This document shows positions 1 to 58,184 of a DNA stretch of 58,184 bases, in pieces. How positions within the stretch are numbered: position 1 is the first letter of the stretch; every line of letters starts with the position of its first letter. This DNA is from a virus. Lineage: Duplodnaviria > Caudoviricetes. The notes beneath the pieces are model-generated. The model was not told where the DNA came from and made no database searches. It worked only from the letters and a program-made list of their open reading frames with translations. The translations under genes were made by a program, and so were the position numbers. The stretch is from positions 1 to 58,184 of the IMG/VR virus record IMGVR_UViG_3300025862_000141; one strand, written 5' to 3'.

Positions 1-9
1 ACACCATGT

Positions 10-246
10 ATGGATTGTCACAGAAAATTTCCAGCTACTGCAATGGATTTTGATCATGTACGTGGGAAAAATAGGGCGATATCGGCTTTGGTTAGTGGCG
101 CATATAAATTAGCATTGATTTTAGAAGAAATAAAACTTTGTGATATTGTTTGTGCGTGTTGCCATAGGATTAGAACGGCGGCACGAAAACAGAATCATGC
201 CCCGAACAAACGACAGAAAAATCTAACGATTGTGGCACGAGGATAA
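10..246 (+). CDS. HNH-like endonuclease, probably truncated by the window edge
   Basis: C..DC...MDFDHVRG...EEIKLCDIVCACCHRIRT matches a short phage HNH pattern; the frame appears open upstream of position 10. Confidence 0.7.
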   Translation: MDCHRKFPATAMDFDHVRGKNRAISALVSGAYKLALILEEIKLCDIVCACCHRIRTAARKQNHAPNKRQKNLTIVARG

Positions 247-247
247 T

Positions 248-517
248 ATGCGAACTCCAACATGGATCCGAGATAGTGGAAATTATGCGCATCCTGAAAC
301 TAAAGGTGGGCGCGAAGCGGTTTTTCTTAAACAGGCGTTACTTATTGCATTACACGTATTGCATAACATGAAAAAAGATCACACCATGGATCCAGATCGT
401 GATTGTTTAGGATGTGACTTTGGTCCGTGTAATTCCACAAAACATCATCCGGGGTGTGTTTACTTATGTGCGGTTCAGGCATTGAATAAGATAAGAAAAA
501 TTGGCAAGAGCTTGTGA
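248..517 (+). CDS. Hypothetical protein, Cys/His-rich
   Basis: ATG at 248 after GAGG, directly after the previous stop; CxxC and HHxxC patterns. Confidence 0.55.
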   Translation: MRTPTWIRDSGNYAHPETKGGREAVFLKQALLIALHVLHNMKKDHTMDPDRDCLGCDFGPCNSTKHHPGCVYLCAVQALNKIRKIGKSL

Positions 518-529
518 TCGGGAGGGAGT

Positions 530-736
530 GTGACTAAGATAACTGAAACGCAAGAATTGATTCTTAGGTGTATGCCGTTTGATGTGTTTATTTCCCCAAC
601 GAAAATAGCTCATTTAGTTTTTGGTCAGGAATCTCACAAACATTCGGCGTGGGCTAGTCCAATTTGTTTGCGTATGGTTAAAGCGAAATTGTTGAAACGA
701 AGTAAAAAAGGGCACTACAAAAAAGTTTATTACTAA
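530..736 (+). CDS. Small winged-HTH-like protein
   Basis: GGGAGGGA Shine-Dalgarno; SPTKIA...LRMVKAKLLKRSKKGHY resembles a wHTH helix and wing. Confidence 0.5.
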   Translation: MTKITETQELILRCMPFDVFISPTKIAHLVFGQESHKHSAWASPICLRMVKAKLLKRSKKGHYKKVYY

Positions 737-933
737 TGAATGAACAAATAGCCATGATGGTTTTAGCGAAGAATATTATGGACAAGTGGGAAGGGATTCC
801 ACGTAGTGGTGTGACGATTGATATTGCATATTTATGTGCGGAGATAGATGAAAAAGAAGCCATTGTGAAAGAACGAGATTTGTTGCGGAACGAATTAGCG
901 AATCAGAATCAGAATCAGAAACATAAAAAATAG
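736..933 (+). CDS. Hypothetical protein
   Basis: TAATG-coupled to the upstream ORF. Confidence 0.5.
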   Translation: MNEQIAMMVLAKNIMDKWEGIPRSGVTIDIAYLCAEIDEKEAIVKERDLLRNELANQNQNQKHKK

Positions 934-936
934 TTG

Positions 937-965
937 TTGCGTTCCATAACATAATATGTTATAGT
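937..965 (+). promoter_or_regulatory. Sigma70-like promoter overlapped by a 17-bp palindromic operator
   Basis: TTGCGT(937-942)-17 bp-TATAGT(960-965) with extended TG; ATAACATA-A-TATGTTAT palindrome at 946-962. Confidence 0.7.
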
Positions 966-1039
966 TCTGTCAGAAGTTAGAAATCGGGCACGGTAGGGTG
1001 AAGTCAAACCCACAGTAGCCCTTAACTAGGAGACACACC

Positions 1040-2206
1040 TTGGAATTGTTTCGAGCCTCTCAGCAATGGAGCACCAGACCCGCCGATGAAAGATTCTCAA
1101 CTCTAGCCGAAATGCGTAAGGCTTGCAGAGCATACGCTGATAGTGCCGTAACCTCTACAGTATCTCCGACAGACATACGTGTTGAGACTGTTGATGGTGA
1201 AGTTCAATTGACTGGACGTTCTGGACGCAACGCACGATTGACGCATTGGTCGTTTGGACAATTGGCGCGAACCGTTGGCGCACCTGCTGAATACTTGCGG
1301 AATCTACCTGCTACGTTGGCTGTCCAAAATCTCAATTATGGATTGAAGGAACGATCTGGGATTGAAAGTGACGACGCGCCGAAATCCAAATTGCTTTTTC
1401 ATCAGAATGGTGATTTGCTGTTACGCGCTATTACTGGTGAAGGGTACACGCGCATTTGGAATTATGAAGTCGTGGAGCGGCTGGAACGGTTAGCGGTTAA
1501 TGGATGGCGGGTGCCGCCGGCACGTCCTGCGTTGTTAGAGCAGCCTGGAACACGACCCGCGACAGAAGCTGATGTGCTTGAATTTGGAGGCGTATCAGGA
1601 TTGTCTGTTAAGGTAGGAGATTTGATTGCACCTGCTGGACTTTATGCGAGTGATCACGACATGTTCGCGTATCTAATAAATGAAACTTATCGTATAAAGG
1701 ATGGAACCGAACAAGGATTGAGTCGTGGGTTCTTTGTAGAGAACAGTGAAGTGGGTGGTGGTGCGTTTCGTGTTACGACGTTCTTGTATAGATTTACCTG
1801 TGGGAATCATATTGTGTTCGGAGCACAAAACGTTCGTGAGATTAGCATACGTCACGTTGGTAACGCTGATGATAGAGCGTGGGCACATTTATCAGTTGAG
1901 ATCAAAAAATACGCTGATAGTTCTGTTAGTGATATTGAAGCCAAGATTGTGAATGCAAAGCAGTATGAGATTGCGGCTACTAAGGATGACGTGTTGGATA
2001 CGTTGTTCAATCTGCGTATTGGATCACGCAAGATGTTGACTGAAGCGTATGACGTGGCTGAGGCAAACGTGGACACTGATGGGTCACCGCGTTCAGCGTG
2101 GGGAATGTGTCAGGCGGTTACTCGTCTTAGTCAAAAAACACCGTTTGCTGATAAGCGGGCAGAACTGGATAGAGCTGGATCAAAGATACTCGAAATTGTT
2201 TTTTAA
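1040..2206 (+). CDS. DUF932-like phage/plasmid protein
   Basis: QWSTRPADERF, LTHWSFGQLA, LYASDHDMF, RGFFVENSEVG and YRFTCGNH..H motifs; AGGAG upstream of a TTG start. Confidence 0.75.
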   Translation: MELFRASQQWSTRPADERFSTLAEMRKACRAYADSAVTSTVSPTDIRVETVDGEVQLTGRSGRNARLTHWSFGQLARTVGAPAEYLRNLPATLAVQNLNYGLKERSGIESDDAPKSKLLFHQNGDLLLRAITGEGYTRIWNYEVVERLERLAVNGWRVPPARPALLEQPGTRPATEADVLEFGGVSGLSVKVGDLIAPAGLYASDHDMFAYLINETYRIKDGTEQGLSRGFFVENSEVGGGAFRVTTFLYRFTCGNHIVFGAQNVREISIRHVGNADDRAWAHLSVEIKKYADSSVSDIEAKIVNAKQYEIAATKDDVLDTLFNLRIGSRKMLTEAYDVAEANVDTDGSPRSAWGMCQAVTRLSQKTPFADKRAELDRAGSKILEIVF

Positions 2207-2209
2207 GTA

Positions 2210-2254
2210 GTCCCTCAACTTTGCCTCCCTTTGGGGAGGCAGGGATGGAGGGAT
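2210..2254 (+). promoter_or_regulatory. Strong hairpin, either a terminator or an RBS-sequestering structure
   Basis: TGCCTCCC-TTTG-GGGAGGCA inner stem (2222-2241) plus outer GTCCCTC/GAGGGAT pairing that covers the next gene's Shine-Dalgarno. Confidence 0.6.
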
Positions 2255-2256
2255 TT

Positions 2257-2913
2257 ATGAATTTAATCGGACTTAGGTTTAACAGATTAGTTGTTATTTG
2301 AGATGTAGGAATCCAGAAAAAACGTCATTATGTTGAGTGTATATGTGATTGTGGTAATCAGCGTGTTATTAGGATTGATAGTTTACTATCGGACAAGATT
2401 TTATCTTGTGGTTGTTTTAGAGATGAAATGAAAAGGAAGAGAGTTCCGTTAGAAGTTCGTTTTCTTAAAAAAGTTAAAAAAATTGAATCGGGGTGCTGGA
2501 TTTTTTTAGGGGCGCAAGACTCTCGTGGTTATGGAAAAATAGGCGAGGGAGGTAGATTTGGTAAAACAACAGCCGCACATCGGGTTTCGTATCAGATACA
2601 TTATGGACCAATTCCCGATGGCAAATTTGTTTTACATTCTTGTGATGTGCCTCTTTGTGTTAATCCAGCACATCTTTGGTTAGGGACGCAGAAGGAAAAT
2701 ATACATGATTGTATAAGTAAAGGACGAAATCATTGTCTTGTTCCTACAAAGTTATTTGGTGAAGATCACCCACGACATAAATTGACTGCGGACCAAGTAC
2801 GTGCTATTCGTGAATCTGTTGAATCACAAGCAAAAATTGCGATGCAGTTTGGAATAACTCAAAGTCAGGTTTCTCGAATAAAGCGTGGAATACATTGGAT
2901 TAAAAAACATTGA
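2257..2913 (+). pseudogene. HNH homing endonuclease with an in-frame TGA at codon 15 (a restart at ATG 2428 may give a 161-aa product)
   Basis: From ATG 2257: MNLIGLRFNRLVVI*DVG...CICDCG...SCGC continues in frame into CWIF..GYG..AHRVSY..LHSCDVPLCVNPAHL; C-terminal HTH. Confidence 0.75.
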
Positions 2914-2924
2914 TCCGAAAGTTC

Positions 2925-2961
2925 TTGACGCTTAATTTCTAATATGTTATATTATGTTTGT
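2925..2961 (+). promoter_or_regulatory. Sigma70-like promoter carrying the repeated phage motif
   Basis: TTGACG-17 bp-TATATT with extended TG; 23-mer CTAATATGTTATATTATGTTTGT identical to 6487-6509. Confidence 0.75.
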
Positions 2962-2976
2962 CAGACAGGAGGCACT

Positions 2977-3279
2977 ATGAAAACCAAATCAAAGAAAATT
3001 TTGTTGCCGTTGACTCGTAGGCCCAAGGAACGGGATTGTGATGTGGAACTTTGTGACGCCAATGGTTTTGATTTGGTTTATGTGAATAAGTATGCCGAAT
3101 CCTTTAAAGATAAACAAGACATTGCGTATGCGGATCAGATCTGTGAAGCGGTCAACAATTTTGATGAAGCTAAAGAAATTATCAGACAGGTACATTCGTT
3201 GCTTTATAAGTTGGATCAGCGTAAATCGCCATTGGCTCTTAAGATCAGACAGTTTCTTTCTAAACTAAAGGAGAAATAA
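2977..3279 (+). CDS. Hypothetical protein
   Basis: AGGAGG then ATG 2977, directly downstream of the promoter. Confidence 0.65.
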   Translation: MKTKSKKILLPLTRRPKERDCDVELCDANGFDLVYVNKYAESFKDKQDIAYADQICEAVNNFDEAKEIIRQVHSLLYKLDQRKSPLALKIRQFLSKLKEK

Positions 3280-3281
3280 CC

Positions 3282-3947
3282 ATGAGCTATTCCACCATGA
3301 CCGAAGCCGAACGCGAAGCGTCTAGCCGAGACTATGAAACGAAGTTAGCGGCAGAACGGCTTGAAAAGAAACGTAAGTGGAATCTGGTCAAAGGTAAATT
3401 AACCTTAGCCTTGAAAAGTTTGGGTTTGGCGGCTGATGTGCGTGATGATGACTGGGGTACTGGTGGGCATGTTGAAGCGAAATCTTCTGTTTTTTCGCCA
3501 GTCTATTTATCGTTTTCATGGGACCGTTATGGGTCTAAGGGCCGTGTGGACGTTAGCGTGGGGGCGCGAGACGGCGTGTATCAGCACATGTATCACCATG
3601 GCGAAGAACGAGTGTCTATTTCGTTTGATGGCAGTAAGACCGCTGAAGCTATGGCGTCTGATATCAAGCGGCGTATTCTTTTTCATTTTCAAACTGTTAT
3701 TGCGCGAACCCAGAAGCGTGTTGAAGATGCGAATAGCCGTGAAACCACGAAGATCACAGTTCTAAGGCAGTTGAAGGGATCTGCACTGGATGAGTATGAA
3801 ACCAAGAATGGCAAAGTTCGTTTGGATATTACGGATGGGTGGGGTGATGTGACCTATTCTGATGAGACACATGCCTCTATTGATTTACACGGGATTCCTT
3901 TGGAACAGGTTCTGCGGATTCTGGAAATCGTGCGGGTGAAATCATGA
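3282..3947 (+). CDS. Hypothetical protein
   Basis: AAGGAG Shine-Dalgarno; 221 aa ORF. Confidence 0.7.
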   Translation: MSYSTMTEAEREASSRDYETKLAAERLEKKRKWNLVKGKLTLALKSLGLAADVRDDDWGTGGHVEAKSSVFSPVYLSFSWDRYGSKGRVDVSVGARDGVYQHMYHHGEERVSISFDGSKTAEAMASDIKRRILFHFQTVIARTQKRVEDANSRETTKITVLRQLKGSALDEYETKNGKVRLDITDGWGDVTYSDETHASIDLHGIPLEQVLRILEIVRVKS

Positions 3948-4291
3948 GACATTTTTATAAGGATGATGCGAAAGATTTGAAAGCGGATAAGTGGATGCTG
4001 GATCTATTGAAACTGAATCCAGCGTATACGAGTTGGGGGCCTTACGAAGATTATATGAGTGGCCCGAAAGACGGGTGGAGTTCGCCGCAGTTTCGTGATG
4101 GCTGGAAAGCCTGTGATTTCGGCTTGGACGATTTAAACGAGGTCGTTAACTTCTACTTTGAGATTGAACGCGCCAATAAGCGATTGGAAACAGGATTAAT
4201 GCGGGTCAATGAACGATACTTTGTTGATCTGTTACCCGTGAGTAAGTATAAAGTTGGTGATACGAGAATAGGGAGGGAGTATGGCAATTAG
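3944..4291 (+). CDS. Hypothetical protein
   Basis: ATGA overlap with the upstream gene. Confidence 0.6.
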   Translation: MRHFYKDDAKDLKADKWMLDLLKLNPAYTSWGPYEDYMSGPKDGWSSPQFRDGWKACDFGLDDLNEVVNFYFEIERANKRLETGLMRVNERYFVDLLPVSKYKVGDTRIGREYGN

Positions 4292-4451
4292 TGCGGCAAG
4301 CAAACATAGAAAATGTACGTGTGACCATTCGATTATGAACCATAAATCTGATGAGGCTGATGGTGTGCGATGTCAAAAATGTGATTGTAGTCGTTTTGTA
4401 GATCGAGGCAGTAAAAGTATTGGGAAAGAGACGATCAGAAATGAATTGTGA
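4281..4451 (+). CDS. 56-aa Cys/His zinc-finger microprotein (not in the ORF track)
   Basis: GGGAGGGAG then ATG 4281; MAISAASKHRKCTCDHSIMNH...RCQKCDCSRF. Confidence 0.6.
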   Translation: MAISAASKHRKCTCDHSIMNHKSDEADGVRCQKCDCSRFVDRGSKSIGKETIRNEL

Positions 4452-4737
4452 TTTTCGGACATGTGGTCATTCAAAGGCAGATCATTTAGATTCTTTCGGT
4501 GTTGGTGGTGTTTGTTGGGCATGTAGATCGGCTTTTTTGCGCCAACGATTGCCAGATCATAATCCTGTAATTTATCACGATTATGTGTCCGTTAAAGAGA
4601 GGAGTATCTGTATGTTCAAAGGAATAGCGCGAGGAATTGGAATTGGCAATTTGGTGCTTCTTCTAATGGGACTAACGCTTGGGGTATGTGGTTTTGGATT
4701 GTTGGTGCATTTAGTGATTCGGGCGTTTGCAGGATAG
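4441..4737 (+). CDS. Zinc-finger protein with a C-terminal transmembrane segment
   Basis: CDFRTCGHSKADH...CWAC followed by a hydrophobic C-terminus. Confidence 0.5.
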   Translation: MNCDFRTCGHSKADHLDSFGVGGVCWACRSAFLRQRLPDHNPVIYHDYVSVKERSICMFKGIARGIGIGNLVLLLMGLTLGVCGFGLLVHLVIRAFAG

Positions 4738-4741
4738 TGGC

Positions 4742-5110
4742 ATGAGTCTTGTATCTACATGGGTAGAAGCCACGGACGGCCGGTATTATCAGAACCCGGT
4801 TCTTGAAGGACCAGGTTGGTTCATTTGTTTTGACGATGATGATCCTCCTGAATTGGTGGTGACAAAAAGAAATCTGCGAACGTTTCAGCAGATTCTTCAA
4901 GATGCAAAGATCCCTTGGAAAAGTATTGGACTGGGGTGCGGTTCGGGTACTGGAAATTTAATCTTCAACGGTAAATTTAAAGAGGCAAAGGCCACGTTTT
5001 TTGAATTGGCGGGGCCTATTCCTATTCCGCAGAGATTTGATTCGGTACATGATAATCCAGAGGGACAGGGATGCTACTATCGGTTTAGTAAAAAGAGGCA
5101 TGGAGCATGA
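4742..5110 (+). CDS. Hypothetical protein
   Basis: Fills the gap on the coding strand; ATG at 4742 after AGGA. Confidence 0.55.
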   Translation: MSLVSTWVEATDGRYYQNPVLEGPGWFICFDDDDPPELVVTKRNLRTFQQILQDAKIPWKSIGLGCGSGTGNLIFNGKFKEAKATFFELAGPIPIPQRFDSVHDNPEGQGCYYRFSKKRHGA

Positions 5111-5289
5111 AAAATCCAAAGCCATTTTTAGGTTATTCTACTGGGTACAAACGACGGTTTTATTATGCGGATGACCTAGGGGCTATTTTGAAGCGATATC
5201 GTCGAATTAAGCATATTACGAAGAAAGAGTGTTATGAAAAATACTCTGCAAATGGATACATTGCGCCGATTTGGGTGGGTTATGAATAA
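5107..5289 (+). CDS. Hypothetical small protein
   Basis: GGAG Shine-Dalgarno and ATGA overlap. Confidence 0.5.
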   Translation: MKNPKPFLGYSTGYKRRFYYADDLGAILKRYRRIKHITKKECYEKYSANGYIAPIWVGYE

Positions 5290-5328
5290 AAGGCTGGTTG
5301 TTGGTTTTGTTGATAAACCAAAGGAACG

Positions 5329-6126
5329 ATGACTACCCTTAAACTGATGAATCTGCTCAAGGCTCGTTATGGCCCCCCTGATTGGGGGTTGCTTGAAGAA
5401 GTACGCGATGGGACTGGTTTTGCGACCGCAGGACGGTCTATGGACGCGTTGGCGTTTGGGTTCTGGCCCAGCCGTGGTCTTGAAATCATTGGATTTGAGT
5501 TAAAGGTTAGCCGGAGTGATTGGCAACGGGAATTAGCAAAGCCAGAAAAATGTGAATCGTTTTTTAAGTACGTTGACCGATGGTACATGGTATTTGCGGA
5601 CGACAAAATTCTTAGACCTGGGGAATTGCCTTCAACCTGGGGTGCGTTGGTGCCGCGTGGCGACAAGTTGATGTGTAAGGTGGAAGCCCCTAAATTAGAG
5701 TCAGAACCTGTAAACCGTTTGTTTTTGATGTCCATCGTGCGGAATTTTCAAAAGAATTGGGTGGCAAAAAGTGTTTTAGATGAACGTGTGAAGTCAGAAA
5801 CAGCGGTGAAGATTGAAAAATCTATTGATGCAGCAAAGAACAGCATGCAATTCCAATTAGCGGAATTTAAGCGGTTGACTGATAAGGTGACGCGATTCAA
5901 GGAAAGTTCTGGTGTTGATATTGAAGGCGAATGGGATGTTAAGGGTATTGGGGAAGCTGTTAAATTTGTGCACCAGCATGGGCCTAGCGAGATATTAACG
6001 CAATTGGAATATGTTGGTAAGGATCTGGCACGAATATCTTTGGCTATGGAAACAGCGCGGGTACGAGCCGCTACGGAATTTGAAAAATTTAAAGAAGGAC
6101 AACATGAGCCTGACGCCGAAAATTAA
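5329..6126 (+). CDS. PD-(D/E)XK nuclease-fold protein (MmcB-like)
   Basis: EEV..GTG...MDALAFGFWPSRG.EIIGFELKVSRSDWQREL..P.K motif. Confidence 0.7.
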   Translation: MTTLKLMNLLKARYGPPDWGLLEEVRDGTGFATAGRSMDALAFGFWPSRGLEIIGFELKVSRSDWQRELAKPEKCESFFKYVDRWYMVFADDKILRPGELPSTWGALVPRGDKLMCKVEAPKLESEPVNRLFLMSIVRNFQKNWVAKSVLDERVKSETAVKIEKSIDAAKNSMQFQLAEFKRLTDKVTRFKESSGVDIEGEWDVKGIGEAVKFVHQHGPSEILTQLEYVGKDLARISLAMETARVRAATEFEKFKEGQHEPDAEN

Positions 6127-6466
6127 ATCGTTAACGCTTGTTTATGATCATACGGAACGTGTGTTTCATACTGTGGAAGATGCTGACACACAGGTATTGG
6201 TATGGGCACATGACTGGATGGATACCGATCTTGTAGAAATTGACTGTGAAATAAAATTCATCAATGGAGTTATTGCGCGTGGTGACATTGTGCTTCAGCG
6301 AGACTCTGTATACCATGAACATGGGTTTATTCGTGCTGTTACGGCAATGGCGACGTTAGCAGAACAAGTGCGAGACTTTCCAAAAGATGTCGGTGAACAG
6401 ATGCTCAAGGTGCATAACTTTCATCCTGACCGTATGGCACAAATGGATAATTATGGAAACAATTAA
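6104..6466 (+). CDS. Hypothetical protein
   Basis: AAGGA then ATG 6104. Confidence 0.55.
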   Translation: MSLTPKIKSLTLVYDHTERVFHTVEDADTQVLVWAHDWMDTDLVEIDCEIKFINGVIARGDIVLQRDSVYHEHGFIRAVTAMATLAEQVRDFPKDVGEQMLKVHNFHPDRMAQMDNYGNN

Positions 6467-6471
6467 ATGTG

Positions 6472-6509
6472 TTGATAGCCCTGCAACTAATATGTTATAT
6501 TATGTTTGT
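6472..6509 (+). promoter_or_regulatory. Sigma70-like promoter carrying the repeated phage motif
   Basis: TTGATA-18 bp-TATATT; 23-mer identical to 2939-2961. Confidence 0.7.
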
Positions 6510-6533
6510 AGCTAATGATAGAGGGGGATTGAT

Positions 6534-6737
6534 ATGAAGAATGTTAAATTGTTTTTAGTTTCGGGGTTGATTATTGTTCATCATGTCACATTGAAAGAGT
6601 TGGCGTTTACTAAGGCAACGAACTATCCTTGTCCATCTATTGATCTTGCGAATTGTTCTAGGAAAGCAGACATAACGTTTACTAGTGTGAAAGCGGGTAC
6701 AGTTAAAGTTGCTCTTTTGGTGAGGCATCATGGGTAA
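6534..6737 (+). CDS. Hypothetical small protein
   Basis: GAGGGGG Shine-Dalgarno downstream of the promoter. Confidence 0.5.
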   Translation: MKNVKLFLVSGLIIVHHVTLKELAFTKATNYPCPSIDLANCSRKADITFTSVKAGTVKVALLVRHHG

Positions 6738-6917
6738 ACCTGTTTATTATACAGTTTCAATTGTTATTCAAAATGGAAGTTTTAAAGGGAGTAAATAATT
6801 ATGCATTTTTTTTATGACGGTAAATACTACTTGGTTTTTTCTGATGGTATTAAGTATGAAGTCCAAAAAGATTTATGGGAACGTATAAAAAAATTGAAAG
6901 AAAATGAGGGGTAAATC

Positions 6918-7703
6918 ATGAAAAATAAATTAGAACTAACAGAACGCCGCATGAAAGCATTTTTGGCGACGAATAATTTTCCGAGTGATCTCAAAGCCGC
7001 AGGATGGCGTCCGAGTGATTTCGTATCCGTAGGATGGCGTCCGAGTGATTTCGTATCCGCAGGATGGTGTCTGAGTGATTTCGTATCCGTAGGATGGCGT
7101 CTGAGTGATTTCGTATCCGCAGGATGGTGTCTGAGTGATTTCGTATCCGCAGGATGGCGTCTGAGTGATTTCGTATCCGTAGGATGGCGTCTGAGTGATT
7201 TCGTATCCGCAGGATGGCGTCTGAGTGATTTCGTATCCGCAGGATGGTGTCCGAGTGATCTCAAGGCCGCAGGATGGCGTCCGAGTGATCTCAAAGCCGC
7301 AGGATGGCGTCCGAGTGATCTCAAAGCCGCAGGATGGTGTCTGAGTGATTTCAAAGCTGTTCAAGCGGAATGGGATTCTATTCCTATTCTGAAAAAGCCC
7401 TATGCTCATTTGCTTTCTGATATCAAAGAAGGAAAAAGGATACATGATCAATCAACTTATGGTCCTAATCTAGATCCAAAAGAAAACTTGTGTGGAACGC
7501 ATATGTGTACTGCGGGTCATCTTGTTAATATGGCTGGGGAGATTGGATATAGGCTCAAAGAAAAATATGGCTGGGCTGTCGCGGCGATGTTGATACATAA
7601 AAAATCAAGGCCAGATGTTTCTCCTCAAATTTTTGGGGCAATTCCACAAGAATTTGCTATGGCTTACATCGAAGAGAGGGCTGCGGAAGAAGAGAGTCAA
7701 TAG
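6918..7703 (+). CDS. Decapeptide-repeat protein with a C-terminal CxxxxCxAG domain
   Basis: 12 copies of [P/L]SD[LK/FV][A/S][A/V]GW[R/C], then CGTHMCTAGH...AGE.GY.L...AAMLIH; GAGGGG Shine-Dalgarno. Confidence 0.8.
   Translation: MKNKLELTERRMKAFLATNNFPSDLKAAGWRPSDFVSVGWRPSDFVSAGWCLSDFVSVGWRLSDFVSAGWCLSDFVSAGWRLSDFVSVGWRLSDFVSAGWRLSDFVSAGWCPSDLKAAGWRPSDLKAAGWRPSDLKAAGWCLSDFKAVQAEWDSIPILKKPYAHLLSDIKEGKRIHDQSTYGPNLDPKENLCGTHMCTAGHLVNMAGEIGYRLKEKYGWAVAAMLIHKKSRPDVSPQIFGAIPQEFAMAYIEERAAEEESQ
6981..7358 (+). repeat. 30-bp coding tandem repeat, 12 full units plus a partial 13th
   Basis: Units such as CCGAGTGATCTCAAAGCCGCAGGATGGCGT and CTGAGTGATTTCGTATCCGCAGGATGGCGT, head to tail with no spacers. 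Confidence 0.98.
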
Positions 7704-7864
7704 CGATGAAACCTCTTGAACAAGAAAATATGGAACATGGGATTGATATTTTAGTTGTAGGCGGCACATTTTTGTTTTTCCTTGTGCCATTTATGATTGT
7801 GGGTCTTTTTCGTGGAGTAATTTCCGCATGGGTTTTTGCTTGGGAAGGAACGAAAGATTAATCA

Positions 7865-8326
7865 ATGACGATTCGAGCACGTTTGAAGAAGAAAGCGAAT
7901 AGGATTATTAAACGTGCGGAAGGCAGAGAATTTACGTCATCGGAGAGCGAATTTTTGCATATGGTGAATACGTTAGTTCAATGGCAGATGATTTCGGCAT
8001 TTTATCGAAGAGAAAATTGTGTGGGTGGAATAATGCGATATCAACCAGAGACACATACGGGCACACGCGAAGAAATCCTGCGTGGATTAATCACAGAGTT
8101 CAATAGTGTCATGCATAGTGGAACATTGAGACTTCATGCGCAGGATCGTGAATCGGAACGTATCTACGATGCCATTAAGACTCATGGTGTGTTGCTGATG
8201 GGAGATGGCTTGAAGTGGTTTGCTGTAGAGCATAAGCCCGAGTGCGTACCCTATTGGAAAGACGACGGGGTTTGGGAGAAGGACTGTTCCTGCCCGAACA
8301 TTGTTGAAGTTGACGGCACTATCTAG
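7865..8326 (+). CDS. Hypothetical protein
   Basis: 153 aa ORF on the coding strand; start uncertain. Confidence 0.5.
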   Translation: MTIRARLKKKANRIIKRAEGREFTSSESEFLHMVNTLVQWQMISAFYRRENCVGGIMRYQPETHTGTREEILRGLITEFNSVMHSGTLRLHAQDRESERIYDAIKTHGVLLMGDGLKWFAVEHKPECVPYWKDDGVWEKDCSCPNIVEVDGTI

Positions 8327-8335
8327 GGGGATACG

Positions 8336-8527
8336 ATGACAATGGCAAATCTCAAACTTAATAAGTATCAATTGACACCAACGTTAGATGCTCAAGGTAA
8401 CCGTTGGGTACAGAGATGTGCATATTGTGATAAGGTGGTTGATTATAAGCGTGATCATAAAGAATCGTATATACGCTTAGAAAAATTGGTGCGGCATCGA
8501 AAGTGTGTACCACCACCGTTACGTTAA
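8336..8527 (+). CDS. Small zinc-binding protein
   Basis: CAYC...HRKC; AGGGGG Shine-Dalgarno. Confidence 0.55.
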   Translation: MTMANLKLNKYQLTPTLDAQGNRWVQRCAYCDKVVDYKRDHKESYIRLEKLVRHRKCVPPPLR

Positions 8528-8641
8528 ATAATGTTTTGGTTTTTTATATTTTGGCTGTATTTCTTTTGAGTGTCAGTATAGGTGTGTTGGTAGATAGACG
8601 ACTGTGCCTACGTTCTAAAAATAAGGTTAGGTGAATGAGTT

Positions 8642-9031
8642 ATGAAAACGTATCAGATCACAGTTACGGAAGAACAAGCGGAGATCTTGTCTCGGGCCTG
8701 TGAACTCATAGCGCGGTGTAACATGCCTATGTCAACGCCACGAGGATTGCGGTCTACGCAGATAGCCGAAGATTTGGTTCGTCGTGTGGAATATCCAGAC
8801 GGTGGTATGGATAAGTTACGTGAAGCATTTTCATATGTTATTGATTTTTATAAAGTGAACCATAATGATGCTTTTGATATGTATCAGGTCATTCGTCATA
8901 GATTGGCGTATGACCGTCTTAAGCCAGGAGAAAAACCTGGGGTTACGGTTGATTACCAGGAACCGTTTCGGATGGGGGCACAACCGTTGGCGAAAATTGA
9001 ATGTGTTGATGAGAGGGTCAATGCCAAATAA
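8642..9031 (+). CDS. Hypothetical protein
   Basis: MKTYQITVTEEQAEILSRACEL...YQVIRHRLA; 129 aa. Confidence 0.65.
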   Translation: MKTYQITVTEEQAEILSRACELIARCNMPMSTPRGLRSTQIAEDLVRRVEYPDGGMDKLREAFSYVIDFYKVNHNDAFDMYQVIRHRLAYDRLKPGEKPGVTVDYQEPFRMGAQPLAKIECVDERVNAK

Positions 9032-9206
9032 GTTAAAGCCGTATCCAACATGGGTATGTCATAGTTGTGGGACACATGAACGTAAATGTTTGGTTCTTTG
9101 TGCAACTTATCATATGGGTATCTGTGACGTTTGTGGGGAGCGAAAAGTGGTAACGCAACCGCGTGATTTTGGATACCCAAAATTTGTAGGATATGCTTAT
9201 CCATGA
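9021..9206 (+). CDS. Small zinc-ribbon protein
   Basis: GAGGG then ATG 9021; WVCHSCG...TYHMGICDVCG...TQPRDFG. Confidence 0.6.
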   Translation: MPNKLKPYPTWVCHSCGTHERKCLVLCATYHMGICDVCGERKVVTQPRDFGYPKFVGYAYP

Positions 9207-9327
9207 AATCGAAGGAATCCAAAAACCTATGTTCTATTTGTCATTGTAACGAGGTCACAAGACCATTTGATGAATGCTTGAACTGTTTTTTGATTTATGG
9301 TCATAAACAAACTAAGGAGAATGAATA

Positions 9328-9567
9328 ATGAGATTGATCGATATTAAAGACCTACCTAGCCGTGGCGCAAAGAAACCTAAATACGTGAGTTTGATCCTAA
9401 AGGCCATTGATGTTTGTCCCATGGGTAAAGCGCATGAACTTGGTAAAGCTATGCAGGTTATTAGCATGAAAAAATCGTTGGCCTATGTCCAAGCTAAAGA
9501 CCCAAAAACGTCCGCGTACAAAATCATTACACGTGGTGGTAGTACCTGGTTGGTCGGCGGCGAATAA
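9328..9567 (+). CDS. Small basic protein, possibly DNA-binding
   Basis: TAAGGAG Shine-Dalgarno; Lys/Arg-rich. Confidence 0.6.
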   Translation: MRLIDIKDLPSRGAKKPKYVSLILKAIDVCPMGKAHELGKAMQVISMKKSLAYVQAKDPKTSAYKIITRGGSTWLVGGE

Positions 9568-9615
9568 AGTAGGCATGTGTCGGGAAGGTTGTGGACTTCC
9601 CGACTGAGGGGGAAT

Positions 9616-11445
9616 ATGAAGTACGCATCTGTCTGTTCTGGTATTGAAGCAGCCAGCGTAGCGTGGATTCCATTGGGGTGGACATGTTCTTGGCTCGCCG
9701 AAATAGATCCGGTCTGTTGTGCCGTTTTAAAACACCGATATCCTGAAACACCGAATCTTGGCGACATGGAGCACATACATGAAAAAGAAGAATTCAAACG
9801 AGGATCAGTTGACGTTCTCATTGGGGGGCCACCCTGCCAGTCCTTCTCAGTCGCTGGACTTAGAAAAGGAATGGATGATCCGCGTGGTAACTTGTCGCTC
9901 GTCTATCTTAGAGTTGTTGACAAATTACGCCCCCGCTGGTTGGTCTACGAAAATGTTCCCGGTCTTTTATCCAGCTGGTCAGATGCGAAGGAAAGTTTCA
10001 CGCCCGATCATATCGAAGGAGACAATGACGGAAACGCTTACGGACGAGCAACAGAATCAGGATGGCAAACTAACAATTTTGATACCTTCACCAGTGGACT
10101 TTCAGAACTCGGGTACGGGTGGTCCTGGGCAATTTATGACGCACAATTTTTTGGAGTGGCCCAACGACGCCGTCGTATCTTCCTTGTCGGACATATTAGT
10201 GGTGAATCAAAATATCCCTTCGCAGTATTATCTCAGTTCACGAGCTTGCAAGGGAATTCTGCGCCGAGCCGAACGCAGGGGCAAAAAGTTACCGGAACCC
10301 TTGAGGCTCGCACTCGAAGCGGTGGGGGACTCGGAGACATAGAATTTGATGGTGGATTAATAGCCAATACCATAACGACTAGAGAAGGGCATCATGGGGA
10401 ACCTAGTATGGAAACATTAATACCGTTAATGTCGCCGGCATTGAAAGCACGAGATTATAAAGGACCGTTTAGCGATGGTACTGGTGACGGTGCGCCATTG
10501 ATACCGTGTATTGTTCCAACATTGACAGGAAATGCCGCTGGTGATAGGCCGAGTGATTATGCGCCTATGGTTTTTCAAAATGAAGGAGAACAACAGGCTA
10601 CAGCACATAAAGGAAACGCCGCTAAAGCATTGCGATTACTGCGGGATCAAGTTGGAGAGGAAACGTTTTCCAAATGGGGACTTGGAATCCTTATTTCACT
10701 TTATCCATCGGAAGTATTGCGATCAAAAATGTATGGGTTTAATGTTCGACAGCCGACCGAGCCAAAGCACGGATTGGTCAACTACACATTATCACGCACG
10801 GAAATTGGTTCCGGCTGGCCTATGCGAGGAATGTGGGAAGCCGGATGCGACGGATGTCCACCACAAGGATGGAAACCATCAGAACAACTTGCGCTCGAAC
10901 TTGGAACGTATTTGTCGGAGTTGCCACAATCGCCATCATCGGCAGAAAGGTTTATGCAAGATTTGTGGGATTCCGCAGAAGGGACGAGGGTACTGCGTCA
11001 AACACTTGGTACGTTTCAAAAAATATGGAGATCCATTACTGACCAAGGACAATCAGTTTACTCCGATAAGAAAGGAGACGGAGTTGAATCCAGTCAGGAT
11101 ATGCAAGGTGATAGGGTGCTTGGGGAAATACCATGCGAACGGGTATTGCGGGAAACATGCGATATAGGCGTTGAGAGGAAAATTGGGAAAGGTAGCTTTG
11201 ACAAGAAGCGAAGCTTCAAAGAATGTTTGGGAAACCAGACGTTTAAAGTAAGACGATTGGTAGTGGAAGAAACGGAAGCATTACAAGGATTTCCAAGAGG
11301 GTATACGTTGGTTCCATATCGGGGTAAGTTCGCAAGTGATTCTGTTCGATACAAAGGTATAGGTAACAGTTTTGCTGTACCAGTCGTGGCCTGGATTGGT
11401 AAGAGGATTCAAATGGTTGAAGATATTATGAATGAGTTGAAATGA
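9616..11445 (+). CDS. DNA (cytosine-5) methyltransferase, 609 aa, with an enlarged variable region
   Basis: Motif I (SVCSGIEA), IV (GGPPCQSFS), VI (ENVPG), VIII (AQRRRRIF), IX (RRLVVEETEALQGFP) and X (GNSFAVPV); GAGGGGG upstream of ATG 9616. Confidence 0.95.
   Translation: MKYASVCSGIEAASVAWIPLGWTCSWLAEIDPVCCAVLKHRYPETPNLGDMEHIHEKEEFKRGSVDVLIGGPPCQSFSVAGLRKGMDDPRGNLSLVYLRVVDKLRPRWLVYENVPGLLSSWSDAKESFTPDHIEGDNDGNAYGRATESGWQTNNFDTFTSGLSELGYGWSWAIYDAQFFGVAQRRRRIFLVGHISGESKYPFAVLSQFTSLQGNSAPSRTQGQKVTGTLEARTRSGGGLGDIEFDGGLIANTITTREGHHGEPSMETLIPLMSPALKARDYKGPFSDGTGDGAPLIPCIVPTLTGNAAGDRPSDYAPMVFQNEGEQQATAHKGNAAKALRLLRDQVGEETFSKWGLGILISLYPSEVLRSKMYGFNVRQPTEPKHGLVNYTLSRTEIGSGWPMRGMWEAGCDGCPPQGWKPSEQLALELGTYLSELPQSPSSAERFMQDLWDSAEGTRVLRQTLGTFQKIWRSITDQGQSVYSDKKGDGVESSQDMQGDRVLGEIPCERVLRETCDIGVERKIGKGSFDKKRSFKECLGNQTFKVRRLVVEETEALQGFPRGYTLVPYRGKFASDSVRYKGIGNSFAVPVVAWIGKRIQMVEDIMNELK
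9779..10342 (+). CDS. Nested +1-frame protein inside the C5 methyltransferase gene (accessory or beta-subunit-like, 187 aa)
   Basis: GGAG 7 nt before ATG 9779; ends in SLSDIL...PSQYYLSSRACKGILRRAERRGKKLPEPLRLAL, a pattern I recognise from alternative-frame products of phage C5 methyltransferases. Confidence 0.7.
   Translation: MKKKNSNEDQLTFSLGGHPASPSQSLDLEKEWMIRVVTCRSSILELLTNYAPAGWSTKMFPVFYPAGQMRRKVSRPIISKETMTETLTDEQQNQDGKLTILIPSPVDFQNSGTGGPGQFMTHNFLEWPNDAVVSSLSDILVVNQNIPSQYYLSSRACKGILRRAERRGKKLPEPLRLALEAVGDSET
10580..11167 (+). CDS. HNH endonuclease nested in the +1 frame of the C5 methyltransferase gene (~195 aa)
   Basis: CDYCG...RKYCDQKC zinc finger; CEECG...DVHHKDGNHQNN..SNLERICRSCHNRHH HNH core; two C..C...GYC.KH modules. 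Confidence 0.85.
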   Translation: MKENNRLQHIKETPLKHCDYCGIKLERKRFPNGDLESLFHFIHRKYCDQKCMGLMFDSRPSQSTDWSTTHYHARKLVPAGLCEECGKPDATDVHHKDGNHQNNLRSNLERICRSCHNRHHRQKGLCKICGIPQKGRGYCVKHLVRFKKYGDPLLTKDNQFTPIRKETELNPVRICKVIGCLGKYHANGYCGKHAI

Positions 11446-11585
11446 AATTCTTAAAATTTATCCGACAGTTTTGGCATGACTTAAAAAATCCGATGTGTGT
11501 TAAATGTGGTCATTATCATTGGGCTATTTTTGGATTCTGTTGTGACTGCGATTGTGAACCTCCATGGTTTTATAGGGTGAAATAA
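11442..11585 (+). CDS. 47-aa Cys/His microprotein (not in the ORF track)
   Basis: ATGA overlap upstream and TAATG overlap downstream; CVKCGHYH...CCDCDC. Confidence 0.55.
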   Translation: MKFLKFIRQFWHDLKNPMCVKCGHYHWAIFGFCCDCDCEPPWFYRVK

Positions 11586-13162
11586 TGTCAATAACCATAA
11601 AAGTTTTGAACGTTACGAGTACGATTCATGGATTGACCAACGAACAACAGGCATGGGTAGACAATGCGCTTTCGTTTTTTGTTAAAGGCGCACAGTTTAG
11701 TTCTGCTTATAGAAAAAATCGGTGGGATGGACGAACGCGGTTGTATAAAGGTGCTACCGCTGCGGCACCCTTTGGCAAGTTTAGTACAGGGTTATTGTCG
11801 CGGGTTCTGACTGTATTAGCAGACAAGTGTCCTGGGGTAGAGGTGAATGTGATTGATGAACGATTACACCCCGAACGTAATCAACCGATACCGTTAGTAG
11901 GTGGTATAGAGTTACGTGATTACCAATTGGATACGTTGAAGTCAGCACTTGAACGTGGGCGAGGTATTTATCGTCTGCCGACAGCTGGGGGAAAAACTCT
12001 GATTGAAGCTGTGGTTATGGGAACCTTGAATGTTCCAACATTAGTCTTGAGTCATCGAGTGGATATTATGATGTATTTGAAAGAAGAGTTTGAGCGTGTG
12101 TTAGGTGTGCCCATTGGACTTATTCAAGGAACCACCAAGGAATTACGTAAATTTAATGTAGGCATGATCCAAACGATTTCAAACTGTTTTGATAAAAGTG
12201 CGACGGATGAAAAGGCCAAAGCCGTCACGGATTTTATTACGGAGTATTGCCAGTGTCTTATCGTGGATGAAGCGCATCACGCGATCAGCGACCAGTACGT
12301 TGCTTTATTTAATAGAGCCTATGCGAGCTTCTATCGCCTGGGCTTTTCGGCCACGCCATTTCGTGGTGGTGATGAAGACATGATGGTAGAAGCGGGATTA
12401 GGCAAGTTGCAGTTGAGCATGACACCATCAGATCTTATTAAGCAAGGTAGACTTGCCAAGCCATATATTTTCTTTGTGGATTATGGGGACACGTCTAAAG
12501 CTGTTGAAGAAGTGGTCAAATGTCACGATTGTCAAAATGATGTCCTTAGTCGAGAAATTCGGCCTATGGCGGCCGAAATGGAACGTACGGTGTGGGTATG
12601 TACTCAATGTAAAAAGCAATGGACGCTTTACATGGACAACATGGAACGCAACTTGGTTCGCAACGCAAAGCGTAATAAAGTCATAGTGGCGTTAGCGCAA
12701 CGCGAAGTACGAAAGAGACGATCTGTACTTATTGCAGTGACACATATTGCACATGGGCAAATTCTTACTGATGCGTTGTGTAAAGTGATTGATCCGGCAT
12801 TAGTGATGTTTGCACATGGTGAGACGGAAAATCGTCACGATATTTTAGAGAAATTAAGGAATAAGGAATTGCTGGTTGTCGTCCATACCAATATCTTCAA
12901 CGAAGGAATAAATTTGCAAAATCTGAACACTTTGATCACGGCAAAATCAAGTGATAGTCCGATTGACATTATCCAGTTGGCAGGACGTGTGTTGCGCCGA
13001 GCTAAAGGAAAAACAAAGACTGTTATTATTGATTTTCTTGATAAATCCAAACCATTTAGTGCGCGGAGTAAGCATCGGCAAGAATTGTTGGGAGCAGAGT
13101 CTGAATACGTTATCAAGCAATGGAAATATTCACCGAAAAAGAAAGAAAAGGTGTTGGCATGA
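11585..13162 (+). CDS. Superfamily 2 DEAH helicase (UvsW/ResIII-like) with a zinc-ribbon insert
   Basis: LRDYQ, LPTAGGKT, IVDEAHH, GFSATPFR, EGINL and QLAGRVLR motifs. Confidence 0.92.
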   Translation: MSITIKVLNVTSTIHGLTNEQQAWVDNALSFFVKGAQFSSAYRKNRWDGRTRLYKGATAAAPFGKFSTGLLSRVLTVLADKCPGVEVNVIDERLHPERNQPIPLVGGIELRDYQLDTLKSALERGRGIYRLPTAGGKTLIEAVVMGTLNVPTLVLSHRVDIMMYLKEEFERVLGVPIGLIQGTTKELRKFNVGMIQTISNCFDKSATDEKAKAVTDFITEYCQCLIVDEAHHAISDQYVALFNRAYASFYRLGFSATPFRGGDEDMMVEAGLGKLQLSMTPSDLIKQGRLAKPYIFFVDYGDTSKAVEEVVKCHDCQNDVLSREIRPMAAEMERTVWVCTQCKKQWTLYMDNMERNLVRNAKRNKVIVALAQREVRKRRSVLIAVTHIAHGQILTDALCKVIDPALVMFAHGETENRHDILEKLRNKELLVVVHTNIFNEGINLQNLNTLITAKSSDSPIDIIQLAGRVLRRAKGKTKTVIIDFLDKSKPFSARSKHRQELLGAESEYVIKQWKYSPKKKEKVLA

Positions 13163-13737
13163 AACTTGAAGGTACTGCCCTCATCGAAGTTATTAAAAAG
13201 GCAGAATGGCGATTCTGGGCAGGTGTTTACGAAAAATCTGACTCTGAGTGTTGGTTGTGAACTAAATCGGTAAATACCTCTGGATATGGTAATTTACGAA
13301 TAGCGGATAAACTTATGCAGGCGCACCGTGTCTGTTTCGTATTGGTGTATGGTTTTTTACCAGAAGTTGTTATGCATTCGTGTGATAACCCACCATGTTG
13401 TAATCCAGGGCATCTTAAGGCAGGTACGAAGGCATTGAATAGCGCAGATAAAATAGCAAAGGGCAGACAGGTTTATGTTTTTGGTGACCAAAATCCATCA
13501 CGGATGCATCCTGAACGATTATCATGTGGGGATACGCATTATGCACGGACTAATCCAGAATTACTTTGTCGTGGTGAATCCCATCCTGCAACATCATTTA
13601 CGGAAGAAAAAATAAGAGAAATTCGCCAAAGATACGTGCCAGGAATGGTTTCTTATTTGATATTAGCTAAAGAGTATAACGTGGGTATGTCAACGATTGC
13701 TCGGATTATTAAACGAAAGGTTTGGAAACATGTTTAA
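13159..13737 (+). pseudogene. HNH homing endonuclease with an in-frame TGA (13258-13260)
   Basis: ATG 13159 (ATGA overlap): ...RFWAGV....ECWL*TKSVNTSGYG...AHRV...MHSCDNPPCCNPGHL; the stop sits at the second Trp of the usual CWxW motif. Confidence 0.8.
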
Positions 13738-15505
13738 ACACGAAATAAAATTAAAGATAGCACATGATTTTTATTTACCCGCAGAATCTGCCACACAGAC
13801 GTTCGGAATTTTAGCTATCAGAGGAAGTGGTAAAACCTACACGGCATCTGTCCTTGCTGAAGAAATGCTTGAAGCTAATCTTCCTATTGTGGTGTTGGAT
13901 CCGACCGGAGCATGGTGGGGGTTACGGGCTGATGCTGATGGTAAAGGGCCTGGGTATCCGATTGTAGTTATGGGTGGGGATCATGGCGATGTTCCGTTAG
14001 AATCAACTGCCGGCGAAGTGTTGGCCGATTTTGTAGTTGAAGAACGGCAATCGGTGGTTTTGGACATGTCACATTTCCGTAAAGGTGAACGCGCACGGTT
14101 TGTAACTGACTTTTGCGAAAAACTCTATTTGAAGAACCGCAAGGCGTTGCATTTGTTCATAGATGAAGCTGATTCGTTCGCGCCACAGAGACCGATGCAT
14201 GGTGAAGAACGTATGTTGGGTGCTCTTGAAGATATTGTGAGACGTGGGCGTATCCGTGGTCTTGGTGTGACTTTGATCACCCAACGGTCAGCGGTTATAA
14301 ATAAGGACGTATTGAGCCAGGTTGAAGTTTTAATTGCGCTACGCACCATAGGTTCACATGATCGCGCGGCTATAGATGTTTGGACCGAAGCGCATGGCAC
14401 TAAAGAGCAACGAGATTTGATGATGAGTTCGTTAGCGTCGTTGCCTAAGGGCACGGCTTGGTTTTGGAGTCCAGGGTGGCTGGATGAGTTTAAGAAGATT
14501 GAGATCCGTAAGCGGCGAACGTTTAATTCCTCGGCTACGCCAAAGGTTGGAGAACGGGTTATTGAACCACGTAAACTGGCTGATGTGGACTTGGTGGCCC
14601 TTACTAAACGTATTGCGGATACGGTTGAGCGCGTCAAGGCGACGGATCCAGTAGAATTGCGGCGGCGTATTGTGGAGTTGGAAAAGCAAATAAAAATTGG
14701 ATCTGTTCCTATTTTACAGACAGTTAAGGAAGTAGCCAAACCCAAGACCATTGAGGTTTCTGTTTTCAAAGATAAGCATGTAGACCGACTTGAGAAAATG
14801 ACTTCCAAAATGGCGGTAGCACTTGAGCATATGATTTCTTTGCTCACCAAACATTATCGCATGGTAAACCAGTCACCGCTGAGGATAAAACGAGAGAAGT
14901 TATATCCCGATGGTGTATTAGGAATACCACCAGAACGTCCACATAATATGATATCAGTTGAACTGGCAAAGATAAAAGGTTATCCAAATTTCTCTAGGAT
15001 AAAAACGGGAGACGCTATTATTTTTGATGCAGACACATTGGGGGCCGATTTATCTAAAGCTGAACGATGGATATTGACAGTTTTAGCACAACATCCTGGT
15101 GGGCGTACAAAGGCACAGGTGGCCTTAATTGCGGGCTACGCGGTCAAAGGTGGTGGCTTTCTCAATGCTATAGGGGCATTAGTTACAAAGGGGTTTATTA
15201 CGCGACAGGGTGGCGATTTACTCATGATTACTGGACGTGGGCAAGCAAATATTGGAAATGTGGTTCCATTGCCTACTGGTAAAGCGTTGGTAGATCATTG
15301 GTTAAGTAAACTTGGTAAAGCTGAACGGTCTATTCTTCAGTATTTGACCAATAATTTTCCGAATGAGTTTACAAAAGAAGCTATAGCAGCGGGATCTGGC
15401 TATGAGGTTAAGGGCGGTGGTTTTTTGAACGCGCTTGGGCGATTACGAACATTAGAACTTATTGAAGGGCGTAATGAGATTAGAGCCAGCGAGAACTTGT
15501 TTTAG
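13730..15505 (+). CDS. HerA/DUF87-like P-loop ATPase with tandem C-terminal winged-HTH-like repeats
   Basis: AIRGSGKT, VLDPTG, LFIDEAD, GRIRGLG and ITQRS motifs; duplicated L.KAER.IL...GY.VKGGGFLNA.G.L. Confidence 0.85.
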   Translation: MFKHEIKLKIAHDFYLPAESATQTFGILAIRGSGKTYTASVLAEEMLEANLPIVVLDPTGAWWGLRADADGKGPGYPIVVMGGDHGDVPLESTAGEVLADFVVEERQSVVLDMSHFRKGERARFVTDFCEKLYLKNRKALHLFIDEADSFAPQRPMHGEERMLGALEDIVRRGRIRGLGVTLITQRSAVINKDVLSQVEVLIALRTIGSHDRAAIDVWTEAHGTKEQRDLMMSSLASLPKGTAWFWSPGWLDEFKKIEIRKRRTFNSSATPKVGERVIEPRKLADVDLVALTKRIADTVERVKATDPVELRRRIVELEKQIKIGSVPILQTVKEVAKPKTIEVSVFKDKHVDRLEKMTSKMAVALEHMISLLTKHYRMVNQSPLRIKREKLYPDGVLGIPPERPHNMISVELAKIKGYPNFSRIKTGDAIIFDADTLGADLSKAERWILTVLAQHPGGRTKAQVALIAGYAVKGGGFLNAIGALVTKGFITRQGGDLLMITGRGQANIGNVVPLPTGKALVDHWLSKLGKAERSILQYLTNNFPNEFTKEAIAAGSGYEVKGGGFLNALGRLRTLELIEGRNEIRASENLF

Positions 15506-15514
15506 AGGGATGTT

Positions 15515-15868
15515 ATGGCAAGAACAATACGATTTCGCGCGTGGGATAAACAAGATGCAAAGATGCTTATATGGGGAGTACACACAGGTTATATAAAAGA
15601 CGCTATGCCAGATGACATGGGTGATGAATGGATTGAAAGATGTGAGTTGATGCAATTCACTGGTCTTATTGATGTAGCGGGAAATCGTATTTACGAATCA
15701 GATATTATTCGTGATAGGACGGGTAATCATTACGAAGTAAAGTATGACGATGGTCAATGGTGGGCACCGCTGGGTCTGGATACTAGTTATATAGGCCGAA
15801 ATGACTGTGTGGTTATTGGCAATGTGTATGAGAATTCTGAATTATTGAATTTGGCTAAGGTGCCCTAA
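15515..15868 (+). CDS. YopX-family phage protein
   Basis: IRFRAWD...LMQFTGLID..G..IYESDI...VIGNVYENSELL. Confidence 0.9.
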   Translation: MARTIRFRAWDKQDAKMLIWGVHTGYIKDAMPDDMGDEWIERCELMQFTGLIDVAGNRIYESDIIRDRTGNHYEVKYDDGQWWAPLGLDTSYIGRNDCVVIGNVYENSELLNLAKVP

Positions 15869-16407
15869 TGGTTGCGCTCATTTTTGATTGTGATTGCAAA
15901 ACGTGTGATGGCGGGATAGTCTCTGGAAAAGATGAACATGGGCATATGCGATTTGGTGGGAGTCATTGTGTTTGTTCTTGTCATGAGCGTGAACGCGTGT
16001 TGCGTCAGGAAATTGAAGTCATGAAAGCTAAGACTGCTGATTGGTTAGCGGCACCACGAATCATAACGGCAAAAGCCCATGAGAATAAAAAGTTGCGTGA
16101 GGAAATTGAACGGTTAGAAGCCAGAATTAAAGAGTTAGAAGCTGCTGATTTTTGGAAAGATATCGTGGTTAAAGATGGTGAGTTGGATGTGGCACAGGTT
16201 AAATTGGAATTGGAAGATTATCACCAGATTTTGGAAAACGTACCTAAAGTATATGACATGGTTACAGGTGGATTATTGAGCAAGCCTAATTACGAAGCTG
16301 AAGTAGTCATTGCTGCGTTTAATGATTATGTGGAGAGGGAACGAGAGCAAGCGTTTGAGGAAGGTAGAAAAGCAGCGCAGGAACCTGTTGATATGGAAAA
16401 TCCATGA
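15868..16407 (+). CDS. Hypothetical coiled-coil protein
   Basis: TAATG overlap; Cys-rich N-terminus. Confidence 0.65.
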   Translation: MVALIFDCDCKTCDGGIVSGKDEHGHMRFGGSHCVCSCHERERVLRQEIEVMKAKTADWLAAPRIITAKAHENKKLREEIERLEARIKELEAADFWKDIVVKDGELDVAQVKLELEDYHQILENVPKVYDMVTGGLLSKPNYEAEVVIAAFNDYVEREREQAFEEGRKAAQEPVDMENP

Positions 16408-16598
16408 TTGATAAAAATTGTCCGAATTGTAAACATCCAATAGAATTGTGGGTTGAAAATTTTAAAGGGAGTAATACTCAAATTCTTAGGGTGACGCATT
16501 TTGAATCTGGGTCAAATCATTGTTTTACGGAAGACACACAGTTGTCTCCGAAAGTAGGTAGTATCACAGATCCGCAAACGGAGCAAACAAAACCATGA
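16404..16598 (+). CDS. Small zinc-binding protein
   Basis: CPNC...H...HC; ATGA overlaps at both ends. Confidence 0.55.
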   Translation: MIDKNCPNCKHPIELWVENFKGSNTQILRVTHFESGSNHCFTEDTQLSPKVGSITDPQTEQTKP

Positions 16599-16906
16599 CT
16601 GACAACGAAATTGATGAAGCGGTGGCGAGGAAACTGGGTATCCAAGACCCCCCTCGGTGTGATGGTGTTGGACACGAGAACTGTCTTCAATATCACTGGC
16701 CGTTTTATTCAACCGAAATTGCTACGGCGTGGAAAATTGTGGAATTTATAAAAGCAAAAGGTGATGATTCAGAATATTTTTGTTTAGAAGGTTTCTTTTC
16801 TGGAAAATACCATTGTCAGTTTGATAATGATTCTGTTGAGGACGACACAGTACCCAGGGTAATTTGCCGCGCATTTTTAAAATTGGACGAAGAAGCAAAA
16901 CCATGA
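16595..16906 (+). CDS. Phage ABA-sandwich-like protein
   Basis: EIDEAVARKLG...PFYSTEIATAWKIVE...PRVICRAFLK. Confidence 0.75.
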   Translation: MTDNEIDEAVARKLGIQDPPRCDGVGHENCLQYHWPFYSTEIATAWKIVEFIKAKGDDSEYFCLEGFFSGKYHCQFDNDSVEDDTVPRVICRAFLKLDEEAKP

Positions 16907-19900
16907 GCGAAAAGTGCAAACTGTGTCCTCTGCACGAGTTTTCGGAAGCTAACTGTGTCGGTGGAATTGGGCCACAACCAGCATCTATATTGTTTGTAGC
17001 CGAATCGTTAGGGGAAGAAGAATCTCTTAAACGTGAACTATTTATTGGGCCAGCAGGACAGTTATTGAACAAAATGTTTATTGATGCTGGTATTATGCGG
17101 TCACAAATTCGTATCGAAAATATTGCGAGATGTAGACCAGTTGATAAAGCCAAAGTTTGGGAAGACCGTAAAGGCAAAAAGCATTTTGGAAACAGACCAC
17201 TGACATTGGAAGAAATTTATACGTGTGCTCCTACCTATCTCGAAGCCGAAATTAAGAAAACGAATCCAGTGGTCATTGTCCCGCTTGGCAATGTGGCATT
17301 GCACTATGTGCTTGGTGAGTATCGGGTATCGTCCGTATCCAAGCAAGGCAATTACAATGTGCCAAAACTTGAAAAAGCGGTAAATAAAATGCCGTCTATT
17401 ATGAATGCGCGGGGTATTGAAATTTGGAGTGACCGATATCAATGCAAAATCATACCCATCATTCACCCGACGGCGTTGTTGCGATCCCCGCGTAAAATGG
17501 GCGAGACAGTTGAAGATTTGCGCCGGGTGTTGGTAGCAAGTAAATCTCGAACTCAAACAGTTAGTTCGTCTGTGAACTATGTCTTGGTAGACAAGTGGGA
17601 CGATGTTCAGTGGCTATTGGCACGATTACGTGACGTTCCTCTTTTTTCTGTGGATACCGAAACTACGGGTCTGGACTGGTTGCGCCATAAAATTATCTCT
17701 ATTGGGTTTTGTTGGAAAGAGAACACAGGTGTTGCGTTACGCGTGTTGGATTCATCGGGGTTACCTATTTGGTCATTAGAACAATGGGGGATTATAAAAG
17801 ATGCTTTAGTTGATATTTTTGAAGATGATACCAAGACCATTATTGCCCATAACGCCAAGTTCGATATGTTGATGTTGATGGCTGAAGGTATCAGCTACCC
17901 TATTAACTTGGTTGATACTATGCTCATGCACCATATTCTTGATCCTGAGAGTGGGCATGGGTTGAAAGAGTTGGCACGGGCACTGACAGACATGGGTGGT
18001 TATGATGACGCGTTGGAAGCGTATAAGGATGAGCATCCAGAGGCAAAAAACAATTACCAGTTTATTCCATGGGAAATGCTTGGCCACTATAATTCGGCGG
18101 ACTGCGACAGCACGTTTCGTCTTTATGGCATATTGAGTAAACGATTAGCAGAACGTCCCACAACACAATTATTTTTTCAAACTTGGATTCTCCCGTTTAT
18201 CGAGGTCGTTACGGAAATGGAACGTGAAGGTATTGGGCTGGACTTTGCGCGGGTCAAGCGGTTGTACATGGAAATGAGTGCCAAATGTACCGAGGTTCAA
18301 AGTGAGTTTAGTGCTCAGTTAGGTGTGTTGGATATTAATTTGGGATCATCAGCGCAACTTGCCAAACTGTTTTTTGGCGAACTCAAAATGCCTGTTATTC
18401 GTCGTAGTGAGAAAACGAATGAACCGAGTGTTGACGAAGATACAATTCTGGAATTAGCAAAGTTATATCCCGAAAACAAATTGCTTATGCTTCTGTTGGA
18501 GTATAGGTCCTTACAAAAAACAATGAGCACGTATTTGGTTGGGTTTAAAGATGCGGCGTTGTTTGGGCGCATGTACGGAAAGCAAGATGTACCCGCTATA
18601 TTGAGTAAGACGTGTTGGCTTCCTAATGATGCTACAGAAGTCAAGGTATGGACCGATGGTCGGATTCACGCGGACTTTACTATGCAGACAACGCCGACAG
18701 GGAGATTGTGTATTGCCAAAGGTACATTGATTGAAATAGTTAGAGATGTGTCCAAATATCCAAAAGGTATACCGATTGAGGATGTGAAGGTGGGAGATTG
18801 GGCATATTGTTTTGATGATAAAGGGAATTTAGATTTAAGAAAAGTTTTATGGTCTGGAAAAACAGGGGTAAAGAAAGTCATTAGAGTACACTGGCAAGGA
18901 ACTGGGAGGCATACCATAGGATATGTTGATATGACCCCGGAGCATCAAGTGCGTTTAATTGATGGTTCTTATAGAGAAGCAAACAATTTAAATATAGGAG
19001 ATCAAATTTTATCGTTATCACGATCAAAAACTGGGGGCTATGCGAGGCTTCAGGCTACAGGTGGTTTAGAACTACGCGAACATCGTTTTGTTGCTTTGAA
19101 AGTTTTTGGTGAAGTGGGAGAACATGTTCATCATAAAGACCATAATAAATTAAACAACATTCCTAGTAATTTAATGAATGTGACTTCACAGCAACATATT
19201 AAGCAACATCCAGTATTAGAAGTTACTCGTGAAAAACGGAGAGCCAATGGGCGACTTTTGTATTTACAAGGTAAATTGGGGCATCTTTGGAAAAGAGGTG
19301 AGCAACACGCACATTGGTTGGGGTTAACAAAGGAATGGTTGCTATTGAAGTTATGGGAAGAAAAGGGAAAACCCGAGCGTTTAGCTAAGAAACATGGTAT
19401 TGATTATTCAACATTGCAGAAATATTTACGTATGCACCACATCGATTTTAAAGATATTGCCGTGCAGTTCACAGGAGATGGACGTGAACTAACGAAACCA
19501 CTCTTAGAGACTTTTCGACAGATATACCAAGAAAAGGGACAAGATGAAGCATTGAAATTTATACGTCTTGGTTATTATCGAATAAAAGCAATTCAAGAAA
19601 AGTTTGGGTTCGTTCCCCATAATCACCGTATTACAAAAGTTGAAATTTTGGAAGACAAGGTAGATGTGTATGATTTGGAAATCGAAGGAAGCCACAATTT
19701 TATTGCTAATGAGTTATGTGTTCATAATTCTTGTAAATCTCCGAACCTCCAAAATCTTAAACGCAATACCGAAGATGATCTTAAAACGGGTTGGACAATT
19801 CGACCAAATTTGATTGCGCGTACGGGATACAGTTTTATTGAAGCGGATTTTAAACAGGGTGAAGTATTTGTTGGGGCATCGTTATGCCGCGATACCAATT

Positions 19901-20562
19901 TGATTAATGACATGTTAAGCAAGGAAGGTGTGCACCGACGAGTCTATGGTCGTATTTATAATGTGGATCCAAGTACAGTTACTGATGCCCAGAAATCAAT
20001 AGCGAAGCCGGTGGTTTTCGGCACGTTTTTTGGGCAACAAGCAGATGGATTAGCAGAATTATTGAAGATTCCTGTAGAACAGGCGCAAGATATCATAAAC
20101 CGATTTTTTAATCAGTACCAGGGGCTTAAATATTGGTTGGATTCAACGATTGCAAATGCGCGAAGAAATGGGTATGTGGATACGATCTTTGGGCGGCGGC
20201 GGTATCTGCCGGCGATCAATAGCCCAGATATGAAGTCTCGTGCCAATAGTGAACACTATTCTGTAAACACGCCTATACAATCCACATGTCATGATCTATT
20301 AATTATTGCTTCAGTAAAGATTCATCGGGATATTCGCACGGAGTCGTTACCTATGAAACTGGTTGCTGAAAACCATGACGCGTTTATTTATGAGGTTCGT
20401 GACGACGCTATTCAAGAATGTAGTGCGGTCATTAAGCAACGTATGGAAGAACCTGTGATTCCTGAATTGATACCGATGCAAGCCGAAATGGAAGTCAGTA
20501 AGAGTTGGAAGGCTAAGGTTGAGGAAGATGTGTCTGATGCTGAAGAATTGGTGGTTGCATGA
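16903..20562 (+). CDS. polA: Family A DNA polymerase with an N-terminal family-4 uracil-DNA-glycosylase-like domain, a 3'-5' exonuclease and an intein
   Basis: UDG-like: CKLCPL, FIGPAGQLL, RCRP..NRP, IHPTALLR. Exonuclease: DTETTGL, HNAKFD, YNSAD. Polymerase: TGRL|S..PNLQN, ADFKQGE, AKPVVFG, HDA. Confidence 0.95.
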   Translation: MSEKCKLCPLHEFSEANCVGGIGPQPASILFVAESLGEEESLKRELFIGPAGQLLNKMFIDAGIMRSQIRIENIARCRPVDKAKVWEDRKGKKHFGNRPLTLEEIYTCAPTYLEAEIKKTNPVVIVPLGNVALHYVLGEYRVSSVSKQGNYNVPKLEKAVNKMPSIMNARGIEIWSDRYQCKIIPIIHPTALLRSPRKMGETVEDLRRVLVASKSRTQTVSSSVNYVLVDKWDDVQWLLARLRDVPLFSVDTETTGLDWLRHKIISIGFCWKENTGVALRVLDSSGLPIWSLEQWGIIKDALVDIFEDDTKTIIAHNAKFDMLMLMAEGISYPINLVDTMLMHHILDPESGHGLKELARALTDMGGYDDALEAYKDEHPEAKNNYQFIPWEMLGHYNSADCDSTFRLYGILSKRLAERPTTQLFFQTWILPFIEVVTEMEREGIGLDFARVKRLYMEMSAKCTEVQSEFSAQLGVLDINLGSSAQLAKLFFGELKMPVIRRSEKTNEPSVDEDTILELAKLYPENKLLMLLLEYRSLQKTMSTYLVGFKDAALFGRMYGKQDVPAILSKTCWLPNDATEVKVWTDGRIHADFTMQTTPTGRLCIAKGTLIEIVRDVSKYPKGIPIEDVKVGDWAYCFDDKGNLDLRKVLWSGKTGVKKVIRVHWQGTGRHTIGYVDMTPEHQVRLIDGSYREANNLNIGDQILSLSRSKTGGYARLQATGGLELREHRFVALKVFGEVGEHVHHKDHNKLNNIPSNLMNVTSQQHIKQHPVLEVTREKRRANGRLLYLQGKLGHLWKRGEQHAHWLGLTKEWLLLKLWEEKGKPERLAKKHGIDYSTLQKYLRMHHIDFKDIAVQFTGDGRELTKPLLETFRQIYQEKGQDEALKFIRLGYYRIKAIQEKFGFVPHNHRITKVEILEDKVDVYDLEIEGSHNFIANELCVHNSCKSPNLQNLKRNTEDDLKTGWTIRPNLIARTGYSFIEADFKQGEVFVGASLCRDTNLINDMLSKEGVHRRVYGRIYNVDPSTVTDAQKSIAKPVVFGTFFGQQADGLAELLKIPVEQAQDIINRFFNQYQGLKYWLDSTIANARRNGYVDTIFGRRRYLPAINSPDMKSRANSEHYSVNTPIQSTCHDLLIIASVKIHRDIRTESLPMKLVAENHDAFIYEVRDDAIQECSAVIKQRMEEPVIPELIPMQAEMEVSKSWKAKVEEDVSDAEELVVA
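18709..19728 (+). mobile_element. Intein (340 aa) with an HNH homing endonuclease, in PolA
   Basis: Starts CIAKGT; block B MTPEHQV; HNH VHHKDHNKLNN..SNL; ends VYDLEIEGSHNFIANELCVHN followed by Ser. Removal restores TGRLS..PNLQN. Confidence 0.95.
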
Positions 20563-21836
20563 CGTACTCTGAAAAAGTCGCATCGCTAGGATTGGTTAAT
20601 GGGCGGCGAATTATTTGTGGGGATGCGTTGACAGTTCTACGTGAATTGCCTGATGGGATTGTGCATACGTGTGTGACTAGTCCTCCTTATTTTAATTTGC
20701 GGGATTATAAAATTGAAGGGCAGATGGGATTGGAAGAATCTCCTGAAGAATATGTTCAGAAAATGGTTGAAGTTTTTCGTGAAGTTAAGCGGGTGTTGCA
20801 TGATTCGGCAACTCTTTGGATTAACATTGGAGATAGCTACGCAAGTAATCCAGCGAGTGGTGGGAAGCAATCGTTATTGATGACAGGAAGCGAACATAAA
20901 CGAACGCCAAAAAAAGGGTACGTGCGACCAGTTGGTCTTAAGCCAAAAGACCTCGTTGGCGTTCCTTGGCGTCTTGCTTTTGCGTTGCAAGCGGAAGGAT
21001 TTTATTTGAGATCCGACATAATTTGGCAAAAATTAAATCCAATGCCATCGTCTGTTTTGGACCGCCCGACATGCTCGAAAGAATATATTTTCTTGTTAGC
21101 CAAATCTCAAAAATATTTCTACGACATAGATAGCATTAAAGAACCTGCTACGCATGAAACCACAAAGATGCCGGATGGGTGGGATACAGGTGATGGGGTG
21201 CATGGTTCGATTCATAGGAACGGTAGAGAAAAAGGAGCAAAGGTAAACAAGCAACGGGGACATGGCCGTCAACATGCAGGATTTACTGACCGATGGGATG
21301 CCATGACTAAAGCGGAACAATGTTCAGGTATGCGTAACAAGCGTGATGTTTGGACAGTTGCAACGAAACCATTTAAGGATTCTCATTTCGCTACGTTTCC
21401 GCCAGAATTAATTACTCCTTGTGTTCTTGCGGGGTCTAGTCCTGTGGGTGTTTGTAGCGAGTGTGGAGCACCGCCACGCCAAGTTTATGAAAAGGTAGAG
21501 CCATTGGAGTTAGTTAAGGCATCTAGCAAGATGAGTGAGTTGCCTGACGAACATGGACAGAAACGGATTCAGCAGCGTGTGAAAGCGGCAAGAAATGCTG
21601 GTGCGGAACATGACCCCCCTTTTGCTGGTAAGGCGGCTATTGGTTGGGAATCGTCTTGTAAATGTAATGTGGGCACGGTTCCGGCCCTCGTGCTTGATCC
21701 TTTTTCTGGAAGCGGTACGACTGGGCTAGTTGCGAATGGACGTGGGAGAAATTACATTGGGGTTGAACTCAATCCTGATTACATTTCCATGAGTGAACGT
21801 CGTCTAGCGAATCCCTTGTTGGATTATCATGAGTGA
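20559..21836 (+). CDS. DNA amino-methyltransferase (N4-C/N6-A, beta class)
   Basis: CVTSPPY near the N-terminus, HFATFPPEL, and VLDPFSGSGTT near the C-terminus. Confidence 0.93.
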   Translation: MTYSEKVASLGLVNGRRIICGDALTVLRELPDGIVHTCVTSPPYFNLRDYKIEGQMGLEESPEEYVQKMVEVFREVKRVLHDSATLWINIGDSYASNPASGGKQSLLMTGSEHKRTPKKGYVRPVGLKPKDLVGVPWRLAFALQAEGFYLRSDIIWQKLNPMPSSVLDRPTCSKEYIFLLAKSQKYFYDIDSIKEPATHETTKMPDGWDTGDGVHGSIHRNGREKGAKVNKQRGHGRQHAGFTDRWDAMTKAEQCSGMRNKRDVWTVATKPFKDSHFATFPPELITPCVLAGSSPVGVCSECGAPPRQVYEKVEPLELVKASSKMSELPDEHGQKRIQQRVKAARNAGAEHDPPFAGKAAIGWESSCKCNVGTVPALVLDPFSGSGTTGLVANGRGRNYIGVELNPDYISMSERRLANPLLDYHE

Positions 21837-22164
21837 TACATTAAAAATCGGTACTACCCATTTTGCGGTTAGCATGACGTCGGATATTGTTTTTTCAATT
21901 AACTTTGATGTACATGTATGTTGTGAAGAGTGTGGGTGGGATGTATATCAAACTGATATGGAATGTCCTTTCTGTCAAAAATGGACCATTGCAGATATAC
22001 CTGGTAAAATGTCAAACGATATTCGTGACGTGGATCTTGCGGGAAGTATTCGGTGTGAGCAATGTCACACGGAGTTTCAGTTGATTCGCAACGCTGAGTA
22101 TGCCTTAGACAAATTTCAATGGCGTATAAAAAAACTTGGAAAAATAAAAACTAGTAAGCCATAA
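21829..22164 (+). CDS. Zinc-ribbon protein
   Basis: CEEC, CPFC and CEQC motifs. Confidence 0.6.
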   Translation: MSDTLKIGTTHFAVSMTSDIVFSINFDVHVCCEECGWDVYQTDMECPFCQKWTIADIPGKMSNDIRDVDLAGSIRCEQCHTEFQLIRNAEYALDKFQWRIKKLGKIKTSKP

Positions 22165-22180
22165 CATATTATGTTATAGT
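22159..22180 (+). promoter_or_regulatory. Palindromic operator and extended -10 upstream of dnaN
   Basis: CCATAACATATTATGTTATAGT differs from 944-965 only at the palindrome centre. Confidence 0.7.
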
Positions 22181-22202
22181 GTCGCACAGGAGAAAATAAA
22201 AA

Positions 22203-23357
22203 ATGAAATTCAAAGCAACGCGAAACGAATTACTGGCAGGTCTTGATAAAGTGTCTTCGGCAGTTTCTACACGAACCGTACTTCCTGTTCTTGCAAATAT
22301 TTTGATTAATGTGGATGCGGCAACGTCCAAAGTTCATTTGATGGCAACGGATTTGGAATTGGTGATTGCGTGTTCGTTGGACGCCGAAGTTGCTGAAGGT
22401 GGAACACTCACGTTGCCCGCCGTGACATTGACGGATTGGGTGGAATCGTTGCCTGAAGCGGCTACGGTGTCTATTGAACAAGTGGCAGATACTAAGGTCT
22501 TGGTTAAGAGTGGTCGAGCCCGGTGTACATTGATTGGACTTGCTGCTGATGATTTTCCGAACGCGCCAAAGTTTAATGAAGCGAATGCCTTTTTTGTTGA
22601 TGCTGGAATTCTTGCAGAAGCGTTTGGTAAGACCGCGTTTAGTACGTCAACAGACGCCGTGCGTTATTTGTTGAATGGTTTGAACATCGTAGTTAAAGAG
22701 GGACAGTTGACGGTGGTTGCTTTGGATGGAAGACGGATGGCTATGGCAGTTCGTGCGCTTGCTCTTAAAGGTGTTGTACCCACCATGCAAACGATTATGC
22801 CGAACAAAGCTGTTAAAGAATATTTGCATACGTTTGGTAAAGCCACGGGTGACATTCAATGTGAATTGAACGCGTCACGTATTGCGTTTCGTAAAGGCGA
22901 TACGGTGTTGATTTCGCGTGTGATTGAAGGCGTGTTTCCTGAGTACGCGCATGTCTTGACACGCAACGTATTGGCATCTATAGTGTTGTCTCGTTCTGAA
23001 TTTGGTGCTCTTATTAAACGTGCGTCGTTATCAAGTCCGACGGGGTCAGCAACGGTGACGTTGGTGTTATCGAAAGGAACGTTGTCGGCAACGTCAATGG
23101 CTGAAGGACGTGTGGTTATGGAAGACGATATTCCTGTGGATTATAAAGGCGACACCATTACTGTTTCTTTGTCGTCAGTATCTATTCTGGACGTACTTAA
23201 AACGACGGATACGGATAATGTCAGTCTTGAATTTGGTGCCGCTAATGTGGCATTTGTGATTCGACCGGAAGGGGATAAGAATACGTTGTGGTTGGTTATG
23301 CCTATTATTGTGAACAACGTAATGGGGAATCGGGTTCCAGTGGCAACGGTTAAGTAA
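22203..23357 (+). CDS. dnaN: DNA polymerase III beta sliding clamp
   Basis: LPVLANILI, ATDLE, DDFP, RYLLNG, VALDGRRMA, SRVIEGVFPEY and LVMPI motifs. Confidence 0.95.
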   Translation: MKFKATRNELLAGLDKVSSAVSTRTVLPVLANILINVDAATSKVHLMATDLELVIACSLDAEVAEGGTLTLPAVTLTDWVESLPEAATVSIEQVADTKVLVKSGRARCTLIGLAADDFPNAPKFNEANAFFVDAGILAEAFGKTAFSTSTDAVRYLLNGLNIVVKEGQLTVVALDGRRMAMAVRALALKGVVPTMQTIMPNKAVKEYLHTFGKATGDIQCELNASRIAFRKGDTVLISRVIEGVFPEYAHVLTRNVLASIVLSRSEFGALIKRASLSSPTGSATVTLVLSKGTLSATSMAEGRVVMEDDIPVDYKGDTITVSLSSVSILDVLKTTDTDNVSLEFGAANVAFVIRPEGDKNTLWLVMPIIVNNVMGNRVPVATVK

Positions 23358-23442
23358 TGACTGATCTACATGAGTATGTTGGTGGGGTCTGTAGCATTTG
23401 TGGGCATAGAGACGAAGAACTAATAAAAAATGAGGGGGGTTT

Positions 23443-23691
23443 ATGAGCATTGAACATGAAGTTATGGAAGTTATTCGTGCAGAAGCGGTGAAGAATCTTC
23501 AACCAGTTCGGGAAAAAATTAAGTTGTTGGTTGCTGAATATGTGAAAACAAAAGCGTTTCAGAAAGCGGTTCATGATGCTGTGATTGAAGAAATTGATGA
23601 GGTCATTTTTGGCGATGATGTTTTGGCATGTCTTACCAAACGTGAAGTCACGGCATTAAAAAAGAAAGCGGTTCGTAGTATTCTTCGATAG
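23443..23691 (+). CDS. Hypothetical protein
   Basis: GAGGGGGG Shine-Dalgarno. Confidence 0.6.
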   Translation: MSIEHEVMEVIRAEAVKNLQPVREKIKLLVAEYVKTKAFQKAVHDAVIEEIDEVIFGDDVLACLTKREVTALKKKAVRSILR

Positions 23692-23739
23692 CATTAAGGT
23701 ATTATCGAACGCACTAAGTAGTTCTACTGAGGGGGAAAC

Positions 23740-24726
23740 ATGTCAACACAAGAAGCCGCATTAAAAACGTTCCGAAAAAATAATGGTTTTCAATGTCTAA
23801 GTGATAACCCAGAACCTATTGAACGTATTCCGTCGGGGTCATTATCGTTAGATATTGCTCTTGGTGGCGGGTATCCACGAGGGCGTTGTATCGAAATTTA
23901 TGGACTTGAAGGTGCGGGAAAAACTCTGCTTGCGTTGCTAGGCATTGCTGAAGCGCAGAAACTTGGTGGGCGTTGCGCGTTTATAGATGCAGAACATTCG
24001 CTTGATCCTGTTCATGCTGCTGAACTTGGTGTCAATGTTCGTGAGTTGGATACTAAACAGCCGGACCACGGTGAAGACGCGTTGACTGCGGTTGAAGCGG
24101 CGGCAACAAGTGGACTTTATGATGTTATTGTTGTTGACTCTGTGGCATCGCTTGTACCTAAATCTGAAATTGAAGGTGAGATTGGGGACCAGACCATGGG
24201 ATTGCAAGCGCGAATGATGAGCCAAGCCATGCGCACATTGGTTCCTACCATTGGTAAAAGTCGTGCATATGTTATTTTCATTAACCAACTTCGGCAAAAA
24301 GTAGGTGTTGTATTCGGATCCCCGTTTTTTACTCCCGGCGGGATGGCTCTTAAATTCTATTCATCCATTCGGATCGAAGCGAAGATCAAAGCTAAAAGTG
24401 AACGGTTAAACGAAAAAGAAGAAAAGATTGGGCACGATATCCTCGCCAAATTGATTAAGAACAAAACGGCGGCACCGTATCGGGAAGCGATTATTCCTAT
24501 TGAGTTTAAGCGCGGAGTATTGCCAGCGGCTGATATTGTGAATGCTGGTGTTTATACTGGATTACTTTCGATTGATGGGCACATTGGGTATCTTGGTAAA
24601 GCATTTGGCGACACGCCTATTCCAGAGTGGAAGAAACTGGAATCGTTTGGGGCATGGGCCATTGATCCTGTGAATAGCGAAATGGTGGGTAAGATTCGAG
24701 CAGAGATATTGGCTAAAGGATTGTAA
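23740..24726 (+). CDS. recA: RecA recombinase
   Basis: SGSLSLDIALG.GYPRGR, GLEGAGKT, FIDAEH, VVDSVASL, QARMMSQ, FINQLR and GGMALKFYSS. Confidence 0.97.
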   Translation: MSTQEAALKTFRKNNGFQCLSDNPEPIERIPSGSLSLDIALGGGYPRGRCIEIYGLEGAGKTLLALLGIAEAQKLGGRCAFIDAEHSLDPVHAAELGVNVRELDTKQPDHGEDALTAVEAAATSGLYDVIVVDSVASLVPKSEIEGEIGDQTMGLQARMMSQAMRTLVPTIGKSRAYVIFINQLRQKVGVVFGSPFFTPGGMALKFYSSIRIEAKIKAKSERLNEKEEKIGHDILAKLIKNKTAAPYREAIIPIEFKRGVLPAADIVNAGVYTGLLSIDGHIGYLGKAFGDTPIPEWKKLESFGAWAIDPVNSEMVGKIRAEILAKGL

Positions 24727-25479
24727 ATGGGGATTGATCATCAACCTGGATGTTTTTGTAAAGGGGTAGGTTTTGTTGTAGATATGAATCTACCGAAAGG
24801 GCATAGAACGGTAGAATGTCCTTGTTATAGAGATGTTAAAGCTAACGTTCGAGTAGCGAATTCAGGGATTCTTCCTGCGTATTTTAAGTTATCGTTTGAG
24901 GATATTGTGAGGAAGGATTCGTTGGCATGTCAGAACCTTCAGAAATACGTCGCTCAGGCAGAAAAATCTGTTCGGATGTGTACGGGGCTTTTGTTGCACG
25001 GTCCTGCCAAGGCCGGAAAAACTCTTTTGGCGGCGTGTACAATTCAAGCCATAATTCAACAAGGTTATTCATGTCGTATCGGTTCCTTATCTTCTATTCT
25101 AACAGAAATGAAGCAATGTGACAATAGTGACAATGCTCAAGAAGTATTAGACAAATATTGTGGAGCAGATGTTACATTTTCGTGTATTGATGATATTTCA
25201 CATGTTTTAGACGGTTTAAAAACGGTTCGTACAGGGCATTTGTCACAACAGCCAATCTATGGTCCTGATTATGGGTTGGTTGGTATTTTGAAGAAACGTG
25301 CTAGTTTAAGACTTCCTACAATTATGACTTCACGTGTTGACAAAGCTCGGCTTGGTGCTGTGTTTCCTGATATTGCCGCAGAAATGTTTTCGTGGCTAGA
25401 GATCAAATGTGACTTTGCAGATGTGCGTATGCCGGGTAATGACCAAATGATGAAAGAGTTTGGGTTTGATCGAATCTAA
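24727..25479 (+). CDS. DnaC/IstB-like AAA+ helicase loader
   Basis: N-terminal Cys cluster, LLLHGPAKAGKT, CIDD and PTIMTS; lies next to dnaB. Confidence 0.8.
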   Translation: MGIDHQPGCFCKGVGFVVDMNLPKGHRTVECPCYRDVKANVRVANSGILPAYFKLSFEDIVRKDSLACQNLQKYVAQAEKSVRMCTGLLLHGPAKAGKTLLAACTIQAIIQQGYSCRIGSLSSILTEMKQCDNSDNAQEVLDKYCGADVTFSCIDDISHVLDGLKTVRTGHLSQQPIYGPDYGLVGILKKRASLRLPTIMTSRVDKARLGAVFPDIAAEMFSWLEIKCDFADVRMPGNDQMMKEFGFDRI

Positions 25480-25661
25480 TGGACATTGATAAATTTGATT
25501 GTGATTTAACCGATTTTCCAGTATGTCCGTTTTGTGGTAATGAAGAGACTGATGTTTATGCGATTGATGATCATGGAGATAATCTGTCATGTGGTGTGTG
25601 TAGCAAAGATTATCATGTGGAAGTAAACGTATCAGTGACATATACGACGAGCATTATTTAA
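25479..25661 (+). CDS. Small zinc-ribbon protein
   Basis: VCPFCG...SCGVCSK. Confidence 0.65.
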   Translation: MDIDKFDCDLTDFPVCPFCGNEETDVYAIDDHGDNLSCGVCSKDYHVEVNVSVTYTTSII

Positions 25662-25694
25662 GATAGGGAATAGTATAGCCGGAGGGGGGGCAGG

Positions 25695-25898
25695 ATGAAA
25701 CGAAACCGATTTGTCGTTCAGCGGGGCATTTCTTATGACTGGACTGTTCTTGATAAAAAAGAACATGCTACGGTAGCAGCATTTGCTCGGGGAGCACATT
25801 CAAAAAATGATGCTCGTAGATATGCGGATGATCTAAATGACATGTGGATACTAGCTAATTATGACGTAGACGCATTCGCAAGGCAAATACATGAGTGA
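25695..25898 (+). CDS. Hypothetical small protein
   Basis: G-rich Shine-Dalgarno; overlaps the dnaB start. Confidence 0.5.
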   Translation: MKRNRFVVQRGISYDWTVLDKKEHATVAAFARGAHSKNDARRYADDLNDMWILANYDVDAFARQIHE

Positions 25899-27363
25899 AC
25901 TTCCCACACACCCCACACTAATTTTACCCGCCTATTCGGATGGCGAGAGCGAATTGTTAGTCTTGTCCTATGCCATGCGGGACTTACAAACGCTTCAAGA
26001 AGTTATTGACATTGTGGATACTGATTATTTCGCTAATTTTAATCATAGAGCGTTATGGGTTGCGCTAAAAGATTATTTTTCTAGGTATAACGGCATGATG
26101 GATGAAGTCGGGTTGGAACGGTTGATGGATGAGTCCGGTGCTGATGCGGCAAAGAAAACAAATTATCATGCACTTTTGTATATGCTCAAATCCCGTGAAA
26201 CGGTTAAGCCTCAATTTCTGATTAGCTTGGATCATTTGCGGTTGTTACGGAAGAAGCGGGAGTTGTTTGATGTGGCTAATAAGATTTCAGCTGCGTTACG
26301 GACACCAAACCCTGATGTTGATAAATTGACAGTAGACACTGCTAACCAAGTTTTAAATATGAGTGTGCGGACAGGTACTACGGTTTTTTACGAGCAATCG
26401 TTAAAGGCTACATTGCCGGATCGCATCAATGAATATATTGATCGGGAATCTCATCCTGAAAAATTTGTTGGAATTCCTTTTGGGATTAAAGAACTGGATG
26501 AACTTACATCAGGCATGTTTCCAGAAGAATTGGTTCTTATCTTTGGACGTAGCGGTGTGGGTAAAAGCCGAACACTTGCTAGTGTAGGCTATAACGTTTT
26601 TGCGCGAGGGTTTAATGTCATGTATGTGACGATTGAAATGCCTATGACACAGGTGGGTCGGTTATTTGATTCCCGGCATTTTTTAGTGTCGTCACATGGG
26701 TTGCGTCATGGCAAATTGGAAAAAGAAGATCGTATGAAATACGTTGCTGGCGATGCGGGTATTACAGGGCGGGATGGTGATTTTTATGTGGTTGATGCGC
26801 CCGCAGGTTGTTCAACTTTAACATTGCTTCCACTGATACGGCGGTATAAATCGCAGAAAAAGTTAGACCTTATTATTGTCGATTACATGAATCTCATGGT
26901 TCCTGTAGAAAAGACTAATGGTAACGAGATTCTTAAACTTGGGGCTATTTCTAAAGAGTTGAAGCAATTGGCACGATCAGAAAAAGTTGCGATATTTACA
27001 GCGACCGCTGCGTCTCGGGCAACTACTCAAGTTAAAGAGGTTAGTAATATCGGAACCGAACATTTGAGTTGGTCTGATAACATTGCGTACAACTGTGATG
27101 TCATCTTGTTTATTCGTAAGAAAGAAGAAGCTGATGTTGAAAATAAGAATGATGTAGAGTCGTGGGACATAGCTCGAAAACGTGCGATCAACTTAGATTG
27201 TATGGTAGTCAAATATAGGGATGGAGGTAATCGTCCTCTTAAGATAGGCGCGAATTGGGACAACACGTTTGTTGGTGATTTGGAAGAATATTTAGAGATG
27301 ACGGGACGAATATTACCTGGCATGGTTCCAATCATAAATGAGTCAACGGTGGGTGGGATGTGA
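25891..27363 (+). CDS. dnaB: DnaB-like replicative helicase
   Basis: LDELTSG, GRSGVGKS, IEM, IIVDYMNL, ISKELKQLA and KYRDG motifs. Confidence 0.93.
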   Translation: MSELPTHPTLILPAYSDGESELLVLSYAMRDLQTLQEVIDIVDTDYFANFNHRALWVALKDYFSRYNGMMDEVGLERLMDESGADAAKKTNYHALLYMLKSRETVKPQFLISLDHLRLLRKKRELFDVANKISAALRTPNPDVDKLTVDTANQVLNMSVRTGTTVFYEQSLKATLPDRINEYIDRESHPEKFVGIPFGIKELDELTSGMFPEELVLIFGRSGVGKSRTLASVGYNVFARGFNVMYVTIEMPMTQVGRLFDSRHFLVSSHGLRHGKLEKEDRMKYVAGDAGITGRDGDFYVVDAPAGCSTLTLLPLIRRYKSQKKLDLIIVDYMNLMVPVEKTNGNEILKLGAISKELKQLARSEKVAIFTATAASRATTQVKEVSNIGTEHLSWSDNIAYNCDVILFIRKKEEADVENKNDVESWDIARKRAINLDCMVVKYRDGGNRPLKIGANWDNTFVGDLEEYLEMTGRILPGMVPIINESTVGGM

Positions 27364-28394
27364 TGACACGTGACGAAGTTCTTGTCAAGGTGGACATGGC
27401 TCATTTGCTAACGCAGATCGGCTTTGCTGATGTAGATCCTATGGCAAGCAAGTATCAGGGTTATTGCATTTTTCATTCCGACGTGAACACAAAGAGTTTT
27501 AGTTGTTCATTTGATAAAAAAATATTTTTTTGCTACGGGTGTAATTTAAAGGGTGATGCGATTGCGCTTTACATGAAATGGCGTAACATTGAACGGGACG
27601 CGGCTATGGCAGAATTGGCAACGTTACCTGATATTCGGTCTGTGGATAGGTTAGATTCACAGTTGGTTCCTGTTGCGGTTGTTCCAACATACAAACGATT
27701 GGCAATGTATACCGAGTTTGTTCATAGTCTGCCGATGGTTACGGCAACGCCGTACAAAGTCTATATGAACTCACGTGGTTTTTCTGATTATGTTCTTGAT
27801 AAGTTTGGCGTGCGGGGTGTGGTAATGACAGCGGCTCAAGATAATCCGTTGGTAGACTTTTATAAGCGGTATAGCGTGGATGAATTGGTTGCTGTGGGGT
27901 TGGTGGATCAGAAAGATAAGTCATATGCACGGCTTCGTTTTACGTCTCATCCCATAATTTTGCCGTACTATTTAGGGTCATTGGTGGTGTATTTGCAGGG
28001 ACGGCTTATGGGTGATGGCGATGGCAAGATTACGCGGTATATGAACGTTCGTGGGTCTATTACTCATGCCTATAACCATGACGCGTTACTTCGTTCGGTA
28101 GACGATTTATTTATTTGTGAAGGTGTTACCGATGTTTTGTCTATGGTTGAATTGGGGTACGAAAATGTAATCGGCGTCCCTGGCGCAAATAATTTCCATC
28201 CTGACTGGCTCATTGACTTTAAAGGCAAACGGATTGTGCTTGCGTTGGACAATGACAAAGCAGGAGCGGCTGCCGCAGGACGTATTGGGAACTATGCTCG
28301 GTCACGTGGGCTCATTGTGGACTCGTTTACATTGCCAGTAGGGATTAAGGATATAAATAAGTTGTTGATGGCGCAGAGAGGATTATTGAAATGA
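27360..28394 (+). CDS. dnaG: DnaG-like primase (CHC2 zinc finger plus TOPRIM)
   Basis: CIFH...CYGC, ICEGVTD, LALDNDKAG and KDIN motifs. Confidence 0.92.
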   Translation: MMTRDEVLVKVDMAHLLTQIGFADVDPMASKYQGYCIFHSDVNTKSFSCSFDKKIFFCYGCNLKGDAIALYMKWRNIERDAAMAELATLPDIRSVDRLDSQLVPVAVVPTYKRLAMYTEFVHSLPMVTATPYKVYMNSRGFSDYVLDKFGVRGVVMTAAQDNPLVDFYKRYSVDELVAVGLVDQKDKSYARLRFTSHPIILPYYLGSLVVYLQGRLMGDGDGKITRYMNVRGSITHAYNHDALLRSVDDLFICEGVTDVLSMVELGYENVIGVPGANNFHPDWLIDFKGKRIVLALDNDKAGAAAAGRIGNYARSRGLIVDSFTLPVGIKDINKLLMAQRGLLK

Positions 28395-28723
28395 GCGATG
28401 AATTGAATTTGATTGATACCAACGTACGTATTTATGCAGGATTTGAACGAAGTATCTCTATCAACTATAACACGTGGAAATTTAATAAAGGTGAATCGCG
28501 CAGTGTGACTGCGGACAAAGTTGGTAATGAAACGGCTAAATTGCATTGGATGTGTGCCCGATATGTCTATAGTGCCATGTTTGCGGCATTGCCGCGTATA
28601 CGACGTGTTGTTGGCGAACGACCTGATATTGTCGCACAGATGGATCTTGTGGAATGGGAAGTAAAAGATGCGCTTACTGAGGTTGATGTTCAATTGGAAA
28701 AGTTAAGAGGAACTGTTGCATGA
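28391..28723 (+). CDS. Hypothetical protein
   Basis: ATGA overlap with the primase gene. Confidence 0.6.
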   Translation: MSDELNLIDTNVRIYAGFERSISINYNTWKFNKGESRSVTADKVGNETAKLHWMCARYVYSAMFAALPRIRRVVGERPDIVAQMDLVEWEVKDALTEVDVQLEKLRGTVA

Positions 28724-28851
28724 TGCCAGATAAATGGCAACGGTATTATGATATGGCTGTTCTTATGTTGGCCTGTGTCATTTTAGTGTGCGCGACTCTC
28801 GGTGGTTGTTTAACTTGTTGGATGACCATATTTGGGAAACTGTAGGAGACT

Positions 28852-29370
28852 ATGAATCTGACCTATGACGAAGTTGTTTATGAAAAACTGTATGAAGAAA
28901 TAAAACAATATGAAATTTCAGTTCCAACGGATCCTGTTCAGTTGGGTTTCAATGGGATCTGCGAATTGTTTTCTAAAGTTCAAGCGTATCGAGAACGTGT
29001 AGGAGCTATGTTTACGGAAGCCGTGCGAACACTTGCTCATGCTAAAGTTCAAATGGAATCGGCAAAACGGGCGTATGAAACGGCACTTGATATTGTGATT
29101 GACACTGATCCAGAAATTATTAAATTGCCGTCAGATAGGACTAAGGTCGCTCGTGCAAATCGAAAATTAGCGGCTGAAGTTGAGCGTATGCATGACTCTA
29201 AAAATACATTCCATCTTATTGATGCCTATTATGAAGTGGTCAAGAATCGTGTTAATATTTTAGCTATTACAAATAAGGCGATTACCGAACAGACAAACCT
29301 TTACAAGAAGTTGATACCGCCACAAAACGAACACCAATTGCAAGGAAGAATCCCAGTACGTATTGGGTAA
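28852..29370 (+). CDS. Helical protein, possibly a UvsY-like recombination mediator
   Basis: AGGAG Shine-Dalgarno; all-helical composition; sits among replication and recombination genes. Function inferred from position only. Confidence 0.4.
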   Translation: MNLTYDEVVYEKLYEEIKQYEISVPTDPVQLGFNGICELFSKVQAYRERVGAMFTEAVRTLAHAKVQMESAKRAYETALDIVIDTDPEIIKLPSDRTKVARANRKLAAEVERMHDSKNTFHLIDAYYEVVKNRVNILAITNKAITEQTNLYKKLIPPQNEHQLQGRIPVRIG

Positions 29371-29397
29371 TTAAAATGCAACTAAGGAGAAGCTAAC

Positions 29398-30015
29398 ATG
29401 AACGAAGCGTCAATGGGAGATTTTATCCCGATCAAGACAGATGTTCTAATAACAGCTGGCCGGTATCCCGCAGTATTAACGAAATACGACAAGTGGTTTG
29501 ATAAAGCAAAACCGAGTGAAGTTTTTATTAGGTTGTTCTTTGTCATTACCGAAGGTCAGTTTCGTGGGGAAGAAGTTAAAAAGAAATACCATTGGGTTAT
29601 TAGCCCAAAGTCGGCTCTTGGTGGTTTTTGCCGAGATATGGGAATTCTAATCGTAAATGAAAATGGAGGATTTAACCCGGTTGCATTAGTGACACCAGCA
29701 AACCGTCCTGTGATCCTTACTATTCGGAATAAGGAATATGGAGGACAGATGCGTAACATTGTCACGGACATTGCGCCATGGGTTAATGCCGCACCTGGAA
29801 CGCCATTGCCAGGTAGTCAACCACCAGCATGGACACCACCTCAGATGGGAAGTGCTCCTGTGCAACAGACACCGTCGTCTACGCCAGTGTATCCACCAAT
29901 GCCACAACCAACATGGACACCACCACAGCAGCCAGTGGCACCAGGCCCTACGTGGACGCCGCCACAACCAGACCAAACGCCGCCAGCACCAAGTAATCCG
30001 AGATTGAACTTCTAA
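29398..30015 (+). CDS. Putative ssDNA-binding (OB-fold-like) protein with a Pro/Gln-rich tail
   Basis: AGRYPAVL...F.I.EGQFRG beta-rich N-domain; three WTPPQ repeats; TAAGGAG Shine-Dalgarno. Confidence 0.55.
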   Translation: MNEASMGDFIPIKTDVLITAGRYPAVLTKYDKWFDKAKPSEVFIRLFFVITEGQFRGEEVKKKYHWVISPKSALGGFCRDMGILIVNENGGFNPVALVTPANRPVILTIRNKEYGGQMRNIVTDIAPWVNAAPGTPLPGSQPPAWTPPQMGSAPVQQTPSSTPVYPPMPQPTWTPPQQPVAPGPTWTPPQPDQTPPAPSNPRLNF

Positions 30016-30026
30016 GTAGTTGTAGG

Positions 30027-30058
30027 CTCCTGTGGGCTGTTAGTTGTGTCCACAGGGG
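30027..30058 (+). terminator. Intergenic hairpin
   Basis: CTCCTGTGGGC pairs with GTCCACAGGGG after the SSB-like gene; no U-tract follows. Confidence 0.35.
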
Positions 30059-30070
30059 AGTGGGGGACAG

Positions 30071-31453
30071 ATGGAAATAACTTTAAACGATTTTCAAGCA
30101 CATTCTAAGACAAGCCTAATTTTGACGGGCGGATTTGCCGCTATTGTGGGGCCTTCAAATTGTGGCAAGAGTTCTATTGTTCGTGCGATTCGATGGCTTA
30201 TCTATGATTCTCTTAGAGGAAACCGATTCATTCGTCTTGGTGAAGATAAGTCCGTTGTTAGTTTAAGTTTTGATGGGGTTGAAGTAACACGAGTCAAAGG
30301 TAAAAAACAGAATCGGTATGTGGTCAATGCGTCTAACTATGACGCAATAGGTAAAGGTGCGCCGATTGAAGTCACACAGGCCATTAGTATTGGAACCATG
30401 CGTGTGGATAAGGACACTGAAATTGAACTTTCAGTTGGGCAACAGATGGATCCCCCATTTCTTGTTTTTGAACCTGAGTCTATGCGAGCCAAGTTCGTAA
30501 ACGTTTTGACAGGCGGTCATGTTGTTGATGCCGCAGTTCGTGAGAGCAACAGGCTTATTAAAGAAATTAATGAAGACAGTAAACGTGTTGATACGGATCA
30601 GGTACGTGTGGCGCAGGATTTAACGCAGTATGTGGATTTGGATATTAGAGAAGCACACCTTAATGAACTCGGTGCCCTCCTTGGACGGGCGCATGTCTGC
30701 GAACAACGACTCAAAGTTTTGTCGGATTCTAGGATTAGATTAAATTCAATACGTGAACAGCGTGGGTACGCTAACGCCAAAGCCTTTATAGTGGCGTGGG
30801 TAGATCTTAGTCATGTTGCCAAGGTAGATGCGTTAGCTAATCGGTTTACGAGTTTAGCGCGGGTACGAGAATCGTTGGCAACTATTCAACGAACGCGGTT
30901 TGGGTTAGTTGCACAGATTGGCATTGTTGGATTTGTGGATGAACAGACTATAACTCGGGCCTGTCAACTGGGGGAATATGTCAAGGTGCTTACTAATGTA
31001 AAGTCACGACTACTTTATTTAACTAATGAACGGGCACGGTATAGTGCAACTGTTCAGGCTTTAATTGGTATTGATGCTAACGCGGAACAGACAGTTAGAC
31101 AGTTGGCAGAGCGGTTGAATGGGTTGTTGGGGTTACGGGACCGTCTTATGGGAATACGGTCACAACGTATTGGTGCAACTTATGCATTGAATGCCATGGC
31201 AGGAATAACTCCGAATCTTGCGGATCACGTTAAAGTATTGACTGATAGATTTGAGATGTTGACGAGAGCTAAAGGAAACTTTTTAAGAATAAGTAGCCAA
31301 CGGTTAGACCTTGTCAAGAAAGTAGCTGATGCTGATTTGCAAATGGTAACGATTCAGCGTGACCTTGATGTTCTTAGTGATAGCGTATGCGAAGCCTGTG
31401 GGCAGATGGTGACGAAGGAAGTCAGACAGAAACAGTTAACAGGAGTTTTATGA
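30071..31453 (+). CDS. SbcC/Rad50 N-terminal half (Walker A, coiled coil, zinc hook)
   Basis: DFQAH, IVGPSNCGKSSIVRAI, Q-loop QMDPPFL; ends shortly after CEACGQ; no Walker B. Confidence 0.88.
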   Translation: MEITLNDFQAHSKTSLILTGGFAAIVGPSNCGKSSIVRAIRWLIYDSLRGNRFIRLGEDKSVVSLSFDGVEVTRVKGKKQNRYVVNASNYDAIGKGAPIEVTQAISIGTMRVDKDTEIELSVGQQMDPPFLVFEPESMRAKFVNVLTGGHVVDAAVRESNRLIKEINEDSKRVDTDQVRVAQDLTQYVDLDIREAHLNELGALLGRAHVCEQRLKVLSDSRIRLNSIREQRGYANAKAFIVAWVDLSHVAKVDALANRFTSLARVRESLATIQRTRFGLVAQIGIVGFVDEQTITRACQLGEYVKVLTNVKSRLLYLTNERARYSATVQALIGIDANAEQTVRQLAERLNGLLGLRDRLMGIRSQRIGATYALNAMAGITPNLADHVKVLTDRFEMLTRAKGNFLRISSQRLDLVKKVADADLQMVTIQRDLDVLSDSVCEACGQMVTKEVRQKQLTGVL

Positions 31454-32040
31454 TTGACATTTTAAATGATAAGAAAATTTATGAATTTTTTTGGCCAAAT
31501 GCTCTCGTGGCAGCTGGAACTTTATTTGAGAAAGATTCGCTTAACAACGGGACGATTTCTGTACGACAAGCGTATGCGGCGTATTATGTGCTTCTTGCGA
31601 TGCAACAACCTATTCGTGAAGGAGAACGATTTTTAATCGGCAATGGTGATTCATGGTCGGAACAGATAGCTAAGGGAATGACTATTGAATTAAAGTTCCA
31701 TCCAAATTATTTGCGGTTGCCAGATAAATTCCAACCTGCAAAGCATAGTCATGCTTCTACATCTATGGCGGGCCCATGCCCACAATGTCATGAGATGGTT
31801 GTTTGGCGTGTGGATGAAGGAGCAAAACCTGATGAGAACACGCATCGTGAGAAGTTGGAAAAGGACGTCAATAAAAGGTTTTGTGAGGATGAGGATAACA
31901 TTCAGAATAAGATTGTAGCGTTAGCCTATACAGTTAGTGATTGGTTAGGGAATGGTCCACAAAAAACGTATCAAGAGATTGATCATAAGTTGTGGGCATT
32001 TGTTGACAATGTTCGTCGGATTGTGAGTAACAAATTATGA
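31450..32040 (+). CDS. Hypothetical protein
   Basis: AGGAG then ATG 31450 (ATGA overlap). Confidence 0.6.
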   Translation: MIDILNDKKIYEFFWPNALVAAGTLFEKDSLNNGTISVRQAYAAYYVLLAMQQPIREGERFLIGNGDSWSEQIAKGMTIELKFHPNYLRLPDKFQPAKHSHASTSMAGPCPQCHEMVVWRVDEGAKPDENTHREKLEKDVNKRFCEDEDNIQNKIVALAYTVSDWLGNGPQKTYQEIDHKLWAFVDNVRRIVSNKL

Positions 32041-32993
32041 CAACTAAATTTATAGCGTTGTCCGATTCTCATTTTCGGGCGTCAAGTCCATCGTGCCGAA
32101 CTGATAAAGATTTTTTTGAGCGACAGTTTATTAAATTGGCACAGATCATTCGATTTGGTAAAGAGCATAAGATAGCCGCCGTGCTCCACGGTGGAGATTT
32201 TTTTGATAGTAATGATCCGACATTACGATTGATTCATGATATGGTGACCGCGTTAAAAGAATCAACTGGTATACCGTGGTTAGTGAACCCCGGAAATCAC
32301 GATTTTTTTGGCGGAGCCGTCGCTAGTTTAAAACGTAGTGGTCTTGGTGTTCTTTCTAATGCCGGCATCGTTCATACATTTTATGAGCGAGAAGAAGTCA
32401 CATTTGCAAATGGATCAGTTGTTATTCGGTTTCTGCCTTATACACTCACCGATGTTCATGCCAACGATGACTATTGGTTTGTGGACAAAGATCCAAACAA
32501 ACACTATATTTTGATTCCCCATTCAATGATTACAACGCACTTTGTTCCATTTCCGCATGTGTTGTATACCGATGTGAAAACAAATGCAGATTTGATTCTG
32601 TGCTCACACTGGCATAGTCAATTCGATGTAACTGCCAACGGTACGCGGTTTGTGAACTCAGGTCCGTTAACTAGACAGACTACGCATGAAGCACGATTAC
32701 GCCCGTCCGTATTGCTTTTTACGGTGTCCCAGGGTACACCTATAGCAGTTGAACGATTGATGATTGATGCCCCTGACAGTAAGGACGTGATAGACCTTAG
32801 CGTAGACGCGCCAGCGGCTATGGAAGGCATTGCAGAACAGTTTATGAGTGTGTTACGCGAAGGTGCGCTTGAAGGAGTAGATCGACAACGATTGGTGCGT
32901 ATTGTAGGGGAGAGGCATGGGTTTCAGTCCAGCGTGATTGACAATGGGTTGATGCGGGTACAGGCGGCCGAACGGGTCATGGAGAGCGTATAA
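32037..32993 (+). CDS. SbcD/Mre11 metallophosphoesterase nuclease
   Basis: SDSH, GGDFFD, PGNHD, PH, SHWH and VNSG motifs. Confidence 0.9.
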   Translation: MTTKFIALSDSHFRASSPSCRTDKDFFERQFIKLAQIIRFGKEHKIAAVLHGGDFFDSNDPTLRLIHDMVTALKESTGIPWLVNPGNHDFFGGAVASLKRSGLGVLSNAGIVHTFYEREEVTFANGSVVIRFLPYTLTDVHANDDYWFVDKDPNKHYILIPHSMITTHFVPFPHVLYTDVKTNADLILCSHWHSQFDVTANGTRFVNSGPLTRQTTHEARLRPSVLLFTVSQGTPIAVERLMIDAPDSKDVIDLSVDAPAAMEGIAEQFMSVLREGALEGVDRQRLVRIVGERHGFQSSVIDNGLMRVQAAERVMESV

Positions 32994-33124
32994 GGAGAAT
33001 ACGGTGTGCGTTAAGTGTGAAAGTAATTTTGTGGTCAAATGGATAGACGGATTGTTGGCGGTATGGACAAAATGTTGTGCATGTGGGAATAATGAATTGG
33101 ATGAACTAAAACAGGAGAATTATC

Positions 33125-33535
33125 ATGATCAGTATAGCCGAAGCGCACGAGATCAATACGTTTTTGGATACGGTGTTCAAGTTCAAGGTAAATGATTTTG
33201 TACAGACGGCGGCACTTGGAGAATATGTTGAGTATGCAGATGGTATTAGTAGACACAGCAATGACGGTGGGAAAATGTGGGATTTTAGTCTTTCGTTTAG
33301 TGACACTATTCGGTATCAAGTAGTTGAACGGCAATTGCAACAGTGTCATGGTGGTGTGCAACGGCATTATGTTGTGCGTGGTATTAATAAAAATGGCTTG
33401 ATTGAACGACAGGGATTTCTATTTACAGAGGATGAACTTGTTCTTTCAGCACCTTTTAAATGTGGTAAAGGCATGTCTGAAGACGATATTCTTAAATATG
33501 TTGATGATCAAAAGAAAAAGGACCGTCCGTCATGA
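33125..33535 (+). CDS. Hypothetical protein
   Basis: AGGAG Shine-Dalgarno; FKFKVNDFV SH3-like start. Confidence 0.6.
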   Translation: MISIAEAHEINTFLDTVFKFKVNDFVQTAALGEYVEYADGISRHSNDGGKMWDFSLSFSDTIRYQVVERQLQQCHGGVQRHYVVRGINKNGLIERQGFLFTEDELVLSAPFKCGKGMSEDDILKYVDDQKKKDRPS

Positions 33536-33774
33536 TTGATACTGCGCAATTGACCAAGACTTACCGTGCACTACAAGATATGCGCACACGTGCCCAAGTG
33601 CAATGTGAACAGTTAGACGCACAGGAGAAAGCGGAATTGGCGACGTTAGCGGCTATGGGTGTTACTGATGTTGATGCGGCTATAGCCGCTACTAATGCTG
33701 AACTAGAGGACCTGAATGTACGTGCGGGTGTAGCTACAACTGAATTACGAAAGTTAGGCGTTACGTTGCCATGA
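33532..33774 (+). CDS. Small coiled-coil protein, candidate third SbcC piece
   Basis: Heptad-rich 80 aa; ATGA-coupled to the SbcC C-terminal gene. Confidence 0.6.
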   Translation: MIDTAQLTKTYRALQDMRTRAQVQCEQLDAQEKAELATLAAMGVTDVDAAIAATNAELEDLNVRAGVATTELRKLGVTLP

Positions 33775-34412
33775 CGCTGGTAGAACATCAAACAGAGTAC
33801 ACGCGGCTGTTGTCTGAGCATCAACGGCGGCGTGGTCAAGCCGATATGCTTTTGCATACACAAAAGACATTGGGGGTTAAACAAGCAGAACTCTTAAATA
33901 AATTAACACTTGAGAATGAAACTGCGCGACTCTTACAACTGACTTCTATGGAAACGTGGAATACGGCCAAGACATTGATTGAAGAGTTAGTGACACGTGC
34001 TCTTCGTGCCATATTTATTGACCGGGATTATAAATTCAGTATACGTCACGAGATTAAGCGTGGGGTATCGGCTGTAGATTTTGCCGTTATTGATAATGGT
34101 ATGGAGTTGAATCTAGCGGATGAGGTGGGTGGCGGGATTGTTGATGTGGTGTCATTGGTACTCCGAATTTCATTTTTGGTGCTATACAGGCCAAAGATGC
34201 GGCAATTCCTTGTTCTGGATGAACCTACAGCGCATGTAGGTGCAACGTATCAGGGTAATGTAGGTAAGTTCTTGAAACAGTTGACGAATGAAATGGGAAT
34301 ACAGATTCTATTGACTACTCATTCAGCAGAGTTAGCGGCAGGTGCTGATCAAGTATTCAATGCGACAAATTCTGATGGATTATGCACGATTGCTGAGGAG
34401 ACTACTAGATGA
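33771..34412 (+). CDS. SbcC/Rad50 C-terminal half (ABC signature, Walker B, H-loop)
   Basis: EVGGGIVDVVSLVLRI, FLVLDEP and QILLTTH motifs; no Walker A. Confidence 0.88.
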   Translation: MTLVEHQTEYTRLLSEHQRRRGQADMLLHTQKTLGVKQAELLNKLTLENETARLLQLTSMETWNTAKTLIEELVTRALRAIFIDRDYKFSIRHEIKRGVSAVDFAVIDNGMELNLADEVGGGIVDVVSLVLRISFLVLYRPKMRQFLVLDEPTAHVGATYQGNVGKFLKQLTNEMGIQILLTTHSAELAAGADQVFNATNSDGLCTIAEETTR

Positions 34413-34696
34413 ATGAATTCATGAACTGGCCATTTCCATCGGAAGCACCAGAGTTTGGAAACGTTAAACATATTAAAGCGGTTAAAGATCATATACGTGC
34501 TATTGCAGATGAAGAAAGTTTACGTGATTACAACGTTACTATAAATTTTTCTGGAAGTACGGTGGTGACTGTTCGCGCTCATGACGAAGCCGAAGCATGG
34601 GATAGTGCCCTTGACGAAGCTATTAATCTGCGCGATATTGAATTGGATAAAGAAGTGGGTAGCGTGATTGATGTGACTGAGGATAGCAATGACTGA
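34409..34696 (+). CDS. Hypothetical protein
   Basis: YNVTI...VTVRAHDEAEA motif typical of small phage proteins. Confidence 0.6.
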   Translation: MNEFMNWPFPSEAPEFGNVKHIKAVKDHIRAIADEESLRDYNVTINFSGSTVVTVRAHDEAEAWDSALDEAINLRDIELDKEVGSVIDVTEDSND

Positions 34697-34991
34697 TTCA
34701 CAACTAAATGAAGCCGTAGCTAAGAAGATATGGACGCTTAGTAAGGGCGGGTGGCGACGAAATTATAGCTATGGGTATGATTGGCGTAAAGAATTGCCAA
34801 TAGACGATTATTGCAATGACATTAGTAAAGCATGGGGACTTGTACACATAATGGGACAGGCTAGCCACACTGATTTTAATGCTCAGATATGTTATGCGTT
34901 AGGCGACAGTCCAAGTGACGGTTTTCATTTGATTACTGTGACCCCTAGAGTTATTTGTAAAGCGTTTTTAAAAACTACATCAACGAAATAA
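34689..34991 (+). CDS. Second ABA-sandwich-like protein
   Basis: MTDSQLNEAVAKK...YCNDISKAW...PRVICKAFLK, similar to 16595-16906. Confidence 0.7.
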   Translation: MTDSQLNEAVAKKIWTLSKGGWRRNYSYGYDWRKELPIDDYCNDISKAWGLVHIMGQASHTDFNAQICYALGDSPSDGFHLITVTPRVICKAFLKTTSTK

Positions 34992-35338
34992 TGCGTGTTA
35001 TTATTGCAGGTTCTCGATGTTTGTTAGATTTTTCTGTTGTTGAGGCGGCTATTAAAAATTCAGAATTTAAGATAACTGAGGTTGTGTCGGGGATGTGTAC
35101 TGGGCCTGATTTGTTGGGTGAACGGTGGGCAGCAATCTATAATGTTCCTGTGATACGATTTCCTGCTGATTGGAATAGGTATGGTAGAGCAGCAGGACCA
35201 ATACGGAATAAACAAATGGCCGATCATGCTCAGGCATTGATAGCGTGTTACGATGGCGTGTCTCGTGGCACGGCAAGTATGATTAAATTGGCGCGGGAGA
35301 AAAATTTGAAGATTTATATTCATAAAGTACGTGAATGA
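34991..35338 (+). CDS. SLOG/DUF2493 (YspA-like) protein
   Basis: VIIAGSR, VVSG..GPD.LGE.WA, FPADW.RYGRAAGPIRNKQM and SRGT motifs. Confidence 0.88.
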   Translation: MRVIIAGSRCLLDFSVVEAAIKNSEFKITEVVSGMCTGPDLLGERWAAIYNVPVIRFPADWNRYGRAAGPIRNKQMADHAQALIACYDGVSRGTASMIKLAREKNLKIYIHKVRE

Positions 35339-35589
35339 TTTTTTCGTTGCCTACCTTATATTTTCGGTGTGATGACTGTAAATATACGTTTCGGTTTCCG
35401 TTAGATTCTGATCGTATGAGCTATCTAAATTTTGAACATTTGTGCTATCCTACAACGCAAAATAAAAAAACAACCACACTTGTTCCAACACGAAAAATGA
35501 TTTATGCGCCTACGGAGTTTGGGGTGAAAATGTATCAAGAGAAGACGGAATTATTTCCTTTTGTGGGAGGTACTGATAATGTCGCGTAG
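35335..35589 (+). CDS. Hypothetical protein
   Basis: ATGA overlap; CDDC...HLC. Confidence 0.5.
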   Translation: MIFSLPTLYFRCDDCKYTFRFPLDSDRMSYLNFEHLCYPTTQNKKTTTLVPTRKMIYAPTEFGVKMYQEKTELFPFVGGTDNVA

Positions 35590-36256
35590 AGGTTATAATT
35601 TTGAGCGAGAAATTGAGGTTTGGCTTTGTGAAATTTTTGACTTAGATATCAAATCAGATTTTACGTTAAGGCCATTTAGAACGGCATCGTCGGGAGCAAT
35701 CAGTAGTTGTAAAGGGGATATCCGGACGCACCAAGTTCCTTGGCTAGAGTCATTAACTTTTGAGGCTAAACACCTTAACCAATGGACTAAGAAAAAAGGT
35801 GCAGTATTTCATCTTTACGTGGACTGGGTGCACAAACTTAAAGAAGAAGCGCGGAGCCCGAATTCAATTCCAATTTTTACATGGGCATTTAAAGGTGTAC
35901 GGACTAATCGTGGGCAGGGACGTATTCAAATGGCGGTGCCGCGAAAGAACTTTGATGAATGGTCGCGTGTTGTCGGCATTGGATACATTGTTAAAAATGA
36001 TGTGATTCGGTACAACGACAAACGCCGAAAACACTTTCTTATTTATCATGACGAATTATGGAAACACGCCAAACTTGGAGGTGTTACAGTATTCCCTTTT
36101 TCTCTTCCCTGTAGTCAACAGGACCATGAACCATGGGTTGTAGTATCCCGTCTGCATTTAGAACAAATATTTATAGCTATGCGCAATGAATGGAAAATTA
36201 AGACAAATTCAGAACTAACACTATTCTTACCTTTTATGGAGGAAGAACTTGGGTAA
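35579..36256 (+). CDS. Holliday-junction-resolvase-like PD-(D/E)XK nuclease
   Basis: GGAGG then ATG 35579; RGYNFERE...RTASSGA...KGDI...FEAKH. Confidence 0.7.
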   Translation: MSRRGYNFEREIEVWLCEIFDLDIKSDFTLRPFRTASSGAISSCKGDIRTHQVPWLESLTFEAKHLNQWTKKKGAVFHLYVDWVHKLKEEARSPNSIPIFTWAFKGVRTNRGQGRIQMAVPRKNFDEWSRVVGIGYIVKNDVIRYNDKRRKHFLIYHDELWKHAKLGGVTVFPFSLPCSQQDHEPWVVVSRLHLEQIFIAMRNEWKIKTNSELTLFLPFMEEELG

Positions 36257-36788
36257 GAAGCGGAACCATATTGTTATTGGTCTTACAGGCGTAAATTACG
36301 ATGTAAAAGAAACGTTAGCCAAATCTTTACAATCGCAATTGGCGCGATTGTTACGTAAGCCTATGCATATCATTAACTATATTAACGATGCCAAGAACAC
36401 AGAAAATGGCGTTGATATGAAGCGTGTGTTTACTTGGGAAAGTGATTACTTGGCTCTTGATAATGCAGTTAAAGGACAATCCAATATTGTCTGCCAATCT
36501 ATTATTGATCGAGTAGCCATAGCGAATCTAGCCAAATTGCCTATGGACGTTTATTTTTCAAGAGTATTAGCGGGCCATGTTCGGGAATATGATTTGTTGG
36601 TGTACTGTCCACCTAAAGTACAGGTATGGGATGATTCTACTACATATGAATCCAAATTGGATAACGCGATTTGTCAGGTTATTTCAGATAATGGTTTTCA
36701 TGCTCAAGTGATTATTGGTGATGTTCGACAACAATGTGACATTGTGTTGAGTGCGTTACGGTTTCGATTGGGAAAAACTATTGTGTAG
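36249..36788 (+). CDS. Degenerate P-loop nucleotide-kinase-like protein
   Basis: IVIGLTG....KETLAKSL, IIDR and YDLLVYCPP; the Walker A Gly-Lys is altered. Confidence 0.45.
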   Translation: MGKKRNHIVIGLTGVNYDVKETLAKSLQSQLARLLRKPMHIINYINDAKNTENGVDMKRVFTWESDYLALDNAVKGQSNIVCQSIIDRVAIANLAKLPMDVYFSRVLAGHVREYDLLVYCPPKVQVWDDSTTYESKLDNAICQVISDNGFHAQVIIGDVRQQCDIVLSALRFRLGKTIV

Positions 36789-36797
36789 GGGGTCACG

Positions 36798-37364
36798 TTG
36801 GATTGTTTGACTATTTCAGTTTCAGCACTGCCACAAATTGATCGAGGTTGGTACGTTCTCTGGGCACCTACGGGCTTTGGCGGAAGTAGTGTCCGTTGGG
36901 TCGAAGTTGAATGTGCGCTTAAAGAAGTGGATGAAGAGGGACGGGTATGGTATCCGCTGTATGCCCAAACCACTAATGGAAAAACGAGCATGTACCCATT
37001 TTATCCTAACTACATGTTTATTTATTGTCAATGGGGGAATAGTGTGGAAAACGTTGTCCTTGCCAGTGTTCCTATTACAGTGTTGTTCTTGAAAGATGAA
37101 GATATTAATAGACCGCACCGGTTGTCTGAAGAAGAAATATTGGATGTTCGTGCTGAAGTCGAACGACAGTTGTCTGTTATGGGAACACAAGCGTCTCCGT
37201 TGGGATTCAATATTGGTGATATGGCGCGAGTCGTTCGTGGGTTGTATGTTGGACGAACAGGTAAGATTTTAGCGTTTGATCACGGACGTGTCGTTATTGA
37301 ATTGATCATGTTCAACCGTGAGATGGGAATTCCGTTTGATGCAAAAGATTTGCAGATTTTATAA
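36798..37364 (+). CDS. NusG-family transcription antiterminator (NGN plus KOW)
   Basis: WYVLW, PFYPNYMFI, LSEEEI; KOW FNIGD.ARVVRGLYVGRTGKI; IELIMFNRE. Confidence 0.8.
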   Translation: MDCLTISVSALPQIDRGWYVLWAPTGFGGSSVRWVEVECALKEVDEEGRVWYPLYAQTTNGKTSMYPFYPNYMFIYCQWGNSVENVVLASVPITVLFLKDEDINRPHRLSEEEILDVRAEVERQLSVMGTQASPLGFNIGDMARVVRGLYVGRTGKILAFDHGRVVIELIMFNREMGIPFDAKDLQIL

Positions 37365-37371
37365 GGAGAGT

Positions 37372-37542
37372 ATGATGAAGAGAGTGATTGATTTTATCTG
37401 TGGTATTTGCGCAATGGTATCGGTGTTATTTTTGTTTTTTTTCTTTATGTATGTGACACATGGTACAGGTATTTTGTTTTTGTTATTTGGGTGGGCAGTT
37501 TTTCACGGGGTAAAAGTTCTTTGTGATTGGGCAAAGCCATGA
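37372..37542 (+). CDS. Small membrane protein
   Basis: AAGGAG then ATG; two hydrophobic segments. Confidence 0.5.
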   Translation: MMKRVIDFICGICAMVSVLFLFFFFMYVTHGTGILFLLFGWAVFHGVKVLCDWAKP

Positions 37543-38738
37543 ACGGTGATGAATTGTTAACAAGTATTTGTCTTTGTACACACGTAAAAAATCCTAAACG
37601 ACTTTCTGATTTAACAAAGGTATATACAAGTTTGTTGGCTACGTTGGCAGAGTCTGCTGAGGTTATTATTGTTGATGATTGTTCGATCTTGCGCCCACAA
37701 GTTGAAATCCTGACCCGTACGTTTATTGATGCTATGGCCCTAGCCCATCCTGATATTCCAGTTAAATTTGTGATGAATGAAACGAATTTGGGACATCCGC
37801 GATCACAGAATTTGAGTATGGACCTTGCTAAGGGGGGGGTACTCGTTCACATAGAGGATGATATTTTTTTACAGCATGTTGGATGGAATCGTGTGTTTGC
37901 GCGATGTTTAGCCGACCATCCCGAAGTTGGACAAGTGCTTCCAAACGGATCTGGGCGCGGGGAATGGATACCGCGATCAGGCTATGACGAGTTTATGTGG
38001 GGTATTGGAGGATTGTTTGCGATTAGGCGTGACGTGTTTGAAAAAGTTGGGGGATGGGAGGAAGATTTAGTTCATCAGATTGAACCGTCATATAACTTTT
38101 TAGTGCGCATGGCAGGTTGGAGGTTGGCACAGATCAAGGATTTCCCTATGATCCATCTTGGTGAAGGCGACGAAGCCGATACCTTTGAACGACAAGCTCT
38201 TATCCATGTGGGCGTATACAACTTTTTGAAGAAATGGAATCGAAGGTTCTTTGGAACTTTTGCTTATAGTTCTGTGTGGACTCAAAGTATGGATGATTTC
38301 CCGATCAACGTAGCCTTTCGTCGGCAATTGGCCGCTTGGTACGTTGCGCAAGCGTACGAGTGTGATCGGGTATTAGCAGACACGTCTTTGAATTTGAGTG
38401 ATGTGCAGAAGACTAATATAAAGATGGCTCGTGATGATTTTATGAGATGTCGAATGAACGAGAATCCAGAAATTTTTATTTATCCGACCCACTATGGGAA
38501 ATTTGAAAAGGTGAACTTGATTCGTCAACCTGGTCGTGAACGAGAAGATGAGTTGATTGAGAAGATGCGTAACAATTTTGTGTTTGGTAATTCATCAGAA
38601 TTGCATCAACAAATATTTGATTTGGCCAAACGTATGGGCAAGGATATGACGCATGAGCAAGTTTCTGCCTACCTTGTTGGCAAAGAGCACGAATATGTTT
38701 GGGAAGCTGAGACGACGTTAGTTGGAGAAAACCAATGA
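37539..38738 (+). CDS. GT2-like glycosyltransferase
   Basis: EVIIVDDCS, NETNLG, HIEDD and AIRRDVFEKVGGW motifs. Confidence 0.85.
   Translation: MNGDELLTSICLCTHVKNPKRLSDLTKVYTSLLATLAESAEVIIVDDCSILRPQVEILTRTFIDAMALAHPDIPVKFVMNETNLGHPRSQNLSMDLAKGGVLVHIEDDIFLQHVGWNRVFARCLADHPEVGQVLPNGSGRGEWIPRSGYDEFMWGIGGLFAIRRDVFEKVGGWEEDLVHQIEPSYNFLVRMAGWRLAQIKDFPMIHLGEGDEADTFERQALIHVGVYNFLKKWNRRFFGTFAYSSVWTQSMDDFPINVAFRRQLAAWYVAQAYECDRVLADTSLNLSDVQKTNIKMARDDFMRCRMNENPEIFIYPTHYGKFEKVNLIRQPGREREDELIEKMRNNFVFGNSSELHQQIFDLAKRMGKDMTHEQVSAYLVGKEHEYVWEAETTLVGENQ
38301..38341 (+). repeat. 41-bp exact repeat, copy 1
   Basis: CCGATCAACGTAGCCTTTCGTCGGCAATTGGCCGCTTGGTA, identical at 39503-39543. Confidence 0.95.
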
Positions 38739-39844
38739 AAACTGCGATCTGTATGGCAACGTGTGTGCGTAGCCAGAAGCGTTTATATGATCTGGGTCGT
38801 GTGCTTCATAGTCTTGCCGACAATTTAGTGGCACCTGCTGATGTGGTTATTGTTGATGATTGTTCGTTGTTGCTAACTCAGGTAGTGGGTATGGTGACAG
38901 GGTTTGCCGATGATTTGAAGAAACGGAATTCAACAATCAATGTGATTTTTACCCGTAATGAAACGAACTTAAAGGCATCTGCTACTTTTAATAAGGCTAT
39001 GCAGATAGCTTTGGCTCAGATTGTTAAACCAGATATAGTCGTTCATTTTGAGGACGATATTTTGGTCAACCACCTAGGTTGGAACCAGGTTTTTGCAAAG
39101 TTCTTAGCCGACCATGGCGAGGTGGGATTGGTGTTGCCAAGAGGATCTGGTCGTTGTGAATGGATACCGCGCGGAACATATAACGAGTATCCATGGGGTA
39201 TCGGAGGATTGTTTGCTATTCGACGTGAAGTGTTTGAGAAGTTAGGATCGAACTTTTGGGACCCTGTACTTACATCGCAACATGAAGTGGACGGAGCGTT
39301 ACGTGTACGTATGGCTGGTTGGCGTGTTGGTGAAATAGCTGACTTTACTATGGACCATCTTGGCGAAGGTGATTTGACGGAGACATTTGAATATCACGTT
39401 CAGCAACATATTGGTGTATATAATTTTTTAAAGAAATGGAACCGTCGGTTCTTTGGAACGGTTTCGTATCGAGACATATGGCTCATGAGTTTTGAAGATT
39501 TTCCGATCAACGTAGCCTTTCGTCGGCAATTGGCCGCTTGGTATGTGACTCAGGGCAATGAGACGTGCCGAATGAACAAGAACCCAGAGCCTTTTAAGTA
39601 TCCCGGGCATTACGGAAATTTTGAAGTGGTGACATTACTTCGGTCACCAGGACGTGAACGTGAAAGTGAATTGATTAGGAAGATGGGCGAAAATTTTGTG
39701 TTTAACGACGATCCTTATTTGCATACACATATAAAAAACTTAGCTATTCGTATGGGTAAATATACGACTGACGCGGACATAACGGAAATGATTCGGGGAC
39801 GAGAGTGGGAATATAACTGGAAAGCTAAGGTGGAGACTATATGA
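38735..39844 (+). CDS. GT2-like glycosyltransferase, paralog of 37539-38738
   Basis: VVIVDDCS, NETNL, HFEDD and AIRREVFEKLG; colinear with the upstream gene. Confidence 0.85.
   Translation: MKTAICMATCVRSQKRLYDLGRVLHSLADNLVAPADVVIVDDCSLLLTQVVGMVTGFADDLKKRNSTINVIFTRNETNLKASATFNKAMQIALAQIVKPDIVVHFEDDILVNHLGWNQVFAKFLADHGEVGLVLPRGSGRCEWIPRGTYNEYPWGIGGLFAIRREVFEKLGSNFWDPVLTSQHEVDGALRVRMAGWRVGEIADFTMDHLGEGDLTETFEYHVQQHIGVYNFLKKWNRRFFGTVSYRDIWLMSFEDFPINVAFRRQLAAWYVTQGNETCRMNKNPEPFKYPGHYGNFEVVTLLRSPGRERESELIRKMGENFVFNDDPYLHTHIKNLAIRMGKYTTDADITEMIRGREWEYNWKAKVETI
39503..39543 (+). repeat. 41-bp exact repeat, copy 2
   Basis: Identical to 38301-38341. Confidence 0.95.
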
Positions 39845-40818
39845 TCAGTGGGAAGACGATATTAATCAGTGGTGGGACAGGAACCTTTGGTCAAGCGTTT
39901 ATGCGTTATGCTTTGAGTCAGGGAGCTAAACAGGTACGCATCTTTTCACGGGACGAGTTGAAGCAGTCAGAGATGGAAGCTAAGGTTAAAGATCTAAGGG
40001 TTAAATATATCTGTGGTGATGTTAGGGACTTATCCAGTATCACCCATGCTTGCCGTGGGGCTGATATTGTGGTTCACGCTGCTGCTATGAAGCGGTTGGA
40101 GACGTGTGAGCGTGAGCCGCAGGAAGCCGTCAAGACGAATGTTATGGGTAGCATCAACGTGATTAATGCGTGTTTGGAAACGGGGGTAAAACATGCCATT
40201 GCCTTGTCTTCTGACAAAGCCGTGTACCCTGTAAATACCTATGGGAAGACTAAGGCTTTGATGGAGAGCGTTTGGATTCAATCTAACGCGGGTCTTGGTC
40301 AAGAACACGCAACTAAGTTCAGTATTGTTCGTTATGGCAACGTTTTAGGTTCTCGTGGGTCAGTCGCTGACATCTTTCGTAAACAAGCGGATGAAGGTGT
40401 GATGCGCGTTACGAATCCAATCATGACCCGTTTCTTTATGCCTGTGGAGTATGCAACAGAACTGGTAGCCTTTGCTCTTGAGAATCAGCAGGGCGGTGAG
40501 ATATATGTTCCTGTTCTAAAGGCTACGTCCATAGCGACGTTGGCAACTGTAATTGGGAAAGGAGTACGGGTTGAGATCACAGGGTCACGCCCTGGTGAGA
40601 AGGTTCATGAGGATCTGATAACGGAAAAAGAAATGGCTTATGCATCATTGGTCAAGGGGATTGTTATTGTTGACCCTGAATATTGTATCTGGCCGTACAA
40701 TTTCGCTGAACGTAAACCATTTGAATTTCGTTCTCGAAGCTATGACGCTAAGAAACTCACGGATAATGAAATCAATGATTTGATTACGGTTGCCCATAAG
40801 GCGCGAGCTGGTCTATGA
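39841..40818 (+). CDS. UDP-GlcNAc 4,6-dehydratase (PseB/FlaA1/CapD-like)
   Basis: GGTGTFG, FSRDELKQ, HAAAMK, LSSDKA..P.N.YGKTK, VRYGNVLGSRGSV, MTRF and RPGEKVHE motifs. Confidence 0.92.
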   Translation: MISGKTILISGGTGTFGQAFMRYALSQGAKQVRIFSRDELKQSEMEAKVKDLRVKYICGDVRDLSSITHACRGADIVVHAAAMKRLETCEREPQEAVKTNVMGSINVINACLETGVKHAIALSSDKAVYPVNTYGKTKALMESVWIQSNAGLGQEHATKFSIVRYGNVLGSRGSVADIFRKQADEGVMRVTNPIMTRFFMPVEYATELVAFALENQQGGEIYVPVLKATSIATLATVIGKGVRVEITGSRPGEKVHEDLITEKEMAYASLVKGIVIVDPEYCIWPYNFAERKPFEFRSRSYDAKKLTDNEINDLITVAHKARAGL

Positions 40819-41669
40819 AAGTTCTCGTTACGGGCAGTAGAGGACTTCTTGGTAGTCATCTCGTTAAAGTGTTGACACAGTTGAGGCATGATGTTATTGG
40901 TGTGACTCACGACGACATTGATTTGGTGACACAACCTGTTAAAGTAATACGGATTTTGTCAGAGCATCGACCTGATGTTGTTATTAATTGTGTTGGTTGG
41001 GCTAATGTGGATGCGTGTCAAGAAGATCCTAATAAGGCATGGCTAGTGAATGCGGAGTCTGTTGTTGAATTAGCACGACTGACGTATGCCATGAATATAC
41101 GCTTGATTCATATTTCAACAGACCAAGTATTTGATGGTAAACAAGGGTACTGTGCCGAACATGCCGTACCGTGTCCAGTAAATGTTTATGGATGGAGCAA
41201 GGTTGGTGGCGAACGCATATGTTTAAAAGAGAACCCCGATGCTACGGTTATCCGAACTAGTTTCTATGGCTGGGCACCAGACGGGCATACCCCGACATTT
41301 GCGGATTGGTTGTATACCAGTCTTCGTGATAAGAAACCTATCCAATTATTCGACGATTCTTATTTCAGTGCGTTAGAAGTTTATTATCTTGCCGAGGCAC
41401 TCGAAAAAGTTATTCAGAAACCTATGCATGGGATTCTTAACATTGTTAGTAACGAACTTTTTTCTAAAGCTCAGTTTGGAAAGAGCATGGCTGATGTGTT
41501 TGGTTTGAGTATGGATGCGGTAACAATTGGTCAATCAGAGTATGTACCCTTGCGAGTTAAACGTCCATATGAATTGTCGTTGTCTATTGGTAAGTTTTAT
41601 TGGGCATTTGGGTATAAACCCGCAGGGTTGTTGGCTGGGTTACATCGTTTGAAGAAGGAGAAAAAATGA
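40815..41669 (+). CDS. RmlD-like NDP-4-keto-6-deoxyhexose reductase
   Basis: VTGSRGLLG, PDVVINC..ANVDAC, HISTDQVFDG and PVNVYGWSK motifs. Confidence 0.9.
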   Translation: MKVLVTGSRGLLGSHLVKVLTQLRHDVIGVTHDDIDLVTQPVKVIRILSEHRPDVVINCVGWANVDACQEDPNKAWLVNAESVVELARLTYAMNIRLIHISTDQVFDGKQGYCAEHAVPCPVNVYGWSKVGGERICLKENPDATVIRTSFYGWAPDGHTPTFADWLYTSLRDKKPIQLFDDSYFSALEVYYLAEALEKVIQKPMHGILNIVSNELFSKAQFGKSMADVFGLSMDAVTIGQSEYVPLRVKRPYELSLSIGKFYWAFGYKPAGLLAGLHRLKKEKK

Positions 41670-42721
41670 CCACAGCAATAGTTACTTTTGCTTATGATCG
41701 ACCTGATTTGCTTGAACGTATGTTGACCTGTGTCACAAAAGAATATCCATCTGGTGTGGATTACTTGTTTGTGTTTGGTGATGGACCCACGAATCCTGAT
41801 GTTATTCCAATGGTTCAAAAGTGTTTGCAGTTACCAATGGCAGACGCTACTGGTATAGGAGTTGAGATAGACAAAAACTATTTTGTAGAAGGAGCTTGTT
41901 TAATTAAGCATGCCCATGTGGGTATAGCCAATGGTACCAATACTATTATGGATATAGCCGCAGAGACGGACGGAGTTGACGTTATCATTCGTATGGATGG
42001 CGACGTACAGATATTAAAAGCGGGTTGGGCAAACACCATGGCCGAATTCATGTGCAAACATCCAGAAATAGGCATTCTAGCCCCTGATTTGCCTGGACGA
42101 TACATGCGCATTCATAGAGACGGTTATGACGAAGTAGAGTACGTTTTGGGTGCTGTGATGGCGATTCGTACCGAGGTTTATAACCAATTAGTTGATTATG
42201 ATGGTGAATTCTTTGATACGAGTCTGCATCACCAGTGGGATCCTGATGTTTGTTTAAGAACCAGGATGCTCGGCTACCGTATTGGGGTATTACCCGTAGG
42301 CGAATTTGTGGATCTTGGTGTTGGTACAGGCGATAGTTCAAACTCGGTCAGTACATCGTTGGGAGGGTTTGAGTTCCTATGTAAGTGGAACCGCAAATTC
42401 TTGGGGAACCATTACCGATATAAATCCCCATACATGTTACGCCCAGATGAATTTCCTCTGAACTATTTATGGCGGCGGGAATGGTTGGCACAGTTTCCGT
42501 ACAATGAGCGGCCGCGTGTAGATACGATTCAAGATCATAAGTTTGAAATGATTGAGGTACCAATAACGCCAAGCAAGTGGTTGTTGCCGCAGACGCGTGA
42601 TGGGTTACGAATACAGGCAAGGTATAACGGAATTGACCGGTTTGAGAAAGTAGATCCTGAATTACTTACGGGTAAGCGAGGATGGAGTATTGGAGATCTG
42701 AAGCGACAGGAGAACGTATGA
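41666..42721 (+). CDS. GT2-like glycosyltransferase, distant paralog
   Basis: AYDRPDLL, FGDG, RMDGD, DVCLR; shares the F..KWNRKF.G...DEFP.N C-terminal motif. Confidence 0.78.
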   Translation: MTTAIVTFAYDRPDLLERMLTCVTKEYPSGVDYLFVFGDGPTNPDVIPMVQKCLQLPMADATGIGVEIDKNYFVEGACLIKHAHVGIANGTNTIMDIAAETDGVDVIIRMDGDVQILKAGWANTMAEFMCKHPEIGILAPDLPGRYMRIHRDGYDEVEYVLGAVMAIRTEVYNQLVDYDGEFFDTSLHHQWDPDVCLRTRMLGYRIGVLPVGEFVDLGVGTGDSSNSVSTSLGGFEFLCKWNRKFLGNHYRYKSPYMLRPDEFPLNYLWRREWLAQFPYNERPRVDTIQDHKFEMIEVPITPSKWLLPQTRDGLRIQARYNGIDRFEKVDPELLTGKRGWSIGDLKRQENV

Positions 42722-43215
42722 TTGATGATATTGAGTTACGAGCTTGGGATGAACGCAAAAAGATAATGCATTATGATTTTCAGTTCATGAGTTCTATTGT
42801 TGATAATAGTTCTGATAATGGTAGTAATTGGATATGTTTTGTTTCTGATAAGCATCGCCTTGATGCCAAGCCACACCCATTTGAAGATCCATTCTTTCGG
42901 AAACAGTTAAAGGTTATGCGTGGTATTGGGCGTAAAGATAAAAATGGGAAGACCATTTATGATCAGGACATTGTGTGTGACAAGGACGGTGATATTCTGT
43001 TGGTTGAATGGAAGGATAGCAATGTTCTTCCTTGTTGGCATATGCGCCTTTTGCAATTGTCTGGTCAAACCGCTGAACGTGTCAGTGCAATGCATAACCC
43101 ACCTATTATTTCTACATTAGGGTTTGATCAGGTAGTTGTGATTACGAATACGTTTGAGACGCCGCACCCCTATCCTGATTTGGTTGGTCAAATTAAGGAG
43201 CGTATCCATGGCTGA
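42718..43215 (+). CDS. Second YopX-family protein
   Basis: IELRAWD...GRKDKNGKTIYDQDIV...VITNTFETP. Confidence 0.8.
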   Translation: MIDDIELRAWDERKKIMHYDFQFMSSIVDNSSDNGSNWICFVSDKHRLDAKPHPFEDPFFRKQLKVMRGIGRKDKNGKTIYDQDIVCDKDGDILLVEWKDSNVLPCWHMRLLQLSGQTAERVSAMHNPPIISTLGFDQVVVITNTFETPHPYPDLVGQIKERIHG

Positions 43216-43435
43216 ACAAGCGATTCCAGCAAAGAATATGGCGGAGTGGTTGCATCAGATTAAAGGAAAAACGGTTTCTCTGCTTGTGAACGGACCACTT
43301 GGTGAGGACGGGATGAACGAAGTTACGGGCACCGTTGATTGGGTAGGTACCGATGCACTTATTCTCATTGACCCAGATGGCGAGAGGTTATACCCGTTTG
43401 CAAACATTTTAGAATTGACTGTCTTACACAATTAG
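43208..43435 (+). CDS. Small Sm/Hfq-like-fold protein
   Basis: AAGGAG then ATG 43208; L..IKGKTVSL...VTGTV..VG.DALIL...LYPFANI pattern. Confidence 0.45.
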   Translation: MAEQAIPAKNMAEWLHQIKGKTVSLLVNGPLGEDGMNEVTGTVDWVGTDALILIDPDGERLYPFANILELTVLHN

Positions 43436-43444
43436 GAGAATAAT

Positions 43445-44338
43445 ATGAGCCCAGAAATTTCGATTGCAGTCGTAACGTATCGTGACCTTGTTTCAACGCG
43501 GGAGTTTATTAATAGTGTTCGTGCAACCGTTATGGAACCGTATGAGATTGTCATGGTAGACAATGGTAGTCCTGCGGATGTCGCGGCATATCTTGACGCA
43601 GAGGCAAAGCGTGATCAAAATTTTATTGTTGTGCGTAATAAATCAAATTTAGGTATCGGTGTTGGTATGAATATGGCAATGCGTCGATGCAAAACAAATT
43701 ATATTTTTCGTTGTGATAGCGACATTGTTATTCAGACTCCTTATTGGACTAAGTTTATGCGTGAGATGGCAGATGAACATCCTGAAGTTGGTGCCATAGG
43801 TACAGCGATTACAGGTGGACGGCTCATTAAGCGCGAGGGATATACGGAAACTGATATCTGTCTGAGCAATTGTATGTTGATTCCACGCAGAACAATTATT
43901 GCTGTTGATCAGAAAATGAAAGCAGAACTATCCCGTGTTCGTGCGACTATTGCAACGAAGATAGCGAATGATCCTGCGAAGTATGTAGATTACTTTAAGC
44001 ATCTTGGTGAGATGCTTGACTATATGAGCAACGATGGTGGGTATTGGACACGAGCTATGTTCTATGGTGCAGATGATTTTTTCTATTCCATGATTGTTCG
44101 GTATGCTGAACTACGAATAACTCGTGATGAACGTGTGCATGTCTATCACAAAGATGCTAGTTTGTCACCTGATAATCCAGCGGGACGGGATATGGATCGT
44201 GACCGCAAGGTGCGTGAAGGCTTTCAATTCTGGCGGACATTTTTTGAGATTCTATGTGATGACTATTTTACTGGTCCTTTGGATTATGGGTCTTGGAAGA
44301 TGAACAAAGTTTATGGGCAAGAAGGGAATGGATTGTAA
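43445..44338 (+). CDS. GT2-family glycosyltransferase
   Basis: ISIAVVTY, YEIVMVDNGS, NLGIGVGMN, RCDSD and YGADD motifs. Confidence 0.9.
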   Translation: MSPEISIAVVTYRDLVSTREFINSVRATVMEPYEIVMVDNGSPADVAAYLDAEAKRDQNFIVVRNKSNLGIGVGMNMAMRRCKTNYIFRCDSDIVIQTPYWTKFMREMADEHPEVGAIGTAITGGRLIKREGYTETDICLSNCMLIPRRTIIAVDQKMKAELSRVRATIATKIANDPAKYVDYFKHLGEMLDYMSNDGGYWTRAMFYGADDFFYSMIVRYAELRITRDERVHVYHKDASLSPDNPAGRDMDRDRKVREGFQFWRTFFEILCDDYFTGPLDYGSWKMNKVYGQEGNGL

Positions 44339-45090
44339 TGCCTAAAAAGGGAGCACATACAGGGAGTATGGTGCCCTGTCTTCAGTGTAATACCCCTACG
44401 TATAGGCAGATTTATAGAGCCAAGGTGAGTGATCGTGTATTTTGTAATAGGCCTTGCTACATGCTTTATCGGCGAATACATCAACAGGGTAGAGCATATC
44501 TTACGGAAGAGAATCCATTCAAAGGGAAAAAACATTCTGACCAGACTAAAGATCATGTAGGCAAATTAGCTAAAGATAGACAGGCATTTTTTGGATCTGC
44601 TAGTAAAGGACGACCACGATTGGATATGGTTGGTGATCTTAATCCTGTACGACGATTATCTTTAGAACAAGAATCGGCGAGACGTTTGGCAATGCGTTTG
44701 GCTAAACGTAAGAGTAATATCGTTATCACTAATCAAGATTATATTGCGCGAGCGTTCGGTCCAACTTGGGCTTCGTTAAAGAAAATTGTTCTTTTGCGAG
44801 ATAATTATCAATGTGGTGCCTGTAGTAAGAAAGACTGTAGACTTGAGGTTCATCATATTTTGCCACGAAAGGTAGCATATTACGAAATAGAAAATTGTCT
44901 TATTACTTTGTGTTCATCTTGTCATAGACAACTTGAAAGTTTGACACGTAAATATATTAATCAATCTAATCAATGGTGGAATAATTGTATACATGACTCG
45001 GTTACATTGTTGGCCGTAGGTTTACGAATGTGTGTAGTTGCTCCTTTTATTGAAAGTAAGAAAAGTACATTTGTGGACTGTAATGGCTAA
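44338..45090 (+). CDS. HNH endonuclease with NUMOD3-like and zinc-finger modules
   Basis: TAATG overlap; CLQC..FCNRPC, NPFKGKKHS, LRDNYQCGAC...LEVHHI...LITLCSSCH. Confidence 0.85.
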   Translation: MPKKGAHTGSMVPCLQCNTPTYRQIYRAKVSDRVFCNRPCYMLYRRIHQQGRAYLTEENPFKGKKHSDQTKDHVGKLAKDRQAFFGSASKGRPRLDMVGDLNPVRRLSLEQESARRLAMRLAKRKSNIVITNQDYIARAFGPTWASLKKIVLLRDNYQCGACSKKDCRLEVHHILPRKVAYYEIENCLITLCSSCHRQLESLTRKYINQSNQWWNNCIHDSVTLLAVGLRMCVVAPFIESKKSTFVDCNG

Positions 45091-45928
45091 ACACAAATCT
45101 AAAAGCCAAAAGCGGCGGCGAGCCGAACGGCGCAAAAAGAACAAGTCTGGTGATACCGAACTGATTGCTTGGCTCCACGATAAATCATCACGTAAAGAAT
45201 TTAATGGGCGTAGTGCCCATGAGGTCTTTGCTGAGGTAGGGCTTAAGACTGTCAGTGCGTTACGTGACTTTTTAGCAGAGCCCGATATGCAAGCGTATTT
45301 AAAGATTAGTGCGCTTAAGAACGGTGAGTCGGTTCAAGTTAAACTTCGTGGTGTTGAATACATGGCGTTTAATGATGAGGGGCGGTTACGCATTACGGAC
45401 GATGTGGACATGTTTAAGCGAGTTAATGTGGCATTTGATAGTGTGGTGCCTACATTTAAGAACGCCGGCGATATTCAAACGTGGATACGGGGTTTGCCAA
45501 AGTGGGCTACTGGTTCTGAAGCAGATGAATCATTGAAGCGTATGTTACCTGCTGGTGAAATCGTTAAGGATAAGCCTAGTGTATTAGAGTGGATAGATAA
45601 AAAGGTTCCGGCAGAGTCCGTAGCTATTGTTCCAGCCAAGAGTGTTCCAATTCCATCTGGTGACCGACGTAAAGTAAATGGGCATACGGTTGTGGATGCT
45701 GTAGTTGAGTGTAAGATTCTGCAACAGTATATGAATGGGGTTCGTGAACATTTGCCAAAAGGCGTTGTGTTTGGGCAAGACTTCAAAGCATCAACGGCTA
45801 TGGTGGGTATGAATACGGCACATGTGCATTGGTACGCGCTTACTGATGCTGGTGACCGATGGTTAGATGCTATGACAAATAATTTGACGTTGCCTGTAGG
45901 TACGAAACAGATTGGAGAATCTAGATGA
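45083..45928 (+). CDS. Hypothetical protein with a very basic N-terminus
   Basis: MAKHKSKSQKRRRAERRKK; 281 aa. Confidence 0.65.
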   Translation: MAKHKSKSQKRRRAERRKKNKSGDTELIAWLHDKSSRKEFNGRSAHEVFAEVGLKTVSALRDFLAEPDMQAYLKISALKNGESVQVKLRGVEYMAFNDEGRLRITDDVDMFKRVNVAFDSVVPTFKNAGDIQTWIRGLPKWATGSEADESLKRMLPAGEIVKDKPSVLEWIDKKVPAESVAIVPAKSVPIPSGDRRKVNGHTVVDAVVECKILQQYMNGVREHLPKGVVFGQDFKASTAMVGMNTAHVHWYALTDAGDRWLDAMTNNLTLPVGTKQIGESR

Positions 45929-47115
45929 GCCGTATTATTGCGCTAGTTCGAGAAAAGAACAGTCTCAAATATTTGCAGCGTTTAACCAAACAACTTATGT
46001 CTATAGCTGATATGACTATCATCTTGGATGACCATTCCACCGATGGGTCCTATGAGTGGTTACGTGCCTATGCTACGGCAACAACCAATTTTTTAGTGGT
46101 TCGGCAACCAGTTATGGATTACAACGGTGGGCGCGACTGGAATGTGTTGCATGACTTGGCTGGAAAGTATTCACCAGATTGGATTTTTTGTATTGATGCA
46201 GATGAATTGGTTGAGGAATCTTGCATAGATGATATTCGTAAACTCGTAAGCCAGTCAGGCAGCGATATTCTTGGTTGGTCTTTTCCCTTCTACTATCTTT
46301 GGAATAGCGAACACACATACCGTAACACAGGTAAATACCATAATACCAAGGTTATTCGGCTCTACCGATATGATCCTGAACGTCGTCCCCCGAACCGGCC
46401 TAGTCATTCAACGGGTGTTCCTGATGAATTAGATCGGCGGTTGATTTATGTGGCAACTACGCGCATCCTTCATTATGGGTATATGGATAAAGCGGATAGA
46501 GTGGCCAAGTACAAATTTTATACAGAGCGTGATGCTGATCCTATGGCTGCGGGGTCAGGGGGTAAAGATTACGAACACCTTATTGAAGAAAATCCAGATG
46601 TGGTAGAGATGGTATCAGTTGAAGCATGGACATCTTCTTATGGACGATCTGGTAATTTTCTTCTTCGTGCACCTGGTCGTATTGTCGTTGGTAGTACATT
46701 TCCCACCGCAGATAGTTTTGAGAAATCAATGGAGTTGAGATCATTCCCACCTAATGCGCTTGATGAAGTTCGGTTGTACTATGTGCTTGATGAACAAAGT
46801 ATTCCATTTGCCAAAGAAACAATTGAAACTGCGGTACGTGTGTTGCGTCCTGGTGGGCGTATTGAAGTGATAACAACGGATTATGTAGGACTCTGTGCTG
46901 AGTTTCAGTCAGAACGAATTGCTCGTGATCTGTTAGAGCCCAGGTTTACTAGTACACCAACGCGTAATCCCATAAATACGATTTGGTACGAGAATAAGTT
47001 AGCTCCGTTACTTTTAGAGGCAGGACTTGAAAACGTGCAACGTGTGCCTGTTGTCACATCGCCAGTTCGGTTACAGTTGATTGGGTTTAAGCCTGGGGAG
47101 AATCAATGGCATTGA
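45925..47115 (+). CDS. GT2-like glycosyltransferase fused to a methyltransferase-like C-terminal domain
   Basis: ILDDHSTDGS, CIDADE and ILHYGY; C-terminal ALDEV..YVL...RVLRPGGRI. Confidence 0.82.
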   Translation: MSRIIALVREKNSLKYLQRLTKQLMSIADMTIILDDHSTDGSYEWLRAYATATTNFLVVRQPVMDYNGGRDWNVLHDLAGKYSPDWIFCIDADELVEESCIDDIRKLVSQSGSDILGWSFPFYYLWNSEHTYRNTGKYHNTKVIRLYRYDPERRPPNRPSHSTGVPDELDRRLIYVATTRILHYGYMDKADRVAKYKFYTERDADPMAAGSGGKDYEHLIEENPDVVEMVSVEAWTSSYGRSGNFLLRAPGRIVVGSTFPTADSFEKSMELRSFPPNALDEVRLYYVLDEQSIPFAKETIETAVRVLRPGGRIEVITTDYVGLCAEFQSERIARDLLEPRFTSTPTRNPINTIWYENKLAPLLLEAGLENVQRVPVVTSPVRLQLIGFKPGENQWH

Positions 47116-47516
47116 TGGAACGGTTTAGAAAATTGGTGTATTGGTTTCGGGGATGGCCAGCAGAACCGTTTATGGTACGAGCACGTCCGCGTTATGCGAT
47201 TAAAAATGGTGACACTATTGATATTAAAGTAGTTTGTCCGCGCTGTGAAGTGTATTGGTCAGATGCTACTGTTGAATTTGGTGGGCCTATGACGCCTGCT
47301 TGTTTTCGAGTACATTCTGAATATAAGAGTACATCACGTATTCAAGTAGATACGCCGTTGGCGTGTGCCGCTTGTGGACATATCTATGAAAATCTGGACA
47401 TTCAAAATTTAATTGTAAATGTGTTGGATGACCAGAAACGAGATGAGGTTAACAAAAAAAATTATCGCGTGTTCGGGTCAGCATCCGATACGCAGGATCA
47501 TACATCACCGCGTTAA
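47106..47516 (+). CDS. Zinc-ribbon protein
   Basis: CPRC...CAACG. Confidence 0.6.
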   Translation: MALMERFRKLVYWFRGWPAEPFMVRARPRYAIKNGDTIDIKVVCPRCEVYWSDATVEFGGPMTPACFRVHSEYKSTSRIQVDTPLACAACGHIYENLDIQNLIVNVLDDQKRDEVNKKNYRVFGSASDTQDHTSPR

Positions 47517-47533
47517 ATATGTTATATTATGTT
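47516..47533 (+). promoter_or_regulatory. Fifth copy of the TATGTTATA motif
   Basis: AATATGTTATATTATGTT, an 18-bp match to the 2941 and 6489 copies. Confidence 0.6.
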
Positions 47534-47547
47534 ACAGATGGTGATGC

Positions 47548-48021
47548 GTGAGTGTTCCCGAACGTATTTGTGTGACATGTCATGTGAATTTGGTATTGAG
47601 TACGCGGAAATTTCCGCGATGTCGTCCATGTGAAGTTAAACGGCGTGCGGTGATGCGGGACGAGTTGAAAGCAAAAAGAATTGCGCGGTGTCGGTCAAAA
47701 GCGCAACGCACTAAATATAAGAGTAAAGTTGAATGGCGAGTACGTACCACCTTTATAAATAAGGCGTTGGTCACAAAACGAACGACGACAGATATTGTTC
47801 AAGATTTAATCTTGCTATACCCGGAGGAAGATATGAAGCGGCTACGCAATTTTGTCTATGTGCAACGGTTACGCGCACGAAAGCGTATGGATAATAGTCC
47901 GAGAGAGGAATCCATAGTTTTACCAGAACCTGTTATTCCCGAACAACAGACTGATTTATTTGCAGATAATCCGATGGAATTAGCAGAAGAATTTGTGGTT
48001 GATGGCGTAGGCGAAAACTAG
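47548..48021 (+). CDS. Basic zinc-finger protein with an acidic tail
   Basis: CVTC...CRPC; Arg/Lys-rich core; C-terminal QTDLF. Confidence 0.6.
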   Translation: MSVPERICVTCHVNLVLSTRKFPRCRPCEVKRRAVMRDELKAKRIARCRSKAQRTKYKSKVEWRVRTTFINKALVTKRTTTDIVQDLILLYPEEDMKRLRNFVYVQRLRARKRMDNSPREESIVLPEPVIPEQQTDLFADNPMELAEEFVVDGVGEN

Positions 48022-48029
48022 GAGGGTAT

Positions 48030-48194
48030 ATGAAAAATAAACGTTGGGTATTTTGTATTTGTAGTCATCTTGCCGAAACAGAACACAAAGGGATTATGGG
48101 GTCACCTGGACGAGAATGTTTAAAATGTGTTTGTGCACAAGCGGTTGCTGTTTTTGATGAGAAATTATTTAAACAACTACCACTTCGTGTATAG
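48030..48194 (+). CDS. 54-aa Cys/His microprotein (not in the ORF track)
   Basis: AGGAGG then ATG 48030; FCICSH...EH...ECLKCVC. Confidence 0.6.
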   Translation: MKNKRWVFCICSHLAETEHKGIMGSPGRECLKCVCAQAVAVFDEKLFKQLPLRV

Positions 48195-48211
48195 ATAAAC
48201 TAGGAGGGGAT

Positions 48212-48391
48212 ATGTGTAACGAATGTAGTTCACAAGATTACTTAGCTAAGATCGATGATTTGTTATCAGATTCATCATTTCGGTTTGCGGCAGATACATT
48301 AGAAGGGATACGGGAATGGGTTGAAGAACATGACCATATTACTGATAAACAAATTGACGCTGTGGAGAATATTGTAGGTAGTAGAGAATAG
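48212..48391 (+). CDS. 59-aa hypothetical protein (not in the ORF track)
   Basis: AGGAGG then ATG 48212; MCNECSSQDY...ITDKQIDAVENI; stop abuts the next ATG. Confidence 0.6.
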   Translation: MCNECSSQDYLAKIDDLLSDSSFRFAADTLEGIREWVEEHDHITDKQIDAVENIVGSRE

Positions 48392-48643
48392 ATGGCACGA
48401 AAAAAATCAGCGGTAATTCATAGGATGCACACTTGTTTTTCACATCCTACGCGTACAGCTATGTATTGGTTATACAAGGTTAAGTATGCGGGGAAATGGA
48501 TTGTGAGTGCTGGTTGGTGCGCAGAATGTTTTGATAATGGAGAACCAGAAGTATTGATATCTGCCCATGAAACCAAGAATGGGTTTGGACGACTTGCACG
48601 AATGGATACGGTGGTCGTTGGGCATTTGGCGAAATTTCGATAA
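48392..48643 (+). CDS. Hypothetical protein
   Basis: Abuts its neighbours; C..H...C..C. Confidence 0.5.
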   Translation: MARKKSAVIHRMHTCFSHPTRTAMYWLYKVKYAGKWIVSAGWCAECFDNGEPEVLISAHETKNGFGRLARMDTVVVGHLAKFR

Positions 48644-49122
48644 TGGACATGTTAATGACGTTGCCAGGTGTGACGAATACCCATTTGTATATTCATGATG
48701 ATGATAAAGTGCATTTTATAGATGGGCAACATCAGGCTTTTTATGGAAACGGGTCTGACGCTGATTTAGTATTAAACGAGCAGTGTGTTGAACTTTCAGG
48801 AAACGATGATGTGTATGAGGCGTGGCAGACTAAAGAACTTTTATCCGATCTTGATGTACCAGGAAACACCAATTTTGTGACCTTTCGCCAGAAATTCTTA
48901 CGTGAAAATTTAGAAGAAATGATTGGTAAGGTATTGAGCCCACGGCAATGGCAGGCGTTTAATGCTCGATATTTTATGAACTGTACACAACTTGAAATCG
49001 CCAAAATTCTTGGTGTGGGTGTAGGACGTAATAATGATCGGCGACAGAGATTGGTTCAACGAATTTTGTTTCAATGCCTAAAAAAGTTGCGAAAGAAATT
49101 GTTTGTGTTAAAGGAGTTGTAA
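48643..49122 (+). CDS. Sigma70 region-4-like HTH protein
   Basis: LSPRQWQAF.ARYF...TQLEIAKILGV...CLKKLRK. Confidence 0.7.
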   Translation: MDMLMTLPGVTNTHLYIHDDDKVHFIDGQHQAFYGNGSDADLVLNEQCVELSGNDDVYEAWQTKELLSDLDVPGNTNFVTFRQKFLRENLEEMIGKVLSPRQWQAFNARYFMNCTQLEIAKILGVGVGRNNDRRQRLVQRILFQCLKKLRKKLFVLKEL

Positions 49123-49376
49123 CATGGTGGAAGAAATATTGGAATCAGGAGCACAGGTAGCACTGATTATTGTGTTGTTATTTAGTGTTATTTTTCTGGG
49201 TAGTGCTCTCTGGCGAGTATGGCAATGATTCAGTTTAGTGAAATCGAATCGTTGCGACATACCGAATACAACAGTGATCCAGTCATTATGGAAATGTTAG
49301 ACACTATTGAAACGCTGTGGCAAGAGAAATTTGAATTGATGGATAAATTAGATAAACCGTGTAATGGATGTGGACA

Positions 49377-50045
49377 ATGACTGACGACCTGTTACCTATA
49401 ACACCATTAACAGATATGCCTGTACAGACTTCTGTATTGAAACCGAAACAGAGGCGTATTAAAAATACGACGACTGTACATTTTGCCGGGTATAAAGTGG
49501 TGTCGTCCGTTCATCGGCTTGATATCGAAAAATGGTTGATGCAAGATATTTCCGTTTTGGAAATTGAACGACGATTACGGGATCTTGGCGAGAACATCAG
49601 TCGAGCGACACTTGCAGCATATAAAGTTAATTATCTGAGCACATTAGACGAAAAAGCCAAGGCGGCGTTAGCTGAAACTGTTGCTGTTGATCGTGCCGCC
49701 GAAGACAGTATGGTTATTGGGGAACTGACCCATTCACGTATTAGCCGTGTTGAATCGTTGCGGCAGTTGATTACGATTACGGAAAGTAAGATTAAAGAAA
49801 TGACGGGCAAAGAATCGAAAGATATGATGGCGTTCGGAAGTTATCTTGACCGATTGGCAAAGTTACGCGGTGAACTGGAAACTGTTGACCAGTTATCCGA
49901 AGTTGAACGGGAACGGACTAAAGGCATTATGACCGTTGCTAAGTGTGCCCTTAAGTATTTAAAGGGGCGTGATGTGGACGCACATCGGTTTATTTCAGAA
50001 GTAGCGGCGATACGAAATCGGAAGGATATGCCCACCGATGGATGA
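49377..50045 (+). CDS. Putative terminase small subunit
   Basis: HTH-like segment plus coiled coil; overlaps the start of the large terminase. Call rests on position. Confidence 0.55.
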   Translation: MTDDLLPITPLTDMPVQTSVLKPKQRRIKNTTTVHFAGYKVVSSVHRLDIEKWLMQDISVLEIERRLRDLGENISRATLAAYKVNYLSTLDEKAKAALAETVAVDRAAEDSMVIGELTHSRISRVESLRQLITITESKIKEMTGKESKDMMAFGSYLDRLAKLRGELETVDQLSEVERERTKGIMTVAKCALKYLKGRDVDAHRFISEVAAIRNRKDMPTDG

Positions 50046-53000
50046 TACGGAAGCATTGTTAAAAACAGAATACTCGAACTTGTGTCTGGATGTTGAAGAT
50101 ACACCTTGGTTGGAACAGCCAGTTCCATTTGCTGAATTCGTTATCAGTAAAGAGCACATGAATTTTCCTCCGTTGTCACCAAAACAAATGGAAGCATCGT
50201 TAGCTATTCTTGGTGAGAATCCGCTTGAAATGTTTGATGCAACTAAACGTAAATTTTTGGTGAGCTGTTGCATGTGGGGTAAAGGATCTCTAGCTGAAGA
50301 CGAATTGTTCTCAGATGCCAAGACAGGTGTTGAACGAACGATTGCAGAATGGGCGGAGATCAATAGACCTATCAATGTGCGGACTTATGATTTCCAAAGT
50401 AAGGCCATAAAGATTGTATCCATTGATGCGCCCGTTCTTGAAGATGTGGGCGAGATTCTTGAAGTGTTCACAGATAATCATGAACGGGTTCGTGTTAACA
50501 CCGAACATAAATTTTGGAGTAATAAGAACGATTGGGTACGGGCTGGTGATTTAAAGCCAAATGACGTACTTGGAAGTACCATGGGCCTCCCGTTGCTCAT
50601 GGAAGTAAAGACAGTGCGCGTCACAGGTATTCGTAAAGTAGGCCCAAAGCGATTTTATGGATTGACTGTACTCACCTATGGTAATTATGTTCACCAGAAT
50701 TTAATTCATAAGAATAGCGGCAAGGATAGTTTAGCGGCGTTGATTGTGTGTTACGTGGTATATGTTTTGCTTTGCTTAAAAGATCCCAACCAGCATATAA
50801 CTGGGCATCATATTGCGGATGAACCTATTGATATTGTTAACGTAGCGTATTCAGCAGATCAAGCCAACAATGTGTTTTTTACTAAATTACGTAGTCGAGT
50901 GAAAAATTGGAAATGGCTACGTAAACAATACAAGATGAAACAGTCCGGGCGTATTCTTGAAGCAAAAGATAAAAGTAAATTTCAAGAAGATGCAACAGAT
51001 AATACGGTTACTGTGTATCCAACGACGATCTTATTTCCGCATATGATTCGTGCATTTAGTCGGCATAGTTTATCGGAGAGTACCGAGGGCCTCAACATCG
51101 TGGCCTGGATTATGGACGAAGCGTGTTTTGAATATCGGCAACCGATTATATTGGCAGATGGAAGTAAACGTTGTATAGGTGATATTGTTAAAAATCAGGA
51201 AGATGTATCAGTTTTGTCTTATAACTTTAAAACTGAGAAGATCGAGGCTAAAAAAGTAGTAGCCTGGTATAAATTTGTTCCAAGAGATACACATTACTTG
51301 CGAGTACGCTGTAACGGATTTACTGGGTCTCGGACAAAAACAATTTTAGGAACCCCAAACCATCATATTTTTACTGATAATGGAGTGCGTCGTTTAGATG
51401 AGTTAGTGGTGGGGGATAATATTTATGGACGCGGTGTGTTTTTATCACAGAGACAGAAACAGATTCTTTACGGGTCATTACTTGGGGATGCGGGAATTTC
51501 ACATAGTGGCAATCTTACTTTTGTTCATGGGCAGGATCAGAAAGACTACTTAGATTTTAAAGTTAAGACGTTTTTCTCTATGGCTGGTGGGCAAGATCAG
51601 AGTAGGAGTGGGTACAAACCAAACAACATTGTTTATCGCGCTAGATGTTTTAAAACAGAAGATATCGCTGAGATACAACGTTTAGTCTATCCCAATGGTA
51701 AAAAGACGGTAACGAAAGAATGGGTAGATAAACTTGATCTACAGAGTTTAGCGTTTTGGTACTTGGACGACGGTTATTTGGCGAAGCGTACAAAGATTGT
51801 TCGTAATAAACCATATATCACTTACGTTGTTAGGATATGTGCGGCAGGGTTATCTCGTAAAGAAATTGATTTATTATACAAACGCATTCAGGAGTTTGGA
51901 TTTCGTGGCGGAATTGTACAGAAGCGCAAGTATTTTGAGCAGGATCGTGGATGGGATATTTATTTGAATCCGCATGATACTCGTCGATTCTTGCAGGCAG
52001 TATCTTCTTATATCCCAACGTGTATGCAGTACAAATCTATATATCCGTGTACAGGTTTAGCGTTTGACGATTCAATATCAGTTAAGTTGTTACCTGTGAC
52101 ATCAATCGAACCTATAAAAATTAAGAAATACGCAAAAGTGTATGACATAGAGGTTGCAGATAACCACAATTATTTTGCGGGTAATGTGTTGGTATCAAAT
52201 TCTGCCATGGCGGACGACACACAAAAAGCGAATGCCGATAAGTTGTATCAGATGCTTCGGTCATCGGCGCAATCACGGTTTGCTGGAAAATGGTTTGGCA
52301 TGGTTTTGAGTTGGCCGCGACATAAAGGTGATTTCACAATGCGTATGTATGCCGATGCGCAACAAGGAAAATTGCCCGATGTGTTTGCGAGTAAGGGTGC
52401 GACATGGGAAGTTAATCCCACAAAGACACGTGACGATTTTAAAGCAGAGTTAGATAATCCAGCAACAGCAACTGATGCTGCGGGTATGTATGAATGTAAC
52501 CCACCGCAACAGATTGAGGCGTTCTTTGATTTCCCTGAAAAGATAACAGTCTGTGTCAGTGGTCGTCCCCAAATTGCAGAATTCAATACCACATTAAATA
52601 CAGCACCTACGGGTGCAGTTCTGATTGGTAAGGTTATTAGTAAATTTAATATTTCGCGTCAGCCTGATACGCGTAGGTACGTGGCGCGGTGTGACCTTGG
52701 TGAAACGCGTGACATAGCGACACTCGCAATTGGACATCTTGAAGGGGTCATGGTCGTTGTTGATTTGTTGACGCATTGGAAAGCGGATCGTGTCAAAAAA
52801 ATTCCGGTAGACATTGATGATCCAGCTAATATTATTATTCAATTACGTGAAAAACTGATTCCAATTACTCATTGTTCGTTTGATCAATGGCAGTCAAGTT
52901 CTTCGATTAATCGGTTGAATCGTGCCAGTATTTTAACGGCTAAGTTAAGTCTTAATCTTGAAGACTATAAACTGTTTCGATCCTGTGTCTATAGCCAAAC

Positions 53001-53337
53001 TATTGATTTATTGAATTATCCATTACTGACAGACCCATCAACAGGTGAACTTGCAAACTTACGATTGATGAACGGAATTAAAGTTGACCACGATAGTTCA
53101 AATGCGAACGATTTGTCAGAAGCAGTGTGTGGTCTTGTCTCTATGCTTGTTGGGGCACGTAAAAATATTGACACAATGAAAGCGGCACAAGATATTCATC
53201 GTAATAATGAAACTAGTGCTGTCGGTAGTATATGGGCACCGGACGATGCAGGAGATCCGATGTTTGCTGGTAGTGTTCTTGGAGAAGGGGATCCGTTTGG
53301 CGATGATGGGTTTCAGGGCGTACGCGTTAAATTCTAG
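50038..53337 (+). CDS. terL: Terminase large subunit with two inteins (~597 aa after splicing)
   Basis: Spliced Walker A WGKG|SGKD and Walker B WIMDEA|S; nuclease RCDLG..RD, SFDQWQS and KVDH...NDLSEA. Confidence 0.9.
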   Translation: MDDTEALLKTEYSNLCLDVEDTPWLEQPVPFAEFVISKEHMNFPPLSPKQMEASLAILGENPLEMFDATKRKFLVSCCMWGKGSLAEDELFSDAKTGVERTIAEWAEINRPINVRTYDFQSKAIKIVSIDAPVLEDVGEILEVFTDNHERVRVNTEHKFWSNKNDWVRAGDLKPNDVLGSTMGLPLLMEVKTVRVTGIRKVGPKRFYGLTVLTYGNYVHQNLIHKNSGKDSLAALIVCYVVYVLLCLKDPNQHITGHHIADEPIDIVNVAYSADQANNVFFTKLRSRVKNWKWLRKQYKMKQSGRILEAKDKSKFQEDATDNTVTVYPTTILFPHMIRAFSRHSLSESTEGLNIVAWIMDEACFEYRQPIILADGSKRCIGDIVKNQEDVSVLSYNFKTEKIEAKKVVAWYKFVPRDTHYLRVRCNGFTGSRTKTILGTPNHHIFTDNGVRRLDELVVGDNIYGRGVFLSQRQKQILYGSLLGDAGISHSGNLTFVHGQDQKDYLDFKVKTFFSMAGGQDQSRSGYKPNNIVYRARCFKTEDIAEIQRLVYPNGKKTVTKEWVDKLDLQSLAFWYLDDGYLAKRTKIVRNKPYITYVVRICAAGLSRKEIDLLYKRIQEFGFRGGIVQKRKYFEQDRGWDIYLNPHDTRRFLQAVSSYIPTCMQYKSIYPCTGLAFDDSISVKLLPVTSIEPIKIKKYAKVYDIEVADNHNYFAGNVLVSNSAMADDTQKANADKLYQMLRSSAQSRFAGKWFGMVLSWPRHKGDFTMRMYADAQQGKLPDVFASKGATWEVNPTKTRDDFKAELDNPATATDAAGMYECNPPQQIEAFFDFPEKITVCVSGRPQIAEFNTTLNTAPTGAVLIGKVISKFNISRQPDTRRYVARCDLGETRDIATLAIGHLEGVMVVVDLLTHWKADRVKKIPVDIDDPANIIIQLREKLIPITHCSFDQWQSSSSINRLNRASILTAKLSLNLEDYKLFRSCVYSQTIDLLNYPLLTDPSTGELANLRLMNGIKVDHDSSNANDLSEAVCGLVSMLVGARKNIDTMKAAQDIHRNNETSAVGSIWAPDDAGDPMFAGSVLGEGDPFGDDGFQGVRVKF
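50287..50715 (+). mobile_element. Mini-intein (143 aa) in the terminase Walker A motif
   Basis: Starts SLAEDE; block B VNTEHKF; ends FYGLTV..YGNYVHQNLIHKN followed by Ser; no endonuclease domain. Confidence 0.85.
51124..52200 (+). mobile_element. Intein (359 aa) with a LAGLIDADG endonuclease, at the terminase Walker B motif
   Basis: Starts CFEY; TPNH; LYGSLLGDAG and AFWYLDDG; ends VYDIEVADNHNYFAGNVLVSN followed by Ser. Confidence 0.93.
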
Positions 53338-53345
53338 GAGGTTTT

Positions 53346-53561
53346 ATGATGTCATGGACACCAGTGAGTTCAAGTAATGTTGCAGAGGTAGGTTTTGATT
53401 CTGAGACAGGATCTATGGGTATGAAGTTTTTGAATGGGAGCGAGTATGAATACGACGATGTGCCGGCGGCTATCTATGAAGCGGTTAAAGACGCATCTAG
53501 TGTTGGTAGCACCTTTGCCCAATTGGTTAAGAATAATTATTCGTATCGAAAAGTAGCATAG
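53346..53561 (+). CDS. KTSC-domain protein
   Basis: VSSSNVAEVGFD...F.NGSEYEY.DVP..IY....A.SVG..F...VK. Confidence 0.88.
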   Translation: MMSWTPVSSSNVAEVGFDSETGSMGMKFLNGSEYEYDDVPAAIYEAVKDASSVGSTFAQLVKNNYSYRKVA

Positions 53562-53569
53562 GGGAAACG

Positions 53570-53782
53570 ATGGAAGTAATATATCTTTGCATATCCATAT
53601 GTTTTTTTGTCATTGTTGTTTTAATTACACCTTGGGCTATATTTTATTGTCCGTCTTGGTTGAACATTTTGCATTATTGGGATTGGTGTCTTAAGAAACA
53701 AGAGAATATGAAAAGTACACAGAATACCAAACATTGTTGTGAATGTGGCTGTGGTCACAGTTGGGTTATCAATGACAAATAA
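53570..53782 (+). CDS. Small membrane protein
   Basis: Hydrophobic N-terminus; CCECGCG. Confidence 0.5.
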   Translation: MEVIYLCISICFFVIVVLITPWAIFYCPSWLNILHYWDWCLKKQENMKSTQNTKHCCECGCGHSWVINDK

Positions 53783-54917
53783 TATGACCATTCCAGTTTT
53801 CAAACCGAACCTACGTACTCAAGAAATATTGGATGCGTTGAAACCTGTTCTTAACAGCGGGTGGATTGGACTTGGCCCTAAAGTCAAACAGTTTGAAGAT
53901 GAGTTTGCGGCGTTACACCGTATGCCTCATGCCGTGGCTTTGAACTCCTGTACAGATGCTTTGCATCTGTCATTACGGGTTTTGGGCATTGGTCATGGTG
54001 ACGAAGTATTGGTTCCAGCATTGACCTTTGGATCGACCGCACTAGCGGCTATGTATGTAGGAGCAACGCCTGTGTTTGTGGATTCATGTGAAGATACGTT
54101 ATGTCTTGACCCACTGGATATTGAACGAAAGATAACTCCGCGTACCCGCGCTATTATGGTTGTTCACTATGGTGGTCATCCCGCAAATATGTTGGCTATT
54201 CTTGAGATAGCCAAGCGGCATAACTTGCGTGTGATTGAAGATTGTGCTCATGCGATCGGAGCAACGCTTAACGATGAACTGGTGGGTACATTTGGAGATA
54301 TTGCGGCATTTAGCTTTCATGCGGTCAAGGGTGTACCCATTGGTGATGGAGGTATGATTCTGTTGCGTGATGCTATGCAAGCAACTGAACTAAGAAAATT
54401 ACGTTGGCTTGGCATTGATAAGGATACGTGGGCACGGCAATCAGGGGAGTATGCGTGGCGATATAGCATTGATGATCTTGGCTATAAAATGCACATGAGT
54501 GATATTCCCGCTACGATTGGCCTGGTTCAACTCAAGTATATGCGAGCCGATATCCGGACGCGGGCCGCATTGGCCCTTCGGTATTCTACGGCGTTTGCGC
54601 ATTTGACAAAGTGGTTACGAACCCCTATCGAATTGTCTGGCGTCAAAAGTGCGTGGCACAACTACGTGATTCGGTTAGATCCATCTATTGATCGAGAAGG
54701 GTTTATGCTGTATCTTGCGGATAAAGGAATATCAACGAGTGTTCACTATGAACCTTTGACGCATCATGGTGTTTTTCAAAAGAGCGTTGGGGTTGTTCCA
54801 GTTGTTGAACGAATATGGACAACGTTAGTAACGTTGCCGTTGTTTGCGGGCATGATGTTGGAAGAACATGATTATGTGGTTGCATCTGTTAATGACTTTT
54901 TTTCTGAAAAAGTATGA
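53772..54917 (+). CDS. DegT/DnrJ/EryC1/StrS PLP-dependent sugar aminotransferase
   Basis: SGWIGLGPKVKQFE, NSCTDALHL, GATPVFVD, IEDCAHA and FSFHAVK...GDGG motifs. Confidence 0.95.
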   Translation: MTNNMTIPVFKPNLRTQEILDALKPVLNSGWIGLGPKVKQFEDEFAALHRMPHAVALNSCTDALHLSLRVLGIGHGDEVLVPALTFGSTALAAMYVGATPVFVDSCEDTLCLDPLDIERKITPRTRAIMVVHYGGHPANMLAILEIAKRHNLRVIEDCAHAIGATLNDELVGTFGDIAAFSFHAVKGVPIGDGGMILLRDAMQATELRKLRWLGIDKDTWARQSGEYAWRYSIDDLGYKMHMSDIPATIGLVQLKYMRADIRTRAALALRYSTAFAHLTKWLRTPIELSGVKSAWHNYVIRLDPSIDREGFMLYLADKGISTSVHYEPLTHHGVFQKSVGVVPVVERIWTTLVTLPLFAGMMLEEHDYVVASVNDFFSEKV

Positions 54918-55450
54918 CCCCTAATTATCGGAAGTTGTGGATTGAGGCAGAAGGCGCGGATTATCGAAAGTCTACGTATGATCGGCAAAGTGAACACGGG
55001 ACAAAGCCGTTGACATCAAATCCCACAATTGATGAAATCCGAATGGTGTTACGTGGGTGTTACGCTAAAACTGTTTTGGAAGTGGGATGTGGGTGGGGTC
55101 GGTTACTTGAACCATTGGCCGATGAGTTTATGGTAGAGGGCTGTGATATTTCCAAGGAAATGCTTGCTCATGTCCCAAAACATATCAAGACATTTGAATT
55201 TGATATTACGTTTCCAAACACTTATCCACGCGGAGCTAAGTATGGGATTGTTTATGATGTGGCGTTTACGCGTGGGGTGTTGCATTATCTATTACCTGAC
55301 CTTGTATTGGTTGAACGTGCTGTTTCTAATTTAATGGAGTTAGCTAAGAAAGTTGTTCTTTGGGAATATGTTGAAGTGTGTGATGCAATAGCCCGTGTGA
55401 ATCCTCGGCATGGTTTTGATTTTCGGCCTATTAAGCGAGTACAAGAATAA
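54914..55450 (+). CDS. Class I SAM-dependent methyltransferase
   Basis: VLEVGCGWGR, GCDISKEML and YDVAFTRGVLHY motifs. Confidence 0.85.
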   Translation: MTPNYRKLWIEAEGADYRKSTYDRQSEHGTKPLTSNPTIDEIRMVLRGCYAKTVLEVGCGWGRLLEPLADEFMVEGCDISKEMLAHVPKHIKTFEFDITFPNTYPRGAKYGIVYDVAFTRGVLHYLLPDLVLVERAVSNLMELAKKVVLWEYVEVCDAIARVNPRHGFDFRPIKRVQE

Positions 55451-56385
55451 TGCGTATTATTTGGATTCACGCCCACTGTAAAAAGGTTTTTTCGGCAACG
55501 GCCCGGTTTAATGTATTGCCTAATCACGCGTATCTTTTAGAACGTGGTTTTGAATCTGTTTTAGTTACTAGCGTAGAAGAAGCCATCCCTCTGATAAAGG
55601 ACAATGACGTTGTTATTTGTATGTCGCCTGACGATGCCGATAAACTTGTCGGGCAAAAAATTGACAAACTGATTGTGTTTCAATCGGATGGGCCTATAGC
55701 ATCAACAGGGGTTTTGAATCGAGCCCAGGCAATTGTCGTGGACTCTACATTTTTAACGACACGAATACCGCCACGGTATAGAGGTAAAGTTCATTATATT
55801 CCTGATGCTCTTGAATTGGATAAGTCTAAGTTTATCCCGCATAAGTATCCTGTTAAAAACAAAGAAGATTGGCGGTTGGTTTGGATTGGATCGTCAGGTA
55901 ACTACTTTTTTGCGGAGCCCGTTATTAATGCATTGCGATCGGCGGGTTGGACGGTAGACTGTATTGGAGATAATCCAAGTACGGCTAATGTGGTTTGGGA
56001 TGTAAACACGTATGCGGATGAGATCAATAAGCGAGACATAGGCATTGTTCCGTATCCCGTGAACCTTCGTGTGGAGAACACAAACACCTTTGATAACTTT
56101 TGGTACAAGGATAACAATCGGGTTGTGACATTACAGGCGTGTGGTATTCCAGTAGTATGTTCGGCGTTACCCTCTTTTCTTCAATACGTTGAACATCTCT
56201 GTACAGGTGTAATCGCTAACCGTATCGAGGATTGGGTCAACGTTGTTGAAGATATAAGTGCAGAACCTTTTCTATATAACAATTTGGCGTCTGAAGGATA
56301 CAAGCAGGCGTGGCGATACGCCGATCTAAAAGTTACAACAAGAATGTGGATGAGATTAATACAAGGAGTTTTTCATGCACGTTAG
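55450..56385 (+). CDS. GT-B-fold (GT4-like) glycosyltransferase
   Basis: SATARF, HYIPD, LVWIGS, DIGIVP and K.NNRVVTLQACGIPVVCS motifs. Confidence 0.75.
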   Translation: MRIIWIHAHCKKVFSATARFNVLPNHAYLLERGFESVLVTSVEEAIPLIKDNDVVICMSPDDADKLVGQKIDKLIVFQSDGPIASTGVLNRAQAIVVDSTFLTTRIPPRYRGKVHYIPDALELDKSKFIPHKYPVKNKEDWRLVWIGSSGNYFFAEPVINALRSAGWTVDCIGDNPSTANVVWDVNTYADEINKRDIGIVPYPVNLRVENTNTFDNFWYKDNNRVVTLQACGIPVVCSALPSFLQYVEHLCTGVIANRIEDWVNVVEDISAEPFLYNNLASEGYKQAWRYADLKVTTRMWMRLIQGVFHAR

Positions 56386-57697
56386 GACATTGATTCTTGG
56401 TGGCGGTCCTGCTGGTGTATCAGCGGCATATCATCTCAAGGGTGCAGAACATTTGATTGTGGAGAGTAAAGATAGTCTTGGTGGCCTTGCGGGATCCGTT
56501 AACAAAAATGGATTTTGTTTTGATTACACAGGCCATTTATTACATCTTCATGATCCATATACCTTGAAACTTATTCCTGAATTGCTTGCTGGAAACATAA
56601 CCAAGCATGATCGACGAGCGTGGATCTATTCAAATGGAATTTTTACCAAATATCCATTTCAGGTCAACACGTTTGGGTTACCGCCTAAAGTCGTTGATGA
56701 ATGTGTACGTGGGTTTCGTCAGGCGGTTAATGCCCGTAAGCAGGGGGATTTGAAAGGATCATTTAGCGATTGGGTCATGAACACGTTTGGACCTGGCTTT
56801 GCTAAACACTTCTTTACGCCATACAATGAAAAGTTGTGGACGGTATCGTTGGAGGACATGACCACGGAGTGGATGGGGCAGTTTGTGCCAGTGCCAAAGG
56901 CATCAGAAGTTGACGCGGGAGCACTGGGTCACGTCAATAAAGCGTTTGGGTACAATGCGTCGTTCTATTATCCAATTCGTGGTGGAGTAAATGCGTTGGT
57001 TACGGTGTTGGCATTAAAAGGAAATGTAAATGCTTTGTTTAACACGCGAGTTATGCGTGTGCATATGGGTAGTAAGTGCGTAGACGTTGATGGAGGCCAC
57101 CCTAATACGCCGCGTCGTATTTTCTTTGATAACTTGATTAACACGTTACCGTTACGAACATTTGGGCATATGATTATTGACGCACCTAAGATGGTCAATG
57201 CGGCCGCCAGTCGTCTTCGTGCGACCAGTGTGTATAACCTTAATCTTGGGGTTCAACGAGAGAATTGTGGCGATGGGAAACATTGGGTATATTTTCCTGA
57301 GAAACAGTTCCCTTTTTATCGTGTTGGGTTTCCACACACATTCTCAACTGAAAGTGTACCCAAAGGATGTAGTTCGGTTTATGTGGAATGTGCACATAAT
57401 CCTATTAATGGGGCTATGGTGATGCCACGGCTTAAACGAGACTGTATTAAGGCGTTAAACGACTGTGGGATATTACGGAGTGATGACAAGATTCTGGCTG
57501 AAGTTGAACTGGTTATACCAACGGCATACGTGATCTATGACAAAGCACGAACGCCAAATGTAAACGTGATTATGGATTACTTGGCAAAGAATAAAGTTCA
57601 TAGCTTGGGCCGGTATGGGCAATGGAAGTACAGTTTTGTTGAGGAGGCCGTTCTCGAAGGGAAGAAAGTGGCTGAGAATATTTTGGGAGGGTTATGA
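56375..57697 (+). CDS. FAD-dependent oxidoreductase (protoporphyrinogen-oxidase / UDP-galactopyranose-mutase-like family seen in glycan clusters)
   Basis: ILGGGPAGVSAA, LGGLAGS, FDYTGHLLH, PYNEKLW, FYYP..GG and LGRYGQWKY motifs. Confidence 0.82.
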   Translation: MHVRTLILGGGPAGVSAAYHLKGAEHLIVESKDSLGGLAGSVNKNGFCFDYTGHLLHLHDPYTLKLIPELLAGNITKHDRRAWIYSNGIFTKYPFQVNTFGLPPKVVDECVRGFRQAVNARKQGDLKGSFSDWVMNTFGPGFAKHFFTPYNEKLWTVSLEDMTTEWMGQFVPVPKASEVDAGALGHVNKAFGYNASFYYPIRGGVNALVTVLALKGNVNALFNTRVMRVHMGSKCVDVDGGHPNTPRRIFFDNLINTLPLRTFGHMIIDAPKMVNAAASRLRATSVYNLNLGVQRENCGDGKHWVYFPEKQFPFYRVGFPHTFSTESVPKGCSSVYVECAHNPINGAMVMPRLKRDCIKALNDCGILRSDDKILAEVELVIPTAYVIYDKARTPNVNVIMDYLAKNKVHSLGRYGQWKYSFVEEAVLEGKKVAENILGGL

Positions 57698-58005
57698 AAA
57701 AGAAACTAAAGCCAAGAAATAGATTCATGAAACTGGATGCTCAATCGCTTATAAAAAAATTGTTCAAGTGTGGATATAGTACGGTAACCGTTGAGCGTTG
57801 TTTGGGGTTGCCTATGTATACATTGAGCAAGGACTGTAAATGGTCGCCAATAGAAGTGGCATTATTACGCTTACTTGTTACTTATCCATGGCTTGTTGAA
57901 GTTGCAACTCTGAACTATGATCCGATTTTGTCGCAAGTGGCACTGGCCCATGCTGGTATAAATCAAGCGGCAAAACTCATGCTAAAAGTAAAGGTAGGAA
58001 ATTAA
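57694..58005 (+). CDS. Hypothetical protein
   Basis: GGGAGG and ATGA overlap. Confidence 0.55.
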   Translation: MKKKLKPRNRFMKLDAQSLIKKLFKCGYSTVTVERCLGLPMYTLSKDCKWSPIEVALLRLLVTYPWLVEVATLNYDPILSQVALAHAGINQAAKLMLKVKVGN

Positions 58006-58184
58006 TATGCCAAATCTTTGTGTACTTTGTGATGTTGAAACAACGGGATCCTATGGGTGTCGTCCGTTATGTTTCGAACATTATAAAAAGGGCGAAAATC
58101 TTGATAACTTACCCGATACTTGGCAACCAAAAGAATTAGTTATGAATGAAATATTTTCTTTAAAAGCATTTCAAGCCGAGCAAC

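What the first reader, a model, noticed from the sequence alone, without database searches (positions are those of the whole stretch)
9616..11445. Three proteins from one gene: a C5 methyltransferase about 63% double-coded
Seen: the 1830-nt methyltransferase frame is open from motif I to motif X, while its +1 frame holds two separate ORFs, 9779-10342 (564 nt) and 10580-11167 (588 nt). Both have protein-like motifs, so 1152 of 1830 nt carry two messages on the same strand. Knowledge: M.EcoHK31I has a second subunit encoded in an alternative frame of its own gene. Inference: a compact methylase + accessory subunit + nuclease unit, possibly a nested restriction-modification-like or homing system that standard gene callers would report as one gene.
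Basis: partly seen in the sequence, partly recalled or inferred. Interest (0 to 1): 0.85.

Follow-up and report, generated by a model that had tools for sequence, protein, structure and literature searches.

The report
Methylase gene hiding two more genes
One phage DNA-methylase gene also carries, in a second reading frame, a small and very widely conserved protein that probably partners the methylase, plus a mobile HNH nuclease, so a single stretch of DNA appears to make three proteins.

Summary
ATG 9616 to stop 11445 is a C5 DNA methyltransferase. Its +1 frame holds ORF-A (9779-10342) and ORF-B (10580-11167).

ORF-A is a genuine overlapping gene. It stays open in the +1 frame in 69 of 69 methylase loci chosen without reference to it. 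Third-base entropy at conserved four-fold codons falls from about 1.8 bits to 1.2 and then 0.6 bits exactly across its span. A start codon sits at the same place in 107 of 114 genes, and 69 of those 107 have a Shine-Dalgarno core. It occurs in thousands of phages and prophages, including the dam/dmt gene of the P1-like phage P7. It matches no known family. A complex prediction supports binding to its own methylase (0.71; best control 0.00). Some relatives fuse it in frame to the methylase C-terminal half.

ORF-B is an HNH endonuclease inside a roughly 690-nt insert that the methylase frame reads through. The host frame is stop-free in 64 of 66 nested copies; the third frame in 1 of 66. This kind of element was published in 2025 as the "ShiLan domain".

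No expression data exist. ORF-A looks undescribed: I found no paper on it. ORF-B is a new member of a known kind.

The parts
9616..11445 (+). C5 DNA methyltransferase CDS (609 aa), frame 0, read straight through the HNH insert
   Evidence: Pfam PF00145 E=6.6e-51. phrog_116 2.7e-75. TIGR00675 5.7e-46. Homologues begin at this ATG. Called as a 609-aa protein, P0121.
9832..9840 (+). Methylase motif IV, Pro-Cys-Gln (catalytic Cys), overlapped by the ORF-A N-terminal part
   Evidence: P73, C74 and Q75 are invariant or nearly invariant in alignment A5.
10162..10176 (+). Methylase motif VIII (Q-R-R-R-R). The same bases read 'PNDAVV' in ORF-A
   Evidence: Q183 to R187 are conserved in A5.
9768..9771 (+). 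Shine-Dalgarno core GGAG, 7 nt upstream of the ORF-A ATG, inside methylase coding sequence
   Evidence: Sequence. A strong core lies at -17..-5 in 69 of 107 homologous starts, against a 10% background.
9779..10342 (+). ORF-A: conserved overlapping gene (187 aa) in the +1 frame, running from methylase motif IV to just past motif VIII
   Evidence: 470 homologues and 6156 representative clusters. Open in the +1 frame in 69 of 69 independently chosen loci. Synonymous constraint.
10108..10339 (+). ORF-A C-terminal module, with the invariant motif A-C-x-G-I-L-R-R-A. This is the most constrained stretch and folds as a small helical domain
   Evidence: Third-base entropy 0.63 bits against 1.83 outside. 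+1 identity 0.79 against frame-0 identity 0.46. pLDDT 95-97.
10560..11245 (+). Approximate extent of the HNH-bearing insert, absent from HNH-less methylases. Frame 0 reads it as a poorly conserved stretch of about 228 aa between the target-recognition region and motif IX
   Evidence: Methylase homology stops near aa 327-330 and resumes at aa 558 (GTG numbering). HNH+ and HNH- pairs. The host frame is kept open but is not conserved.
10580..11167 (+). ORF-B: HNH endonuclease in the +1 frame. The frame is open from 10532, and other in-frame ATGs lie at 10532 and 10559
   Evidence: phrog_1271 5e-13. Pfam HNH 19.6 bits, below the 21.4 cut-off. 169 homologues at 52-69% identity. AlphaFold mean pLDDT 89.5, high from about residue 25.
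10583..10597 (+). Retained AAGGAG core (10583-10588). An AGG codon (10595-10597) sits where relatives have the HNH start ATG
   Evidence: Sequence. Alignment A4. Comparison with L175 and others.
11248..11409 (+). Methylase motifs IX-X in frame 0, downstream of the insert
   Evidence: 62% identity to CRP-821. A2 consensus. A5 invariants R546 to N584.

Best explanation
The window is part of a soil phage genome. The locus is an orphan C5 DNA methyltransferase gene in the replication module, and it carries two further genes in its +1 frame.

(1) Frame 0 makes a 609-aa methylase with motifs I-VIII, a repeat-like target-recognition region and motifs IX-X. It is translated straight through a mobile insert of about 690 nt. 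In frame 0 that insert yields an unconserved, stop-free stretch of about 228 aa just before motif IX.

(2) ORF-A (187 aa) starts from its own Shine-Dalgarno core and ATG inside the methylase message. It has a weakly ordered N-terminal part, overprinted on motifs IV-VII. It also has a highly conserved helical C-terminal module, overprinted on motif VIII and the linker after it. I infer that ORF-A binds the methylase as a partner polypeptide. It may supply in trans the segment that ordinary C5 methylases carry in frame right after motif VIII, in the way M.EcoHK31I is built from two polypeptides read from one DNA in two frames.

(3) ORF-B is a zinc-ribbon HNH endonuclease that lives inside the insert. 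I infer that it is a homing endonuclease. On this view it cuts insert-free methylase alleles near the motif IX junction and is copied in by repair. The host tolerates it because the insert stays open in the methylase frame.

Shown here: selection on both +1 ORFs, the conserved ORF-A initiation site, and openness of the host frame.
Inferred: translation, binding, homing, and any need of ORF-A for methylation.
For: ORF-A selection:
- It is open and homologous in the +1 frame in 80 of 80 viral loci.
- It is open and homologous in 69 of 69 loci chosen only by motif IX-X, and in 80 of 80 bacterial-genome loci.
- Mean third-base entropy at conserved four-fold codons of 114 unique genes (GC 44-68%) is 1.83 bits upstream, 1.21 over the ORF-A N part, 0.63 over the C part, and 1.84 downstream.
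- Inside versus outside the overlap: Mann-Whitney p = 7e-26. 24 of 97 inside columns fall below 0.5 bit, against 0 of 84 outside.
- The pattern is the same in the 66 genes chosen independently of ORF-A (p = 5e-17).
- After motif VIII the +1 frame is more conserved than frame 0 (0.79 against 0.46).

ORF-A initiation:
- A start codon lies within 10 codons of model position 1 in 107 of 114 genes (92 ATG).
- A strong Shine-Dalgarno core is present in 69 of those 107, against a 10% background.

ORF-A breadth:
- 6156 representative clusters reach E<=1e-3.
- 137 phage records match, including P1-like dmt genes.
- In P7 the +1 frame of dam/dmt holds a 165-codon span with E = 6e-35.

ORF-A partnership:
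- Complex prediction scored 0.71 (runs 0.70, 0.79, 0.71); the best of 3 controls scored 0.00.
- That mark was reached by 58 of 80 solved complexes and 2 of 110 mismatched pairs.
- The runs share at least 54% of contacts, and partner pLDDT is at least 54.
- 8 of the 10 long ORF-A hits I scanned carry ORF-A fused in one frame to the methylase motif IX-X part.
- 2 of 297 loci are fused at the DNA level. In 10 more the C-terminal half lies in the ORF-A frame.
- The ORF-A C-terminal sub-profile matches frame 0 just after motif VIII in canonical methylases that lack ORF-A. It matches in 0 of 114 ORF-A-type methylases.

ORF-B:
- The HNH assignment rests.
- Of 85 scored loci picked only by HNH similarity, 79 have the host frame open across the whole hit. 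The other frame is open in 0 of 85.
- 66 of those loci have a methylase N domain upstream, and 65 have motif IX-X right downstream.
- 64 of 66 unique nested copies have no stop in the host frame. In the third frame only 1 of 66 is stop-free.
- Column identity is 0.57 in the HNH frame, 0.36 in the host frame and 0.34 in the third frame.
- No Rfam intron match was found.
- HNH presence changes at least 18 times on a methylase tree.
- HNH+ and HNH- genes sit close together, for example L197 and L013.
- The same kind of element is described in PMC11855218 (Results, Discussion and legends read).
Against: - There is no expression evidence. Only DNA runs hold the stretch.
- ORF-A has no Pfam, PHROG, NCBIfam, PDB-sequence or Foldseek relative.
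- Its language-model 'recognition' value is low, at 1638.
- About 135 of its 187 residues fold with low confidence.
- Part of the ORF-A profile similarity is a by-product of methylase conservation. A +1 piece of the canonical CUB-EPI_14 gene, which is broken by stops, still hits the ORF-A profile at E<1e-5.
- The complex score is the model's own confidence. My own alignments were used, so the calibration holds only roughly, and both chains have pLDDT in the 50s.
- The most conserved ORF-A residues (156-172) are mostly absent from the listed interface.
- The match of the ORF-A C-terminus to the canonical post-motif-VIII segment is weak. The i-E values run from 9e-4 to above 1 in a set of 67 sequences.
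- 27 of 297 loci have other architectures.
- In this window the HNH lacks the family's ATG and its C-terminal tail, so this copy may be poorly expressed or decaying.
- 6 of the 85 HNH loci are not nested. 2 of 66 have stops in the host frame.
- The tree is FastTree only, and the HNH+ and HNH- rows were sampled differently.
Confidence: 0.62

Rival explanations
1. ORF-A is a real, translated overlapping gene, but it is not a methylase subunit. It acts on its own, for example as a regulator of the methylase operon, a DNA-binding factor or an anti-defence protein.
For: The most conserved basic helix (A-C-x-G-I-L-R-R-A-x-x-R-G-K-x-L-P) is largely outside the predicted interface. No known fold or family was found. 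Binding is only predicted.
Against: The complex prediction passes with controls at 0.00. ORF-A recurs fused in frame to the methylase C-terminal half. In every locus examined it lies inside a methylase gene. Its C-terminus resembles the in-frame segment of canonical methylases.
Confidence: 0.25
2. ORF-A is a shadow ORF. On this view it is an untranslated by-product of methylase amino-acid conservation and codon bias, or of an RNA- or DNA-level signal.
For: Alternative frames of conserved genes can look conserved. A stop-broken +1 piece of a canonical methylase still hits the ORF-A profile. The atlas recognition value is low. The N-terminal two thirds fold poorly.
Against: Third bases are invariant at many four-fold codons across genes of 44-68% GC, and only within the ORF-A span. 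Equally conserved motifs I and IX-X show no such constraint. The +1 frame beats frame 0 after motif VIII. The start codon and Shine-Dalgarno core are conserved. The frame is open in 229 of 229 loci. The C-terminal module has pLDDT 95-97.
Confidence: 0.04
3. The HNH-bearing insert is a self-splicing intron or an intein-like element, and it is removed before the methylase functions.
For: HNH homing genes usually ride in introns or inteins. The DNA polymerase of this same window carries an HNH intein.
Against: No Rfam family matches 9300-11700 at E<=1. The frame-0 protein has no intein domain. The host frame is stop-free in 64 of 66 copies against 1 of 66 for the other frame, which only makes sense if it is translated. 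PMC11855218 reached the same conclusion for its element (Results read).
Confidence: 0.06
4. ORF-B and the methylase form a nested restriction-modification or addiction pair. The HNH cuts DNA that lacks the methylase's mark. It is not a homing element.
For: Nesting guarantees that the two are inherited together. HNH nucleases do occur in restriction systems. Nothing I ran excludes this.
Against: Most methylases of the family lack the HNH; 3 of 114 unique genes carry it. Its presence changes at least 18 times on the methylase tree. It always sits at one site next to motif IX, in methylases only 25-50% identical to each other. This fits site-specific invasion. In this window the HNH start codon is lost while the methylase is intact.
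Confidence: 0.1

Closest known systems
ShiLan-domain 'hidden HNH' insertion in actinobacteriophage DNA methylases (Arsenault, Gosselin and Gogarten 2025, PMC11855218)
   Same: Both are inserts in a phage methylase gene that are absent from close homologues. Both add no stop codon in the host frame. Both encode an out-of-frame zinc-finger HNH endonuclease, show no intron or intein signature, are sporadically distributed, and are annotated as one gene.
   Different: The paper places its HNH in the 'third frame'; here it is in the +1 frame. tblastn of ORF-B against 50,697 phage records at E<=0.01 returned no methylase-embedded mycobacteriophage hit. It therefore looks like a different HNH lineage, though I did not confirm that phage ShiLan is in that collection. 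Here the family sits at one fixed site next to motif IX of C5 methylases, in soil and aquatic phages, in prophages of many phyla and in one Staphylococcus phage. Many copies have an ATG with a Shine-Dalgarno core, whereas the paper found no ribosome-binding site.
M.EcoHK31I, a natural two-polypeptide C5 methyltransferase (passages in PMC2836561)
   Same: A second polypeptide is encoded entirely within the methylase gene in another reading frame and is made from internal start codons. ORF-A is likewise nested, has its own start, and is predicted to bind the methylase.
   Different: The EcoHK31I beta chain carries motif IX, which its alpha chain lacks. Here frame 0 has its own motif IX-X, and ORF-A shows no relation to that region (hhalign probability 0.06). 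ORF-A overlaps motifs IV-VIII. Whether ORF-A is needed for activity is untested. Sequence homology to the beta chain was not tested, because I held no sequence of it.
M.AquI-type split C5 methyltransferases (recalled from memory; no call)
   Same: The minority architectures seen here resemble a methylase split within or before the variable region. They have an N-terminal ORF with motifs I-VIII and a second ORF, in the ORF-A frame, that carries the recognition region and motifs IX-X.
   Different: In this window the methylase is one polypeptide, and only the ORF-A piece is separate.
Intein-borne and free-standing HNH homing endonucleases
   Same: They share the nuclease class and the presumed homing lifestyle. 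The same window holds an HNH intein in DNA polymerase A and a free-standing HNH gene.
   Different: ORF-B is neither spliced out nor intergenic. The host tolerates it by translating its other frame.

Membership tests
C5 cytosine DNA methyltransferase (Pfam PF00145 / TIGR00675) | Profile match above the curated cut-off | tested here: met
   PF00145 scored 174.1 bits against a cut-off of 22. TIGR00675 scored 157.7 bits against 100.65.
C5 cytosine DNA methyltransferase (Pfam PF00145 / TIGR00675) | Catalytic Pro-Cys motif IV, Glu-Asn-Val motif VI, Gln-x-Arg-x-Arg motif VIII and motifs IX-X, all in one frame | tested here: met
   All are visible in the frame-0 translation and conserved in A5. Methylation activity was not tested.
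HNH endonuclease | Profile match | tested here: inconclusive
   Pfam PF01844 scored 19.6 bits, below the 21.4 cut-off, with E = 1e-3. PHROG phrog_1271 (HNH endonuclease) gave 5e-13. Foldseek against the PDB gave nothing below E = 0.1.
HNH endonuclease | His-Asn-His core with flanking Cys pairs, conserved across relatives | tested here: met
   The invariant residues in 34 aligned sequences are D108, H111, N123, H132 and H136, and the Cys pairs C34/C37, C98/C101, C128/C131 and C142/C145. The model is confident, with pLDDT 89.5.
ShiLan-type hidden (out-of-frame) HNH insertion element | Insert present in some close methylase homologues and absent from others | tested here: met
   L197 against L013: flanks 66% and 73% identical, with 166 aa against 28 aa between them. 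3 of 114 unique methylases carry the HNH.
ShiLan-type hidden (out-of-frame) HNH insertion element | No stop codon when read in the host frame, with the nuclease in another frame | tested here: met
   The window has none. 64 of 66 copies are stop-free in the host frame, against 1 of 66 in the third frame.
ShiLan-type hidden (out-of-frame) HNH insertion element | No intron or intein signature | tested here: met
   Rfam gave no match at E<=1. The frame-0 protein has no intein domain. Splicing was not tested at the bench.
ShiLan-type hidden (out-of-frame) HNH insertion element | Sequence homology to the published ShiLan or Pacc40 HNH | tested here: not met
   tblastn of ORF-B against the phage collection at E<=0.01 found only CUB-EPI_14 strongly, and no methylase-embedded mycobacteriophage hit. 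I therefore call it the same kind but not the same family. I did not confirm that ShiLan is in the collection.
M.EcoHK31I-type alpha/beta methyltransferase | Second polypeptide encoded in another frame inside the methylase gene | tested here: met
   ORF-A is nested in the +1 frame and is under selection.
M.EcoHK31I-type alpha/beta methyltransferase | Beta chain supplies motif IX, which is missing from the alpha chain | tested here: not met
   Frame 0 has motif IX-X. ORF-A is unrelated to that region (hhalign probability 0.06).
M.EcoHK31I-type alpha/beta methyltransferase | Both chains required for activity | not testable with these tools
   Only a binding prediction is available: 0.71 against 0.00 for the controls.
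Functional overlapping (overprinted) gene | Excess synonymous-site constraint in the host frame, confined to the overlap | tested here: met
   Entropy runs 1.83, 1.21, 0.63 and 1.84 bits along the gene. p = 7e-26. In the independently chosen subset p = 5e-17.
Functional overlapping (overprinted) gene | Direct evidence of translation | not testable with these tools
   No RNA run is listed, and no proteomics is available.
Group I intron carrying a homing endonuclease | Ribozyme core detectable | tested here: not met
   cmscan of 9300-11700 against 4227 Rfam families returned 0 matches at E<=1.

The most novel reading that the evidence does not exclude
Thousands of phage and prophage C5 methyltransferases, including the cytosine-methylase half of the dam/dmt gene of P1-like phages, may be obligate two-polypeptide enzymes written in two reading frames of one DNA stretch. 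On this reading a pair of compensating frameshifts moved the ancestral segment that follows motif VIII out of the methylase frame. That segment survives as the C-terminal module of ORF-A. ORF-A gained an overprinted N-terminal arm and its own ribosome-binding site, and it returns to the enzyme in trans. The fused and split architectures seen in about 9% of loci would be intermediates of this process.
Probability: 0.35. Interest if true: 0.9.

Novelty: new variant of a known kind. Interest (0 to 1): 0.8.

Why it matters
Long same-strand overlapping genes are considered rare in double-stranded DNA phages and bacteria, and standard gene callers forbid them. ORF-A overlaps its host gene by about 560 nt and shows a clean, family-wide selection signature. 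It is present in thousands of phages and prophages across many bacterial phyla, and in the model phage family P1/P7, so it can be tested directly in E. coli.

If ORF-A is a methylase partner, the way a large class of orphan phage methylases works and is annotated would need revising. It would also give a natural example of how frameshifts can split an enzyme into overlapping pieces.

The HNH part extends the recently described 'hidden HNH' elements from mycobacteriophages to a distinct, widespread family with a fixed insertion site. It also shows statistically that the host frame is kept open but is not conserved.

Tried and rejected
Searches that led nowhere:
- Close DNA relatives in the phage collection. 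Only short pieces matched.
- Known families for ORF-A: none in Pfam, PHROGs or NCBIfam.
- PDB sequence profile search for ORF-A. The best hit was E = 0.63.
- Foldseek of the ORF-A model. The best hit was E = 4.3.
- The protein atlas returned only unnamed viral clusters.
- Foldseek of the HNH model returned nothing below E = 0.1, only zinc-finger arrays and weak HNH hits.

Ideas rejected:
- ORF-A carries motif IX, like the EcoHK31I beta chain (hhalign probability 0.06).
- The insert is a group I intron.

Expression: no RNA holder is listed for 9500-11500. Three DNA runs hold it, and all three are flagged as possible sources.

A strict regular expression for the canonical post-motif-VIII segment found only 3 of 180 proteins, so I used the profile search instead.

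Literature searches for a described ORF-A-like gene found none. One search found the ShiLan paper that covers the ORF-B kind. The library holds only open papers, so this is not proof of absence.

What I saw of each paper:
- PMC11855218: abstract, Results, Discussion, and the legends and tables.
- PMC2836561: passages only.
- PMC9957025: start of the abstract and two passages.
- PMC12707154: passages only.
- bioRxiv 10.64898/2026.09.14.751524: search listing only.

Supplements and the GitHub survey of PMC11855218 were not seen. They may list elements of this same HNH family.


Full report
WHAT IS THERE. The window is a 58,184-bp viral record that CheckV estimates as 38% complete. All long ORFs lie on the + strand, and the GC skew is uniformly positive. 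One search confirms the three ORFs. The first is a long frame at 9577..11445. Homologues support a start at ATG 9616, which gives 609 aa, and the protein database holds it as P0121. The other two are +1-frame ORFs at 9758/9779..10342 and 10532/10580..11167. The long frame is a C5 DNA methyltransferase (PF00145 6.6e-51; phrog_116 2.7e-75; TIGR00675). Its neighbours are a helicase (11585-13162), a free-standing HNH gene (13315-13737) and a family-A DNA polymerase. No restriction enzyme lies next to it, so it looks like an orphan phage methylase in the replication module.

IS IT MORE THAN CHANCE? In 25 other long genes of the window, the longest +1 open span is 39-87 codons. Here the spans are 203 and 213 codons. 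I resampled synonymous codons of the methylase 5000 times, which gave P = 0.0004 for the first span and P = 0.003 for the second.

ORF-A (9779-10342). It has no Pfam, PHROG or NCBIfam match. Even so, 470 database proteins of about 150-250 aa match it at 37-49% identity over about 90% of its length. The +1 frames of the methylase genes of two unrelated named phages, Roseobacter phage CRP-821 and Caulobacter phage DMCA, hold the same ORF. Both phages are annotated with a single gene there.

I then fetched DNA in three ways.
- By an ORF-A motif in viral contigs. ORF-A lies in the +1 frame of an open methylase frame in 80 of 80.
- By the methylase C-terminal motifs IX-X only, which do not overlap ORF-A. 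Of those 80 loci, 69 have a complete methylase N domain, and all 69 have an ORF-A profile hit in the +1 frame (E from 4e-26 to 2e-78). The other 11 are cut by contig ends or have split hits, and 5 of those still show ORF-A.
- By ORF-A motifs in bacterial genomes. At least 600 stretches matched and 567 were confirmed. They come from Pseudomonadota, Acidobacteriota, Verrucomicrobiota, Planctomycetota, Nitrospirota, Chloroflexota, Saccharibacteria and others. ORF-A is nested in 80 of 80.

A profile search of 1.84 billion cluster representatives found 6156 hits at E<=1e-3 and 1137 at E<=1e-30. In the GenBank phage collection, 137 records match ORF-A, against 1412 that match the methylase. ORF-A therefore marks one large subfamily, not all C5 methylases. 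That subfamily includes P1-like dmt genes. In P7, the +1 frame of dam/dmt has a 165-codon open span that matches ORF-A model positions 46-149 (E = 6e-35). P7 is annotated with one gene there.

SELECTION ON ORF-A. I aligned 114 unique methylase genes (GC 44-68%, median pairwise identity 57%). At columns with a conserved four-fold-degenerate codon I measured the entropy of the third base.
- The mean is 1.83 bits upstream of ORF-A.
- It is 1.21 bits over the ORF-A N-terminal part (methylase motifs IV-VII).
- It is 0.63 bits over the ORF-A C-terminal part (motif VIII and the linker), with many columns at 0.0.
- It is 1.84 bits just downstream of the ORF-A stop.
- The equally conserved motifs I and IX-X stay at about 1.5-2.0 bits.
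- Inside versus outside the overlap gives p = 7e-26. 24 of 97 inside columns are below 0.5 bit, against 0 of 84 outside.
- Some loci had been picked by an ORF-A motif, so I repeated the count on the 66 genes found through the C-terminal motif alone. The result is the same: 1.81, 1.29, 0.58 and 1.77 bits, with p = 5e-17.
- At methylase residues 211-225, the +1 frame is more conserved than frame 0 (0.79 against 0.46).

A start codon lies within 10 codons of ORF-A model position 1 in 107 of 114 genes (92 ATG, 11 TTG, 4 GTG). A strong Shine-Dalgarno core lies 5-17 nt upstream in 69 of those 107, against 10% at other positions of the same genes. In the window this is GGAG at 9768-9771, followed by 7 nt and then ATG 9779. 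This is the standard signature of a functional overlapping gene with its own initiation site.

WHAT ORF-A MIGHT DO. AlphaFold with 117 sequences gives a low-confidence N-terminal part of about 135 residues. It gives a very confident C-terminal helical module (pLDDT 95-97, helices 136-141, 154-167 and 173-184). Nothing similar is found in the PDB by fold or by sequence. Three lines of evidence point to the methylase itself as the partner.
- The complex prediction scored 0.71 (runs 0.70, 0.79, 0.71), and the best of three controls scored 0.00. That mark was reached by 58 of 80 solved complexes and 2 of 110 mismatched pairs. The runs share at least 54% of contacts, and partner pLDDT is at least 54. 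My own alignments were used, so these counts hold only roughly. The contacts join methylase residues 153-217 and 543-608 to ORF-A residues 25-59, 104-141, 146-152 and 175-182.
- Among the top 150 profile hits, several are 300-375 aa long. Of the 10 long ones I scanned, 8 carry ORF-A at the N-terminus and the methylase motif IX-X region at the C-terminus in one frame. At the DNA level I classified 297 distinct loci. 270 have the window's architecture. 2 have ORF-A running on into motifs IX-X. 10 have the C-terminal half in the ORF-A frame, separated from ORF-A by a single stop in L332 and L283. 15 are otherwise split.
- A sub-profile of the ORF-A C-terminus matches frame 0 of canonical methylases that lack ORF-A, just after their motif VIII. 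The hits are L228 (i-E 9e-4), CUB-EPI_14 (5e-3), L223 (0.038), L240 (0.1) and weaker ones at the same place. It matches none of the 114 ORF-A-type methylases in frame 0.

This third line is weak evidence. It suggests that ORF-A's module is the ordinary post-motif-VIII segment, displaced into another frame. The closest precedent is M.EcoHK31I, whose beta chain is encoded in another frame inside the alpha gene (PMC2836561). That beta chain carries motif IX. ORF-A does not, and frame 0 here has its own motif IX.

ORF-B (10580-11167). It is an HNH endonuclease by several measures.
- phrog_1271 gives 5e-13. The Pfam HNH match is just under its cut-off.
- 169 homologues share 52-69% identity with it.
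- An His-Asn-His core and four Cys pairs are invariant across the aligned relatives.
- The model is confident from about residue 25 onward (pLDDT 89.5).

Methylase homology to insert-free relatives stops near residue 327-330 (GTG numbering) and resumes at residue 558. The HNH therefore lies in an insert of about 690 nt.

I fetched 87 loci by HNH similarity alone, and 85 gave a scorable hit.
- In 79 of those 85 the frame one base upstream is open across the whole HNH hit. The other frame is open in 0 of 85.
- 66 have a methylase N domain upstream, and 65 have motifs IX-X immediately downstream.
- Among 66 unique nested copies, the host frame has no stop in 64. The third frame has no stop in 1, with a mean of 6.9 stops.
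- The host-frame translation is no better conserved than the non-coding frame (0.36 against 0.34, with 0.57 for the HNH frame).

So the methylase is read through the nuclease gene, and selection acts only to keep that frame open. There is no Rfam intron match and no intein domain in frame 0.

The insert is sporadic.
- 3 of 114 unique methylases carry it.
- HNH+ and HNH- genes can be 66-79% identical in their flanks.
- On a FastTree of 141 methylase N domains, HNH presence changes at least 18 times. The ten shuffles I printed gave 28-34.

A 36%-GC Staphylococcus phage, CUB-EPI_14, has the same nested HNH in its annotated 'DNA-cytosine methyltransferase'. The HNH is unannotated, and that gene has no ORF-A.

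This kind of element is already in print as the 'ShiLan domain' of mycobacteriophage methylases: an out-of-frame HNH with no stops in the host frame and no intron or intein features (PMC11855218). ORF-B appears to be a different HNH lineage. It has a fixed site next to motif IX and, in many copies, an ATG with a Shine-Dalgarno core.

In this window the codon at the family's start position is AGG (10595), although the AAGGAG core is retained. The nearest upstream ATG (10580) has no such core. The C-terminal tail seen in long-form relatives is also missing. This copy may be weakly expressed or beginning to decay.

WHAT IS NOT SHOWN. No RNA or peptide data exist for this locus. Binding, homing and any need of ORF-A for methylation are inferences. 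Part of the similarity among ORF-A sequences over motifs VII-VIII is a by-product of methylase conservation.

VERDICT. The 'three proteins from one gene' reading is supported by comparative evidence. ORF-B is a new member of a kind described in 2025. In six of the eight literature searches I ran I looked for a paper that describes an ORF-A-like overlapping gene and found none. It is widespread, strongly constrained, and directly testable in P1-like phages.

Noticed in passing
window 16864-20562 (+): The family-A DNA polymerase (1232 aa, with an N-terminal uracil-DNA-glycosylase-like domain) carries an in-frame intein with an HNH_3 endonuclease at about residues 688-955. This one phage therefore holds three lifestyles of HNH homing genes: intein-borne, free-standing and out-of-frame nested.
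   Followed up: partly
window 13315-13737 (+): A free-standing HNH endonuclease (140 aa) has a 3' end that overlaps the start of the next long ORF (13697-15505). That ORF has a weak large-terminase match.
   Followed up: partly
window 10583-10597 and 11165-11167: The nested HNH of this window has AGG where relatives have their start ATG, although the AAGGAG core is kept. It also ends about 25-30 residues before long-form relatives. This may be early decay of the homing gene.
   Followed up: partly
L251 (Enterobacteria phage P7) 1957-3975, match at 2501-2737: The dam/dmt gene of the P1-like model phage P7 holds a 165-codon +1 open span that matches ORF-A (E = 6e-35). Nothing is annotated there. 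Its N-terminal part is cut by stops, so the conserved core is the C-terminal module.
   Followed up: partly
L250 (Staphylococcus phage CUB-EPI_14) 1330-3135, HNH at 2501-2953: A low-GC (36%) Staphylococcus phage methylase is annotated as one gene, but it contains an unannotated +1-frame HNH of the same family. Its frame 0 stays open through the HNH.
   Followed up: yes
L371, L403, L332, L283, L173, L374 and others: About 9% of loci (27 of 297) have split or fused architectures. Either ORF-A runs on into the recognition region and motifs IX-X, or the C-terminal half follows ORF-A in its frame after a single stop. These may be natural split methylases, evolutionary intermediates or pseudogenes.
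   Followed up: partly
L164, L165, L175: In three HNH-bearing loci the host frame has one stop just after the HNH and just before motif IX, leaving motifs IX-X as a 56-57-aa ORF in the same frame. This could be a broken methylase or a read-through site.
   Followed up: no
window 1-58184: GC skew is uniformly positive (about +0.2) over the whole record, and every ORF that looks real lies on the + strand.
   Followed up: no

Follow-up and report, generated by a model that had tools for sequence, protein, structure and literature searches.

An HNH endonuclease gene nested one base out of register within a phage C5 methyltransferase gene

Introduction

The window analysed here, a whole stretch of 58,184 nucleotides from a virus record of the Caudoviricetes (IMGVR_UViG_3300025862_000141), raises the question of how a complete-looking endonuclease gene can be accommodated inside a methyltransferase gene that stays open from end to end. 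A preliminary description, made from the DNA letters, had taken the arrangement for a third way of rendering a homing endonuclease harmless, neither intron nor intein, in which the off-frame is kept open and tolerated as a loop of the host protein. This manner of carriage is supported by the analysis that follows, but not its novelty, because the principle of an HNH hidden in the alternative frame of a methylase is already published for actinophages: the ShiLan domain, as described by Arsenault, Gosselin and Gogarten (Genes 2025, PMC11855218), is a hidden out-of-frame HNH within the DNA methylase of an actinophage, and its host-frame reading was in 2023 still treated as a mystery domain (Gosselin et al., PMC9957025). 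For the present locus, we consider it probable that a mobile, homing-type HNH gene occupies the variable region of the methylase in the +1 register, unspliced, and that both products are made.

The methyltransferase gene and its nested reading frame

The features on which the argument turns are the following, all on the plus strand.

9616 to 11445, plus strand: C5 cytosine DNA methyltransferase, the host gene, 609 amino acids in a single uninterrupted frame
9832, 9949, 10162, 11248 and 11362, plus strand: methylase motifs IV, VI, VIII, IX and X, respectively, in the window translation
11248 to 11295, plus strand: motif IX, read in the host frame, which in relatives is the fixed point anchoring the 3′ side of the HNH module
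10576 to 11247, plus strand: the HNH module in its host-frame reading, 224 stop-free codons from the variable region to motif IX
10532 to 11167, plus strand: the HNH endonuclease open reading frame (ORF), in the +1 frame relative to the methylase, with its stop TAG at 11165–11167
10853 to 10939, plus strand: HNH catalytic core and zinc-binding Cys pair, 29 residues in the +1 frame

The long ORF, for which the ORF listing offers a GTG at 9577 as a second possible start besides the ATG at 9616, matches PF00145 (Pfam, E = 6e-51) and TIGR00675 (E = 5e-46), and carries motifs I, IV (PCQ), VI (ENV), VIII (QxRxR), IX and X (GN) in order and in one frame, as a C5 methyltransferase should; its core is predicted with a pLDDT above 90 (AF2). 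Megablast of positions 1–25000 against phages gave no close relatives, and blastn of the methylase gene against phages gave short motif-level matches only. Contigs from three DNA runs, which may be where the window itself comes from, match positions 9000–12000 identically; within that interval they contain neither a joint skipping the HNH module nor an HNH-free allele, and they lend no independent support. Among RNA runs, none is listed as containing the stretch.

The nested ORF, of 211 amino acids from the ATG at 10532 or 195 from that at 10580, matches phrog_1271 (E = 5e-13) and seven other HNH PHROGs, while its score against PF01844 (E = 1e-3, 19.6 bits) lies under the 21.4-bit Pfam cut-off. 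A search gave 175 homologous proteins; in the HNH alignment the columns C82, C85, H95, N107, C112, C115, H116 and H120 are invariant, and the ORF thus presents the beta-beta-alpha metal motif with His/Asn/His and zinc-binding Cys pairs that defines the HNH (His-Me finger) nucleases. Its predicted fold reaches a pLDDT of 91.7 (AF2). A Foldseek search of this fold against the PDB gave nothing at E ≤ 0.001, only weak HNH rows, with the GVE2 HNH (5h0m, E = 0.3) ranking third in the search, and the profile of the HNH alignment matched no solved structure with an E below 0.045. The ORF listing, the PHROG matches, the invariant columns and the AF2 model thus bear out the earlier claim of a complete-looking HNH in the +1 frame of the methylase, and its placing between motifs VIII and IX was also correct, or more exactly in the 3′-terminal part of the variable region, adjoining motif IX: in an alignment of HNH-bearing and HNH-free methylases the module opens near residue 321, and residue 545 is where motif IX resumes. 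What has to be reversed is the direction of the overprinting, which the title of the preliminary description put as an HNH laid over a host gene. The HNH is the older reading and the folded one, and a free-standing relative of the nuclease exists at a locus with no methylase nearby (L079); it is the methylase frame that has been superimposed.

Where the nuclease begins

The ancestral start region of the nuclease can be traced by alignment to the following stretch.

10583 to 10597, plus strand: ancestral HNH start region, AAGGAG (10583–10588), 6 nucleotides, then AGG (10595–10597)

At a single aligned position, 65 of 76 loci carry ATG or GTG, and in the window this position is the AGG. A core Shine-Dalgarno (SD) 4-mer is found at −16 to −4 in 34 of the 65 start-bearing loci, against 13% of random 13-nt windows, a 4-fold enrichment, and an in-frame stop lies upstream of the aligned start within 10 codons in 28 of the 65 and within 30 codons in 42. 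No SD precedes the window's remaining ATGs; the preliminary description had rightly seen none before ATG 10580, and the AAGGAG at 10583–10588, a preserved SD, is placed instead to serve the aligned start. Because this ancestral start codon is lost, the window's copy of the nuclease may be weakly expressed or may be starting to decay.

The absence of a canonical SD-led HNH start in the window, together with a second conserved +1-frame segment in the same gene (described in the last section), could also be read as signs that the HNH is an alternative C-terminal domain, reached by a +1 ribosomal shift just upstream that fuses the N-terminal domain of the methylase to the HNH. The second segment does make frame changes in this methylase family worthy of attention; however, a start codon aligned in most relatives, the SD sequences enriched ahead of it, the in-frame stops that would lie in the path of the fusion, and the existence of a free-standing form of the HNH all speak for internal initiation, and we hold a frameshift fusion to be quite improbable.

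Two readings of one stretch of DNA

What had been noticed in the window, a host frame with no stop across the HNH, is true of 93 of the 97 sources (the window and 96 loci), while the third frame contains 2–18 stops over the HNH ORF, and 12 in the window over the full 10532–11167. When the synonymous codons of the HNH were permuted in the window (10580–11164), the host frame acquired a mean of 10.6 stops and was stop-free in 0 of 200 trials. With 12 duplicates and 4 non-nested loci set aside, the same test was applied to the 81 unique sequences that were left, at 200 permutations each. None of these, over a GC content of 0.32 to 0.65, has a host-frame stop, whereas the permutations averaged 7.8 stops and were stop-free in 0.3% of trials. 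The free-standing relative at L079, 48% identical, has 22 stops in the corresponding frame. The stretch is therefore dual coding, and it is selection rather than chance that keeps the host frame open.

Of the two frames, that of the HNH is the more strongly constrained. Entropy at its codon positions 1, 2 and 3 is 0.91, 0.87 and 1.39, and over the same DNA identity with relatives is higher in the HNH frame, for instance 49% with Staphylococcus phage CUB-EPI_14, vs 24% in the host frame, whose reading of the module is predicted as low-confidence helices with a pLDDT mostly of 30–70 (AF2). The +1 register costs the nuclease nothing: the first base of any stop in the host frame is a wobble base of the HNH frame, and since every NNT codon has a synonymous NNC, silent changes of T to C suffice to clear all such stops. 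Nevertheless, the host-frame reading is not a free-running loop, as the preliminary description would have it, although the frame is indeed kept open; residue conservation in it is 0.459, against 0.400 in simulations (maximum 0.409 in 500), and a few residues, chiefly one Trp, are conserved more than the HNH frame imposes.

These observations bear on the possibility that the insertion killed the methylase and that base composition alone left the host frame open. The host is indeed not always an intact single ORF, as the N-terminal part of the methylase lies in another frame in 10 of 84 loci and motif IX contains an in-frame stop in 5 loci, and relatives of high GC have few stops whichever frame is read. 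Even so, such an explanation would have to account for the absence of stops at every unique locus over the whole range of GC, for motifs IX and X, which remain in frame downstream of the module, and for a host-frame conservation above all the simulations, and we give it very little probability.

Absence of splicing elements

Both kinds of splicing element that might have hidden the module were looked for. A covariance-model scan of positions 9300–11800 (Rfam, E ≤ 10) gave no intron, only one chance match to a lncRNA, which agrees with the group I intron flanks not having been seen by eye; with no ribozyme match and with the host frame uninterrupted, a group I or group II intron was rejected. 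Nor did any Hint or intein family come up (Pfam, E ≤ 1), in keeping with the lack of intein motifs reported for the host frame, and an intein was rejected for want of Hint splicing blocks and because the nuclease lies in the +1 frame rather than in frame with the host, which by itself rules it out. It is true that the location in a conserved gene and the patchy spread recall introns and inteins, and that divergent ribozymes can evade covariance models. However, if the module were an unrecognised element that is spliced out, there would be no reason for some 200 host-frame codons to stay open at all 81 unique loci, and the authors of PMC11855218 concluded likewise for the ShiLan element; splicing is thus an explanation that we consider hardly credible.

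Patchy occurrence and recombination of the module

Searches matched 171 viral-contig stretches, of which 80 were examined, as well as 13 genome contigs from at least eight phyla. The module is missing from 117 of the 119 nearest N-terminal relatives of the methylase, and of 80 family members retrieved through an unrelated motif only 2 carry it. Presence and absence thus alternate at one site of one host gene, which is the polymorphism by which homing endonuclease genes are recognised. At least 16 gains or losses are required on the methylase tree, and well-supported branches make 6 of these unavoidable; the tree is unable to tell gains of the module from losses. The 3′ junction is notably fixed: the HNH stop falls within the first four codons of motif IX in 55 of 76 loci, and in 47 of 76 it is formed where the Leu codon of motif IX, with its second and third bases, meets the first base of the codon that follows.

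The pattern of similarity among modules is at odds with that of the methylase backbones, and the clearest case is that of two loci (L003 and L011), whose HNHs are 90% identical while the N-domains of their methylases are 55% identical. Their DNA is 95–100% identical over about 420 nt, a tract that stops inside the HNH ORF and not at its borders, so that it would fit general recombination as well as homing. The spread of the module is therefore patchy and recombining, as would fit a mobile element of homing type. At the same time, HNH identity correlates with that of the methylase (Spearman 0.58 for the N-domain and 0.70 for the C-terminal part), from which it follows that much of the history of the module would be co-inheritance. 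One pair of sequences, P0235 and P0205, identical on either side of a 300-residue indel, was considered as an occupied and an empty site and rejected, because some of the module's 3′ stretch (beyond the HNH stop) is still there in the HNH-free P0205 and because the difference includes specificity modules; with that remnant kept and the extra specificity modules missing, P0205 is rather a deletion or recombination product.

The same distribution decides how much weight should be given to the idea that HNH and methylase are functional partners, that is, a compact restriction-modification or addiction pair in which the nuclease attacks unmethylated host or rival-phage DNA, the methylase protects the phage, and the nesting keeps the two linked. 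HNH-type restriction enzymes exist, the HNH is hardly ever found apart from the methylase (it is nested in 93 of 97 sources), and the identities of the two are positively correlated. On the other hand, close relatives of the methylase mostly do without the HNH (117 of 119, and 78 of 80), the HNH at L079 does without a methylase, and in L003 and L011 nearly identical HNH modules stand behind differing sets of specificity modules, so that the specificities of nuclease and methylase are not matched. A partnership therefore seems unlikely to us, if less so than the other alternatives considered above.

A possible course of carriage and spread

The mobile, homing-type gene that we prefer would work as follows. 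The HNH gene sits inside the variable region of the phage C5 methyltransferase, one base out of register, and would stay unspliced. Ribosomes translating the methyltransferase would read through the module and add some 200 poorly ordered, mostly helical residues before motif IX, and a second set of ribosomes would initiate internally, in most relatives at an SD and ATG, to make the nuclease. This would probably cut or nick HNH-free methyltransferase alleles near the conserved sequence of motif IX, and repair of the cut would copy the module into the HNH-free allele. The translation of both products, the specificity of cleavage, the homing and the retained activity of the methylase are in each case what we infer from the sequences.

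If so, the fixed junction at motif IX would mark a target site, open to experimental test, of what is a new family of site-specific nucleases. The carriage of nucleases by neither intron nor intein is not confined to a few mycobacteriophages but is common among the phages and prophages of many phyla of bacteria, and to our knowledge the permutation results are the first quantitative evidence of a host frame held open by selection on the silent sites of a nuclease. As gene callers report the long methylase ORF only, such nucleases, like the second +1 peptide described below, are missing from most annotations.

Relation to other nested and mobile genes

The closest parallel is the ShiLan element (PMC11855218). 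The likenesses are: (i) an HNH of about 195 amino acids with flanking zinc fingers, in an alternative frame of a phage methylase gene; (ii) a stop-free host frame with no features of intron or intein, and a disjunct spread among methylases; and (iii) a host-frame reading of low-confidence helical or looping structure. It differs in being assigned to the “third frame” rather than the +1, in its insertion site, which is another one in the window, and in its start, a GTG with no ribosome-binding site for which leaderless initiation was proposed, whereas the window's relatives mostly have an SD and ATG. The host in our case is a C5 methylase, and the HNH family is found in many bacterial phyla. 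A tblastn of the window's HNH and of an actinobacterial member of its family against mycobacteriophages gave no match at E ≤ 1e-5 or at 1e-3, which suggests that the family is different from, or very distant to, the ShiLan HNH; homology between them would be unproven rather than excluded by this search, since the presence of ShiLan among the mycobacteriophages searched is unconfirmed. The same article mentions more cases “in other phages and prokaryotes,” and these might include the window's HNH family. Judged from its sequences, that family is a different and very widespread form of the trick first described there (PMC11855218).

A similar arrangement appears in the window's own methylase family. 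A tblastn with the C-terminal part of the Omega methylase matched cluster J mycobacteriophages only, and in one phage of this cluster, Yeet (MN183286), an HNH CDS is annotated within the methyltransferase CDS. These C5 methylases belong to the window's methylase family and also bear an off-frame HNH ORF through which the host frame stays open, but the HNH is of another family with no zinc fingers, lies in the +2 frame and is inserted directly after motif VIII.

Endonuclease genes that move between phage genomes with neither intron nor intein are known from T4-like phages, where mobE is reported to be a free-standing homing endonuclease that spreads by cleavage and repair, and where the seg genes are comparable. 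In phage Aeh1, nrdA is reportedly split by a homing endonuclease gene. Such genes either occupy the space between others or break the host gene into two pieces that are translated separately, whereas the host protein in the window stays one chain. Nesting as such has a precedent in phage lambda, where the whole of Rz1 lies inside another phage gene, Rz, in its +1 frame; in that case, however, Rz1 is a functional partner of Rz and not a mobile nuclease.

A second +1-frame peptide after motif VIII

Separate from the HNH module, the methylase gene contains another ORF in the +1 frame, which overlaps the stretch following motif VIII.

10148 to 10342, plus strand: C-terminal, selected part of the second +1-frame ORF, the whole ORF being 9758–10342

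The peptide, conserved throughout the methylases of this family, has no annotation in mycobacteriophage Omega. Every family member examined has, directly after motif VIII, about 60 codons in which purifying selection acts on the +1 frame, while the methylase frame is simply kept open. The N-terminal two thirds of the ORF show a marginal excess of openness (140 codons vs 95 in shuffles, as means), the observed open length being reached by a mean share of 0.20 of the codon shuffles.

No family in Pfam, PHROG or NCBIfam and no PDB structure was matched by the ORF, and BLASTP against the in-frame methylase of a Staphylococcus phage was not significant (E = 1.9). In complex prediction, the last 77 residues with the N and C parts of the methylase scored 0.48 (best control 0.00), which is weak support: although the mark used is met by 58 of 80 solved complexes and by 2 of 110 mismatches, scores of 0.60 or under came from only 7 of those 80 complexes and from both mismatches. 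In these runs contacts agreed to at least 49%, and the pLDDT of the partner was at least 61.

The closest precedent is M.EcoHK31I, likewise a C5 methylase gene with a small off-frame product; there, however, the small chain bears motif IX, whereas in the window the main frame encodes motif IX, and the +1 peptide comes after motif VIII. The peptide could be, as in M.EcoHK31I, a small subunit that acts on the methylase in trans, or else ribosomes could reach the segment through a programmed frameshift. That the methylase ORF is a scaffold threaded through other genes, and that this universal +1 peptide is a real product which has been missed, is a tentative view to which we would give a little less than an even chance. 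Were the peptide real, dual coding would be an ancestral and obligate feature of the family, and the HNH module would spread by making use of the same tolerance; the peptide may be a more novel lead than the module itself.

Anatomy of the two genes

The gene at 9616–11445 encodes a C5 cytosine methyltransferase (PF00145, E = 6e-51; TIGR00675, E = 5e-46), and the HNH endonuclease which the preliminary description had placed in its +1 frame, in the interval between motifs VIII and IX, was recovered there by ORF listing, PHROG matches and motif coordinates:

9577 (GTG) or 9616 (ATG) to 11445, + strand: methyltransferase ORF (ORF listing, PF00145, TIGR00675)
9758–10342, + strand: second +1 ORF (selected part about 10148–10342), with some 60 final codons strongly conserved directly after motif VIII
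9832, 9949, 10162, 11248 and 11362, + strand: methylase motifs IV, VI, VIII, IX and X, in a single frame and canonical order
10532–11167, + strand: HNH ORF, with an in-frame ATG at 10580, one base forward of the methylase frame
10853–10939, + strand: HNH catalytic core, from the translation

The nested ORF is identified by phrog_1271 (E = 5e-13) and seven more HNH PHROGs, while the Pfam HNH model matches it at E = 1e-3, under the model's cut-off. The His, Asn and paired Cys columns are invariant among 29 aligned family members, and the AlphaFold2 model built from that alignment is confident (mean pLDDT 91.7); the HNH rows that Foldseek returned for this model were weak, and the HNH sequence profile found no relative among solved structures. 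A free-standing HNH ORF of another family (13315–13737, + strand; phrog_59, E = 1.4e-16) lies 2 kb downstream, beyond a helicase-like gene (11585–13162).

Selection for an open host frame

That the two genes are dual-coding, and that selection keeps the host (methylase) frame open, we regard as very nearly certain. In the window the host frame has no stop over the HNH, as had been noticed from the sequence, and the third frame has 12 over the full 10532–11167 ORF; when synonymous HNH codons were permuted over 10580–11164, a mean of 10.6 host-frame stops appeared, and none of 200 trials was free of them. Among the candidates scored, 175 HNH protein homologs had E ≤ 1e-3. The comparison set comprised 96 loci, from two named phages, 81 viral contigs (80 taken as the best among 171 stretches that matched, and one that a first scan had given) and 13 genome contigs (Pseudomonadota, Actinomycetota, Bacillota, Acidobacteriota, Verrucomicrobiota, Treponema, a Gastranaerophilales MAG and others), and the HNH match is, with few exceptions, +1 of a frame containing the methylase N-domain, the insert and motifs IX–X.

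Inside the HNH ORF the host frame is stop-free in 93 of 97 sources (the 96 loci and the window), the third frame having 2–18 stops. Four sources depart from this: L079, whose HNH is free-standing, has no methylase nearby and shows 22 stops in the corresponding frame; L007 and L096, which are weak partial matches; and L002, from Komagataeibacter phage phiKX1. Dropping these and 12 duplicates left 81 sequences (GC 0.32–0.65), all 81 without a host-frame stop, against a mean of 7.8 in permutations, of which 0.3% were stop-free. Under strict criteria, a single unbroken ORF from methylase residue 1 to a stop after motif X is present in 35 unique loci.

In the standard code all three stops start with T, and each NNT codon has an NNC synonym. 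Since in this register the first position of the host codon is the wobble position of the HNH codon, any host-frame stop can be removed silently, and, to judge from the code, the permutations and the codon-position entropy, the +1 register would be a cheap one for the HNH.

In phiKX1 (LC644975.1; L002 1357–3013) a related HNH, 38% identical, sits between motifs IX and X of another type of C5 methylase, which is carried on two long overlapping frames, one with motifs I–VIII plus X, the other with W-P-T-P repeats and motif IX; annotation in the record is limited to fragments, called hypothetical proteins.

Relative constraint on the two frames

Both frames are real, but unequally so. Family-wide, the entropy at HNH codon positions 1, 2 and 3 (0.91, 0.87 and 1.39) follows the pattern typical of proteins kept by purifying selection, and across loci the same DNA has a higher identity when read in the HNH frame than in the host frame (49% versus 24% in Staphylococcus phage CUB-EPI_14). 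In a model of the whole methylase the core is confident (pLDDT >90), and the host-frame insert (residues ~322–517) takes the form of a series of helices, mostly at pLDDT 30–70. Because a free-standing HNH relative exists (L079), the HNH reading predates that of the methylase frame, which was superimposed on it; the preliminary description, which had the HNH overprinted in the host gene, was thus right about the dual coding and had its direction reversed.

The conservation of the host frame was compared, after clustering at 75% identity (58 of the 81 sequences left), with simulations in which HNH wobble bases were drawn from each gene's codon usage and host-frame stops were forbidden. Mean column conservation was 0.459, against 0.400 simulated (maximum 0.409 in 500 simulations), and one Trp is present in 50 of 53 sequences against 53% expected, even with variation in the HNH residue from which its first base comes; these figures are inflated by shared ancestry, and so are read as a modest constraint on a small number of host-frame residues, the reading being, to that modest degree, non-random.

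No sign of splicing, and integrity of the host gene

An intron or intein would render the insert harmless by removing it from RNA or protein. The preliminary description had seen neither intein motifs nor group I intron flanks and had proposed a covariance-model search; the Rfam scan of the gene region matched no family, and Pfam found no Hint/intein domain in the window gene. Moreover, removal would leave no reason for some 160–220 host codons to be open in 81 of 81 loci, and both candidates were rejected: as far as sequence can tell, the module is not spliced out. Exact matches, with no HNH-free joint, came from three DNA runs that may themselves be where the window derives from.

The N-domain lies in a different frame from the other methylase parts in 10 of 84 loci. 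In five loci of different lineages (L005, L010, L019, L068 and L064) motif IX contains an in-frame stop, always at one position, after T-P-L and before Leu and the remaining motif, and two others have a two-residue insertion there; the enzyme could be naturally split there, or the stop be read through or recoded. In loci with this stop or a displaced N-domain, the host frame across the HNH is still open.

Boundaries and initiation of the HNH

On the 5′ side, the host-frame similarity of HNH-bearing genes starts about 6–8 codons ahead of the HNH start. On the 3′ side the junction has a fixed position. Of the 76 loci whose motif IX could be placed (in 5 of the 81 it could not), 47 have an HNH stop formed by the last two bases of the motif IX Leu codon, that of V-R-R-L-T, and the next base, and in 8 more it falls nine bases earlier. 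The window HNH is longer, having an additional zinc-finger tail, and ends 81 nt short of motif IX.

The HNH could be made as a frameshift fusion with the methylase or be initiated on its own. ATG or GTG occupies a single aligned start position in 65 of 76 loci; a core Shine-Dalgarno 4-mer precedes it by 4–16 nt in 34 of the 65, the share among random windows being 13%; and 28 of the 65 have an in-frame stop at most 10 codons upstream. Taken together, these signals in the DNA disfavor the fusion and favor independent initiation. At the ancestral start position the window has AGG (10595–10597), with the upstream AAGGAG (10583–10588) kept; its remaining HNH ATGs (10580, 10559 and 10532) all lack a Shine-Dalgarno, as had been remarked for 10580. 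This copy may be poorly expressed or early in decay; its ORF and every invariant residue are intact.

Distribution and mobility

The module is absent from 117 of the 119 proteins closest to the N-terminal 320 residues of the window methylase. On a FastTree phylogeny built from the N-domain (52 rows with the HNH and 117 without it; any lacking a full N-domain match omitted), the trait changes at least 16 times, six of them forced by well-supported branches, in a sample biased by the selection of HNH-free rows for likeness to the window; one HNH-bearing row is identical to an HNH-free one. An independent sample of the family, fetched through the second +1 peptide, has the HNH in 2 of 80 members.

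HNH and methylase identities correlate moderately (Spearman 0.58 for the N-domain and 0.70 for the C-part; 40 loci, 780 pairs), and some pairs disagree sharply. In L003 and L011 the HNH is 90% identical and the methylase N-domain 55%, and about 420 nt of DNA at 95–100% identity stands between flanks at 40–78%; this tract terminates within the HNH ORF, which counts against simple homing. HNH-free alleles had been proposed for defining the insertion; methylases P0235 and P0205 (HNH-free), identical either side of a 300-residue difference, were rejected as an empty-site pair, being a deletion or recombination product.

The variable region is a mosaic of repeated short modules, differing in number and order (P0154, P0196, P0207, P0235 and the alignment loci), so that general recombination contributes to the history of the module; such a pattern suggests multispecific methylases that shuffle specificity modules through recombination. 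Cleavage and homing by the HNH would complete the account, which as a whole, independent translation and homing included, we consider fairly probable.

A second +1 peptide in the methylase gene

The second +1 peptide was found by tblastn in 71 of 84 loci with an N-domain match, and its register is +1 in 62 of 68 matches that also have one. Directly after motif VIII the codon-position pattern flips (53 loci), host position 1 becoming the most variable and the +1 reading being 80–90% conserved at many columns against 30–60% for the host; by this pattern it is the +1 frame that appears to be under purifying selection there, the methylase frame being merely kept open. The host frame is open across the peptide in 58 of 60 loci, permutations being stop-free in 36% of trials.

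A full HMMER search gave 3311 protein clusters with E ≤ 1e-3, and the core motif occurs in at least 592 viral-contig stretches. All 80 loci fetched by that motif have the peptide in the +1 register, overlapping the methylase N-domain; in 76 the methylase runs on as one continuous ORF, and in two motifs IX–X are found in the +1 frame instead. Five of ten database proteins scanned have the peptide joined in frame to the C-terminal methylase motifs. No match was found in Pfam, PHROG, NCBIfam or PDB, and complex prediction with parts of the methylase gave weak support. The sole precedent found is M.EcoHK31I, described as having its beta chain in another frame within the alpha gene; candidate readings are a small subunit of that kind or a frameshift product. 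This peptide may be a more novel lead than the HNH. Mycobacterium phage Omega (NC_004688.1; L097 2726–3199) has the second +1 ORF, unannotated, and its methylase is annotated as two CDSs, gp127 and gp128, in the same frame with a stop codon between them.

Relation to known hidden HNH elements

The principle of a hidden HNH was already published in 2025. That paper (Arsenault, Gosselin and Gogarten, 2025; PMC11855218) describes the ShiLan domain, 202 aa of actinophage methylases with a stop-free host frame, no intron or intein features and a disjunct distribution, whose HNH (195 aa, with zinc fingers) is in the “third frame”, with a GTG start 18 bp in and a TAAC end, leaderless initiation being proposed; it also gives a second case, phage Pacc40. 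The paper has a forerunner from 2023, and a genome announcement mentions one further case. The preliminary idea of an HNH made harmless by neither intron nor intein is supported, but as a principle it is not new. The window element shares the principle of ShiLan, but its frame offset, its insertion site and its start signals are, by the published description, different; the known range of such insertions becomes wider with it, and the selection tests presented here are of a kind that PMC11855218 does not appear to report.

Two HNH members of the window family had no match in mycobacteriophages. In cluster J mycobacteriophages, methylases of the same family as that of the window carry yet another nested HNH, from a separate family; it lacks zinc fingers and follows motif VIII directly, in the +2 frame. 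In phage Yeet (MN183286.1; L098 801–1418) this HNH has its own GenBank annotation as a CDS within that of the methyltransferase, and it comes between the N-terminal part of the second +1 ORF and the conserved C-terminal peptide.
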